Assembly (NCBI GenBank): GCA_965113315.1
Contig: OZ220367.1
DNA: 64,000 bases
Origin: Podarcis vaucheri
Taxonomy: Eukaryota
Reading direction: 5' to 3' (one strand)
A program made the translations under genes and the position numbers. The notes beneath the pieces were generated by a model. The model was not told the origin of the DNA. It saw only the letters and a program-made list of their open reading frames with translations, and ran no database searches. Shown piece by piece: positions 1 through 64,000 of the stretch. Every line of letters starts with the position of its first letter. The stretch's first letter is position 1.

Positions 1-799
1 TTAACTGACATATGGGTTTTACATACAATATGGGCCCATAGTAAGCTCCTATTGTTGCCAGTAGAACCCACATATGCCTTAAAACAAGCAAACATTGTGT
101 GAAGGGGTGTGGTTTTTCAAACAACAAAAAAGGGCTTCTCATCCTGATCCCACACAGCTGACTCACTGGGATCCATCTTATTGTGCAAAGAAAAAGGCTC
201 TCATTTTAGCTGTCTCTCTGCCATAGGAAGAAAGCAATTCTGCTGTTTAAGCAGAGGTGTTGAAGAGGCAACGTCTGTCATTCTGAATAAAAGAAAATGC
301 AAATTGGAAAACATTTAAATACGAGGTTTTTCATTTTTGGTTGCACTTCAGAAAGTTGAGATACTTTCAACCATCTGTCTTGTGTATTTGTTTTGAAGCT
401 CTTTTGCAAATGCTCAGCAATTTATGCAGCCTTGCTGAATTCAGTAACCGGCAAACTGTATCTAAAGAAGCTACACCACAGAATTGGTATTATTAATGCA
501 AGCCAATCATAGCCTTAGTTCTGTTGGGTGAAAATTAAATAATGCAATGTAGCTCCAAGCATTCAAGAATTATGTTTCCTGAATCCATGCACATTTCATT
601 AGTATGATTTAGCAAATTTAGGGATAGGGATTTCTCTCCCCCCCCCCACTTCTTGCTTTGAGATACCTGCAAAGAGGCTTAACTATTTGTAATACCTTAG
701 CATGCCTTGCAAATCATTGTGGAGACTTGGCAGAAACTGAATTCTTTACGTACTTTTTAGTAACAGAGACAGCATTATACATTATATTATATTTAGGAG

Positions 800-1140
800 G
801 CCCGTATATATTTTAATGTGAATCTAATTAATTAGCACTTCCCACACAAATATGTGGAAGTATAGCTATCCTTTGAAATTCACTTCTCTGAATTTTGTGA
901 TGCAGTTCTCTAACCCAAAAACGTAGATAAAAAGGATTTATTTTGGAAAAGTGTGCACAGATATGTACACATTTGTGAAAAGAACATAAAAAATGCATTA
1001 TGTTGGGGAAAATTTGGTTGAAAATGCAGATGTTTGGAGAAATGCGAACAAAAATACATACACTTTTTCATGCTGTACTTAAAATTGAAAAAGGAGAGAA
1101 TGTGATAAACTAAGATAGGCAGATTCGTTCATCTGTGTAT
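800..1140 (-). repeat. Old unclassified interspersed repeat, probably a decayed non-autonomous DNA transposon
   Basis: Reverse-complement similarity to 40380-40685 and 54765-55200 (gaattttgtgatgcagttctctaa vs ttagagaactgcatcacaaaattc). Confidence 0.5.
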
Positions 1141-1294
1141 GCTACACATCAAACTTTGCAACCCTTGGATTGGGTTGCACCTTGTTTCACTTGGGTAGCT
1201 CACTGGTGCACTACTGTTCACTTAATGCAATATAATGTATATACAGAAGTCCACAAATATGGTTTCTAGGCTGTCAGTCGTGACTAGCAATTCA

Positions 1295-2031
1295 CCGTAT
1301 TTTTCGCTCCATAAGACGCACCTGACGCACCTGTGGCCACAGACATGTGATTTGACGGTGAGTTTGGCGTAGCCAAATGCAAAAATCTTGAGAATCCATG
1401 TGAATCCGTGCTTTGTAACCATGTTTTTGTGCCATTGCGGCCCCATGAAACAGTGGGTGCGTGATTTTTTTTGGTGCATGCTGTAGCCATGGACATGCTA
1501 TGTGATCTGATGGTAAATTTGGGGTGTCCCAATGCAAAAATCCTGAGGATCCATGGGTTTTTACCTCCCCCCTCCCAGATAGCCTCCTTTATTTCTAGCC
1601 TCCCTTATCTCCCTCTCCAATCACTTACTGATCAGCTGCTTCCTTTCAACAGTCCCTTCCCTCTTGTTTGCCTTAGTGTCTTTTCCTTAGCTGGAGCAGG
1701 TTTTTGCTCCTCCTTTTCTTCTAATTTCTTTCCTCAATGCTTTAGTCTTCCTGTCTCCAATCCTTGCAAGTTCACTGTCTTTACCTCCCCCCTCCCAGGC
1801 AGCCTCCTTTATTGCTAGCATCCCTTATCTCTCTCCCCGATCGCTTGCCATCAGTGGCTTTGTTTCAACACCCACTTCCCTCTTTTTTCTTTTTTTTTTT
1901 AAAGCATGATCTGCTTTTTGCCCCTGGGCAATTCAGCTCCAGGGATCACACATTCGCTCCATAAGGCACACATACAATTCCCCTTACTTTTTAGGAAGGA
2001 AAAAGTGCGTCTTATGGAGCAAAAAATACGG
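1295..2031. mobile_element. Non-autonomous Tc1/mariner-superfamily (Tc2/pogo-like) DNA transposon
   Basis: TIRs CCGTATTTTTCGCTCCATAAGACGCAC / GTGCGTCTTATGGAGCAAAAAATACGG; TA on the right, CA (mutated) on the left. Internal partial TIR copy near 1953; internal direct repeats at 1561/1781. Confidence 0.8.
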
Positions 2032-2527
2032 TAATGCTGACAGCCGGCAAATGACCATACCAAGCTCTATCTAGCCTAATGCTGCCTACTGTCATTGTAG
2101 CAGATTCTCCATGGTTTCAGGCCATGGTGGAGATGTCAAGAACTGAACCTGGGACCTTATAAATGCAATGCCTGCATTCTTACACTTAGCTATGCCTCCC
2201 CCTTTTCTGGTAGAAATCACAGCACAATAAAAAAACCACCCCAACACTTTTAATACATGTAGGTAGAGAGTGGAACATAGCATTTACCATTAATATTTCT
2301 TTACCATGGAACAGGTTAGTCCACCACACTAATTTAAAGAAGCGTTTTCATTTTTTCAGTTTTTTATATCATAGATATCAATGAAGCAACAACATGAGGA
2401 CAGTGAAGTATTTATCTGATTCCTTCTCTCAAAGAAAATGAATTTTCAAGGCATATCATTCCACTAGTTTTATACAACCCCCTTACAAATATATTTCTTC
2501 ACATTTTTAACTTTAGAAGTTGTGTAC

Positions 2528-2593
2528 CTCTCGATTATCAGCCACAATAATGAGTTCCACATACTTGGTAGATTTCAGGGCTTCCCTCTTGTG
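2528..2593 (-). CDS. ADAM12: ADAM12 coding exon (mammalian exon 7 equivalent, 66 bp): end of furin site and start of metalloprotease domain, HKREALKSTKYVELIIVADNRE
   Basis: Minus strand reads ttttttt-cggtag|CACAAGAGG...AATCGAGAG|gtacac; phase 0/0. Peptide matches human ADAM12 HKRETLKATKYVELVIVADNRE. Confidence 0.95.
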
Positions 2594-2929
2594 CTACCGA
2601 AAAAAAGATATTTGTTTATTTTTATATATTCCCTTTCCCTATTAAAAAAAATGCTAAAGGCAGATAACAACAACAACAACAAAAAGCAAGTAAACAGTAT
2701 CATAATCCACAAAAAATTATCATAATAAAATCAGATTAGGGCAGATAAAAAGCAGCCAGTTAAAAACATAATTAAACTAAAATACAAGTTAAAACACAGA
2801 GCAAAGAGATCAGATGAATGCTATTAGTAATCCAAGGACACCTAGGTCTCTAGATATCTATTTCCTATAACAGTGGTATGTTATAAAACAATTTAAATAT
2901 CACTACTTCATTTGTGTGTGTGCGTAAAA

Positions 2930-3090
2930 TGAAATTTGTATCGCACCTCTCTTCCATCATGGAACTATGGCTAAACCATAGTTAGCAATAATGTCATAAG
3001 CGACCAAGTTTTAGTACAGATGAGGTTCTTGGGTGGACTTCCATCCACGTACTGACCAGACCAGTCCCAGAGCTTCTTAGCTTCAACAAG
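2930..3090 (-). mobile_element. Degenerate 5S-rRNA-headed SINE (SINE3-like)
   Basis: Minus strand gaagctaag...ggtctggtcagtacgtggatgg resembles the 5S internal promoter; ends ttccatgatggaagagaggtgcgatacaaat, an L2-like tail. Confidence 0.45.
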
Positions 3091-3630
3091 GTTGTTGGAC
3101 AATGTCCTGGGCCCACCATATTTCAATATTCCCATGCAATGAGATAAAAGTGCAACATTCTTCAATATTAGTGTACAGTGGACTGGCATGATAGTCACTT
3201 CAGTCATAACACATTTTAAACACATGGATACACTTTGCCTCTCCTGTTGTTTGTATTCACATGTAAATTGCAAACATAATGAAGTTTGCGACATGGATCA
3301 TCTAGTAAGGACCACCAACTTAGATTTGCTTATTTTCATGCTATATTCATACACATCTTCAGATACTAAAATTGAAATATAATTTCAAGGCAAGAAACTA
3401 AGGGGTCAGAAGCGATGAACACCTTAAGTCAGGGGTAGGTAGATTTAGGATTATTAGATCTACTTTACTTTTTACTAGAACCCTGAGGTCCACTGACCTA
3501 AGCCTGGGGCAAAGATATTAAACAACCGAAATTGAAGCCTAAGAACTGAATGGAGTTCATGGTTCTTCCACACAAAAATCCACTCTTGGTTACCCCAATA
3601 TTACTTCATTTCAGTAATATAATTTAGATC

Positions 3631-3631
<1 letters not shown>

Positions 3632-3661
<30 letters not shown>
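3632..3661. repeat. (GT)n microsatellite
   Basis: Read directly. Confidence 0.95.
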
Positions 3662-3665
<4 letters not shown>

Positions 3666-4047
3666 CATTTTGTTGCTGCTAATGTAAAATATTGGGTGTC
3701 TGAAATATTTGCTGAGATGGTGCAATCCATGTATCAGTAGAGTCAATCTAACCTCCTGCACATCCCTCAAGAAATGCACACACACATTACACGTTCTTCA
3801 TTGTACCCCAGAACAGGGTACTTGAATGTGAAAAAATACACTGAGATTAAAAAATGAAGGGTAGATCAACCTTAGAACAGCGGGGAAGTATATATAATAC
3901 ATAAGTAACTTTGTATTAATGTAGCATTTTTACATGTAACTGGTTTTTTTGTTGTAATATTTGGTTTAACTTGTCTGTTGTTGCTTCTGTTTTCTGCATA
4001 GCACTTAAGATATTTTTAATATACCGATATACCGATCAATCAAAGTA

Positions 4048-4258
4048 CAGCTGTACCTTGGTGGTCAAATGGAATCCGTTCTGGAAGTCCGTTCGACTTC
4101 TGAAAATGTTCAACAAGCAAGGCGCAGCTTCTGATTGGCTGCAGGAGCTACCTGCACTCAATTGGAAGCCACGGAAGATGTTCGGCTTCCAAGGAATGTT
4201 CGCAAACCGGAACACTCACGTTCGAGTCGCAAGGCGTTCAAGATCCAAGGTACGGCCG
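4048..4258. mobile_element. Tc1/mariner (Tigger-like) MITE
   Basis: TA|CAGCTGTACCTTGG ... CCAAGGTACGGCCG|TA; related to the 28640, 58543 and 63309 copies. Confidence 0.75.
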
Positions 4259-4261
4259 TAT

Positions 4262-4582
4262 TAAATGTACTAGTAGGCAGTAACCTTTTTGTCTCTGAAG
4301 GGCTATATAGGGCAGTCGGAAGGAGAGGGCCACATACCAGTAGGTTTGAGCAGGAAAAAAGGGAGGTGTGAGGAGGTCGCTGATACAAGTAAATGAAAGG
4401 TAGAGATATAGAGATATTGGATGTGTTTATTTTTAAATGTTTTTGCTTTTCTTGTTGTTTTATTGTGTTGTTTTTTGTTTTTCCCCCCTTTATTTTTGAT
4501 GTATTGTGAACTTTTTATTGTTTCTTTCTTCTTTTTTCTGTAACTATTAAACTTTTAATAAATATCTTTTTTTTAAAAAAAA
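4262..4582 (+). mobile_element. Probable L1-like LINE 3' end
   Basis: G-rich segment, then T-rich tract, AATAAA near 4557 and an A-tail. Family not certain. Confidence 0.35.
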
Positions 4583-5849
4583 GATTCATCTTCACAAACA
4601 GTACAAACAACCAAATGAGCAGCATTTTCATGCTCCAAAGAATTTGAACTACCTCAAAATAAAAACAAATGGGACAAAAGAGCTCCTGGAGATATGAGGT
4701 AAGCTCCTGAACTTCTTATGTCTGATTAACATTATTAATCTGCTCCATGACTTGTCTGGAGGATGCGTTTCTTAGACAGACCATTTGTTTCTAAAATACA
4801 CCTAATTATCACTTCTCTCTGCTTGCACAGCACAGCTTTCATAGTGCAATCAACTCCTCATTCATCCAAGACCGTAATTTTTTTAAAACAACAACAACAA
4901 CACAAACACAAAATAATTAAGCAAAATAACATATTTACAAACTATGTAAATGCAAAGGGGGGAAAAACAGTTTAGAGTCCTTGTTTCCCCACACTATTTC
5001 ACAGTCTCTGCAGGATTCTTTTTATTTAATCTAGTGTCAAAACAGATAAGCAAGAACCCTAAAGTAGCTTCAGAGAAGCTTATTCCTTGGTGGCTGAAAG
5101 CACATGGAGATGTAATTGTTGGCAGTTCCAACCACATGTCTTTGCACGCTACCACATCCTGAGATTTCTGAGGAAAGCTGTGAGGAAAGGAACCTAATGC
5201 TGAGTTTTAAAAGTGGCTGAAATCTGTAAACAATCATCTCTTCATGTAGTAAGATTTAAAATGGCCAATACATACTTCCTGAAGTTCTATTTCCACCAGA
5301 TAGGGATTATCATTTTAGGAAGAAAAAAACCACCACTTTTTAAAGTCTTTAAACAAGCTATGGAGTTTATCTACAGCCTTGCTGAAAATTGCCTTTAATT
5401 TGTTTTGTCTCGTGTTAGGATTTATTCTGGAGTGAACTGCTCTGTTACAGTGAAGTCTGCTTGGAGAAAGTGCTTTTCATACAAAGGAGCTTAATAACTG
5501 GAAACAAAAGACGTGTGTGCAGATCAAATATCCTTATTAATGTGAATAGGAATGTGCTGTGAGCTCCATAGAGGTATCTGAGTGCATCTTTGATATCTAG
5601 ACCAGAACACATGGTTGTCTGTAAACTTGCTTCCCTGTAACTTATACAGTATATGTACAAAGCCAGAGATTTGTTTTTTTAAAAAAACAATTTAAATCCT
5701 TTTTATCATTTATCTTAAAGTTAAATTGAAACACTTTTGAAACATACCGGTACTTATCAAAAGATATTTGGAGAAATATATTAAAAATAAAATCCCCCAT
5801 TTTAAACAGTAGCTATTTCTTTTTTATTAAGGTGACCTAATTACTCCAT

Positions 5850-6205
5850 GGGACGCGGGTGGCGCTGTGGGTAAAACCTCAGCGACTAGGACTTGCTGAT
5901 CGCATGGTCGGCGGTTCAAATCCCCGCAGCGGGGTGCGCTCCCGTTGCTCGGTCCCAGCACCTGCCAACCTAGCAGTTCGAAAGCACCCCCAGGTGCAAG
6001 CAGATAAATAGGGACCGCTTACTAGCGGGAAGGTAAACGGCATTTCCATGTGCTGCGCTGGCTCGCCAGAGCAGCTTCATCACGCTGGCCACGTGAGCCG
6101 GAAGTGTCTTCGGACAGCGCTGGCTCCCGGCCTCTAGAGTGAGATGAGCGCACAACCCTAGAGTCTGTCAAGACTGGCCCGTACCAGCAGGGGTACCTTT
6201 ACCTT
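5850..6205 (+). mobile_element. Sauria SINE, full length
   Basis: Starts GGGACGCGGGTGGCGCTGTGGG and ends in (ACCTTT)n; 12-bp TSD taattactccat (5838-5849, 6206-6217). Confidence 0.92.
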
Positions 6206-7388
6206 TAATTACTCCATACAGTATTTGTATGTGGGGGGAAACTTTTCCTCTTGGGAACATATTCAGTACAGAATCTATATGAATGGAACCTTAAGTATAT
6301 AAGGCTGACTTCAGACTTCACCTTCACCAAATGGGAAAGGTTTTTTCTGCCTATGGAAGGCTACTGTTCAGCAGAGGGATCCCACTAACTGAGGGAACTT
6401 CAGCTGATTTTTCCACTCCCATTGCATAAAACTGCACTACCTCTGTCTCCTAAACATCCAGAACAGTCTGGGATGTGGTACTGAGGTCTGCAGGCAAAAA
6501 AGTGCTTCTCCTCTTCTGCTGGTACAAGTTTGAATCCAACCCATATGTGTACTACGTTGGCATAGAATCTGTCACAGCCTTGAAGATCACATATGTTTAT
6601 ACAGTACGTTACTCATGGCTCCCTCACTTTTATAAATTATTTTGCAAGACTGGTTATTCTGATATGGAACTCTATGCACATTTATACATGAGCTGTTCTA
6701 GTGTTAATGAACTGAAACAGTCTACACATCCATTGTATAGCTGCAGCACATACAATGGTAAAACGGATTTTAGAAGCATACAGTAAGGAGCAATAATATT
6801 TGGAAATGTACCTTTTAAGGCTAATACAATGCAAATGCATTTGTTCCATCATATAAATAATACCCCTTGATGTTGGGCTAGGCTGGTGTACCTAATTTGA
6901 ACTTAATAAATATGATAAGTGGGTTACATAGCCAATGTGCCTTATGCACTACAATACTTCTCATGCAATAAGTACTTTAGACAGATCTGCTACCACATTA
7001 TTCCCTGACCCCTCTCTTTAATGCTTGCTTAATGCATATATAAATATGTGGTCTTATTTGCTGTATCTGCCAAAACCTCTTCCCCCATTTCATTACACAG
7101 TATGTAGCTCCCATTATCTTGATATGCATTTTTATTCAAGTGATATACCAATGGGGAAAATGTTTGAGACCCTATACTTTAACAGTGTAACTGACTGGGG
7201 CATTTATAATTTTTCAACAGCAGAATCTTCCATAATAGTCTTTAGTTATTGGGAAACTCTTTTCCTAAATTTGGAGTTTGTTATTAGAATAGTAACAGAA
7301 ATCAGGCCACCAGCAGCACTTGTTGATCTGCTAGCTATCAGAAAGAATTATAGGGACAAACTACAGACAGCAACCTATTTCTGTAAAG

Positions 7389-7527
7389 CAGAGATAGGCA
7401 GCTTATGGCCCTACAGATGCTGCTGGACTGCAGCTCCCATCATTCCTGACCATTGGCCATGCTGACCGGGGTTGACAGGAGTTGGAAGCCCAACCATATC
7501 CAGAGGGCTACAGGACCCCCATCCTTG
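7389..7527. mobile_element. Decayed hAT-type palindromic MITE
   Basis: Diverged similarity to the 11712-11844 family (ggactgcagctcccatcattcctgaccattgg). Confidence 0.55.
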
Positions 7528-7852
7528 CCACAAAGTATTTAGTCATTAAACATTATGCAGACATATTTAACCTTTAGCTGACAAAAGATGCTGCTTAGAA
7601 ATTCAAGTGGCTTGAATAGTTAATGAGGAAGATTCACAAAATGGAAAAATAAACAGTGGATGCGAACCTTTTCCCGGCAATAGCACAATGTACAAAGTAA
7701 ATCAGCTTTCCCCAATATTCTCTACTTTTGCCATGTATTGCTGCAATATGCTTCAAAACAGACTTTATCCCAAGATATGGAGACATAATGTCAGATTTGC
7801 CTAGATCTGATTCTTTAAAAGCATGAAGGAGAAAAGTACAATTTCCACCTAC

Positions 7853-8036
7853 CCTGCTAGCAAATTTCTGGATAAATTGTGTGGTATCCTCCGGAGTGAT
7901 GCCTGAGATGTTAGGATGATGACCACAAGAACCCAGAGCTAGTTTTAAGTCCCTTGCTTGGTAGATTATATGTTCATTTGTAGCACCTTCCAGTGGCTCC
8001 AAAATATAGGCATTATCCTCAAACAAAATAAGTCCC
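7853..8036 (-). CDS. ADAM12: ADAM12 coding exon (exon 6 equivalent, 184 bp): prodomain with cysteine switch, (R)GLILFEDNAYILEPLEGATNEHIIYQARDLKLALGSCGHHPNISGITPEDTTQFIQKFASR
   Basis: acag| acceptor at 8037-8038 and |gtaggt donor at 7851-7852; lies within ORF 7634-8065. Similar to human RGLIVFENESYVLEP...RGSCGSHH. Phase 2/0 fits both neighbours. Confidence 0.95.
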
Positions 8037-10121
8037 CTGTAGTATAAGACAAATAAATGATGCATTCCTTTATAGTGCTATGTCGTATGCTTGGTTTGCA
8101 ACAAAGTGACAGATTTTCAATAAGTATGAAAGAATAGCATATGTTTAGATCAAACCCCAATGGGGCACAACTATAAATTCTGCATACTGTAATCTTGGCA
8201 TACAGTTCGCTACAATGAATGTATTGTTTCTCTCTGCTTAAACCCTGCAGCCCAGTGCCAAACTGCATTTGCATTTTATAGCAATGCATGAACATTCTCT
8301 TCCCAGAGAGACGACGTCATCTGGCACAGGGCTGGTGCTCAGCAACTCTTTCTGATATTTTGAATTATTATGACTTTAATGAATTTATTCTTGCTTGCTT
8401 TACTTATATGTTACTGTATTTGATATTATAGTGTTTGCAACTATAGTATCTATAGATATATTATATAAATAAAAAATAGATATAGATATTATCACTATGG
8501 TGATTATTGTGAGCTGCTTTCAGCTCAACGCTTGTTGGAAAAGTGGAATACAAATATCAAATCGATATCAAGTGACCATTGCTCAAGCCTTTGCAGTGTA
8601 CTTGTTTTGGAAAACTCCAAAGAAAAATTAACAAACAGAAACAACAGTCTTTAAACTCTAGTATGGGCATTCAACATGCCAAAGGGTATGGCTATCAGCA
8701 AATACCAATGAAAACAAAATTAAACAAGGAAACAGGATCAATTTAAAAAAACTTTTTTTTTTTGGATCAGTTAATAAGACCAAATTGGTTTGTTGAGAAT
8801 GGTGAGAGTGGGTGCATGAAGAATTCAGCACATATTGTTAAGAGTCTTATAATTACTCCACTATGTGTTCAGCTCAATGCTCGATCAATGATCACTGTGC
8901 CAAAAGCACACACCATTTTAAGCAGCTTTGTAACATCATTGTCATCCCACATTTAAGAGCAGAAATTCTTCCAAGACAGCTTACAAGGAAAATAAAAAAG
9001 ACATTAATAAAATCACATTGAAATGACACCAAAATAATGAATGAGTCTTCAGGATTCTTCCCAACTGCAGCCGGTTTTGTGGGTGGGAAGTTGAGTGGGA
9101 ACAATCCTGATGGAATAGACTCTGAAGTCTTCTCTTCTTTGCCTACTTGACTCACTCGCCTTCTTTCACACAGGTTGGAGGGGAGACAGAGAACCCAGGT
9201 GGAGCAGGCTTTGAGAGCTGGCTCTGAGATCTTTGAGTGCCTACCTGCTTGCTTGGTGCTCCTGTTCCTTCCCCGTTGTATGTAATGACTTGCAAGTTGG
9301 ATATGTGAACCAAAACAGGGCTGTGTCACCACATGCCCTCCCTGCATTGGGAACGTCCAGTCTACATTCTCACAATGCTCAATGAAGAATGAAATCAAGG
9401 ACGCATCCAAGAGAGAGCTCAAAGTATAGGTGATGGTGTGGAAGCAAGAAGTCTGTTACTTGCTCCTCTTCAGCTCAAGACCGCTCTTCCACCAATGGCT
9501 ATCAAACCCATTGCAGGGGCCAACACGCAATTTAATTCCTGACAATGAATGTGGATCACCTCCATGAGGGATAACATGAAAACTAGTTCAGTCTTTGTTG
9601 CAAAACTGGTACTGAGCTGGAGACGAAGATATCTCCATTTCTCCTAAGCACCTACCTCCCAAGATTTCATAGTGCAATACAAATCACCTCTCTACACCAC
9701 AACTGATTCTCCTTCTGCAAGATAGGGATAACACTTAGCTCTCTCAACAGGGTGTTACAAGGCTTAACTAGATCCTTTCAGAAAGCATCCTTAGGAATAA
9801 ACAGCAATAATTCCTACTGCTTTTGAAAAGTGGCTGCACTCCGGCTTATGTAATTACTGCCAAAAGCTTTGAGCTGTATAAGAGATTCTTTAATTCCTGT
9901 ATCCAAATAGCTATGAGCTACTGGTACTTAATACACAGTATTAGCTACCTCCCTAGGCAAAGAGAACTTTTCCTGTAAGACCCTGCTCCAGGGAAGCTGG
10001 GAGGGCACAGTCTTAAAAATTATGCCAAGCCTACAAGATGATCTAGAAGCTTTTATGGGGTAACATAATGATCAGGTTTTACTTATCACATGCCAATCAA
10101 CACAGCATTCCAATCAAAAAT

Positions 10122-11102
10122 TAGAATCATAGAATCATAGAGATGGAAGAGACCACAAGGGCCATCGAGTCCAACCCCCTGCCAAGCAGGAAACACCATC
10201 AGAGCACTCCTGACATATGGTTGTCAAGCCTCTGCATAAAAACCTCCAAAGAAGGAGACTCCACCACACTCCTTGGCAGCAAATTCCACTGTCAAACAGC
10301 TCTTACTGTCAGGAAGTTCTTCCTAATGTTTAGGTGGAATTTTCTTTCTTGTAGTTTGAATCCATTGCTCCGTGTCCGCTTCTCTGGAGCAGTAGAAAAC
10401 AACCTTTCTCCCTCCTCTATGTGACATCCTTTTATATATTTGAACATGGCTATCATATCACCCCTTAACCTCTTCTTCTCCAGGCTAAACATGCCCAGCT
10501 CCCTTAGCCGTTCCTCATAAGGCATCGTTTCCAGGCCTTTGACCATTTTGGTTGCCCTCCTCTGGACACGTTCCAGTTTGTCAGTGTCCTTCTTGAACTG
10601 TGGTGCCCAGAACTGGACACAGTACTCCAGGTGAGGTCTGACCAGAGCAGAATACAGTGGCACTATTACTTCCCTTGATCTAGATGCTATACTCCTATTG
10701 ATGCAGCCCAGAATTGCATTGGCTTTTTTAGCTGCCGCGTCACACTGTTGACTCATGTCAAGTTTGTGGTCAACCAAGACTCCTAGATCCTTTTCACAGG
10801 TACTGCTCTCAAGCCAGGTGTCACCCATCTTGTATTTGTGCCTCTCATTTTTTTTGCCCAAGTGCAATACTTTACATTTCTCCCTGTTAAAATTCATCTT
10901 GTTTGTTTTGGCCCAGTTCTCTAATCTGTCAAGGTTGTTTTGAAGTGTGATCCTGTCCTCTGGGGTGTTAGCCACCCCTCCCAGTTTGGTGTCATCTGCA
11001 AATTTGATCAGGATGCCCTTGAGTCCATCATCCAAGTCGTTGATAAAGATGTTGAATAAGACCGGGCCCAAGACAGAACCCTGTGGCACCCCACTAGTCA
11101 CT
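10122..11102 (-). mobile_element. CR1 LINE, 5'-truncated (C-terminal RT and 3' UTR)
   Basis: Uninterrupted ORF 10292-11101 with [20 protein letters not shown] and KFADD motifs; (ATTCTATG)n tail at 10122-10140. Confidence 0.95.
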
Positions 11103-11432
11103 CAATCAATAAAATAAAATAAAATAATGGAAAGCTATAACATGTGCTATAATTGTCCTTAATTACCAGAGTTATTTTTTCATAGCGTTCCTTCCTTAAT
11201 CATTGTCTCCGTTTTGTCCTTTTTTGAGGAGATCAGATTAATAGGTGCCTAATGTGACTTGCTGGCATTGTGGGCTAGCAAGTAGGCAGATGTCTTATTT
11301 TTAGCACACGTTGATGTAATTGCTTTCCTATGAATACTAAGGCTGGAATCCTGCACACCCTTACCTGGGAGTAAGTTCCATAGAACGAAGTGTAGGATTA
11401 CTCACCCTCCCACAGAACAAACCTTGGAGTGA

Positions 11433-11573
11433 TGTGGCCCTGATCTTAGTTGGTTAGAGTGTGGTGCTGACAACACCAAGTTTGCAGGTTTGATCCCATA
11501 AGGGACAGCTGCATATTCCTGCATGCACCGGGTTGATCCTCAGGGTCCCTTCCAATGCTATGATTCTATGATC
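11433..11573 (+). mobile_element. tRNA-Ile-headed SINE with CR1-derived tail
   Basis: ttagttggttagagtgtggtgctgacaacaccaagtttgcaggtttgatccc resembles tRNA-Ile; tail attcctgca...ggtcccttccaatgctatgattctatga. Confidence 0.7.
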
Positions 11574-11711
11574 CTCACTGTGGGAAACTGCACACTTGCT
11601 CATTCTCACCAGTGAAACATGCCAATGATAGGATTGCATCACAATGCTGGTGCAAAGGTGCCAGTCATATCCTGTAGCAGCACTGGATTCCTTAAGCTTG
11701 ATCCTATATAC

Positions 11712-11844
11712 CAGACATCCCCAAACTCAGCCCTCCAGCTGTTTTTGGACTACAACTCCCATCATCCCTAGCTAACAGGACCAGTGGTCAAGGATGGGAA
11801 TTGTAGTCCCAAAACAGCTGGAGGGCCAAGTTTGGGGATGCCTG
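11712..11844. mobile_element. hAT (Charlie-like) palindromic MITE
   Basis: CAGACATCCCCAAACT / AGTTTGGGGATGCCTG termini; perfect 8-bp TSD CTATATAC. Confidence 0.88.
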
Positions 11845-12524
11845 CTATATACTCTTACAGTGGAGTACACAGAGGATAGGATGTAGTGGTGTTTTAAGTT
11901 ACCTTCAATAAAGCTGAGAATGACACTGAAGATGACTTATTCAGCCACATGTAAACATTCCTAGCCACTGCGCATCCTGCAACATGAATGAGACTCTGCA
12001 AAGATACAACCAGCAGTGGCCAACAACTTCCTACAGCTGCTAACTTTATGAGAAAGCTTAATTAAATAAATGTGGCACTCTTCTGGGCATTTCCCCCCCC
12101 CCTCCCATGTTCACAACCTTTTTAATATCTAAATAATGTGCAAAATGTAGAAGTTTTTGTCTTAATTTTGTTGACAATATAAACTTAAAATAGCTCTGCT
12201 TTATTTAAGGTCAGAGAGAATTCTTGATTATTTCCTACTGAGGGCTTCAGTTTTCAGATTTATATTTTATTAGTAATGATAGGTTTTTAAAAGCTATCAC
12301 ATGTTCATCACACAGCAGCACTGAGCTATATTGTCCCCCAAATAAGTTCTTTCTGTAACCACAGTTCATCCCTTCACAGCAGTAGGGAATTGGGGTGACA
12401 TGGAAGGTTGCAATCCGATGCACACTTACCTGGAATTAAATCCCTAGAAGTAAGTAACTCAATGGGGCTTACATTCATTCTGAGTAGACACTGTTCAGCT
12501 TAACTTTCATGGTGTCAACTAAAG

Positions 12525-12714
12525 GTCAGTGGGCTTTCTGGTGCAGTATCTGCTTTGCATGTGGTTAAGTCTCAGGTTCAATCTCTGGCATCTCCAGGTA
12601 GCTTTGATAGACCTCTGTCTAAAACCCTGGAGAGCCGCAGCCAGGCAGGGTAAACAATACTGAGTGAGATGGCTCATTGGCCTGACTCAGTATAAAATAT
12701 TGTTTTCTATGTTC
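12525..12714 (+). mobile_element. Old tRNA(Ala-like)-derived SINE with CR1/L3-type tail
   Basis: tctgctttgcatg...caggttcaatctctggcatctcca head; tail ctgactcagtataa...ctatgttc. A more decayed inverse copy lies at about 2040-2195. Confidence 0.55.
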
Positions 12715-13147
12715 ACTAGTGCTATAAGGTATTTCCTCCATCCCATACCGAGAGACAAGATGGACAAGACTGTACAAAAAACTGCTGTTTCAGCATAAAG
12801 GAGGGGAAAGGGAAGTCAGACACTGTGAAGCTCACTTCTGTTCAGTAGGTAGTAAAGAGTCAAGAAAGGATGAACTCTTCCTCTGACTCAGAAGACCAGG
12901 TCAATTACATTGTTTTACCACCAGTAGTGAAATAGATCTACCCATTTCAGAAGATAACTGCAGCAGCACAGGATAGGGTAGGGGAAACTGCCTGTTCTGC
13001 TGTCTGCCAAACCAGGGGTGGGAACCTTTTCCAGCTGGTTCCAAAGCTCTCCCATCCAGAACCATTTCGACTGGTGAACAAGACTGTCCACTTGCCAATA
13101 ATCTGGCAAGGTTAGGTGTTTTTATGATTTAAGGTTGTCCCACTTAC

Positions 13148-13224
13148 CTGAGTCCAGAGCATGTACTCAAAGTTACTGCAGACTCGGCATAATCTTGGAC
13201 ATGACCATGGTAGTAGCAATGAGC
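13148..13224 (-). CDS. ADAM12: ADAM12 coding exon (exon 5 equivalent, 77 bp): AHCYYHGHVQDYAESAVTLSTCSGL(R)
   Basis: ttctctgttcaattag| ... |gtaagtg. ADAM prodomain motif HCYYHG...LSTCSGLRG; human GHCYYHGHVRGYSDSAVSLSTCSGLR. Phase 0/2. Confidence 0.96.
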
Positions 13225-13574
13225 CTAATTGAACAGAGAATAGTGAGGGGGGAATCAGTATCTATAGCTCAGCTCATTTCATTTCATAAGTAATGCTAAA
13301 CCAAACTACAGTTAAGCATAAACAAACAAGCTGCAGCTCTTCAGAAGGAAAAAACAAGGTTGGTTCACTCTAGACAAACTATAAACTATAGTCATGGTTT
13401 GTTCTTGGCTTCTCGAGGTGAAACAAACCGTGAGCCCAGGTTCAGGGATGCCAGCAGGCTTTCCTGGGCCCAGTACACAGTTAACAATAACTAGGGCCAG
13501 CTCTAGCTTTCTGGGGGCTCAGACTATCAGTGGGCCTCTTATCCTCAAACCACACACCCCTTCCTCAAGGCCCC

Positions 13575-13877
13575 CGTTGTTGGTATCCATTTGTCTCAAG
13601 AGACATTGGAGTGTGCCTCCAGGGGTAAAACCACTGAAGAATAAGAGCATCTGTTGCTGCTGCTGCTGCTGCTGAGACCAGCAACTCATAACTGCTGCCT
13701 CCTGTGTCACTTCTGCTGTGTGAACAGCACTGAAGTGACTTTTCCAGGGTGCAAGCCTGGGCAGTGGGTATGGAGGTCCTGGGCTGCCCAGACGACAAGA
13801 CCTCACTGATGTGGTCCAGAGGAAAGCAGACCAAAACATGTGGCATCAGCTTGCCGGCAGGAGTTGCCAGAAGGAGG
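13575..13877 (+). mobile_element. Probable RTE-clade LINE 5' UTR remnant with internal (CTG)n insert
   Basis: gcaagcctgggcagtgggtatggaggtcctgggctgcccagacgacaagacc resembles a recalled squamate RTE 5' region; not verified. Confidence 0.35.
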
Positions 13878-15772
13878 TCCTCCCCCCGTATTCCAATTCA
13901 TCCTCCTTCTCCTCAAAACTGTGCAGGCAGAGGGTGGGTCCAGTGGGAGGAGGAGAATGAGAGTCAGAGTGGGAGTTTGTGAGGGAAAAGGATCACAGGA
14001 CATGGGGAGAGGGTGGAGCGAGGCTGGGAGGAGGAGTTTGAGAGAGAGAGTCTTTGCGTACAGAGGCTGGAGCGCAGGGAGTGAAAGAGGGAGTTTGCAG
14101 TGCATGAGCCTGCCATGATGGAGTGTTGGGTTTTGCGTGGGAAGGGGGGTGGCAGGTGTGTCGGGTTGCAGGGGCCTGGTCTGGTGCGGGAAAGAGTTTT
14201 TGTGCAAGCAGAGAGGGGGGTTTCCATGGGGCAGCCAGGAGAGTAAGGAAATTTGTTTGTAGATTAGGGGAAAGATAATGACACCACTATCACCAATTCC
14301 TCACTGAGAGCATCCTTAAAAGAGCTGGTCGTCTTTGCATGCTGCAGTGTTTGGCGGGAAAGCTTTCCTAAGTTGGTTCCTTAGAAGGCTTAGTTGGTCA
14401 TTCCTGCTCAGTCATGGTTTGGTTTAGAATTAAATGTGAACCAGGTCAGTATGTGTGCTCTTATTGTTGACACACAAAACTTTATGTTCCTCTTATTGGA
14501 AAAGCCTTCTCTGAATTCAGGTTATTAGGGAAATAACCTGAAATAATCATTTTACTTGTTTGTATTTAATACTGGATTAAAATGAGCTTATGCCAATAAT
14601 GACGCTGTGCCTCATTCAATAAAAGACAAAGATCAAGCAAGTATTTAAAACATTTATTTATGAGAAGCCTGCTCTTTTGATTATGTTATTGGAAAACTAT
14701 GATGGGAAGCATTTTGTAAAATTAAACAGCAGAGCAAATTACACTGTCATTCACCTTTAGGCTTTCACTATAAGATGTAAATTGTCGTTAGTAATATGAG
14801 GGAGATCCATAAGACATAATTAAGCATACTGTGCAATGTAATAAAACAATTTCCTGGTTTTATAGCTCCAGAAGAAGAAAAAATCAGGTGAAAAGAAATT
14901 GGGAGGCTGAAAGCATTTTATTAAACTATGCTGACTTGGAAGTGGTGTGTTATTAAGAACAGGAATAACAGAGAACTGTATTTTCAGCAGCTACAACCCT
15001 GTTATGTTTTGTGGCTGGGTTATTGTATTTCTTTAATAAAACCAGCTGCTTACAAAGGACAACCACAACTAAAAGATACATACTCAGTAAAGATGCACAT
15101 TTGCTATTGTTGATGAAAGGTAATACCATATTTCCAATTATAGACCTGGCTACAAAATAATGATTATATTATGTCCAGCATTTCTTTTTCTTTTTCATTT
15201 CTCGCTCCTTTGAATACCATATGGAAGCCAAATGCCTCACTGTCAAAGGTTGCTATCTTATTAGTGCAAGGGAAAGTTATCACTCATATTTCAACCTGAC
15301 AGTCATCTTACTTCGCCTCTTATTACTTGGTTCATTCACATCTAAGCTGCATTAATTAACCTTTTCAGTTTCAGGGCATGGTTTTCAATTACATAGTCTC
15401 AGACAGAAGGCTTCTAAAGACCACCTTGATTTTGCTGGTGAAAGCAATAACATGAAAAGATCAGGGTTGAGTTTTAATAGTTCAGGAGCATGAATTTTTG
15501 GCAAATTCGATTACACCATAAAGAAAATATTAGTTTAGCGCCAGAGTATTTCTTCTTTTCTTTTCTTTTCGATGGAAATGAAACTGTACACAGTGAGAAG
15601 GTTATAATGTGTTTGCAGCACACATGCATGGATAAAAACTCATGTTACAAATTAAATGGCAATCTCAAGATATGTCTAGATCTTTTAAAACCTGAACTAG
15701 AACAAGTAACAAATTTATTGTTAATAAAATGTAAAATAACAAACTTTTAAAATGCATGGTTGATATCCAACG

Positions 15773-17201
15773 TAAGCCTGGTAGATGAAGGGAACGCAGT
15801 GGATGTAGCCTACCTTGATTTCAGCAAGGCATTCCACAAGGTGCCCCATGATATTATTGTAAAGAAGCTGGTAAAATGTGGTCTTGACTATGCTACCACT
15901 CAGTGGATTTGTAACTGGCTGACTGACCGAACCCAAAGGGTGCTCATCAATGGTTCCTCTTCATCCTGGAGAAGAGTGACTAGTGGGGTGCCGCAGGGTC
16001 TGTCTTGGGCCCGGTCTTATTCAACATCTTTATCAACGACTTGGATGATGGACTCAAGGGCATCCTGATCAATTTTGCAGATGACACCAAACTGGGAGGG
16101 GTGGCTAACACCCCAGAGGACAGGATCACACTTCAAAACGACCTTGACAGATTAGAGAACTGGGCCAAAACAAACAAGATGACCTTTAGCAGGGAGAAAT
16201 GTATTGCACTAGGGCAAAAAAAATGAGAGGCACAAATACAAGATGGGTGACACCTGGCTTGAGAGCAGTACATGTGAAAAGGATCTAGGAGTCTTGGTTG
16301 ACCACAAACTTGACATGAGCCAACAGTGTGACGTGGCAGCTAAAAAAGCCAATGCCATTCTGGGCTGCATCAATAGGAGTATAGCATCTAGATCAAGGGA
16401 AGTAATAGTGCCACTGTATTCTGCTCTGGTCAGACCTCACCTGGAGTATTGTGTCCAGTTCTGGGCACCACAGTTCAAGAAGGACACTGACAAACTGGAA
16501 CGTGTCCAGAGGAGGGCAACCAAAATGGTCAAAGACCTGGAAACGATGCCTTATGAGGAACGGCTAAGGGAGCTGGGCATGTTTAGCCTGGAGAAGAGGA
16601 GGTTAAGGGGTGATATGATAGCCATGTTCAAATATATAAAAGGATGTCACATAGAGGAAGAAGAAGAAGAGTTTGGATTTGATATCCCGCCTTTCACTCC
16701 CCTTCAGGAGTCTCAAAGCGGCTAACAATCTCCTTTCCCTTCCTCCCCCACAACAAACACTCTGTGAGGTGAGTGGGGCTGAGAGACTTCAAAGAAGTGT
16801 GACTGGCCCAAGGTCACCCAGCAGCTGCATGTGGAGGAGCGGAGACGCGAACCCGGTTACCCAGATTACGTGACTACCGCTCTTAACCACTACACCACAC
16901 TAGAGGAGGGAGAAAGGTTGTTTTCTGCTGCTCCAGAGAAGCGGACACGGAGCAATGGATCCAAACTACAAGAAAGAAGATTCCACCTAAACATTAGGAA
17001 GAACTTCCTGACAGTAAGAGCTGTTCGACAGTGGAATTTGCTGCCAAGGAGTGTGGTGGAGTCTCCTCCTTTGGAGGTCTTTAAGCAGAGGTTTGACAAC
17101 CATATGTCAGGAGTGCTCTGATGGTGTTTCCTGCTTGGCAAGGGGTTGGACTCGATGGCCCTTGTGGTCTATTCCAACTCTATGATTCTATGATTCTATG
17201 A
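15773..17201 (+). mobile_element. CR1 LINE, 5'-truncated, frameshifted and interrupted by a SINE
   Basis: ORF pieces 15760-16068 (YLDFSKAF), 16005-16226 (FADD), 16243-16725 and 16831-17121; (ATTCTATG)n tail. Nearly identical to 10122-11102. Confidence 0.95.
16659..16900 (-). mobile_element. Squam3-type SINE (tRNA head, L2-like tail, (CTT)n end) inserted in CR1
   Basis: Minus strand gtgtggtgtagtggttaagagcggtag...gatatcaaatccaaactcttcttc; 7-bp TSD TAGAGGA (16652-16658, 16901-16907). Confidence 0.85.
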
Positions 17202-17245
17202 AGTCATATTCAGCCAGAGCAGACCCATTGGAATCAAAATATATA

Positions 17246-17927
17246 CAGTTGTACCTCGCAAGACGAACACCTCGCAAGACGGAAAACCCGCTAGACGAAA
17301 GGGTTTTCCGTTTTGGAGGCGCTTCGCAAGATGAATTTCCCTATGGGCTTGCTTCGCAAGACGACAGCCCATAGGGAAATATCCGGGACAGCGGGGAAGC
17401 GCAGCGCGTCTTCCCCACTGTCCTCGGACCGCCTCCGAAGCCGGGCGGCGGGGCGGGAACACCTGCCCCCACCGCCGGGCTTCGGAACGCTGCTCCGAAG
17501 CCGGGCGGCGGGGCGGGAACACCTTCTGAAGGCGGGCGGGGGGCGAAAGTCTTTGTCCCCCCGCCTGCCTTCCCAGGGGCTTTTAAATCGCCCCGGACAG
17601 CGGAGAAGTCCTCCGCTGTCCGGGGCGATTTTAAAATGCCGCCCCGCCAGCATTTTAACATCGCCCGGACAGCGGAGAAGTCCTCCGCTGTCCCGGGGTT
17701 TTTTAAAATGCTGGGGGTGGGAAGAAAAGCCCTTGTCCCCCCCCCCAGCCTTCAGAAGAGGTCCAGGGACAGACTGTCCCCGGACCTGGTCTGAAGGCGG
17801 TTTCCCTAGGAACGCATTAATTGATTTTCAATGCATTCCTATGGGAAACCGTGCATCGCAAGACGAAAAACTCGCAAGACGAAGAGACTTGCGGAACGAA
17901 TTAATTTCGTCTTGCGAGGCACCACTG
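17246..17927. mobile_element. GC/CpG-rich non-autonomous Tc1/mariner (Tigger-like) transposon
   Basis: TA|CAGTTGTACCTCGCAAGACGAA ... TTCGTCTTGCGAGGCACCACTG|TA; repeated CTCGCAAGACG motifs; internal hairpins and direct repeats. Confidence 0.88.
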
Positions 17928-17982
17928 TAAGCCTGTTTACTTAAATGGGGATATTTAGAGTATGACTAAAGTTGGATAGTAA

Positions 17983-18343
17983 GGGACGCGGGTGGCGCTG
18001 TGGGTTAAACCACAGAGCCTAGGACTTGCCGATCAGAAGGTCGGCGGTTTGAATCCCCGTGACGGGGTGAGCTCCCGTTGCTCGGTCCCTGCTCCTGCCA
18101 ACCTAGCACTTCGAAAGCACATCAAAGTGCAAGTAGATAAATAGGTACCTCTCCGGTGGGAAGGTAAATGGCGTTTCTGTGCGCTGCTCTGGTTCGCCAG
18201 AAGTGGCTTAGTCATGCTGGCCACATGACCCGGAAGCTGTCTGCGGACAAACGCCGGCTCCCTTGGCCTATAGAGCGAGATGAGCGCCGCAACCCCAGAG
18301 TTGGTCACGACTGGACCTAATGGTCAGGGGTCCCTTTACCTTT
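17983..18343 (+). mobile_element. Sauria SINE, full length
   Basis: GGGACGCGGGTGGCGCTGTGGGTTAAACC start and CCTTTACCTTT end; 14-bp TSD actaaagttggata (17965-17978, 18344-18357) with 4 extra nt at the 5' end. Confidence 0.92.
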
Positions 18344-18625
18344 ACTAAAGTTGGATATCACCTTGTGGATATATAATTTATGTTAAAGGTTTTTATAAAC
18401 TGCCCAACTTATAAAATATTAAGGCAATGTAGAGAAAACAAAAAAATAAATCTAAAATACACACCAGAGTAAAACTGTTAAAATAACAGCACAACACTAG
18501 AAAATAATCAGAGCACAGCAATTAAAAAATTCATTTAGCATGCATGTGAAAGAGCAGATTGTATGAGCATGCCTTATCTTAGCTGGTGATGGATTCCACA
18601 TGAGAGGAGACTTATCTATCTATCT

Positions 18626-18665
<40 letters not shown>

Positions 18666-18746
18666 CTTTCGTAGATTTTCACGGGTACAGGAATGCAGGT
18701 TTTGGTGTCTTCGGGTGTCTTCCCGTGTAAGAGTCGGGGTGTCTGT

Positions 18747-18784
18747 GCGACGTTTCGACGAGGTCTCACTCGTCATCTTCAGGC
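18747..18784 (-). ncRNA. Minimal type I hammerhead ribozyme-like motif (copy A)
   Basis: gc-CUGAAGA-u-GACGAG(ugagac)CUCGUC-GAAAC-GUC-gc on the minus strand. Confidence 0.65.
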
Positions 18785-18863
18785 TGGTGCTTTCGGCTTC
18801 TTGTTACTGGAACAACACCACACCCCTCTGCTCTGTTCCAGTAACAAGAAGCCGAAAGCACCA

Positions 18864-18901
18864 GCCTGAAGATGACGAGTGAGACCTCGTCGAAACGTCG
18901 C
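18864..18901 (+). ncRNA. Minimal type I hammerhead ribozyme-like motif (copy B)
   Basis: CTGAAGA 18866-18872; 6-bp helix II 18874-18879/18886-18891; GAAA 18892-18895; GUC triplet ending 18899. Confidence 0.65.
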
Positions 18902-18950
18902 ACAGACACCCCGACTCTTACACGGGAAGACACCCGAAGACACCAAAACC

Positions 18951-19009
<59 letters not shown>

Positions 19010-19089
19010 TTTCGTAGATTTTCACGGGTACAGGAATGCAGGTTTTGGTGTCTTCGGGTGTCTTCCCGTGTAAGAGTCGGGGTGTCTGG

Positions 19090-19127
19090 GCGACGTTTCG
19101 ACGAGGTCTCACTCGTCATCTTCAGGC
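19090..19127 (-). ncRNA. Minimal type I hammerhead ribozyme-like motif (copy C)
   Basis: Same core as copy A, minus strand. Confidence 0.65.
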
Positions 19128-19383
19128 TGGTGCTTTCGGGTGGGTCATTAGCAACTAATCTACACTTAATGACCCACCCAGTGGTATTCAGAATATCACT
19201 CATGAAATCACTCAAGATATCCCTCAAGTAATTAATGAACAAAAGAAGAAAAGGCACACTAATCTAGGAACTTCCTCTCTGCCCAAAACGTTGGAGGCTA
19301 TACACCACACCCCTCAACAGTATTTATAGGAACTCAAACACCAGATTCTGCTCTGTTCCAGTAACAAGAAGCCGAAAGCACCA

Positions 19384-19421
19384 GCCTGAAGATGACGAGT
19401 GAGACCTCGTCGAAACGTCGC
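19384..19421 (+). ncRNA. Minimal type I hammerhead ribozyme-like motif (copy D)
   Basis: Same core as copy B; CTGAAGA at 19386-19392. Confidence 0.65.
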
Positions 19422-19470
19422 CCAGACACCCCGACTCTTACACGGGAAGACACCCGAAGACACCAAAACC

Positions 19471-19527
<57 letters not shown>

Positions 19528-20298
19528 GTTATGTTTTTAAAATTATAAACCAGAGGCTTAAACTCAGTCCCCTTTAAGTGTCCATCTTCTCTCTGACAAG
19601 AGAAGACAGGAGGTACAGTGAACACTAGAATTCAGGGAGAAGACACGATGATCTGAAGGGAAACAGGGTGGTATTAAACATTCCCCAGTAAAACCTATAT
19701 TTATGGTGTCATTAGTTTTGCACCAAGCTAGAGCACATTTATGACTGTCAAAAAACTGAGAGCTAATATTAAAACATACATGTATAATTTCTACTGTCAG
19801 AGATGCTAAATCAAGGAATCAAGCCATGTAAATTGTTCTTGCCAAAATAAGCCATTCCTCATTTTTGGCATTGATCATGATGAAGTAAGGGATAGATCAA
19901 TTAGACATCTTTGTTGATATCTCAATAGTAGTGTCTGACTCACGACCCCCCACATGTATTTTTATTATTTATTTATTTTTGTATATTTGGGGATCTAGAA
20001 AATGAACAGCAATGATATAGCTTTTCCTTAATTCAGTGATCCAAGACCTTAAGTTGGGTGGTGATAGTGCCATGCTAATTCCCACTGGTCGAAACAGCAC
20101 AGTGGAGGAATTAGCATGGTGTGCACAAGGGAATAATTTACACATCATCCACTCCACATATGCCATCCAAATATGTTTACTAACATGTTCAGTACTTGTA
20201 TGTTTTGCTCTACTGGATAAAGAGCAGTTTGGGGGATTAATTTTATTCAGGAAAACAGTGGGGGGAGGGAAGAGTTATCCCTTCTGCATGCACTGAGG

Positions 20299-20434
20299 CA
20301 GGCTTCCTTAAACTCGGCCCTCCAGATGTTTTGAGCCTACAACTCCCATGATCCCTAGCTAGCAGAACCAGTGGTCAGGGTTGATGGGAATTGTAGTCTC
20401 AAAACATCTGGAGGGCCGAGTTTGAGGAAGCTTG
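20299..20434. mobile_element. hAT palindromic MITE
   Basis: Long inverted arms; perfect 8-bp TSD CACTGAGG (20291-20298, 20435-20442). Confidence 0.88.
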
Positions 20435-21215
20435 CACTGAGGTCTCCTGATTGGGGCACCGAAGGGTGTTTAAGCTATTTTGAAAACCTGTAAGATATAT
20501 GATAATGGATTTCTCATCATCTTATCTACTTTCTAGGTGAAAACCGTGCCTCACAAAAATCAGAATTAAAATCAAAAGTCAGCAGTATAGAACACTCTGG
20601 ATGAAGCTTTACTTAGCAACACTTCCTTAATTCTGAGATTTTGCCATTTTGCAGAGGTAAAAATATCTAAAATTAGTAGCAGCTCACTTTCACTATTTGA
20701 AACTAGCAGTGAATATTTCACAAACTGTGGTGACAACATGTTTTATTTGCAGGAAAACGTATTTTTACAATAAATATATGTGTAAGCATTAAAATGTTGG
20801 GAGTGCAAGATGCATTGCATTTTGGTATCAAAAAGGGTTCTACTGCAATATTTAAAAAACTGTTTTAACTGGTTAGTCTACCAGGGTATAAATTGCTGCT
20901 TCAATTGTTCACCTTAACGACTAATTAAAAAAAAAAGCTTTAAAAAACCTTACGGCTCCAATCTAAGACAAGAGGCGTCATGAACCTCCATTTACTACTG
21001 TCTTATTAAGGAACTTAAGAAGATGTGTAATGCTTCTACTTCTACATCAAACATATACATTTTTAAAATGCAGTTAAGCTGGATCTAATCAGCAGATAAA
21101 AGTAAAATGTAGTAATCCAGACCAGCCACTGTACTGTTTTAATTAAGAAGGATCTTCATTTGAGTCAGCAGTGTGATGCAGCAACAACAACAAAAGCTAA
21201 GGCTATTCTAGAGTT

Positions 21216-23393
21216 TCTTCAGCACAGTCAGCAAAAACAAGACCTGGAGCTGACTGTGGCTCAGATCATCAGCTCCTTATAGCAAAATTCAAGCTTAAAC
21301 TGAAGAAAGTAGGAAAAACCACTGGACAGGTAAGATACAATCTAAACCAAATCCCTTATGAATACACAGTGGAAGTGAGGAACAGGTTTAAGGATTTAGA
21401 TTTGCTGGACAGAGTGCCTGAAGAACTATGGATGGAGGCTCGCAACATTATACAGGAGGCAGCAACTAAAACCATCCCAATGAAAAAGAAATGCAAGAAA
21501 GCAAAGTGGCTGTCCAACGAGGCCTTACAAATAGCGGAGGAGAGAAGGCAAGCAAAATGCGAGGGAGATAGTGAAAGATACAGGAAATTGAATGCAGATT
21601 TCCAAAGAACAGCAAGGAGAGACAAGAAGGCCTTCTTAAACGAGCAATGCAAAGAAATAGAGGAAAGCAACAGAATGGGAAGAACCAGAGATCTGTTCAA
21701 GAAAATTGGAAATATGAAAGGAACATTTCGTACAAAGATTACCATAATAAAGGACAAAAGTGGTAAAGATCTAACTGAAGCAGAAGACATCAAGAAGAGG
21801 TGGCAAGAATACACAGAGGAATTATACCAGAAAGATATGGATGTCTCGTACACCCCAGGTAGTGTGGTTGCTGACCTTGAGCCAGACATCCTGGAGAGTG
21901 AAGTCAAATGGGCCTTAGAAAGCACTGCAAATAACAAGGCCAGTGGAAGTGATGGTATTCCAGCTGAACTGTTTAAAATTTTAAAAGATGATGCTGTTAA
22001 GGTGCTACACTCAATATGCCAGCAAGTTTGGAAAACTCAGCAGTGGCCAGAGGATTGGAGAAGATCAGTCTACATTCCAATCCCAAAGAAAGGCAGTGCC
22101 AAAGAATGCTCCAACTACCGCACAATTTCACTCATTTCACATGCTAGCAAGGTTATGCTTAAAATTCTACAAGGAAGGCTCAAGCAGTATGTGGACCGAG
22201 AACTCCCAGAAGTGCAAGCTGGATTTAGAAGAGGCAGAGGAACCAGAGACCAAATTGCAAACATGCGCTGGATTATGGAGAAAGCCAGAGAGTTCCAGAA
22301 AGACATCTACTTCTGCTTCATTGACTATGCAAAAGCCTTTGACTGTGTTGACCACAGCAAACTATGGCAAGTTCTTAAAGAAATGGGAGTGCCTGATCAC
22401 CTCATCTGTCTCCTGCGAAATCTCTATGTGGGACAAGAAGCTACAGTTAGAACTGGATATGGAACAACTGATTGGTTCCAAATTGGGAAAGGAGTACGGC
22501 AAGGCTGTATATTGTCTCCCTGCTTATTTAACTTATATGCAGAATTCATCATGCGAAAGGCTGGGCTGGATGAATCCCAAGCCGGAATTAAGATTGCCGG
22601 AAGAAATATCAACAACCTCAGATATGCAGATGACACAACCTTGATGGCAGAAAGTGAAGAGGAATTAAAGAACCTTTTAATGAGGGTGAAAGAGGAGAGC
22701 GCAAAATATGGTCTGAAGCTCAACATCAAAAAAACGAAGATCATGGCCACTGGGCCCATCACCTCCTGGCAAATAGATGGGGAAGAAATGGAGGCAGTGA
22801 GAGATTTTACTTTCTTGGGCTCCATGATCACTGCAGATGGTGACAGCAGTTACGAAATTAAAAGACGCCTGCTCCTTGGGAGAAAGGCGATGGCAAACCT
22901 AGACAACATCTTAAAAAGCAGAGACATCACCTTGCCAACAAAGGTCCGTATAGTAAAAGCCATGGTTTTCCCAGTAGTGATGTATGGAAGTGAGAGCTGG
23001 ACCATAAAGAAGGCTGATCGCCGAAGAATTGATGCTTTTGAATTATGGTGCTGGAGGAGACTCTTGAGAGTCCCATGGACTGCAAGAAGATCAAACCTCT
23101 CCATTCTGAAGGAAATCAGCCCTGAGTGCTCACTGGAAGGACAGATCGTGAAGCTGAGGCTCCAATACTTTGGCCACCTCATGAGAAGAGAGGACTCCCT
23201 GGAAAAGACCCTGATGTTGGGAAAGATGGAGGGCACAAGGAGAAGGGGACGACAGAGAATGAGATGGTTGGATGGTGTTCTTGAAGCTACTAGCATGAGT
23301 TTGATCAAACTGCGGGAGGCAGTGGAGGACAGAAGTGCCTGGCGTGCTCTGGTCCATGGGGTCACGAAGAGTCGGACACGACTAAACGACTAA
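21216..23393 (+). CDS. BovB ORF, partial: end of APE endonuclease plus complete reverse transcriptase domain
   Basis: Frame open from 21216 (SSAQSAKTRPGADCGSDHQLL) through the listed 674-aa ORF; motifs FIDYAKAFD, GVRQGCILSP, LRYADD; no stops or frameshifts. Confidence 0.9.
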   Translation, partial: SSAQSAKTRPGADCGSDHQLLIAKFKLKLKKVGKTTGQVRYNLNQIPYEYTVEVRNRFKDLDLLDRVPEELWMEARNIIQEAATKTIPMKKKCKKAKWLSNEALQIAEERRQAKCEGDSERYRKLNADFQRTARRDKKAFLNEQCKEIEESNRMGRTRDLFKKIGNMKGTFRTKITIIKDKSGKDLTEAEDIKKRWQEYTEELYQKDMDVSYTPGSVVADLEPDILESEVKWALESTANNKASGSDGIPAELFKILKDDAVKVLHSICQQVWKTQQWPEDWRRSVYIPIPKKGSAKECSNYRTISLISHASKVMLKILQGRLKQYVDRELPEVQAGFRRGRGTRDQIANMRWIMEKAREFQKDIYFCFIDYAKAFDCVDHSKLWQVLKEMGVPDHLICLLRNLYVGQEATVRTGYGTTDWFQIGKGVRQGCILSPCLFNLYAEFIMRKAGLDESQAGIKIAGRNINNLRYADDTTLMAESEEELKNLLMRVKEESAKYGLKLNIKKTKIMATGPITSWQIDGEEMEAVRDFTFLGSMITADGDSSYEIKRRLLLGRKAMANLDNILKSRDITLPTKVRIVKAMVFPVVMYGSESWTIKKADRRRIDAFELWCWRRLLRVPWTARRSNLSILKEISPECSLEGQIVKLRLQYFGHLMRREDSLEKTLMLGKMEGTRRRGRQRMRWLDGVLEATSMSLIKLREAVEDRSAWRALVHGVTKSRTRLND

Positions 23394-23402
23394 ACAACAA
23401 CA
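21216..23402 (+). mobile_element. BovB (RTE-clade) LINE, 5'-truncated, young
   Basis: 11-bp TSD ATTCTAGAGTT (21205-21215, 23403-23413); (CAA)n tail; BovB-type 3' end gtcacgaagagtcggacacgact. Confidence 0.95.
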
Positions 23403-23547
23403 ATTCTAGAGTTGTTTGACAATGAAACCGACTCCCTCGGAAGGTGGTGGACTCTCCTTCCTTAGAGGTTTTTAAGCAAAGGAATGATGGTCATCTATCA
23501 TGGATGCTTGAGTTGAGATTCCTGCATTGCAGGGGATTAGACTAGAT

Positions 23548-23640
23548 CAGTGTTCCCCAACCTTGGGCCTCCAGCTGATTTTGGACTACAATTCCCATCA
23601 TCCTTGACCACTGGTCTTGCTAGCGAGGGATGATGGGAAC
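23548..23640. mobile_element. Truncated hAT MITE
   Basis: cagtgttccccaaccttgggcctccagctg...ggactacaattcccatcatcc; same family as 11712. Confidence 0.7.
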
Positions 23641-23845
23641 ACTGGACTAGATGACTTCCAAGACTATAATTCTAAGTTTTAAATACAAGTGGGACAGGAA
23701 AATACAATTGCTCCAAAGCATCTCTATATATTTATAGAAACAAAGGTATATAATCCCTTCTGAGGAAAGATCAGGTTAAGATAGGGAACTTTTTCCAGTC
23801 CTTCTCCCCCCACCCCACCCCGCCAAAAAAAATAAGAAGACCTAC

Positions 23846-24872
23846 TGTGACGGAAAATTTTGTTTTGCTGGGCAGGTTGGGTCACCAAGTGTTTTTTTTC
23901 CTTTTTCCTTGCTAGCAAATGGTTAATGAATGGCAGCTTCTGATTGGCCAGGGTTCCAGGAGAGGGAGTTCAAGAGACAGTTGAGTAGGTTGGGAGATAG
24001 GTTGGGAGATAGGGAGTGAGAGGAGAGAGAGAGAGCGAGAGAGAGAGAGAGAGAGTTGGTTCTGGGTAGAAACATCCGCTCTGGGGAATATATAAAAAGC
24101 TAGAGAAATAAGTCTCTGCGCTTAGTGTGAAGGACAATGTGTGGTGTCCTGTATGAGTAATTAGGCCAGGAATTAACTGGGAGGCTGAGCCAGGAGGAGT
24201 AGAAGCTGGAAAGATACAGTCTACTTAGGTCTCATTCCAGTCAGGAGGGGAGAGATTCTTCTACAAAAAGAGAAGACTCGCAAACCATTTAAGAGGGGTG
24301 TGGAGATCCCTTGGGTCTGTTACTTGGCGTGCCTCAGGAATAAGGGGTGTGCAACTGACAGGAAGTACCACCTTGTTTAAGAACCAAAGTATAAAGCAGC
24401 AACAGCTGTGCAACAACTGAGAAAGAAGTGAAGTGAAATTACTGGAAATAAGCTGAGCATTTACCCTTTAGTCTAAAAACCTGTAAGATCTACCTGAAGT
24501 GAAGTAACTGAACATAAGCACCTGAAGTTTAAAAGAAGCTATGTTTTATTAGAAGTCCCTAACATCAGCTAGATTTAGTATAAATACTATTAGGTGAACG
24601 GTTACCTGAAATAACATTATAATCTGAAGTATCCTTTGTTTTACCCACTTTGTATCATAAACTTCCTTTGTTTAATAAAATCTTTCTTATTTGATCAAAT
24701 CCTGCCTGAGACTCCAAATCATTAAGTTTTCCCTCACCCAAGACCCCCACTAGATAATCTGGGGCAATTTGTAGAAATTTGTGTAATTGGTGTACTGTGA
24801 GGTGGTCGCACTATATTTAAGTGAGGGCCGGCCCAACAGCGCCAGGGGGAAAAGTGCCTTTGCGCTGTCGCA
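23846..24872 (+). mobile_element. Solo LTR (~1027 bp)
   Basis: TGTGAC...GTCGCA termini; 5-bp TSD cctac/cttac (1 mismatch); ATTGG at 23943, TATATAAAA near 24089, AATAAA near 24674; internal (GA)n. Confidence 0.7.
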
Positions 24873-24903
24873 CTTACATTATGGTCTAATTCAATAAAAA
24901 GAA

Positions 24904-24946
24904 AGGAAGGAAGGAAGGAAGGAAGGAAGGAAGGAAGGAAGGAAGG
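24904..24946. repeat. (GGAA)n microsatellite
   Basis: Read directly. Confidence 0.95.
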
Positions 24947-25307
24947 ACAAAATTTGGCTTCCGCATTGCAGAAGACCTCAGATGCCTTGTAAATCCCTTT
25001 TTGAGAGCTCCCACATCGCAGAAGCTGGATCTCATGCATTATCTCTGCATACTTGCAGCTTATAAAGAACTTCTAATGGGCACATGTCCAAAGGCGTTTA
25101 AGTGCACAAAATTTATAACTATTAAAGCCCCTCCCATCATGCACTACTTAGGACATTTCCGTCCACAGTTGTGCATTTTGAACAAAGAAACCTGAAAACT
25201 GCCTAAACAGTGATTTCAAACCACTCTATTTCATAGTTCCCCTTCTGTTCTTTTAATGACCAAGTATTGCACTTCTACCTCCCCACAGACAAAGTCACAA
25301 AACTTAC

Positions 25308-25386
25308 CGTGTAATTACGCGCAAGAACAGCACCAGTACCATCTTCCAAATAGTGTGTTTCTGTGAAGTTGCCAGCAAAAAGGTCA
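25308..25386 (-). CDS. ADAM12: ADAM12 coding exon (exon 4 equivalent, 79 bp): DLFAGNFTETHYLEDGTGAVLARNYT
   Basis: ttctcttccag| ... |gtaagt. Matches human GLIASSFTETHYLQDGTDVSLARNYT. Phase 2/0. Confidence 0.95.
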
Positions 25387-28367
25387 CTGGAAGAGAAAGT
25401 GGATATCTTAAAACATAATTTCAAGACCAAATCTTTTTTACTTAATTACTTTTTAAAACAAAATTAAAGTGGAAGAGTTGAAAGCTCAATAATGGAATAA
25501 AATAGTTATAATACTGAACAAAGTCTGTGCACATTGTTATAAGGGGATTTACTACAAGGTTTTATAAATTAGCCTCTCTGATTGTAAAATCACTGAGTGG
25601 CTATTATGAGGTGATTATTTATGAATTCAGATTTATTTAATATGTAACACTTAACCTACCCTGTATAGTTTATTGATGTATCCCCTACTTAAATATTTCA
25701 GATGAACTGTTTTTTTCTATTAGAAAATGGTTCGAGATTTTTATGCATCATGTCAAATTAACAAGGCAAAAATGTAGACTTTAAGCTGCCTCAAAGGCAA
25801 ATTCCACTCTATCTCAAATTTACAGATATTGTGAGTGAGGCTGGTGTAACTTCTTAGGTGTATATGCAAACGTCCTAATACTAGCTAAAGTAAGGGTTGG
25901 TGTCTTATTCTGGATGTAAGCTCTGGAAAGGGAAAGAGTGTCTGTAACACTGGCATTGGCCAGAAGGTGTAGTCAAGACAATTCATTTCTCTTTCTAAGC
26001 TGTTTCGTCCAATCCAAGGAATTACATGGTGCTAAGAAAGTCAGTACTACAGTGGTCTGCATTGCAATTACCCCATGCTGGGGATCAAGGTGCCCATGTC
26101 TGAACAGAATTCTGAACAAGCAATTTTGCTATTTAAGGCAATTTAAGGGAACAGATGTCACTGCGACTTAATTGCTGAAAATTTAGCATGCAATGTAAAG
26201 TTTTTAGAATCTAATTACGCCAGTCTGAGTTCTGGAACAGAAGACAGTTCCTTAGAATTTCTACAGCTTCCAAAAAATGACACTATTCCTATAATGATCA
26301 GTCTTGTTTCAGAGCTTGATTCTTGTAGCACCTACTGAGTTACATGATTGACTGAGCTCATGATTAGCGGCTACTACTTCAAAATAAGGGGAGCAACCTA
26401 ATTCTCTCAAAACTTGGGGAAATTTTATACTTATAGGTTCTCCACTGCACTAACCATGAGAAATAACCCAAGGACACTCCATTGTTATACATTCCAATTA
26501 AAACTAATACCGCCACTGAACATGGTCGCTACAATTTTCTGCCAGAAGCAATATTCCTGAAGGTGGAACTTTGTCTTTTTCTATATGTATATTATACCCT
26601 TATAAAGAAATGTGCTTCTTAGCCAAAGGGCCGTTTCTTCTTGAAGTAGTGGCAAAAAATAGAGAGAGGGAGTGGTAACTGGATGTCAGTCATTTGGAAT
26701 GGAAAGTCGCAGAGGATTAAGACAGAAGTATTATTACAACAGCATATCCTATATTTTCTATTCACCACATTTTATAAATGTATTGTATAAAAATGTTGCA
26801 AGTAAATAAATGAATGAAATATTTGTGCAGACAGAATGCACATGGGAAAGGGATGGGGTAATGCTTGCTGGCTCCAGAACCTACATAATCATTAATTAAA
26901 ACTTCAGAACAGAACCTATTGGCATACAAAGTGGAGTAATCACCTGTAAACAACCTGTATCACATGGTTTACGGATCATCAGTATTGTCTCAAGCAAAAG
27001 AATATGCTTCAACTTTCAAATAAAATAGCCTTCATTCATTTGCAAATATTTATGCTTGAAAGTTGGGTTAGGGGATGAAGGGGGGGGGGGAACCTTGAAT
27101 ATATTCATAGCCACTATGTGAAAATATATGTGAGAAAGGTTCTCATTATTTTTTCCTGGGAACTTACAACCACCTGAAGAGGAATTTGTGTATGAAAACA
27201 GAATAAATGAAAAGTTAATACACTGTGGCAGCGGTGGTGGTGGTGGACCCTGTACTGGTAATACAGGTGGGAAAAGAACTCAGGGGGGGGGATTCCTGCA
27301 CAACTGAGCAGGCTAGGAAGAGCTAGGATGAACGTTCAAGAACTACTGTAGAAGGAGGCTTCACAAAACAAACTCCTTTATTGCCAGAATATCAGAAAGT
27401 CAGCATGTTTCTCTGCTGGTAGCCAGCAAAGAAGTTCAAACGGGAATTGGTCTTCATAAAAATAATACTAACCCTTTCCTTTTCTGACTCAAGCTCTTAG
27501 GAAGATTTAAAGTCAAAACAAGTAAAAACAAACCCCCAAACCCTGAATCCCTCAAATACAATGCCTTGCAGAAACCCTAAACCCAAGCCCAAACTCCTTT
27601 GGGTATGCAGAGCTCGTATTTGGACCCTGACCTTTAGAGCACACAGGTCAATGCATATGCCCCTGATGGTATGGTAAGTAACATCATGTCCTTCAGGGCT
27701 TCATGTGGATAAGAGATGTGGAACAGATGTGTGATTAATGACATTAGTCCTCATGAGCTTGAACATTTATTCATTCACTGAATTTATATCTCACCCTTCC
27801 TCCCGAAGGAACCCAGTCACTCATGCAGAAAACTCACTGAAATGTTTCTACAGCTATGCGTGAAAGTCATTTTAGGTGGCAACCAGCCCACTGCACCCTA
27901 CAGTAGGTGAATGAAACAAAAGGAGAGGATATAGGCTGCTACTGCTGCTGTATTTGCTATTATTAAAATTTACAGGCACCAACATATTATTTCTGACTGT
28001 CTGGTAGGGATAGAAACAGGAACCCTTGATTCCGTGAGCAACTGCCTCATGTGGGAAGGCACCAGAGTTTCACTTTAGAGCATCTTCTAGAACAGTAAAG
28101 TATTTGAGGCCAGAGGTCATCCTAGGCAGGAAGGGCTTCCTGTTTGAACAGGAACTTTGAGCAACCATGGTCTTCCTGGTACATCTCCATGCATTTTGCT
28201 GACTTTGTCTCCCCTTTGACATCTGCCCATAGTTCAGGACTAGCACCACCTAAGAAACCTGGCACCAAGTATTTGCAGGACGTTACTTATACCTGTTAAA
28301 GTCAATCAATATTCTGCCATTGTATAAGACTATATACAGCAACAATGTTGAGCAGTATTCTTTGCAG

Positions 28368-28368
<1 letters not shown>

Positions 28369-28398
<30 letters not shown>

Positions 28399-28565
28399 TT
28401 ATTATTTATACCCCGCCCATCTGGCTGGGCCTCCCCAGCCACTCTGGGCGGCTTCCATAAAAACCAAAAATACAATAAAATATCACACGTTAAAAACTTC
28501 CCTGAACAGGGCTGCCTTAAGATGTCTCCTGAATGTCAGGTACTTGTTTATCGCCTTGACATCTG
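28369..28565 (-). mobile_element. L2-type LINE 3' end with (AAT)n tail
   Basis: tttataccccgcccatctggctgggcctccccagccactctgggcggctt; same family as 31058-31215 and 44942-45400. Confidence 0.7.
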
Positions 28566-28639
28566 CTGGCACTCTGGTGTTTCATTGACCTAGGTTTCAG
28601 AGAGCAGATTGGTTTTAAAAAGCAATGGATAAAAAGATA

Positions 28640-28864
28640 CAGGGGTACCTTGGTTTACAAACTTAATCCGTTTCGGAAGTCCATTCTTAAACGGAAGCCA
28701 TTCTTAAACAGAAGCACGCTTTCCCTAATGAGGCCTCAAATCCATTCAGATTCCGTTCTTAGACTGAGGTAAAGTTTGCAAACTGGGACACTACTTCCGG
28801 TTTCGCGGAGTTCGTAAACCGAATTGTTCGTAAACAGGGCTGTTCTTAAACCGAGGTACCACTG
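28640..28864. mobile_element. Tigger-like MITE (subfamily 2)
   Basis: TA|CAGGGGTACCTTGGTTT ... AAACCGAGGTACCACTG|TA. Confidence 0.85.
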
Positions 28865-30799
28865 TACTATAGAGTTGCAAAAATCAAATGAATCTTTTGT
28901 GTAAGTAGAAATATTTTGTTTTGTTTACTTAAACAGAACTTAAGATTCTACTGCAAGAATCCTCCTTTTCCCCTTCCTCCTCTAAATGTGATGTACTGTA
29001 TTTTACTCTTCGGTCTTGTTCTATGTTTTTTGATAGCGCTCTGACAGCTAAATGAAAAGGTGAGTCCTGAACACCATAGCCTCCAGGGTAGACACTTCTC
29101 TTTTTTTGGTAGAAGCAGCAGTTATCTCCTCTTTCGAAAATGACTTTAAAAGCTGCCCAGTGGAATAAACACTTAGTGCTGGTACAAGGAGATTTACAAG
29201 TCATGTGTGGGCACTTCTCTGAAGGGTTATCAACAGTAAGTACAACAAGCACTCAAGTTCAGCAAGAAGGAAAGGTGTGTGCAGAGGTCGCATCATGCAT
29301 GGCACTCATGCTTAACGATCAAACACCACATTTGACACATGTATCCATTAGATAATTTGTCTCCCTTTGGAAAGAGATGTAATTTACAGAATTGATTTAC
29401 ATTTTTTTCCTGCACCCCTCTGGTAAAGGAAAGGCGATAAATAAAGGAAAGTAAACCAATTTAGATGGTAATCTTATTAACATAATTGAATGGATGCAAC
29501 TAAGAAAAGACATGGGTTAAAACAACATTAATTCATCATACTTCGGGATCTACCATATGTTTTGTCACCACACAGGAAAAACAGCACATCCCTTTGTACA
29601 GCTTGCTATGGGTTCCAGAAGATAAGTGATAACTTTGAATGCTGGGACAAGGTTTTCTCAGCTGTAGCCTCCCTGTTATTGAATAAATTCCTCTGAAGCC
29701 CAAATTAGTAAAAATAAAATAAAAGTTTTCCTCTTTTGTCAGGCTTTCAAGGATGTACTCTAGTTTAGGACTAAACTAGATTATACAGTAAACATGTGGT
29801 TTAATTTACCATATCTAGTGCTTTTCCATTTAAACTTCTTTGCCTGTTTTCCATTCTTTCCATATCTCTCCAAAATTTCCCTGTGTTCCATCTTTAACAA
29901 ATTCTTCTCTGGGATAAGCTTAAAAATAATTTCCATAAGAGAATTCCACCATAAGCACTATATGAAACGAAACTCTCTCTGTATTTATGATACTTGTAGA
30001 TAGAAAACTGAACACAGGAAAGATTTATTGGAAAAGGGCTAATAGGTCTGGGTTACTCCTACTAGTCCAAAGAAATCAGACTCTCTCTCACACACACATG
30101 CGCTTCCAAGAGAACAAATGATACTGACTGTGAATATCAGTTCTATAGATTTAGTGGAAGGTATATTTCAGCACTTGGCAATGGCTGCTTCTTTTATAAG
30201 GCATGTGCAGGTATGCACATTTTGAAGGATGGTTGTGTTTCCATTTGTGTATGGAAAGTGGAAATTTGGTGGATTCGTGTTTAAACGTGACCTGAACTGA
30301 TTTTCTTCCCCAACCCTAGCCAACTCTACCTCCCCACTCTTTCTTCGTGGAGGCAAAATGTACCCCATGGTAACCTATGACCAGGGCTGATATGAAATTC
30401 TTTCTGACCTAATGGAATCCTTTCCAGGCAAGCTGTCCAAATTCACACCCACACCGGGGCTTCTATCAGAAAAAGGACACCAGGTGTATCTCACCTAGTC
30501 GACCTCATGCCACTTAGAAATGACTGTCATTAAGCAATATCTTTACCCCAAGAGTCCTCCCAGCTGCTACACCAAGACTCCCAATGAGACTTTAAAAAAA
30601 TGTTAATCTACGTTAAGTTCATCCCTTCTTCCACCCCCAAACCAACTAGCTGCATTCCATAGAGCACATGCAACTGCTGTTATGTGCTCCATATGTGGCG
30701 CTACCTGCAGCTAATGCAAAATGCAGTTGTTAGGGTGCTTCGTGGGACACACGCCCTGTAGAACACTGTCCCATCAGATGTCAAGGAAATAAACAACTA

Positions 30800-31057
30800 C
30801 AGTGATACCTCGGGTTACATATGCTTCAGGTTACATACGCTTCAGGTTACATACGCTTCAGGTTACAGACTCCGCTAACCCAGAAATATTACCTCGGGTT
30901 AAGAACTTTGCTTCAGGATGAAAACAGAAATCGTGCTCTGGCGGCGCAGCAGCAGCAGGAGGCCCCATTAGCTAAAGTGGCGTTTCAGGTTAAGAACAGT
31001 TTCAGCTTAAGAACAGACCTCCGGAACGAATTAAGTACTTAGCCTGAGGTACCACTG
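30800..31057. mobile_element. Tigger-like MITE (subfamily 1)
   Basis: TA|CAGTGATACCTCGGGTTA ... GAGGTACCACTG|TA; tandem ~19-bp gcttcaggttacatac units. Confidence 0.9.
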
Positions 31058-31215
31058 TACCTGACTTTTAGAAGACATCTGAAGGCAGCCCTGTTTGGCA
31101 AAGTTTTTAATGACTGACGTTTTAATGTATTTTTAATATTTTGTTGGAAGCTGCCCAGAGTGGCTGGGGAAACCCAGTCAGATGGGTGGGGTATAAATAA
31201 TAAATTATTATTCTT
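31058..31215 (+). mobile_element. L2-type LINE 3' end
   Basis: gaagctgcccagagtggctggggaaacccagtcagatgggtggggtataaataataa. Confidence 0.7.
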
Positions 31216-32287
31216 GTTATTACTACTACACATATTATACCAGAAATAAAATATCTGCACTGGCTAGTTACCATGTCATGTTCAACATTTTGCTGTTGAC
31301 ATTTAAAGCAGCAAATAACTTGGGACCAGAAGTCAAGATCTTCAGAGGAGATCCTGCTGGTCATTCCATGACCAGTGGCTTGTCACCTGGTGGCAGCAGA
31401 GAAGTCAGCCTTTTCAGTGAAAGCACCCACCCTCTGGAATGCCCCTCTCAAATCTGTGCGGCAGAGACAGTAATGACCTTTAAACACTTCTTACAAAGTT
31501 AGATGCTTTGAGAAAATTATAATTTGGTTTGGTTGCTCTTTCTTTTTGTATTTGTCTTCCTGTCTGTTCTTTGACACTGACATTATTTTCTTGCTCTCTA
31601 CCTAAACTACAAAAAAAAAGGAAAAGACTCTGGATCTACATAATTTGTACTCATTATTGCTTGGTGAGGCAAGCAAGATAGATAATATTTTCAAAATGTA
31701 TTGAAACCGCTGTTTATATTATAATCGCCTGCTTATGCTGTAGCATCTCCACTTAGGTCATCTTGACCTTTGTAATGGAGGTGGCTGTTCTTTATTCCGT
31801 TCCTAGCCCTCTTGATTATTATATGTATTCACAGGAATAAACAGGTCTATTAGACATGCTGCTGCTTGCAATAGTTGGCTCACTATGAATATCTGTGGAT
31901 AGTTAGCAACAGCCTTTTCCAACTCTTGTTTCTCATTACAATATGAAGAACGAAGGAAGCATGTTAATGAGTTCCCCATGCACCTGCTTTGAACATCACC
32001 CCACTCATACAATTATTGCATCTTCTTTAAACACATTATATTCTTTCCTTCTGTTTAATTATCTAAAGTGATTCAAAATGCTTTTGGACATTTTCCCATT
32101 CAGTGTCTGCATTTTATAATATTCCTATCTGTAACCCTCCAGTAGGCTTTCATGGAGTAAATACAGTGCTGTAAATATTATTATTTTTTTAAACCCTGAG
32201 ATATTAGGGTGTGCTCTCCTAGGTAGGAAAATGACTGTGGAAAAGGGGAAGGAGAAAAGTAAGGCCAATCCCTCCTAGGACACCTGA

Positions 32288-32725
32288 AATTTGCCTGCAG
32301 GGTTGTTATTCCAGGCAGGGTCTTCTGTGCATGTTTAGCCTGCCTTACAGTGGGGCGATCACCTTAGGCTTACCCAGGCGCCGAAAGAGGACCTGAAGGT
32401 TTGGTTGGCCTTCTTGAAGGTATACAATGGGATTTCTTTTTGGCAAGACCTGCTGGACATGCACCAGGACTTTCTTGTGCATTTGGATGCCTCTAGCAGC
32501 TTGGACTTCAGTGTCTACTTCGGGGATCACTGGTGCTCTAGGCCATGGCCTTTGCATTAGAAGGTGAAAGGGATCACCCATGATCTCACATTTTTGGAAT
32601 TCTTCCCAATCATGTTGGCAGTGCACATCTGGACTGAGGAGTTCCATGATTTCAGGGTGTGCTTCTGGTCTGACAACCAGGTGGTAGACAGGGTACTTGC
32701 CAAACAGACCTCACAGTCTGAATGG
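32288..32725 (+). mobile_element. DIRS/Ngaro (tyrosine-recombinase retrotransposon) RT-RNase H remnant
   Basis: Translates (one frameshift, one stop) as FACRVVIPGRVF...EDLKVWLAFLKVYNGIS...LDASSSLDFSVYFGDHWC...DLTFLEFFPIMLAVHIW...VCFWSDNQVV, the DAS / LE / DN RNase H signature. Confidence 0.8.
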
Positions 32726-33107
32726 GTACTGAGGGGTACTGTAGTTGGACTACAAATCCCATTGTTCTTACCACTGGCCATAATGGCTAGAGTTGATGGA
32801 AGTTGTAATCCAACCATGTTGGGACTACATGCTAGCTAAACCCGGTTTCTTGTGCAACCCTATATATGTTTAGTTAGAAGAAGATACCCCCAATTAATTC
32901 AATAGGGATTACCCCAAGGTAAGCAGGCAAATGGATTGTAACATCAGCTGCCATTAGTCTGCTTTTAGTAGCCCAAACAAATGGAAAATGTCAAGCCCAG
33001 GTTTTAAGTACTGATTGATTGATAGTATGTATGAATCTCTCTTACAGGTTGATTTATAATCAATGCAAGAGCAAAACATATCAGTTATCAATATAAGCAT
33101 ATACAAG

Positions 33108-33108
33108 C

Positions 33109-33143
<35 letters not shown>

Positions 33144-33383
33144 GAGTTTGGATTTGATATCCCGCTTTATCACCACCCTAAGGAGTCTCAAAGCGGCTAA
33201 CATTCTCCTTTCCCTTCCTCCCCCACAACAAACACTCTGTGAGGTGAGTGGGGCTGAGAGACTTCAGAGAAGTGTGACTGGCCCAAGGTCACCCAGCAGT
33301 TGCATTAGGAGTAGCAGGGAATCGAACACGGTTCACCAGATTACGAGTCCACTGCTCTTAACCACTACACCACGCTGGCTCTC
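33108..33383 (-). mobile_element. Squam3-type SINE, full length, with a (GTT)n-expanded tail
   Basis: Minus strand starts GAGAGCCAGCGTGGTGTAGTGGTTAAGAGC; homologous to 16659-16900; (CAA)n at 33108-33143. Confidence 0.85.
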
Positions 33384-36286
33384 AAAAAAAATTAGAAAAA
33401 TAAAACACAGTCATATATTGCTCTTAAGGATCAAACTGCAAAAGCATGGATAAATTAAAATGTATTCAACTGACAACTAAAAACAACAATCTGGGAGACT
33501 AAGGGGTGATCATTCTAGAGTCAGGTCCTCACTAAAGAGAAGTCAATTCTTTCACCATCTCACTACAAATCCTTGTTTGGACCAGAAGCAGAGGCCCACC
33601 CTTCTCCACTGGAGAGGATTGTGCTCTTGTAGGTATTTGGTCCCAGAACCATTTAAAGCTTTGTAAACTATTACCAACACCTTGAATTGAGCTTGGCAGG
33701 ACATAGGCAGCCAGTGGTCTTTGAAAAACAGAGGGAAATTGATCTTGGTAAAGCAGTGCAGTCAAACTTTTGCAGCATGTGGATTTATTTAGCAACTTCC
33801 GCATCCACCCATCATAGTGCAAAGATCAGGTTTGCAACTGTGGGTCACCTTTACAGCTGGAGCTGGACCTCATAATTGTCCGCTTAGTATTTTTTTCACT
33901 GCAGAGTGAAAAGGGAGGAAGAGCTCTGGCAGCTACCCATCATAATGTTGTGCTGCAGCTGAGCTGGCTCCTAGTCCAGGGAATGAAGTTGCAAAAGTCA
34001 TATCCTGGAAGTAGTTTTCAGCAAAAAGCAGGTTTACTGACCTGGTTGACCACCTGCTACTATGTGTCAGTGAGGAAATGATGAATAATAGTTCAATAAT
34101 TCTACGATACAAGATTACCAGAGTTAAGCATCTAATTTTCAACATATTTCTAGCACTAATGCAAACTGCTGCTGAGATATATTTGATCATGACACTGATC
34201 TCCGTAGTATCACAATATGAACTGCATTATTAGTGGGACTAAATAAATATCACAGTGTACCATGTAAATTATCAGTCATTGTTGGAGACTGATAAACATA
34301 ATTTGTGGGCAAAAGTGTATAGTAGAAGGGTGATAAGCAGTGCCAGTCAGAGATTACAGGTCACTTGCCTAGAAGTTGCTTTACTGTATTAGCTTCATTA
34401 AGAGATCCATAGAGTGACACAGCAGCACTGTAAGGAAGCCTTTCTTAACAGCCAACACAACCCTCTCGAAACATCCAAGTAGTTGCATTGTCATTTCTTT
34501 CTAGCAGGAGATTCCTCCATTTTTAAAAGCTTTGTGACAGGCAACAAAATAAATAACAGGTGTAGATTTCTGCAAGATGAATAGTCAACACTCGCGAAAC
34601 AGCAAATGTTTTAATATCTGCCTGACACCCAGCTTTGAAAAACATGAAAACTTCCCCATAAAAAGTGGAACTCTACTTAATAGACACGGAGAAGGGTGTT
34701 GACTATCTCAGGCAGCACAAACTATGCCTGCCTGCACAATCCTCTCTCCCTAGGATATTGCCCCATTCCACAGAAATAGTCTCTTGTACTTCCAATGTGC
34801 AAGAAGAAACAGCCCTTACTACTTTCAAAAGTTTCATCAGGAGCATGTAAATTTCTCTTCAAATCGAGGAAGAAATGAGCTTATAATGACATTCAGTCAG
34901 TGACCCAGATTTAACCGCTATCTTGTATAAATCATTTTAATTATTTCTATTAACCAAATGTTCAAGAGCATATAGTGCTTTCCAAGTTAAAAAATGCATT
35001 GTCAGACATTCTTGGTTCTATGTCTGCTTGAACAGGTCTATCCACATTGGTCAAGCTCAGTATGTATTTCATCCAGCTGACTTTATTTAATTAAAAGTAT
35101 GCTTTGCTTTGATCATTCCAGATTTTCTGCCTAACAGTGAAAATTGCTGCTCACACTATACAGAGTTTCAGAAAGTCGTAAATCTCTGTGAGCTGAAAAA
35201 TACAATTATAGGATATTATAGATATATATGAGAAGGTATGTACATGCCTTTCTCTGTGCTTCTATGTGCTTAACACATCAGAAGGGAAAAACTTATTTCC
35301 CCTTCTGATGTGTTTAAACATAAAACACATATTAAAAAAAACAGAACTGTAGAGTTGAAAGGGATCCCAAGGATATTTTAAAATGTTCTCACCATTCCTA
35401 CCACAATTTCCTCATGTGACATGTTGACTTTCAACTCTTTCCTGCAGTAAGCAACTTTCTTCATATGGAACAACAAATCTCCACATGAGGAGAGTGATTG
35501 GGCCAAGCAGTATTGACACACCAACTTACCATGCCTCCAGTGGCCATACATTCAGCCTCAGAGAGGTGTCTGCCTTCCTTTTGTGGCTGGAACTCTACAG
35601 TGAGTCATCCCCCACCTAATGCAAGAATCAGGTCAGCAGCTGGCTACCTTATCAACTGGAGCAGCAGCAGCAGCAGCTGAAAGTGACCTCATAATCAGCT
35701 TCTGTTAATTTGTCTTGCAGAAGATGAGGACCTAATTCTACCATGTGTCTCATGTTTTCTTCCCCTTCTCCCCCCCCCTTTAAAGTTCTTTATTGGTTTT
35801 GGTTTATTCAATTTAACGTCCTCCTGATAATGTATCTTTGTCTAAAATCAACATAGTATGTTTGTTAGGCTCAGTGTCAAAACATTTTAAAGAGAAATTT
35901 GTCTTCATATTCTGCCTACAGAAGCAAATAAAGGTAACTTTATATTGTCAACATAGACCCATAAATATATTTCTCTCCTCCCCATCATATATATTTAATC
36001 CATTTGTCAATGTCCAGAAGACTTAGGGATCTTGAGCTATTAAAGAAATCTCTGAATTCTGCCCATCCCTTAATTAAGCAAAAGTCTGTCAGTCAAGTAG
36101 TGCCTTTGCATGTTACAGCAGAAATTCAGTTAAAATAGGCATTTGCCAGTACTTCTTAAGATTTTAGGACAATGCTGACTGTGACTATGCTGCAAAGAGG
36201 TAAAAATAACATACTATTTTATATTCCTGTTGCAGCAGCATTAAGACCAACATTTAATGTAAATAACATCATAAATTAACCAAGTA

Positions 36287-36528
36287 CAGTGGTACCTCGG
36301 GTTAAGTACTTAATTCGTTCCAGAGGTCTGTACTTAACCTGAAACTATTCTTAACCTGAAGCACCACTTTAGCTAATGGGGCCTTCCCCTGCCGCCGCGC
36401 CGCCAGAGCACAATTTCTGTTCTCATTCTGAAGCAAAGTTCTTAACATGAAGCACTGTTTCTGGGTTAGTGGAGTCTGTAACCTGAAGCGTATGTAACCT
36501 GAAGCGTATGTAACCCGAGGTACCACTG
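36287..36528. mobile_element. Tigger-like MITE (subfamily 1)
   Basis: TA|CAGTGGTACCTCGGGTTA ... TAACCCGAGGTACCACTG|TA. Confidence 0.92.
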
Positions 36529-38503
36529 TATGAAAAAGAGTTAATTTCTTCACAATTTTGGGCATGTTCCAACTTTTCATGATGCATGCTGATACATCAA
36601 TAAATGATTAAACTAAGATTGAAGACACTTGGTAATTCTTAGATTGTACCAGTAAATGAAAGAAATTGTGGTAATAAGGCTTTCTTTTGATATGTGCCTT
36701 TTATTAGTAAATGATGGGAAATGGGTTGGATCTGACATTTAAAAGCACTTGGCATTGAGATGCGCTGATGTCTTAAATGTATTTATCATAGGGAGGTTTT
36801 TGGCATTTATACTTAGGCCTTGAATATTATTTCTTTACACACCAAAAGGAAAAGAAAAGAGAAATGAAGATAAAAATTGGAAATTTATCAACAGTTCTGG
36901 GTGCCCTTGAGCTTTACCAGTAAAATGTCAGAAATGCTTGTGTAACAAGGCTTGTTTTCAGAAGCCAGAAATTGAATCCAGCTACATAAACAGTTTATAA
37001 CAAAACTGAGGATGCAAACTGGTAATTAATAGAGGCATTTACTTGGCTTGATAAAAACTTAAAAGTTCAGCTCTTCTGTTTGCCGACTTTTTATAGGTGA
37101 TCAAGGTACAGCATGCCGTAGCACTTAATTCTACGAACTTCAATATAATTTTATGTGAAAAAATGCTGTCATGGGCCACCCCACTCTCTGCTAAACATAG
37201 CAAGATTCCAGGGGTCTTGGCACTTAACCAGGCTTTGTGTTTCCTTTGGGGAAAATGAGGCACAGCGGAGACTGTAGTATCTTTTAAGATGTATGGATTC
37301 ATTTACACATATATACACCTTAGCCTTGATGGAGGGAGTGCAGAATATTACACCTCAAGTGTCCTTTGTTGCTTCTCCTATAGTTTCAACAAGCTTGGGT
37401 CCACAGCAGGAGCGAGTCATGGTCCCTGAATACAGACTCTCCCTGCCAGCTGTCATGGAGGTCTGTCCACTTCCTGCTTAATTCCCCCAGAAGCCCTTGC
37501 CAAATGCAACTCCCTTTCCACTTACATTATCACCCACTGTAACCCTGGCAACCTCCTCCTCTGTGCCTGGCAGTGTCTTCTGTTTTGTTAATGACTGGGC
37601 ATATCAGTCTTTGTTGCTTAATAGCTTATTCCCAGCTAGCTATGTCAAACTGGCATTGTTATCCTAAACTTAATCCAGCAGTGTTTGGCACAGTTTTAAC
37701 CAAACTTTTAATTAATTCTAACTTTTACCAACTTCAGGAATTATGGGTAACTTGCACACACAGACTCTGGTGCCCCAAACCTGTAACAATACAGTAAACA
37801 AAATTCTATCAGCATTTTAGCAGTTACCCTCCAATTTAATCACATATTCAATATGTAGTGAGTGTCCTAACAACTGATCCATTTGTAACTGTGCAGGTGC
37901 ACTACTATTTTAAATTAATAAATAAAGAGAAAACACTGTATTGAAACAGACGCTGGGTTGCCAAGGAGATACTCATACAATGAAGGGAAAAGGCATCTTT
38001 AAATGCTGTTCAGACAGACAAAAACGCAGGAAGATTACACAGTGGGAAAACTGCACATGACACTTCGTTGCTTATAGTTTGTTCCCCCCCAAATTGTGTT
38101 TGTTTTACAAAATGCAGCAGCAGAGACTGCAAATTAAAGTGGAAGGTCAGTATTGAAGGAAACGGGCTTCTTAACCCTTTCCTTTCTTGTCGTATTTCCT
38201 GCTTACAATTGCTTCCTTCCCCTGTTTTTCAGCTTTTGGCCCTGAAAAGAAAAAAGTTCTCATACCACCCCCACCCCCACCACCGCCTTTCAAGACATGT
38301 CTGGCAAAAAGCAGCTTGTTTTTCAAGCCTTCGTTACTAAAAACAACAACAAAAAGTCAGGGAAAAACTCCACGTAAGTAAACAACATATGCAGGGAAGA
38401 TAATAGAAAGGGAATTCTGAAGATAATAGACAGTGGTTCACTTTGTTGCCTCAACTAATAATTGGGGCTAAGAAGTTCTCCTCACGCCGCAAATATCTGA
38501 TTA

Positions 38504-38746
38504 CAGTGGTACCTCGGGTTAAGTACTTAATTCATTCTGGAGGTCCGTACTTAACCTGAAACTGTTCTTAACCTGAAGCACCACTTTAGCTAATGGGGCC
38601 TCCCGTTGCCGCCGTGCCGCCGGAGCACGATTTCTGTTCTCATCCTGAAGCAAAGTTCTTAACACGAGGCACTATTTCTGGGTTAGTGGAGTCTGTGACC
38701 TGAAGCGTTTGTAACCTGAAGCATATGTAACCCGAGGGTACCACTG
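38504..38746. mobile_element. Tigger-like MITE (subfamily 1)
   Basis: Same TIRs and body as 36287; TA TSD. Confidence 0.92.
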
Positions 38747-39087
38747 TATTTGTGAGCTACATTAACTAATTTAGCTACAGGTAGTGAGAAGCTAGGCTGA
38801 TTTTGAAAGGATGCCACACCATGGGGGTGGGGGACCCAACTGCTTCCATTCCCCCTTGAAAAGACAGTATCCTAATATTTTGCAGTGGATAGTGTAGATA
38901 AGGCCCAAATATTCCCTTCAACATCTTTGAGAAACTGTAATACAAAACACTAAATAATAGACACTTGAAATATTGTAATTGTGATTTCTTTCTATTCCTT
39001 ACTAGTCTGTCTCCACTTGGTGCCCTCAAGATGTTTTGGTCTATATCTCCCATCAGCCCCTTCCAGCATAGCAGTGCTGGGAGTTCC

Positions 39088-39088
<1 letters not shown>

Positions 39089-39135
<47 letters not shown>
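39089..39135. repeat. (CAT)n microsatellite
   Basis: Read directly. Confidence 0.95.
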
Positions 39136-40379
39136 TGATTGCATTTGTACACTGCCCTTCATTCTTAGATCTCAGGGTCGTTTGCAGTGTGATTAATACA
39201 AGATAAAAATACAAAACATTTGGAGGATACCAGGTTGGGAAATGGCACCTTAGTGAGTGAAGGTTATTTGAGGATTCAGCAGCAGAGTGGACAATTAATT
39301 TTCCACAGTTTTGAAAGGTTCTACTCTTGTTCTCTCTCCTGCAATTTATGTTGCATGTTTAGACTGTGGGGTTTTTTCTGGCATGTACCCCCTTGCAAAA
39401 AAAACAAACAACCTAATCCATTCATCTCCATTTGAGTCATGCTTTGACCAGATTTTCCACCTGGGAACTATCCCTTAAGCTTTGCTAATGGACTTAATGA
39501 ACCTTGCTAATATGGCTTATAATTAATCAAAGATTGTAAAGAGAGCAGAGTTATCCATGGCTGTGTCACCTCCAGATTGCATTACTGAAAACTATTATTT
39601 GGAAGTGCCTTTGAAACAACTGGGATGAAATGTAAATCACTCTAAATTGCACCTCCTAAGTAGGGGGTTACTGGACACAAGACATGATCACTCAGGTCTA
39701 GGTGACCCAGGTCATGACGTAATGTGCATTCTGGGAAAGGGTGTATTGTTCATAAATTTCTATGGTGTCCTTCAGTATAAATAGTCTCAGAAGGGTTTAC
39801 ACAATTAGAATAAAACAGATATAATAACTCAATAGTAAAAAAAGGAATAAAAACTGGTAGCAATGAAATCATCACAGTAAAACAACTAAAAATTAAAAAG
39901 CTCTTTGTCTGGGACATAGTCACCTGGTGCTGAAAAGATAGCAAAATGACATCAGGCAAGCTTCTCTAAGAAAGAATTCTATAAATTGTGTGCCTCCACT
40001 AAGAAGGCCATCTTCTCCCCAGTTCCTGCCCACCTTACTTTTCACTGTAAGGACATTAGAAGAAGGCCTTAGATGATCTCAGCAAACAGGCAGGCTGATG
40101 TGGTATCAAGAACATAGTTTGTAGCCTTATGCATTGCCCTTAAATTTGCCAACACTTCTGAAAAGTTATACTTCAGAAGCTGTAATCAACAGGAACTGGT
40201 TTAAGAATACAGGGTTTCTTTCTTGAGTAAGAAAAGAAAGAAATTTCAAAACTGTAAAACGACATACATCCCACACCTGTTATTTATCTTTCCTTTTGGA
40301 AAGTCAACTTTTATTAAGAAGATAGCCAACATGATGCCCTCCAAACGTTTTTGAACTCAAACTCCCACCAACCCCATCC

Positions 40380-40685
40380 ATCTTCAGTTCAATTTGCCTC
40401 AATTCTGCATCAGTATGCCATTTTTCAAAAAAAGATTTGTTTTTGAAAGCAAATTTCCCTAATATAGTACATTTTGGGATATGATTTTCACTAATATACA
40501 CCTTTCTGTGCACATTTCCCCAATATATGGATTTTTGTACATATTTTAGTTAGAGAACTGCATCACAAAATTCTGTGAAGCAGACTTTAAATGATAGCCA
40601 TGTTTTATTTAGCATACTACTTGACAAGTGCAAATTATGTAGGTTCATATTTTAATGTGCACTGAGCAAATTTCTTCCCCATCCT
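40380..40685 (+). repeat. Old unclassified interspersed repeat (same family as 800-1140)
   Basis: Shared blocks such as gagaactgcatcacaaaattc and atttccctaatata. Confidence 0.5.
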
Positions 40686-40793
40686 TCGGAGTATCTTTTA
40701 AACACAGATCATTAAAATTGCAACAGCTGTGACTCAAGCTGCTAAAATTAATATAAATATCCTAATTGCCCATCCTCTGGCAAATATCCTAAG

Positions 40794-41404
40794 CATAGCT
40801 GTCAAGTGTCCCTTATTTGAAGGGACAGTCCCTTATTCCAGCGCCATGTCCCGCTGCTGTCCCTTATTGATGGATGTCCCTTAAATGTCCCTTAAATGAT
40901 GTCCCTTAAATTTCAAAGGAAGCAGCTCCTCTCCCTCCCTCCCTGCCAGCCAGGGAGGAGGGAGGCTCCAACTGTGTTGCTTGGCTGTGTTGCTCACCCA
41001 ATAAGAAGTCTAAGATTGACGGGGGTGAGGGGGTGGAGCTTGCATGCCTTGTGTGTGGCTAGTTAACGCAAGCTGAGGGGTTTTTTGAATGCTGGACGCC
41101 ATTTTGTTGCATGTGCTGCTGCAAACTTTGCAGTGCAAAGCCAGGCCAGGAGCCATCTTAAGTTGAGGCTGCATAGGTCTTGTGGTGCATGTGATTCAGA
41201 GGCTATTCAGTTGAACCTCTGGTTACAAAGTTGGTTGGACAGTGTTATTGAAGCTACCAGCATGAGTTTGACCAGACTGCAGGAGGACAGGAAGACTGGA
41301 GTGCCTGGAACAGGTGAGGCTGCAGGTCCCTTATTTTGGCTGCTGGTCCCTTATTTTCAAGGCTGCTGGTCCCTTATTTTCAAATCTGTAAGTTGACAGC
41401 TATG
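40794..41404. mobile_element. Non-autonomous hAT transposon (611 bp)
   Basis: 12-bp TIR CATAGCTGTCAA / TTGACAGCTATG; perfect 8-bp TSD ATCCTAAG; iterated subterminal GTCCCTTA motifs. Confidence 0.9.
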
Positions 41405-41495
41405 ATCCTAAGACATGTGGGAAATCTGCTCCAGTTCACACTTCTAAGTTGTAGCTGTTGGTAAACTTCACACAGCATATAAAATCTCGCCTTCA

Positions 41496-41636
41496 CATAG
41501 AATTTTATAGTTATAAAGGACCATGAGGGTCATCTAGTTCAACCCCCTGCAATGCAAGTATCTTTTTGCCCAACACAGGGCTCAAACCCATGACCCTGAG
41601 ATTAAAAACATCATGCTTTACTGACCAAGCTATCAG
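41496..41636 (-). mobile_element. tRNA-Lys-headed SINE with CR1-derived tail
   Basis: Minus strand gatagcttggtcagtaaagcatga...ttaatctcagggtcatgggtttgagccctgtgttgggcaaaaa...cattgcagggggttgaactagatgaccct. Confidence 0.75.
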
Positions 41637-42408
41637 GGCTACTCATGAACAGCCTTTTGTGTGAAATATATGAAAAACTCATGGAAGCAAAACTTTTGAC
41701 TCTGAAAACTGAATGGGAGGCCTTACTGGGGTCAAGAGTGCTGCTGAATTGCCCCAGGTCATTTCCCTCTCCTAGAAATATAGGACCAACATCTTATTTG
41801 TTGGGTGCTATTCCGAACTGGGGGAAAAAATAGTAAGATAGACTATCAGGAACTGCAAGATTTTCACATGTGAACACAGCAGAGCACAATGGAGAGAATA
41901 TATTTAGTCCTTCAGTCCTCAAAAGCTATCAACACAACCAGGAAGCAGTAGCTAAATGGGGTTTCCTTCTGGCCATAAAGCTGCAAAGGAGTAAAGAGGA
42001 CCAGCTAAAGACAGATGCGTTCCAAGTACTCTGGCATGCGTTCCCTGACTCAGCATCTAACTGAACCAACTTCTTAGCTAGTTAAGTCCTCATGCTCCAA
42101 TGCTGTCTGAATAATAGTTAAAGATACCACAAACATTTACTAAAGATCTGTTAAAAACACACTTCAGAGGCAAGTGACATGGTGATGGAGGTGGCAAGGG
42201 AAGGGATCTAGCTAAAGTCAAAGGCAATGAGAAAAGCCAGCTTTTGAGGGGTAAAGCATCTGATCAAGTGTAGCATGGAGCAGCCTGCTAGTGTGATTCT
42301 GAGCAGCTAAACAAATTAGGGCATTCAGTTATAAGTAAGCCATATAAATAAAAGTCATCCTGAATCTGAACAGGGCTTTTCACAGATGTCCAAGATCAAA
42401 CATAAGTA

Positions 42409-42628
42409 CAGCGGTACCTCGGGTTACAAACACTTCAGGTTACAGACTCTGCTAACCTGCAAGTAGTATCTCGGGTTAAGTACTTTACCTCAGGATGAGA
42501 ACAGAAATAACGCGGCCCGGCGGCAGCAGGAGGCCCCATTAGCTAAATTGGTACCTCAGGTTAAGAACAGTTTCAGGTTAACAACGGACCTCCAGAACAA
42601 ATTAAGTTTGTAACCAGAGGTACAACTG
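42409..42628. mobile_element. Tigger-like MITE (subfamily 1 variant)
   Basis: TA|CAGCGGTACCTCGGGTTAC ... GTAACCAGAGGTACAACTG|TA. Confidence 0.88.
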
Positions 42629-44892
42629 TATCATTATTTATAGAATCTTATTCTAACAAGGTGATCTTGCTAAAAGACTTGGACCATTCAAGAAATGTAA
42701 AAAATGACTTGGCTTGTTTAAGGTAGAACATGTTGCTTGGTTGGGTCCCATTCATTTAAAGGTGGTGATTAATGGCTGAATTAGTGGTGTTGCCTGAAAT
42801 AGATATGGTGCTGGGTTCTGGAGGATCAATTAGGCAATTGCAATCTACTGCTTATGGCTGGTGTGGGCTGAAATCAGTGCTGGCTTATACCATAGGGACG
42901 TTTCCTGTTTACCTCAATGATACTCTCATTTGTCAGAGTAAAGCCAAATCACAAACATATTCTTGGGGCAGGCAAAGAATTCAAACTGAATCAAGCTACT
43001 CAGTAGCACAATAGCAGAGCCAAATGATTCCAACTGAATTTTCTATTCCAAAAGGAAATAACTCCCAAAGGCCAATTCTCTGCAAAAAATCAGCCCAGAT
43101 CTACCTCAGTATCTTTTTAAAATTCCAAGTTATTTAGATTGAGCTGAAGCTAAGCAGGGAGCAAAATTATGCACTAGTTGAAGATAAATAAAAATAAAAA
43201 ACAGTCACCTGGCTGAGTTTCACAGGCATCAGATGAAGTTTTATGTGAGGAACGGTTGGGCAAATATATCACTCTGCTTTGTAAAAATGAGGCAAGTCAA
43301 TTGCTTAAAGAATAAGCAATCATGAGTAATCTTTCATTTCTAGAATTGTACTTTGACTGTACCTTTAGATTTTGATAGCATTTTAATTTATGGGTCTTCA
43401 CTGGAGTGCGCTATGTAAATCAGTGCATTTTTTATCTTTTCAAATAACAATCTGTTTCTGATAAAAAGTGGACATGCTGCAAGGTAGGGAATTGCACTTT
43501 TTATGTTCACCATCACTGTTTCAAATTTATAATAGCTTCCTGAATATACAAGAGTGCAGGAGGAAAAAAGGTATAAACTTCACACACCTCAGTCTTTGTT
43601 AGATGATCAATGGAAGTGGTCAAAGAGGCACACTTTTCATGAGTGAAATAATTTCATAATGGGTGATATATTTATTTTAAAATGCATAAATAAATCTGTA
43701 TGCAGCAGTGCTCAAGTTATAGGGAAAATGTAGCGGGGGACTTACTCTAGCAGGGACTGACCCTCCTTGTGAGGACAAAGGACCAGTTCGGTTAGTGTGC
43801 TCCTGAAGACAGATGGAATCTTATGGATTTCTGGACAGTCTGTGGGATGCTCCTGGTACATGAGCTACAGTTGAGACCCCCATGCAGTGTTGAGATGGAG
43901 AAGGCCATTGACAGGTTAGCTCCTAAATTCCCTCTCTGACTACAGGGAGTCTTGAAGTCTCCTTGGTTTTCTAAGGTGCTCTGGGTAAGTGAGCCAGTGG
44001 ATAGCTAGAGCACAGGTGGTGCATCTCCTGCTGTGAATCTGACTGGCTTATAGGAGAATTATTATAGAACACTCTGAAGATAGAAGGAGCTATTTAACTA
44101 CAAAGTGTAATTATTATCAGTTAGCAATGCAAAAGGCATCATTAGCATCTAACCATATTACAGAAGTTAATAGAGACCTTTCAACTTTCACAAATTTAGA
44201 ATAAAGAAATTCCCATTATGAGACATTAGCGCCAGATGGCCAACTAAGGTAATGAGTAAGTGAAAAAGATGAAATTGCATGCTAAATAATTACGTACATG
44301 TGTTTGGAATTGTGAATGGTAGACTAAAGTCCAATTGCAGGGTTGTTTTTCCTCTTCATGTTTTTCATGCAATGATTGGTTTTTAAGTTTGCATCACTCT
44401 ATCATCTTCTTTGACCTTTCTCTCCAAATGGGATTATAGTGTACAGTATTAAAATGTCAGGTGTTCATGCAACAGTAACTTTGCTCAATTCCTTCAAGCT
44501 TATGATATTCTATTAAAATAATTAGGAGTCATTACCTTTGAGACAGCATTTGCAGAACACAGTGGTCTCAAAAGGCAAATTGACTGTAATCTTCAAACTG
44601 CTCACTAACCCTAATCTACAACAACATATAGTCTACATATTAACTTTTTTTTCGCTCATAGTAGCCCTGGCCAAAAAGAAAACAATAGTTGGAACAGCCA
44701 GCATCCAGACACAAAGAACTGGCAAAATTCACACTGCATTTTCTTCTCCGTGCCTGGTGAGTTCCAAACATCTGTTAAAGGAAATTATAATTTTATACTC
44801 ACATTCTTCCAAACTCTTTATAGTGCTCTTAGTTTGAATCCTTCACTTCCTTCATCCTATCCCCATCTTTACTTTTTCAGGATTGATTGACA

Positions 44893-45400
44893 CATACATA
44901 CACACATACATACGTACATACATACATACATACATACATACTTATACCCTGCCCATCTGACTAGGTTGCCCCAGCCACCCTGGGAGGCATCCAACCGATA
45001 TTTTTTTTAAAAAACACAGCAAAACACCAAACATTAAAAACTTCCCAATACAGGGCTGCCTTCAGGCGTCTTTGAAAAGTCGTATAATTGTTTATCTCAT
45101 GGACATCTGATGGGGTGGCCAATACTGAGAAGGCCCTCTTGCCTGCTTCCCTGTAACTTCTCACAGTGTGGGAACTGCTAGAAGGCCCTCAGAACTAGAT
45201 TTCAGTATCCAGGCTAAATGATGGGGACGGAGACACTCTTTCATGTATACAGGGTCGAGGCTGTTTAGGACTTTAAAGGTCAGCACCAACTCTTTGAAAT
45301 GCACTCGTAAATGTATTGGGAACTAATGTAGATCTTTTAGGTGCAGTCTTATATCGTCCTTGTGGCCACTTCCAGTCATCAGTCTGACAGCCGCTTTCTG
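44893..45400 (-). mobile_element. L2-type LINE 3' fragment with (TACA)n microsatellite tail
   Basis: ttataccctgcccatctgactaggttgccccagccaccctggg...; minus-strand ORF remnant AGKRAFSVLATP. Confidence 0.7.
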
Positions 45401-48252
45401 GCTGTATCCCCTCTGGAAATTCCAAAGGAGGCTGCTCGGGGGGGGGGGGAGTGCCTTCTGCAAACTAGCTGGATGAGGAGATTGACCAACCAGCCTCATC
45501 TCTCTGGGAGAGTTAGGTATGTCCTCTTATAATATAATGTTTATAAAGTTTATGTGAAGGAGAGGGTGGTGCTGTGATGGAGAGGACTTTGCCATACCCC
45601 AAGCACCATCCTCACTAATAGAAAATTTCCCATTGGTGATCATGTTCCACTGACAGATAATCAAGTGATGAAGTCTGTGACTTGAAGCCTATTCCTATTC
45701 CAGCAGAGCTTACACTTAAGAAACTATGGTTGAGTGCACAGCACAGCACAGCACAGCAGTGAAGTAAGTCTGACTGACCACACAGTATGTGTGTTTAGGA
45801 TTGCAATCTTAGACATTCAGGTTGGGAACAAGGGCATAAAAAACTCTGACTAGTCTACAAAGCAGTACTATATATTATAAACTGTAAGATGAATTCAAAT
45901 TTTAAAACAACCACTTTGGCAAACACTATCAACAAGTATAAACAAGTGAAACATGCAAGAAATGCAAGAAATGCCATAAGTTACATCTTCACAATTGTTT
46001 TCTGCCAGGAAAACATTTGTAGCCACAAAAATGAATACACAGTTTATTAAATAAAAAAACAAACCAACAAATTCAACACAGAGTCCTAATTTGTTTGGGA
46101 CAAATGAATTCTGTACCTTTTAGTGTGGTTTTCAAAAAGTTGCATGCAGACAAATCCTTTGTCAAGGAGGAGTTCCCTCTATCTTCCTGGGGCGTTTTAA
46201 TTAATGGCTGTTTAACAGTTTGCATGCAGTTTATTTACATTGCGTACTATATACCTTAGGTACATTGCTAAATTAATCATACTGATTTATTAACCATGCT
46301 TTTCTCAATTTTTTTAATTCAAACTATATTTTACCAAAACTGAATCCAGGGCTGGCTTGAGACCAGCTTTATTTCCTTTAAGAAATGTCTAGGCCCGTCT
46401 TGCTAATCTCAAATGGGTTCCTTGAACATCTGGGAAATGGTACTACCATCTGGACTTACTTCATCTTGTATTATTCCACTTTTCTGAATAATTGTTCATG
46501 TGCAACACTACCAAGTTTTGTTTGCTCTGTATGCATGCTACTTTCCATCCCTTCCCACCACTTTCTGGGGGACGTTTAAGAAACAATTTCCGGTAACCTG
46601 TAAAATCCTACTTTAAAAAATGAACATGGATAAATGTTAAATAGAAAATGGTAGCCACTATAATTTATTCCTCCAGTAATCTTTCTTTAAACAGTACTTG
46701 ATAATCTATTTTCCCCCTTTCACTTAATGAAGGAGGTAACATCACAAGAATGTTCCTTTGTGTTCAAAAACCTACCCATCTGTTGTTCAGGAGATGCTAT
46801 AGCTCTATGGTAGAACAAGGAATGACTGGTAGTTATTGGACCTGGAAGGGCCGCTAGAGGGTGTGGCCCAGGAGGCCTCAGAGGAATGGGCAGGTTGTTC
46901 TGGTTTTATTCACATCCTCCTCTTTTTGCAAAGATACAGTGGACATTTGAGTACTGCGCCTCTACAAATAGCCATCACCAAAGTAAACCACACAGTGTTT
47001 TACCTTGATTCAGAAGGGGTCCTCAGCACATCCAACGTGTGGCTATCTTCTGGGACAAGATTTTGTGGATAGGGTGTGCGAGTTAGGTGCAATCCATGCT
47101 CCTCTACTACTTTGCACACTAAACCTTTTTTATAACAGCATTTTAAATTTGCAAAATGTTTTATGGTCTTCATGTAAATGTCACTCTTGCATCATTAATT
47201 TGCTGACCACAGTGACTCGTTCTCCCTTTGCCGATCTGTTAGGAATACCAGCTCTTGAACTGAGGAACTGGGGCAAGAGAGGAAAATACTGCTTAAGGTA
47301 CTGTAATACTTTGAATATCAAGAGTTTTGAATTTCAGTACATTTACATTTATCTAACAAGGAGGCAGGGTGCACATAATTACAGCATTATCACCTTACTT
47401 AATCATTTTTTACAGATATAATTTTCCAGTAATATGATATTACAAACCTTAGTAAAGCCTTTTAGCGGAGTAGACAATTGCTAATAAAATGGAAAGAATC
47501 CCTAGGGAAATGTGACATATCTTTCCTGTTTCTTCCACCCAAATAATTTTCACTTTTCCTCATTAGTACTGCCTGCAAAAAGAGAACCAGCAGCATGAAA
47601 TCTGAAACGAAATTGCAATCTGCTGTTACTGGTACCATATATGGAATGTACTTCGGCTGTTCCAGTGGATTCTGTGGGCCTGCTTCAAAGCAGTAGTAAA
47701 CCAATATGGGCAAACCTACTTATCCTAAGATGTTTAGCTTATTTTTGTATTCTCTGGAAATAAAAGCTAGGCATTTGTCACTGACAATGGTGTTTTTTTG
47801 AAGAGCAAAAAGTCAAGACTAGATCTGCACTGAATATGATTAATTATGGCATTCGCCTTACAATGTAAACATGCATAGGATACTGCTGTTGATGCGACCA
47901 GATTACAGAAATCAAAACAAAACAAATCCCTTCACTGTGCCAAGCCTTAGAGTTGTTCAATCGCCTCATTTGCCCACGTTACTACTTAGTGCTATTGGCT
48001 GTGGCGACTACAGTATGGAATTCTTCTTAAGAACATCCATAGCATTGTGATAACATTGGTAAAATTGTGTGGGTCACAACAGCCAATAAGGATTAAATGG
48101 CAGTGTGGGCAAATAAAGCCAAGGGCTGTAATAGGGTAGAAGGAAATAGAAAATGTCAGTGACGCTATAGTGTAAAATGATGCAAATTTGCAACAAATGG
48201 CCCAAACAAGCAAGTGTATCTGACACTCTGAAAAAGAATGTGAGAAGAAGTA

Positions 48253-48494
48253 CAGTGGTACCCCGGGTTACATACGCTTCAGGTTACATACGCTTCAGGT
48301 TACAGACTCCACTAACCCAGAAATAGTGCTTCAGGTTAAGAACTTTGCTTCAGGATAAGAACAGAAATCAGGCTCCTGCGGTGCGGCGGCAGCAGGAGGC
48401 TCCATTAGCTAAAGTGGTGCTTCAGGTTAAGAACAGTTTCAGGTTAAGAACGGACCTCTGGAACGAATTAAGTACTTAACCCAAGGTACCACTG
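48253..48494. mobile_element. Tigger-like MITE (subfamily 1)
   Basis: TIRs CAGTGGTACC / GGTACCACTG; TA TSD. Confidence 0.92.
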
Positions 48495-50587
48495 TAAGTT
48501 TAAAGTCCTGTGATAGTTTAGAACAAATTATCTATTGTAAAAAGTACTCCCTCACCCCCTCCATCTAAAATTAGCCCAGAACATAACAGCAACTAGTTTC
48601 ACAATATTCAAGAAGCTTCAAACATGTAATTCTTATTTTAAACTCTTTAAATTCCAATTAATCAATAAGCATCCTTGTTTCATAATCTTAAGAAAGAGAG
48701 TAAGCACCTCTTTATACAATAGCTTTGGCATTAGATCATGACTGATGGCTGTGATGAGCAACAGGAATGCATGATACCATGACACTCTTGTTTCAGTATA
48801 ATTTACAAACACTGGCTTAAGTAGTGTTTAGTCACTGCTGGCAGATGCCATGTGAAAACAGTGTGTCAACAAATGCATTTCAAAGATTTAATCTCTGCCC
48901 TGTTACAAATTAGAATAAGTAAAAACTGTCTGGAGACTAGCCCAGTGAAGTGTCAGAATGCAAAATCCGATAAAACCAGGAGTGCAGCCAGAGAAGCTCA
49001 ACCGAAGGCCTGAACATAAGTGCCATTTCTTCAGTCTCTGCAAAGAGGACATCAGGGGCAGCCAGATGTTTCTGCCGGTCTCACTGTGGCGCTTTCAGCA
49101 AAATACTCGCCATCTGGTTTGTCAAGGCCAAATGAGCACATGAGTAACCCTACCCCCAATAAACAACAAAAAACCCCTCTGAGTTTGTATTGAATATTAA
49201 AATTTTTGCTTCTGTTTGTGAAGGTTCAGACTGCGAATATTTGATGGCAGCATATAAATGGAACTATGTAAATGGAAGATAAAAAGAACAGAATAAGGTC
49301 TGTGCAAAGTTAAACAGTTATCCATTTACCGACAACTTTGCACTGAAAAATATGAAATACCGCCATCAGCAGCAATCTAAGGACATATAACATTGATCTC
49401 TCTCAAGCATTGGTTCCTGTGTGTAGTTTTGCATGTTTGTCTACTACCACGTACCCTACAAATTCTGAAGTGTACGTATGCTCACAGTTCATGTATTATT
49501 ATGTATAATTATGACTGCTAAATTGATGATTTAGTTATCTTTACAGTGCTTGTTATATATGCAAAAGGCACAAACGTGCTCAGAAAGTATGAGTATTTAT
49601 ACAGAAGACAATTTCCCTAATATAAATAGTATGTTGAATTTATTTATAACAATGTTTCTCCTAAACCATGTGTAGTTTTCTATCCAAAGATAAGAAAATG
49701 CAGCTGAGGTTAGAAGAAACTCAGATTTATAACCCATACTTACTTACAATAAATCTGAGTTCACTTATGAAGTATAAAAGAAAAAGAAAGAGAAAACTGG
49801 ACCAATGACATTTGGCTTTAAGAGATACGCTCATTGGCAGAAATCACATTTCAGAGAGACACTGGGCTACTATAACGTATCAGGGCAGCACGCAAAAGTA
49901 GATGTTTTGAAGACAAAAAGTGGATTTGGAAAAAGCTTTCCTCCTCAATCTGAATCCAGGGAGTGTTTGGGGATATGTTTTGGACTTGTATGCTCATTTC
50001 TCCATTAACCTCTTCTTTTCCACAATAAAAACAAGCAAACAAAAACCAGTGTTTATTTGAATGTGGAATCTCCTGACAACGCAAGAATAAACCCTCTTTA
50101 CTAGATCTGTTCGAGCTTCTAACTATGCACGTATGAAGGCGGTAAGGTTTCCAAGAAACTGAGAAGCACAGTATTTGAAGTTTCAACTAAAAAGCCAGAG
50201 GCTTCTTTGGTAACAAAATATACAGGACAATGTATATTTATTTTAATGTATCTTCAAATAAGGAAAAATATAACATATAGATTTTTGGCTCACAAACATG
50301 TTTGTCTTAAGTAGATACATTTAGGCTCCCTCCTGATGGCAACATCTGTAGCATATATCTGTGGGTCTTTCAGATGTATTTGGATTAATCCGTCAAATTG
50401 TTAACTGACAGCATTTGCACCTTGAAAAAAAATATTTTTATAATGTCTTAATTTTTAAAACAACACTTTTATGACACATTCCACTATTTTCCCTGTTGGT
50501 GGGTTGGTGGGTTTTTTTAAGGTACACTTGGTTTATAACAAGGCAGATAACACCCACACCAAAAAAAAAAAACAACAAAACAGAAAT

Positions 50588-50945
50588 AGGTAAAGGTAAA
50601 GGGACCCCTGACCATTAGGTCCAGTCGTGACCGACTCTGGGGTTGTGGCGCTCATCTCGCTTTATTGGCTGAGGGAGCCGGCGTACAGCTTCCAGGTCAT
50701 GTGGCCAGCATGGCTAAGCCGCTTCTGGCAAACCAGAGCAGCGCACGGAAACGCCGTTTACCTTCCCGCCAGCATAGTACCTATTTATCTACTTGCACTT
50801 TTTGGTGTGCTTTTGAACTGCTAGGTTGGCAGGAGCAGGGACCGAGCAGCGGGAGCTCACCCCGTCACAGGGATTCGAAAGGGCCGACCTTCTGATCAGC
50901 AAGTCCTAGGCTCTGTGGTTTAACCCACAGCGCCACCTGCGTCCC
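50588..50945 (-). mobile_element. Sauria SINE
   Basis: Reverse complement of the 17983 element; (AAAGGT)n at 50588-50600. Confidence 0.92.
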
Positions 50946-51914
50946 AAAAATAAAATGGTTCTAAAATGGGCTGGCACAAAGTAACTTTGTACAAGTGCCA
51001 TAATTATTAAGGATAGTTGATTGTCAAGATTAAATTTGAAAAATATTTCAGTAGTGTTAGACTTAAATGGTAGAAGTTTTGAATAAAACTGCACTGCCAT
51101 TACAAAATGCATATTTGTAGCATGTTTACTCAGAACAACCCCTCCCATGTTCAGTGGAGCTTACTCCAGGTAACTGTATATGATTAGAGTCTTAATTTTG
51201 CATTTGCTAAAAGAATTTTTCTGTCCACAAGTTCTTGTTGTTTGGTCAAAGAGTTACAATACAATACACCTATGTGGCTCCAACATTTCATTACATCTCA
51301 AATACTTTAGATTCACATACTTCTCTACAAAGAGGCAGTTTTGAAACAATTGTAATTATTTAATGGGTCAGGGTGTGACTCAAACTGCCAAAAAGAATCC
51401 ATATGTTACATCTCAATGTTCTTATTTGATTGCTCTAAATGGTTTTGAGGGCTTCAACCATCTACTGCAGACAAATGATAGATCTGTAAGTTGGTTATCA
51501 ATGAATCACTGTATTAAATGTGATTCCCCACCTCCCTAGACTTGCACAGTTTGGGCTTGGTTGGGGAGCAAAGGTCTCTTTTGATATTTTCTGAGCAGCC
51601 TAGGAGATATTGCTGCATGACTCCTTCCTGCACTATTGAGCTAACATGAGAAGCCATAAACCACTGAGAGGAATCTGTAATATGGCACTAAGGTGACCAT
51701 ATGTCCTGCTCTACAGAAGTCAGCACTATATTTCAAAGGCTGCCCAGTCCAAATTCAGTTTAAAGATAAAGAGCGGTATTCAACTAGGTTTTACGCAGTG
51801 CAGATGAACATGACTAAATTAGGTCCATGAACGTCAATGGATCTACCCTTAGCAAAACTTTGTTGAGTACTGCCCAAAGAACCATGAGCAGCATTAGAGG
51901 CAGTTGCATTAAAA

Positions 51915-52013
51915 CAGGCAATTCCCATCATCCCTGGCCACTGGTCCTGTTAGCTAGGGATGATGGGAGTTGTAGTCGCAAAACAGCTGGAGGGCCAAGT
52001 TTGGCCATGCCTG
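51915..52013. mobile_element. Internally deleted hAT MITE
   Basis: CAGGCA...TGCCTG termini; degenerate 8-bp TSD cattaaaa/cattagag. Confidence 0.75.
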
Positions 52014-52394
52014 CATTAGAGCAAATGAAGCACTGCTCCACCAAACCCAGTCTGTCCTCACCCAGCCCACACCTTCCTGCCTCTTTGGGGATCACTCACT
52101 GGTAAGGTTTGGGCTGAAAAGGACTATTCCTACTCTGCAGAGGAGGGGGGCATATTGAGATGATACACCTGCAAAGATGCATGGAAATGGGTGGATTCCT
52201 GAATGCTATAGGGAACACTCCAGTTGATGCTTCTGTTGAGATGGATGCTACATTTGCAGCAACCCCCATGAAGGAATCCATTAATACGGAATCAGTTTCA
52301 GCTACTGAGACCTTAGGATACAGCAAGCTACTTGAGAAGTGCAGCTGTCGACTTAACATTTTGATTATTGCCCATCTGGGCTTCTTACAGCTAT

Positions 52395-53185
52395 CTTAAG
52401 GGGACTGAATGGGAGGGTCCAGGGAATGATTAATGCTTCATTGGGGAGGTACTATCTGCTTTGAAGGGGGTGGTGGTGTGTCCTCTCCTTAAGAGAACTT
52501 CCTTGGACCCAGATGTATTGAACAACTATCATGCAGTGATGAATATGACCCCCACCCTTTTGTGGGGAGATGCTTGAGAACAAAGTAGAAGCCCAGCTTT
52601 AGGCATGTTTGGCGGAAAATGGTTATCTGAATCCCTATCAATCTGCCTTCAGGCTTAGCCATAACAATGAAGCTATCTTTAGTCGCTCTGGCTGATGGTA
52701 CTTGGGAGAAGGGACAGTGGGAGTGTGGTCCTGCACATTCTCCTTGAACTTTTTGCAGATTCCAGTACTATTCACCATGGAATCCTTGAAAGGCTCAGGG
52801 AGGTGGGTGGGGGAGGGACTGTACTTCAGTGGTTCCACTTCTATCTCCAGGGCCATTTCTAGAAAGTAGTTGTGGGGACATGTTTGTCACTATGGGGATA
52901 ACGGTATTCCTTCCCCACAGAGAGATGTCCACTATCTTCATTGTGCAACTTCTGCTGTAAGCTGAAGATGCCCCTCTTTATTCTGGCTTACGACAGTTAA
53001 GATATTTTGTTTTGTGGGACCCACCTCTTCTGCTAAAGTTCTACTGTTCTGTTCCAGCTAGAACAGTTTTATAATTGCCATGGTTTTACTTGTTGTCATA
53101 ATTGCATATTTTATAGTTATAACCTGCTGTGGGACCTTGTGGTGAGGGCTGGGTAAGAAATCTTATAAGCAGTAATAATTATAAT
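52395..53185 (+). mobile_element. Decayed L2 LINE ORF2 and 3' fragments
   Basis: Encodes PLLKRTSLDPDVLNNY...NGYLNPYQSAFR, an L2 RT N-terminal motif; L2-like tail near 53120-53185. Confidence 0.65.
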
Positions 53186-54363
53186 AACCTCTAAAGTGCA
53201 ATTAGCAGTTGTACTGCAGCTGCAATAGTTCTCAACCTACCTGGGTAGGACAAGTGCTAACAGACTCATATATTTTGCAACAAAGAGAAAGCGTGAACAA
53301 AGAGAACCACGTCTAGGCCTGTTTAGATAAACACATCCTGGCCACCAAGTAGAGCAGAAATGCTTTATTAGAAGGTCTTCAGTATTAAATGTTGTCATAA
53401 AATAATGGGGGGGGGATTTTAAAGCAGAAAAAACATAAAATAAATAAATAGAGACAATGTTAAGTACAGTATGTGTTCCCGGTCTGATGGTGTCCAGCTC
53501 TTCCCAGAGTTGTTTGTAATATAGCTTAAAATACTATGACAATAGCAGGAGCAGTGGGGGTTTCCAGTTGAAATTGCTAGTCTTGTTATGGCTGGCATGA
53601 GTCTTAATTACTGTTTCTTGCTTTTCCGAGGGAAATCCACTGAAGCAACAACACAGTTTTAGATATAAAATAAATAGATGAAACCGCAGCTCAGCAACAA
53701 CTGTAATTTGTTTTAGGGCCACATGCATATTTTACTTTATTTCCTAAAAGCCACAGCAGTGGAATTCCTTTATGAAATGTCTATTCCTCTGCCAAGGAAA
53801 ATTATGCTCTATAGTTTCTGGATGTATAAAATATATTAATTCAAAATTAAATATTCAGAATGGAAACACACAGAGAGACACTTATCCATTCAAACAGACT
53901 GTGCACAGGAAGAGAACCCAACAATTCTAGATTAAGTAGCAAGATTAAGGTCCTTAGGATAGAAATACAAGTTATAAGGGAAACATGGGATTCCAAGTCA
54001 CATTTGCTATGTAATGCTAACCAAGTGAAACCTGCAAAAAAATTACTGCAGTGCTCCAGTTCAGGGTCCTAGCCAGTCAGCCATACCGTATTTCAGCATA
54101 CTGTATTTCATTCACCCCTTTGTCTGATTTTCCATTTCCTCCCACTGGCCTGTTTTCTGGAACTCTCCCTCTTTAGGATTCCTAATTTTTGTACATCTAG
54201 AAAATTTGGGTTTCTCCCAAGGTTGCTGAAACATCTTCCTCTTGTGCATGGATGGCTTCCTTTTGACTGCATAGCAATACAATATAGCAAGTAAGTAGGT
54301 TGAAGAAAGTTGGGGTACTTTCAGGGGAGAACTGGCGAAGAGGAGTGCTTAATTCCTCGTAGT

Positions 54364-54530
54364 GAGGGCACAAGGAGAAGGGGACAACAGAGGACGAGAT
54401 GGTTGGACAGTGTTCTCGAAGCTACTAACATGAGTTTGACCAAACTGCGGGACGCAGTGGAAGACAGGAGTGCCTGGCGCGCTCTGGTCCATGGGGTCAC
54501 GAAGAGTCGGACACGACTAAACAACAACAA
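54364..54530 (+). mobile_element. BovB 3' fragment
   Basis: Closely similar to 23228-23402; (CAA)n tail. Confidence 0.9.
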
Positions 54531-54764
54531 AGTCTCATCAGTTACCTCTGCAGAACAGTAATGGCCCAGAGTAGGCAGGTACAGAGAAGACTCTGGGTGT
54601 GAAAAGGTTAAGCACCAATGTCACTTATCAGTTCTCCCCTGAAACTGTTACCTACCCCCACTTCCCTGTTATTTCAGCAAACATAGCACTGATAAGTATA
54701 TGTTTGCTAAGCTAACATCTAGTACATAGTGTACAAAAGTTTTTTTACATTTATAAAATACACA

Positions 54765-55200
54765 GATGGATGGACTAATCTGTCATTTTAAGTTTATCTC
54801 GGTTTCTCTTTTTTTCACTCTTAAATTTGGCGCTCCACATTTAAACACCAGTTTGAGATTTTCAGTCAGGAGAATTCATCAGCATTTTAGTGTGAGTTTT
54901 TCCTGATATACATTTATTTGTATATGTAATTTTGTCAATTATATGCATTTTTGAAAAGCCATTTCCCCTAATATAATGCATTTTATATGTTTCCTTTCAT
55001 GAATGTATGCATGTTGATGCACTGCTTACCTGTGTATATGCTATTTTGTACACATTACTTTGCGAGAGAACTCCACTGCAAAATTCATAGAAGTGTGTGT
55101 TTTGAAAGATGGCTATGTTTTGGCTCGCCATTTCAGAAAGTGCCATTTTGTCAGGTTTGCCTTTAAATGTGAACTGAATTATATTTCTCCACCATCCGTA
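54765..55200 (+). repeat. Old unclassified interspersed repeat (same family as 800-1140)
   Basis: Shared blocks with 40380-40685. Confidence 0.5.
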
Positions 55201-55214
55201 CGTGTGAGTGACTT

Positions 55215-55325
55215 GTCTATGGTGAGATCAACAAACTCCAGATGATCTCAGAAGCTAAGCAGGGTCAGGCCTGGTTAGTACTTGGATGGGAGACTGCCTG
55301 AGAATATCGGGTCTCACAAGGCTTA
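55215..55325 (+). pseudogene. 5S rRNA-derived sequence (pseudogene or SINE head)
   Basis: gtctatgg...tgatctcagaagctaagcagggtcaggcctggttagtacttggatgggagactgcctgagaatatcgggt...aggctt follows vertebrate 5S rRNA with CpG decay; 5' third diverged. Confidence 0.85.
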
Positions 55326-55899
55326 GCTGCTGGGATAGCTCAGTCGGTAGACCATGAGCAGCGTTCGAAACTCCCCATTGTTGTAGGTGTGTTTTGTGAC
55401 AGGGAATTACATTAATGTGCACAGTTTCTGAGCTCTGGGTTCAGTTCTGCAGCTAAGATTTCAGATTAAAACTGCCACTGCTGGAAGGAAAGGAGGACTT
55501 ATTTCCTGCCTCCACACTTCCAGCCAATCTCTGAAGACTGGAGAAGGGACCCTCATAAGAATACTGGGGGACGGGCAGAGGAAGTATGGCTTTGGGGTTT
55601 TTTTGCAGTCTTCAGATGAGGACTAGACCATGTGAAAAATGAACATATGATTTTAGCTGCAGTTCATTCATTTTCAGGTTGTTATTAAAAAAAAGCACGC
55701 CAAGACACTCCACTGTCGTGCCCATAACCTAGGTTTAAGGTGCCATTTAGCTCCTAGCTTTCATATCTCAGTTTCTAACACTGAGCATGAGACTCTTAAT
55801 CTCAGGGTCATGGGTCCAAGCCTAGTGTTGGGCAAAAAATTCCTGCATTGCAGGGGGTTGGACTAGATTACCCTTCCAACTGTACAGTTCTATGGTCTA
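55326..55899 (+). mobile_element. tRNA-Lys(CTT)-headed SINE with CR1 tail, split by a hAT insertion
   Basis: gggatagctcagtcggtag|agcatgagactcttaatctcagggtcatggg...attcctgcattgcagggggttggactagat...cccttccaact. Confidence 0.8.
55359..55783. mobile_element. Non-autonomous hAT transposon (425 bp)
   Basis: TIR CAGCGTTCGAAACT / AGTTTCTAACACTG (12/14); 8-bp TSD accatgag/agcatgag within the tRNA head. Confidence 0.78.
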
Positions 55900-57085
55900 A
55901 GGAATTCATTGTAGTTTTGCTTTCTACTGCTATGAGCAAAGACACCACGTCTTGAATTTTTACTGATAGGACAGTTTTCCCCAGCTCGTGCGACATGTAA
56001 TATTTCAACAATATATAATGCCAAATAATTTGTAAAGGATATATGAGAATCATGTTAAATATTTCAATGTATCATAACACTAGCAGAAAATCAATCTATT
56101 ATTATTAGCATTCCATGAATATGGCAAAATAAATGATTGTTAATGCTGTTTAAACATTTCTTTAAATTGCTGCTATCTGATCTCCATTGCTCATTCTAAT
56201 TATCAATCCAGCAGGGAGGATGCAAATTATGGTTAACTAAGCAGTGAGATCCCAATTGGAACTGAGTCAGCATTCTTCCAATTATGCCTGCTTATCCACT
56301 ATGCCTCAACCTGAGCTATCTCTTCCTTGGGAGCCATAAAGCATGTATAATTTTCAGGGAATGTGACACCATGACCATTTTTTAAGGAAGAGTAATTATT
56401 GAATAGTTGTTACAGTATAAACCATTAAGAATGAGTTCAAATGTTCAAGACTGCAACAAAAAGTATGCTGTTTTAAGTAGCTGATAATACCATGTTTTAA
56501 AACCTGAGATGCAAATACGATATCATTTTCTTTCACTGGGCCTAGAAGCCTAGCTGATCTGTCTTCCATTTTAAAATTTTGTATGCACTAATTCAGAAGT
56601 GCACCTAAATTTTAAGTTAAAGGAGAAAACATAAATAAATCTAGTTTCCTCACACAACTTTTTTTCAGGAAAACAATCCTATAAACAATTTAGAGATCCT
56701 GAATTCTGTCCTGCAAGTTCAGGACACTGCAAGAACTACAATCTAAATGACATCAACACTTGTAAGTGTAAGAACTCAGGAACTGTTGTTCTGATTGAGA
56801 TCCCCAATGACCCAGAGCTCAGATCAACACACTTAAGACGGGAACATCCAGAACAGAATATCCAGACCCAGACTAGATACAAGTGAATTATCCTTAAAGT
56901 TTGAAAACCACAGAAAGAACACCACAATACTACTTACTAAATGGTGCTGTACAAATGACATTTACACTTACATTTCAGCTTTTCCATGTCAAAGCCTTTG
57001 AGGCTGTATTGGTAATAAGAGGGCTGAACAATTACGGTAAGTAAAGAGAGATCAGCTTGACCTCTGCATTTTTGCAGGGGATTTT

Positions 57086-57222
57086 GTAGAGATGGAAGAT
57101 ACCTCAAGGATCATTCTAGCCCAACCCCCTGCAATGTAAGAATCCGGCCCACAGCTGCCCCGGGTGGGCTCGAACCACCAACATTCTGGTTAACAGCCAG
57201 ACACACTGATGCATTGCACCAC
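57086..57222 (-). mobile_element. tRNA-Asn-headed SINE with CR1-derived tail
   Basis: Minus strand gtggtgcaat...tggctgttaaccagaatgttggtggttcgagcccacccgggg matches tRNA-Asn(GTT); then attcttacattgcagggggttgggctaga. Confidence 0.75.
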
Positions 57223-58542
57223 AATAAATTCATTGGCCATTTAGACTTTTACATTTGGAGTGCTAAAGGGCATCACTTCAGTTCCTATTATACGACTGAA
57301 ATACCCTATTGCAAAATGGCATTACAACAATAATGTAAAAAAACAACAACAGATGAATGAACACAATGCTTTATGCTGTGGCCACCTGTATAACAAGTCA
57401 CACAAATGTTGAATTTAAAATCCCTGATAATGAAGTTCACATGTTTATCAAGGAGCCACCAGTAAGACAGTAGCTGTTACACAACACCAAAAATTTAAGT
57501 AGTGTCACAGGATAGCGCTGCAAAGCGTATATTCAAAATGTAACAGAATTCCGGGGGGTTTTTTCCTGTGCAAAATATATTGGCTAGCTACCTTTCACAA
57601 AGTGTAGGGGTGGGAGGCTGAGTTGGCCTGGACAGGTTAGGGGTGGCGGCACACATGTGACATCATGCACATACGATGTGTGTCCCCCGTCCCCCCATGT
57701 TGGGGGCAACTCGATGCATCTGCTTTGCGATCAGAGAGAGCAAAGTTCACTGAAATACACTAAGGACTAAAAACAAGACTGGATGACATGGCTTGCTTGT
57801 TAAAGAGGAATGTGTTGTTTTGTATCTTGTAATGTTTATTTGTTTTAAGACTCTTCTGCAGTAAAGCTTTGGAACTCATTTTTGTGGTGGCGAGCAAATT
57901 CATTTCTACTCTGCACAAGGTCTGGATCAAGGATTCCGTTGCAGCAACTCTAACGTGCAGGACCACCAGAAGGCATACAAGTCTTTTTGATATAGAAAAG
58001 AATGCATAGGTGGGAGCTGCTGAAGTTCCCTTCATTACAGGCATATGTTTAAGGTGGGTTCTTAGTGGAAAGGCAGCATGTGTGGAGGGCAGGCTTATCT
58101 CTTCATTCCCCCACCGTGATAGGATGGAGGACTACCTGTTCGCATGAACAGTCAGAAAAGAACTCAACCTCCCCTCCCTGCACACTGTCTTCCCAGTAAT
58201 ATTCATCCTGCTTGTCTGTAATTAAGGGGAAACAAAATATATGGCTGCCTGCTACGTATTAAGCAAATGTCTGGTTTGGCCCACACTTGCAAAGGTAAAG
58301 GTAAAGGTAAAGGTAGGGACAGGGCAGGCAGCAGAGACTGGCAGATTCTACCAGAAGGAGTGTAGCTGATACCAAATGACTACAAATTCAAATGTGTGCA
58401 GAAAGTAAAAATAATATTGCTGAATCTAAAATCCCAATGTTTGCCTCTATTTTGACAAAAAAGAATCCGGATGCCTAAATATTCAGTGACCTTTCTCGTT
58501 CTACTTGAGATCTTTGGAAGATAAAGTTGGTATATAAATGTA

Positions 58543-59055
58543 CAGTGGTACCTCGGTTTAAGAACAGCCCTGTTTACGAACGATTCGGTTTACAAACTCC
58601 GCAAAACCCGGAAGTGTTAAGTTGTGGGTGAACATATCAGACGACACAGCGATTCTTCAAACAGCTCTTGTTTATTCACAGGCCAGAACAGAACTGAACT
58701 GAAGGGTTCAGCCAGCCTTCTTATATAGAGCTCCACTACAATGCAACAGTAACAACTTTCTGTAACTATCCAATCACTGAACGTCACTTTCAATTCCTTA
58801 TTTGCATATGTGGACCTGAGTGAAAACTATCTACAGTATCCCCCCCTGCTGGCCCAGGGTGAGAACTTCAGTACATAACAGGAAGTAGCGTCCCGGTTTG
58901 CAAACTTTACCTCGGTCTAAGAACGGAATCCGAACGGTGGAAGGGCACTGGCAGCGGAAGGCCTCATTAGGGAAAGTGCGCCTCGGTTTAAGAACGGTTT
59001 CAGTTTAAGAACGGACTTCCGGAACTGATTAAGTTCGTAAACCAAGGTACCACTG
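58543..59055. mobile_element. Tigger-like MITE (subfamily 2) interrupted by a solo LTR
   Basis: TA|CAGTGGTACCTCGGTTTA ... AAACCAAGGTACCACTG|TA; uninterrupted homologue at 63309-63549. Confidence 0.9.
58615..58880 (-). mobile_element. Solo LTR (266 bp)
   Basis: TGTTA...TAACA termini; perfect 5-bp TSD GGAAG; minus-strand TATATAA (58721-58727) and AATAAA (58671-58676). Confidence 0.85.
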
Positions 59056-59083
59056 TAATATAAAATAAAAATAAAATGCTACA

Positions 59084-59840
59084 TGTCAGAGCTGCTTCCA
59101 GATCCTAGCTCACAGAGGATCACGCTAGCCAGCGTTCACTTTATAAAAGTCTTTATTGAGTTACAGTTTCCATTTCCAAGCTGCAGCGTGCAGCCCTACG
59201 TCTTAGAAGCTAGACCGGCGAAGCTCCGTCTGAGTCCCCGCCTCCTGTACACCAACTTAATACCCTAGCCTTACTCCACCTTTTCCGCCTGACCGTTCTT
59301 CTCTGGGTCCCTCTGCCCCCCGTGGTCTCTTCCTTCCTGGACTCTTCTGACGCTGACCCCCCGGACCCTTCTGTCTCTTTGTGGCGGGCTTTAGGACCTG
59401 GCTCCCTTTCCGGGCTGCTTACTGCGCCACCTTCCTGTGCATTTGAACTTGGCGCGCGCGCCCAACCTTCCACTTTCCGCTTGACCGTTTCTTCGCTCCC
59501 CGATGGAGGTGTGGCCACTCCTGACTCATACCCTCCCCCCTGCGGCGAGCCGCCGGATCTCGATACCTGGCGCCCTTCCTCTCCACTGCGCTCTGTTGGG
59601 GACGCTGGCCCCGATTTCCAACTGCTGCTCTCTGAACCCCCTCTGGTCCCTTCTTCCTGGGGTGTCCCCCTAGGCTCCCCCCTTGCTCTGGCCACTGGCG
59701 CTCCTTTCTGTGAATCTTCCGATTCACTGGAAAGACTCGGAGATCTCGGGTCGTCGTCATCACTCATCTTTTCTTCGGACTCCTCCCCCTCGCTCTCTGT
59801 TTCCTCCCTTGCCCTCGCCTCTGCTCCTGAACCCCTGACA
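59084..59840 (-). mobile_element. Solo LTR (757 bp, Ty3/gypsy-like) containing a long ORF
   Basis: TGTCAG...CTGACA termini; perfect 5-bp TSD CTACA; minus-strand AATAAA at 59152-59157; ORF 59210-59848. Confidence 0.85.
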
Positions 59841-61944
59841 CTACACAAGAATATAAGTCATTACAGGAAAAAATATACGGTTCTTGTAGTTCACTGGAAT
59901 GCAAAGCATAATCAATAATGATGAAGAATATTTGAACAACAAAATTATCCTCACTACTTTTCAGTGTACTATCAATGCCACCACGCTAATCATTTCCAAA
60001 AGATATGAAGTATTGGCAACTGTTAAAAGGAAAGCTGGTAGGAAAACTGTTTTAGTATATTTTAACACGCTGTCAGTTACAGTTAATCTTCATTCTGTAC
60101 TGGACTGATTTCTATACCTTCAGCTTAATGAGAACATGTTGTTGCTAAGACACTGCCACTCCATGTGATACATCACTCACTCACTGGTACAGAAGTTGAA
60201 TTCTGGGAGGAATTGCTGCTGTGTTTATACTTTAAAAGATATATAGAGTGGCAAGATCATCAATATATATGACCATCGATAACAATATAATGCTCAAGTA
60301 AAGGTGGGAGAAATTTCTCTGAATTTGTTGTGATAGATCGGGAAAGTGCCTGTGATGCCTATGCCATTGTTCCCCCTCACATCTTTTTCAACCGTTTCTG
60401 CATCATGATTTATATTTTATTATTCTGAGTAATTAATATGATTTAAGTCTGATTCCATTTCCAGGAAGAAACATTCATTTCCTGAAGAGTTCCCTTTGCT
60501 TTCAGACAATAAATGGGTTTAAGTCCAAGAAATTACTCATCTTTTTTACAGCAAGATATCCGAGAACTCATGCAGTCTACTCCTTATGATGGGTTCATGA
60601 CCCAATGTACTTCGCTAGATAGATGTGTGCAGGAACATTTGTTTTGCATGCATACACACACACCACTAAGATGTAGACCCCTTTTTGTTGTGTGGATTTA
60701 AAATTATATTACTGTTGAAATCATGAGGTGATATCCAAGAAGAAGAAGCCAATATTTTAAAATGTGCCAAGTAGGATATAAAACTTGTACTCAGTAAAAT
60801 CCAGATTACTAAAGGCTGCTTTCAATGTGCTGGTGATACAATTGTAGGCAATTCAGTGAAAGCAGGTTCCACAAGCTGGCAGGTTTCAGACTCACTTTCC
60901 CTATTCATAACAGATGAAATTATTCTTTGATTTGGCAAGTATGGATATGAGGCTCCCATAGATAGTATTAAACTTGATGATTTCTTCAAGCATTTTGCAA
61001 CTAACCTTAAGACAGGCGTTAAAAATGGATTGAATGGGGAAACCAATTATCTACAAAGGACATCATGTATTGTGAGAGAAAATTACTATTTTGGACCCAA
61101 CTACAGTGCAGATTCAGATATTTTGAAAGAATGTGCACAGTAATGAAATTAGTAAGAAAAAGGTTAAACAGAAGATATGCTGGTAATAAAAAACATTTGC
61201 CTTATCTCTAGCTAGCATTTATGCTGTTGCTTAGTTTACTCTCCCATATTTTAAGGATATTTTTTGTATTCCCTGAAGAATAGTTTATTTTCCTGAACAC
61301 AGCTGATAACTGTTTGACTGCCAGCATAATCTTTAAAAGATAAAATCTTTCTGCTCATGCTGTGCTCATGGACAGCAGAGTATATCCAAGTCTGCTTTTA
61401 CTTGGAACAAATTTTGTAGATGCATGTATAGTATTTCTTTCAAAGGTGCTGCACGATTTTCATAGGCGCAGTAGACATTTACTAATAGACTTTTTAAATA
61501 CAAGGCAAGGGATAACATTTAGCATAATGGCATAAACACTTGAATGACTCCTGATAGGTTGACCAAAATGGGAAAATAAACCTCATTAGACTACTACTGT
61601 TAAACCACAAGCATGTTTGATTTTTGTTTGGGGAGCTGATACTTCTGCACATCTCTCAAATTATAAGTTTGTTTTGTCTTACTAAACAGTATTATCTTGT
61701 CCTTGACAATGCACCCATACAATGGCCCCACCTTGTGTGAAGAGCCAATAGTATATGCTAAACTGGCCACCATGTGCTCTTGATGATCTTGTAGGCTGGT
61801 TTCAAGCTCCAGTGTTTTTAGTTATTGTTACTGTTCTATTTACATTTATTACCTGCCCTTCACTCTAAGGTCCTAGGGCAGGCTACAATCAGAACACCAC
61901 TGAAGTTAATACAGACAATCAAATAACTTAAAACAGCTTCCATA

Positions 61945-62171
61945 TAGTGGTATCTCGGGTTAAGTACTTAATTCATTCCGGAGGTCTGTTTTTAACCTGA
62001 AACTGTTCCTAACCTGAAGCACCACTTTAGCTAATGGGGCCTCCTGCTGCCGCTGCGCCACCAGAGCACGATTTCTGTTCTCATCCTGAAGCAAAGTTCT
62101 TAACCCGAGGTAATATTTCTGGGTTAGCGGAGTCTATAACCTGAAGCATATGTAATCTGAAGGTACCACTG
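61945..62171. mobile_element. Tigger-like MITE (subfamily 1)
   Basis: Same body as 36287; TA flanks. Confidence 0.88.
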
Positions 62172-63203
62172 TATTTTTGAAAAGTATGAAGTACTATTGT
62201 TTTTAGTTAATAATATGCCACATTCATTTGTGCAAGATTCAGCAGGAGTAAGTAACTATGCTTGGTGGCTTACTGGATGGTGCAGTAATTTTAGTCATAA
62301 GGCAACTTGCGGAGCAGTAACATTAATTACCAAACCTATGGTTCTACTCTCTGAAATAGAAGAGTTGTTTGCTTAAGGCTCGTTCACATTATTGATGGCT
62401 AGAAATCTTACATGTGCAGTGGGCAGCAAGGATGCATGTGGTCATCACTGCACATAAAATATAACAGCGTGTGTGAATGCATACACCTGTATGCTAAATT
62501 TTCAGTATTCTTGCCCTATGAAAGAGAGGATAATAGAAGCGAGCGTATGTGTCACTACTCCAGTGCCCCATTGATTTATAGATCTTGCAAAACAGGCACA
62601 GAACCAAATGCCACTCAAATCAGCCTCTCTTGCCAAGTCACTTTCTCTCAGTCACTTGTTGTCCAGAACCATGAAAGATGTTTGTGGTTTAGTCTGTTTT
62701 CATATCCATGTGCCCTTCTCAGTGTTTTTCATGAGTTCAGTGGACATGCATATGAGGGTGTGGTGCTACTATGGAGAGAATCAGAGGGGGACAAGGGAGC
62801 AAGCACCCCTTCAAACAAGAAACTTGCCTCTCACCTGAGCCCCCAGCCACCCAATTGCACTCATTAACATATACTGCTATTTTTCTTTCAGAGATCTTAA
62901 CATGTGAGACACAACTTGCCCACCTAGAAATATACTTTGCCCCTTGCCCCATTCTTTTCCTTCTGGTGCCAGCACTAAACACTGCAGGAACAAGCTCTGT
63001 CCTAAGTCTCTATACATTAATTGTAGTGTCTGAAAAGAGACATCAATGCACAACTAGAAAACTTCTTTGAATGTATGGAGAGAACTCTGTACATACAAGT
63101 ATATGTACAGGGTTCACTTCGGACCATACAGTAACTACGCATAATGCTGCAAAACAGAACCCATGTGTTGACTGAACAGAGGAAGATCTCTAAAAGGGGC
63201 TAT

Positions 63204-63282
63204 TGTTGTTGTTGTTGTTTAGTCGTGTCCGACTCTTCGTGACCTCATGGACCAGAGCACGCCAGGCACTTCTGTCTTTCAC
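63204..63282 (-). mobile_element. Very short BovB 3' end insertion
   Basis: (TTG)n-tttagtcgtgtccgactcttcgtgacc; 6-bp TSD GGCTAT. Confidence 0.85.
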
Positions 63283-63308
63283 GGCTATAGTCAGACTTGT
63301 TGTATATA

Positions 63309-63549
63309 CAGTGGTACCTCGCTTTAAGAACAGTCCGGTTTAAGAACAATTTGGTTTACAAACTCTGCAAAACTGGAAATAGTGTTCCGTTTTGCAAAAT
63401 TTACCTCGGTCTAAGAACGGAATCCGAACGGTGGAAGGGCACTGGCAGAGGGAGGCCTCATTAGGGAAATCGCACCTCAGTTTAAGAACGGTTTTGGTTT
63501 AAGAACGGACTTCTGGAACGGATTAAGTTCATAAACCAAGGTACCACTG
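63309..63549. mobile_element. Tigger-like MITE (subfamily 2)
   Basis: TA|CAGTGGTACCTCG ... CCAAGGTACCACTG|TA. Confidence 0.9.
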
Positions 63550-64000
63550 TATTCCAAATCTTGATTCTGAGGTTTTCCTATGCACCAAGTGTTTTACCAC
63601 ACAATTCAGAAGGACTGTAACTGGAGCAGTATGGTATTTATCTCAAACAAGATTACAGCATCAGCTGTTGATAGAAATAAAATCAGGGAACGATGAAGTC
63701 ATTTGGTTGAGGTCTTCCAAGAAAATGTGCTGATACAGGAGTTCTTTTAAGGGGGTGAGCTCCTCCTCTCCCTGTTCTGTTGCCCAGAGCTCTCATATGA
63801 CTTTCCAAGTTAGCCTTTATAATAAAGTCTAAATCTGCTTTATTGGAGGATGCAAGTTCTGTATTCTTAGATTTATGTTGCATATCAGCACTTAAAACTG
63901 TGAAACAACATGCTTTACCTGCCGTTTTCTGCAAATTATCTCTTTGTTTGATTTTGAACTTTATTGCCAATTCCTTTTTCATTTCTTTCACAGGATGTAT

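Follow-up and report, generated by a model that had tools for sequence, protein, structure and literature searches.

Organization of the cassette

The window analysed here, a stretch of 64 kb of DNA from Podarcis vaucheri, harbours a cassette at positions 18613-19525 that carries four hammerhead-ribozyme cores within four units (A to D), which we interpret as pLTR copies of a Penelope-like element (PLE). On the plus strand the order is microsatellite, A reversed, B forward, (TA)27, C reversed, D forward and microsatellite, with the following features.

18613-18662: left target microsatellite, (TCTA)n followed by (TA)17
18663-18814, minus strand: putative insertion 1, inverted pLTR copy A, tailed, merging into (TA)n; end at +114 from the ATG (18776)
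18749-18782, minus strand: hammerhead core A, with C3 at 18782 and C17 at 18749
18815-18955, plus strand: putative insertion 1, direct 5'-truncated copy B, tail-less; end at about +84
18866-18899, plus strand: hammerhead core B
18954-19007: central (TA)27, separating the two putative insertions
19008-19139, minus strand: putative insertion 2, inverted pLTR copy C, tailed; end at +112 from the ATG (19119)
19092-19125, minus strand: hammerhead core C
19138-19180: fold-back palindrome with 13-bp arms at the head-to-head C/D junction
19140-19470, plus strand: putative insertion 2, direct 5'-truncated copy D, tail-less; end at +79
19321-19328: TATA-like box in the pLTR of D, a pattern match only, the TATA consensus being matched on the minus strand
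19386-19419, plus strand: hammerhead core D
19471-19525: right target microsatellite, (TA)9 followed by (CA)18

Four overlapping inverted repeats result from this arrangement, with arms of 122 nt at 100% identity (A/B), 117 nt at 99% (A/D), 104 nt at 99% (B/C) and 99 nt at 100% (C/D). Copy D holds about 190 nt of upstream element sequence, which is followed by the pLTR without its tail. No further copies of the unit were found in the window outside 18613-19489, except for one 38-nt match (E 0.15). A tandem-repeat scan of 18600-19530 detected microsatellites only, the hammerhead units alternating in orientation; a non-LTR retrozyme was thus rejected as a candidate, given that these units form no head-to-tail tandem array.

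Host gene and neighbouring elements

The cassette lies in a minus-strand intron of 12 kb, delimited by two exon candidates with good splice sites.

25308-25386, minus strand: host exon candidate upstream of the cassette, 79 nt
13148-13224, minus strand: host exon candidate downstream of the cassette, 77 nt, with a weak Pep_M12B_propep match

Two further downstream exon candidates were located at 8036-7853 and, a short one, near 2593-2528. Of the four exon candidates, three were chosen by translation among the 15 listed by an exon scan, and the fourth was located by motif search. Pfam returned a weak reprolysin-propeptide match (E 0.79) for one of the three exons scanned, and searches of the host exons against the Atlas and PDB gave no match naming the host gene. 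To our reading, which we keep as an assumption, the exon candidates resemble the pro-domain and catalytic start of ADAM12, the 79-nt exon presumably belonging to an ADAM-family pro-domain. The host gene may thus be ADAM12, with the cassette in its intron 4, a name and an intron number that are plausible from the translated exons.

Further features were observed in the window. In the same intron and antisense to the host gene, 21201-23393 (plus strand) holds an uninterrupted frame of 730 codons with an RT domain (Pfam RVT_1, E 5.9e-41), which we take to be a young LINE of the RTE/BovB type. Two near-identical LINE 3' fragments, presumably CR1-like, occupy 10292-11101 (minus strand) and 16213-17121 (plus strand), the first with an RVT_1 match and the second with an apparent short insertion near 16700-16900. 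Directly left of the cassette, at about 17980-18345 (plus strand), there is a SINE-like sequence that we assume to resemble the Sauria SINEs of lizards, and degenerate 5S-like and tRNA-like matches just above the Rfam thresholds, at 55211-55322 (plus strand), 41567-41639 (minus strand) and 57161-57223 (minus strand), are probably SINE heads. Inverted-repeat elements are present at 11705-11851, 20298-20435, 17224-17949 and 28374-31228; the first two, short hairpins whose arms measure 59 nt, are related to each other and probably represent MITEs. Finally, 59210-59918 (minus strand) is GC-rich and contains overlapping low-complexity frames of 215 and 234 codons, with no Pfam match for the 215-codon frame.

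Hammerhead cores

An earlier note on this DNA had described four minimal type I hammerhead motifs, two per strand, and these proved to be real: four 34-nt cores were found, all of them identical. The cleavage coordinates that it proposed (18899 and 19419 on the plus strand, 18749 and 19092 on the minus strand) coincide with the C17 positions of the cores, and its A-to-C spacing of 343 nt was confirmed, that from B to D being 520 nt. A degenerate core pattern matched the 64 kb at four sites, whereas 100 dinucleotide shuffles each gave zero matches; the four cores are copies of one sequence and hence do not count as independent evidence. With a looser helix-II scan, six matches were obtained, namely the four cores and two sites without the GAAAC-GUC end.

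Each core comprises a CUGAAGA box, an extra U after A9, a 6-bp helix II that opens with G10.1-C11.1, and GAAAC-GUC. As the note had stated, helix I has 2 bp, with a pair probability of 0.005-0.009 in isolated units, and folding allowed no helix I extension adjoining the core, even when forced. The absence of a stable helix III was likewise upheld, as helix III is represented by the palindrome ACGU only. Minimal PLE motifs are described as having an extra base between 9 and 10.1, the pair G10.1-C11.1 and a palindromic 15.2-16.2, with a helix I of 4-5 bp in most of them and a 2-bp variant in D. virilis (PMC4209133). All four copies display the conserved core, the extra base 9/10.1, G10.1-C11.1 and the palindromic 15.2-16.2 of the minimal type I found in PLEs, and have a helix I of 2 bp instead of 4-5 bp.

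The hammerhead-model scan that the note had advised as a check on the motifs did not call them. At the gathering threshold, Rfam covariance models run over the whole window gave three matches, none of them a hammerhead, and at E<=10 none of the 49 matches in 18500-19700 was a hammerhead. As Rfam recognised none of the motifs, we call them hammerheads from their core and from what has been published on the minimal motifs of PLEs; Rfam models would be expected to cover hammerheads lacking helix III poorly. A miRNA precursor was also considered and rejected, as the sub-threshold Rfam miRNA matches merely reflect the long hairpins.

Two pairs of copies with distinct tails and junctions

The four units were previously regarded as a single unit occurring four times between (TA)n tracts, a description that holds in part. 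The four cores are identical, but the units are unequal and point to two different insertions; similarly, all four element 3' ends abut (TA)n, but A and B, like C and D, have no (TA)n between them. When the 99 nt common to all copies were compared, no differences were seen within either pair (A=B and C=D), and the four cross-pair comparisons all showed one and the same single base difference, three nt after the cleavage site. Each pair consists of an inverted copy with a tail of 30-33 nt, joined head-to-head to a tail-less direct copy, so that an inverted 5'-truncated copy lies beside the 5' end in both insertions. Counted from the ATG in helix II, the 3' ends fall at +114 (A), +112 (C), +84 (B) and +79 (D), so that the tail measures 30 nt in A relative to B and 33 nt in C relative to D, both values being uncertain by 2-3 nt shared with the target. 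All four of these 3' ends adjoin the (TA)n target, and a target-site duplication is not discernible inside the microsatellite.

One study reports for PLE insertions an inverted 5'-truncated copy, a tail of 30-40 bp at one end and a bias for (TA)n, a microsatellite bias that hides target duplications (PMC8557442), and another describes a 31-bp tail as well as palindromes at head-to-head junctions (PMC3846280).

Could a single complex insertion, or a local duplication followed by a point change, have generated all four units? Identity among the units is 99-100%, all of them occur within 810 nt of a single microsatellite, and complex tandem and inverted insertions are known for PLEs. Nevertheless, the pairs differ in their 5' truncation point, in the type of junction, with a 13-bp fold-back palindrome at C/D, in the position of their 3' ends (+114/+84 vs +112/+79), in a deletion of 33 nt in B that removes sequence present in D, including the TATA-like box, and in the diagnostic base. 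Moreover, neither pair is contained in the other, given that the 5' extent of A exceeds that of C, and the 5' extent of D that of B. We consider this common origin improbable and infer two separate insertion events, a division that is drawn from one base and the junction differences.

Relationship to a PLE open reading frame

The link between the unit and a PLE, which the earlier note had made a condition of its reading, is supported by the ORF start located in helix II. An ATG inside this helix opens a frame of 37-38 codons, of which copy A encodes the first 38. A query of 40 codons from C matched the N-terminus of an unnamed protein of 189 aa (P0002; 67%, E 2.3e-4), and through P0002 (E 8.5e-64) we reached P0005, the hypothetical protein NXF25_010538 of Crotalus adamanteus, a gene model of 377 aa whose N-terminus shares 22 of 40 residues with the same query (pairwise E 4e-10). 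P0005 contains GFNF at the GxKF/Y position, a variant with K changed to N, as well as ADKG; GxKF/Y and DKG are named as motifs of PLE ORFs (PMC8557442). The pLTR hence appears to overlap the start of a PLE ORF, judging from a match that runs through a snake protein and not through the genome of the window itself.

Several searches define the reach of this link. P0005 gave no RT match in Pfam and no informative PDB match, and its model stops at residue 377; its single-sequence structure model (pLDDT 42) was unusable, it was placed with eukaryotic DUF8422 clusters in the Atlas, which is uninformative on function, and it showed no similarity to the RTE-type RT of the window. We presume that its last 30 residues correspond to the first RT motifs. 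Among 397 candidates for longer relatives of P0002 only P0005 was retained, and no full-length ORF was found. The ORF-start query yielded two candidates, one of them supported, and in the representative library it matched three proteins, among them P0004, which is likewise a truncated copy and continues into a microsatellite, and one of 1822 aa without an aligned stretch. Neither a GIY-YIG domain nor a full-length element or RT catalytic core of the PLE was seen in the window or among the protein matches; an ORF with RT and GIY-YIG, the target of the note's suggestion to retrieve a full-length element, did not emerge from these protein searches.

The upstream piece of D has a relative in another gene model. 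Among four candidates retrieved with its translation, one protein was supported, P0001, a mis-modelled TSNAX of Podarcis muralis (89% over 45 aa), a match that suggests a lacertid host; no Pfam family was found. Read in three frames, the approximately 190 nt follow the spurious C-terminus of this TSNAX model up to the hammerhead; by this match, a second genomic copy of the piece is located in the Podarcis muralis gene model, and residues 180-268 of P0001 derive from this PLE family, with the region of the hammerhead among them. This ending of the TSNAX model is probably either an annotation error or an exonised copy. It is probable, from the three frames read against P0001, that the upstream sequence of D represents an ORF C-terminus, and the mis-modelled gene suggests that an ORF stop may overlap the start of the next ORF in helix II.

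Following the P0001 reading along D (19140-19400, plus strand) requires three 1-nt frame changes, which may represent real decay or sequencing indels, unless the frame of P0001 is itself not native. These changes, along with the assembly errors that perfectly matching inverted arms are known to cause, would fit inverted repeats produced by the assembly or by fold-back during library preparation. Such an artefact has a negligible probability in our judgement, because the arms have the unequal ends typical of PLEs, with a tail on one side, and non-palindromic spacers, and one base differs between the pairs.

RNA folding and catalytic competence

Transcription of the minus (host-sense) strand yields, in order, anti-D, C, anti-B and A, and that of the plus strand anti-A, B, anti-C and D; on both strands, the antisense copy of a motif therefore always precedes the motif itself. 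Every core is fully base-paired with this antisense twin in the folded ensemble, and the probability of helix II is 2.5e-21 on both strands, a value also obtained for all 20 co-transcriptional prefixes examined, whose ends lie 0-100 nt beyond a core. Two hairpins are predicted, one of 121 bp and one of 97 bp plus 54 bp. All these figures, as well as the energies below, describe equilibrium nearest-neighbour secondary structure, that is, a model without Mg2+, tertiary contacts, proteins or kinetics.

The earlier note had proposed that two same-sense motifs (A+C or B+D) could form a double hammerhead within one molecule and so cleave the intron during transcription, and that the antisense copies could serve as a folding switch. 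Some properties of the motifs agree with this proposal: the cores are intact and identical, the ACGU palindrome permits a nested double-hammerhead fold without pseudoknots, and two bare motifs in trans form a dimer at -16.1 kcal/mol, only about 1 kcal/mol worse than two monomers (-17.2 kcal/mol). The published activity of minimal PLE motifs is low, with none for monomers and weak cleavage for dimers, as in dimeric constructs of a Schistosoma minimal motif (PMC4209133). Within its context, however, the forced double hammerhead costs +143 to +157 kcal/mol in 18600-19530 and +140 to +151 kcal/mol in the 18665-19470 construct that the note had outlined, and pairing of a core with its antisense twin yields -79 kcal/mol; the error of folding models is far smaller than a difference of 140 kcal/mol. 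The control that the note had devised, A+C with B deleted, does not free the dimer when folded, as D still captures one motif (+112 to +114 kcal/mol), and removal of both antisense copies reduces the cost to +12 to +15 kcal/mol, as calculated with no tertiary terms in the model. None of nine internal transcript starts left two motifs folded. Cleavage of the intron by such a dimer is, in consequence, highly improbable.

Regarding the switch, the competition by the antisense copies was confirmed insofar as the cores are sequestered by their twins, but no switch is supported. The best alternative, a nested pairing of A with D and B with C, lies +10.9 kcal/mol (minus strand) and +18.3 kcal/mol (plus strand) above the ground fold and also buries the cores; any switch would therefore operate between two off states. 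A regulatory switch was discarded as a candidate, since both the order in which the inverted repeats occur and their strength contradict it. The motifs are predicted to be catalytically silent in cis and locked in dsRNA, because each forms a duplex with an antisense twin that is transcribed first.

Transcripts starting inside D behave differently while short. Those beginning at 19355 (plus strand) or 19300 (minus strand) keep one helix II at 0.84-0.98, and the TATA-like box at 19321-19328 could provide a promoter from which such RNAs start, with one motif free to cleave in trans-dimers or together with the PLE protein. Bidirectional pLTR promoters have been proposed (PMC3846280), and in the Anolis work the motif of the PAc element cleaves only with the element's protein (PMC11167929). 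Set against this, the box is no more than a pattern match, helix I hardly forms, and helix II drops to 0.02-0.03 on the plus strand once transcripts extend past 19600; in full-length minus-strand transcripts it drops to 0.66 or 0.01, with A remaining buried. For the Anolis element itself, no cleavage-site reads were found in RNA-seq (PMC11167929). We regard a promoter in D that releases an active motif as quite improbable.

Proposed origin of the cassette

Taken together, the cassette very likely represents two independent, recent, 5'-truncated insertions of one squamate PLE family of the Penelope/Poseidon type into intronic (TA)n of an ADAM-family gene, where the assignment to Poseidon is suggested by positional likeness to PAc only. 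By extension from the biochemistry of Anolis PAc, the RT-endonuclease of the element would cut AT-rich DNA on both strands, and reverse transcription would be primed from both ends, using two internal start sites approximately 30 nt apart in the ORF start. Two start sites combined with two-sided priming would therefore give one cDNA ending with the tail and another without it, as fits the ends read in the cassette (+112/+114 and +79/+84, respectively), both of which point outward into (TA)n. The two short cDNAs may then have been joined head-to-head, once with a fold-back palindrome, a process consistent with the junctions present, and the event would have taken place twice, from templates that differ at one base.

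Under two such insertions, the hammerhead would be a passenger of the pLTR. In read-through transcripts, including the host pre-mRNA, each motif is computed to zip into a duplex of about 100-120 bp with its earlier-made antisense twin. The product at the RNA level would be long hairpins of dsRNA within the intron, which are most likely neutral for the host and lost along with the intron; they may be edited or diced.

Another reading would make the locus transcriptionally live, either because hairpins of the host pre-mRNA are edited or diced into small RNAs that silence the PLE family in trans, or because a promoter in the D pLTR produces short RNAs with one free hammerhead that cleaves with the PLE protein; we hold it to be unlikely, though conceivable. 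If it were so, the inverted insertion might, as an equally unlikely joint claim, lead the element to write its own silencer and lock its own ribozymes. The tail on the inverted copy, its absence from the direct one and the shared allele within each pair could further reflect, with the same low likelihood when joined to a live locus, two-sided priming by a dimeric RT from one template. In a superficial literature search on Penelope hairpin siRNAs, general reviews were the only results.

The implications of the preferred reading are small. The feature is real and PLE-derived but ordinary, and its anatomy corresponds to published PLE behaviour. Some vertebrate genomes contain thousands of minimal hammerheads within PLE pLTRs. 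The locus serves as a tidy teaching example, in which the ends of two young insertions agree with the RT start site determined for the Anolis element, and the concealment of the motifs in dsRNA by inverted insertion would offer a simple reason for their tolerance in an intron. Should the hairpins feed editing or small-RNA silencing in reptiles, they would add modestly to the knowledge of PLE control; cleavage of the full transcript against a prediction of 140 kcal/mol would be surprising if true, and is unlikely.

Comparison with known systems

A superficial literature search found no published account of this locus or PLE family, which constitutes weak evidence. One of the closest known systems is the PAc element (Poseidon_Ac) of Anolis carolinensis, compared here by its published description: its ATG and ORF lie at the start of stem II, the RT initiates at +111-118 as well as at another site that is one tail-length distant, and both strands of AT-rich DNA undergo cutting and extension (PMC11167929). 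The tailed ends of our cassette (+112 and +114) fall inside this range of +111-118 (PMC11167929). In contrast to PAc, the copies described here are remnants of 130-330 nt, inverted rather than tandem, and without coding capacity.

With respect to the protein, the N-terminal 40 residues of Crotalus adamanteus NXF25_010538 (P0005) are 55% identical to the ORF start of unit C; this 377-aa snake gene model stops short of the RT catalytic core, and no endonuclease is seen in it.

The hammerheads share with the minimal type I motifs of metazoan PLEs the full core, the extra base 9/10.1, G10.1-C11.1, the palindromic 15.2-16.2 and the lack of helix III, and differ from most of them by a helix I of 2 bp, as in D. 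virilis Penelope, instead of 4-5 bp, and a helix II of 6 instead of 7-8 bp (PMC4209133). The same study reported in 2014 pairs of motifs on opposite strands, 100-700 bp apart, in Schistosoma, and similar motifs in snakes and a turtle (PMC4209133). Non-LTR retrozymes are also short non-coding units with type I hammerheads, for which an origin from PLE pLTRs is proposed (bioRxiv 10.64898/2026.07.22.740005); unlike their head-to-tail arrays, the present units show inversion and differ in length, and they still carry the start of the PLE ORF and the tail.

In architecture, the cassette resembles the inverted-pLTR insertions of Adineta vaga and of EN+ PLEs, which likewise display an inverted 5'-truncated copy head-to-head with a direct copy, a one-sided tail of 30-40 nt, a pLTR that includes the first ORF codons, a TATA readable both ways and a junction palindrome, and whose target-site duplications can be hidden by the microsatellite (PMC3846280, PMC8557442). 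Unlike those insertions, two of them stand here side by side in one (TA)n, with four motifs and four overlapping inverted repeats. On the features tested, the cassette is a truncated EN+ PLE insertion.
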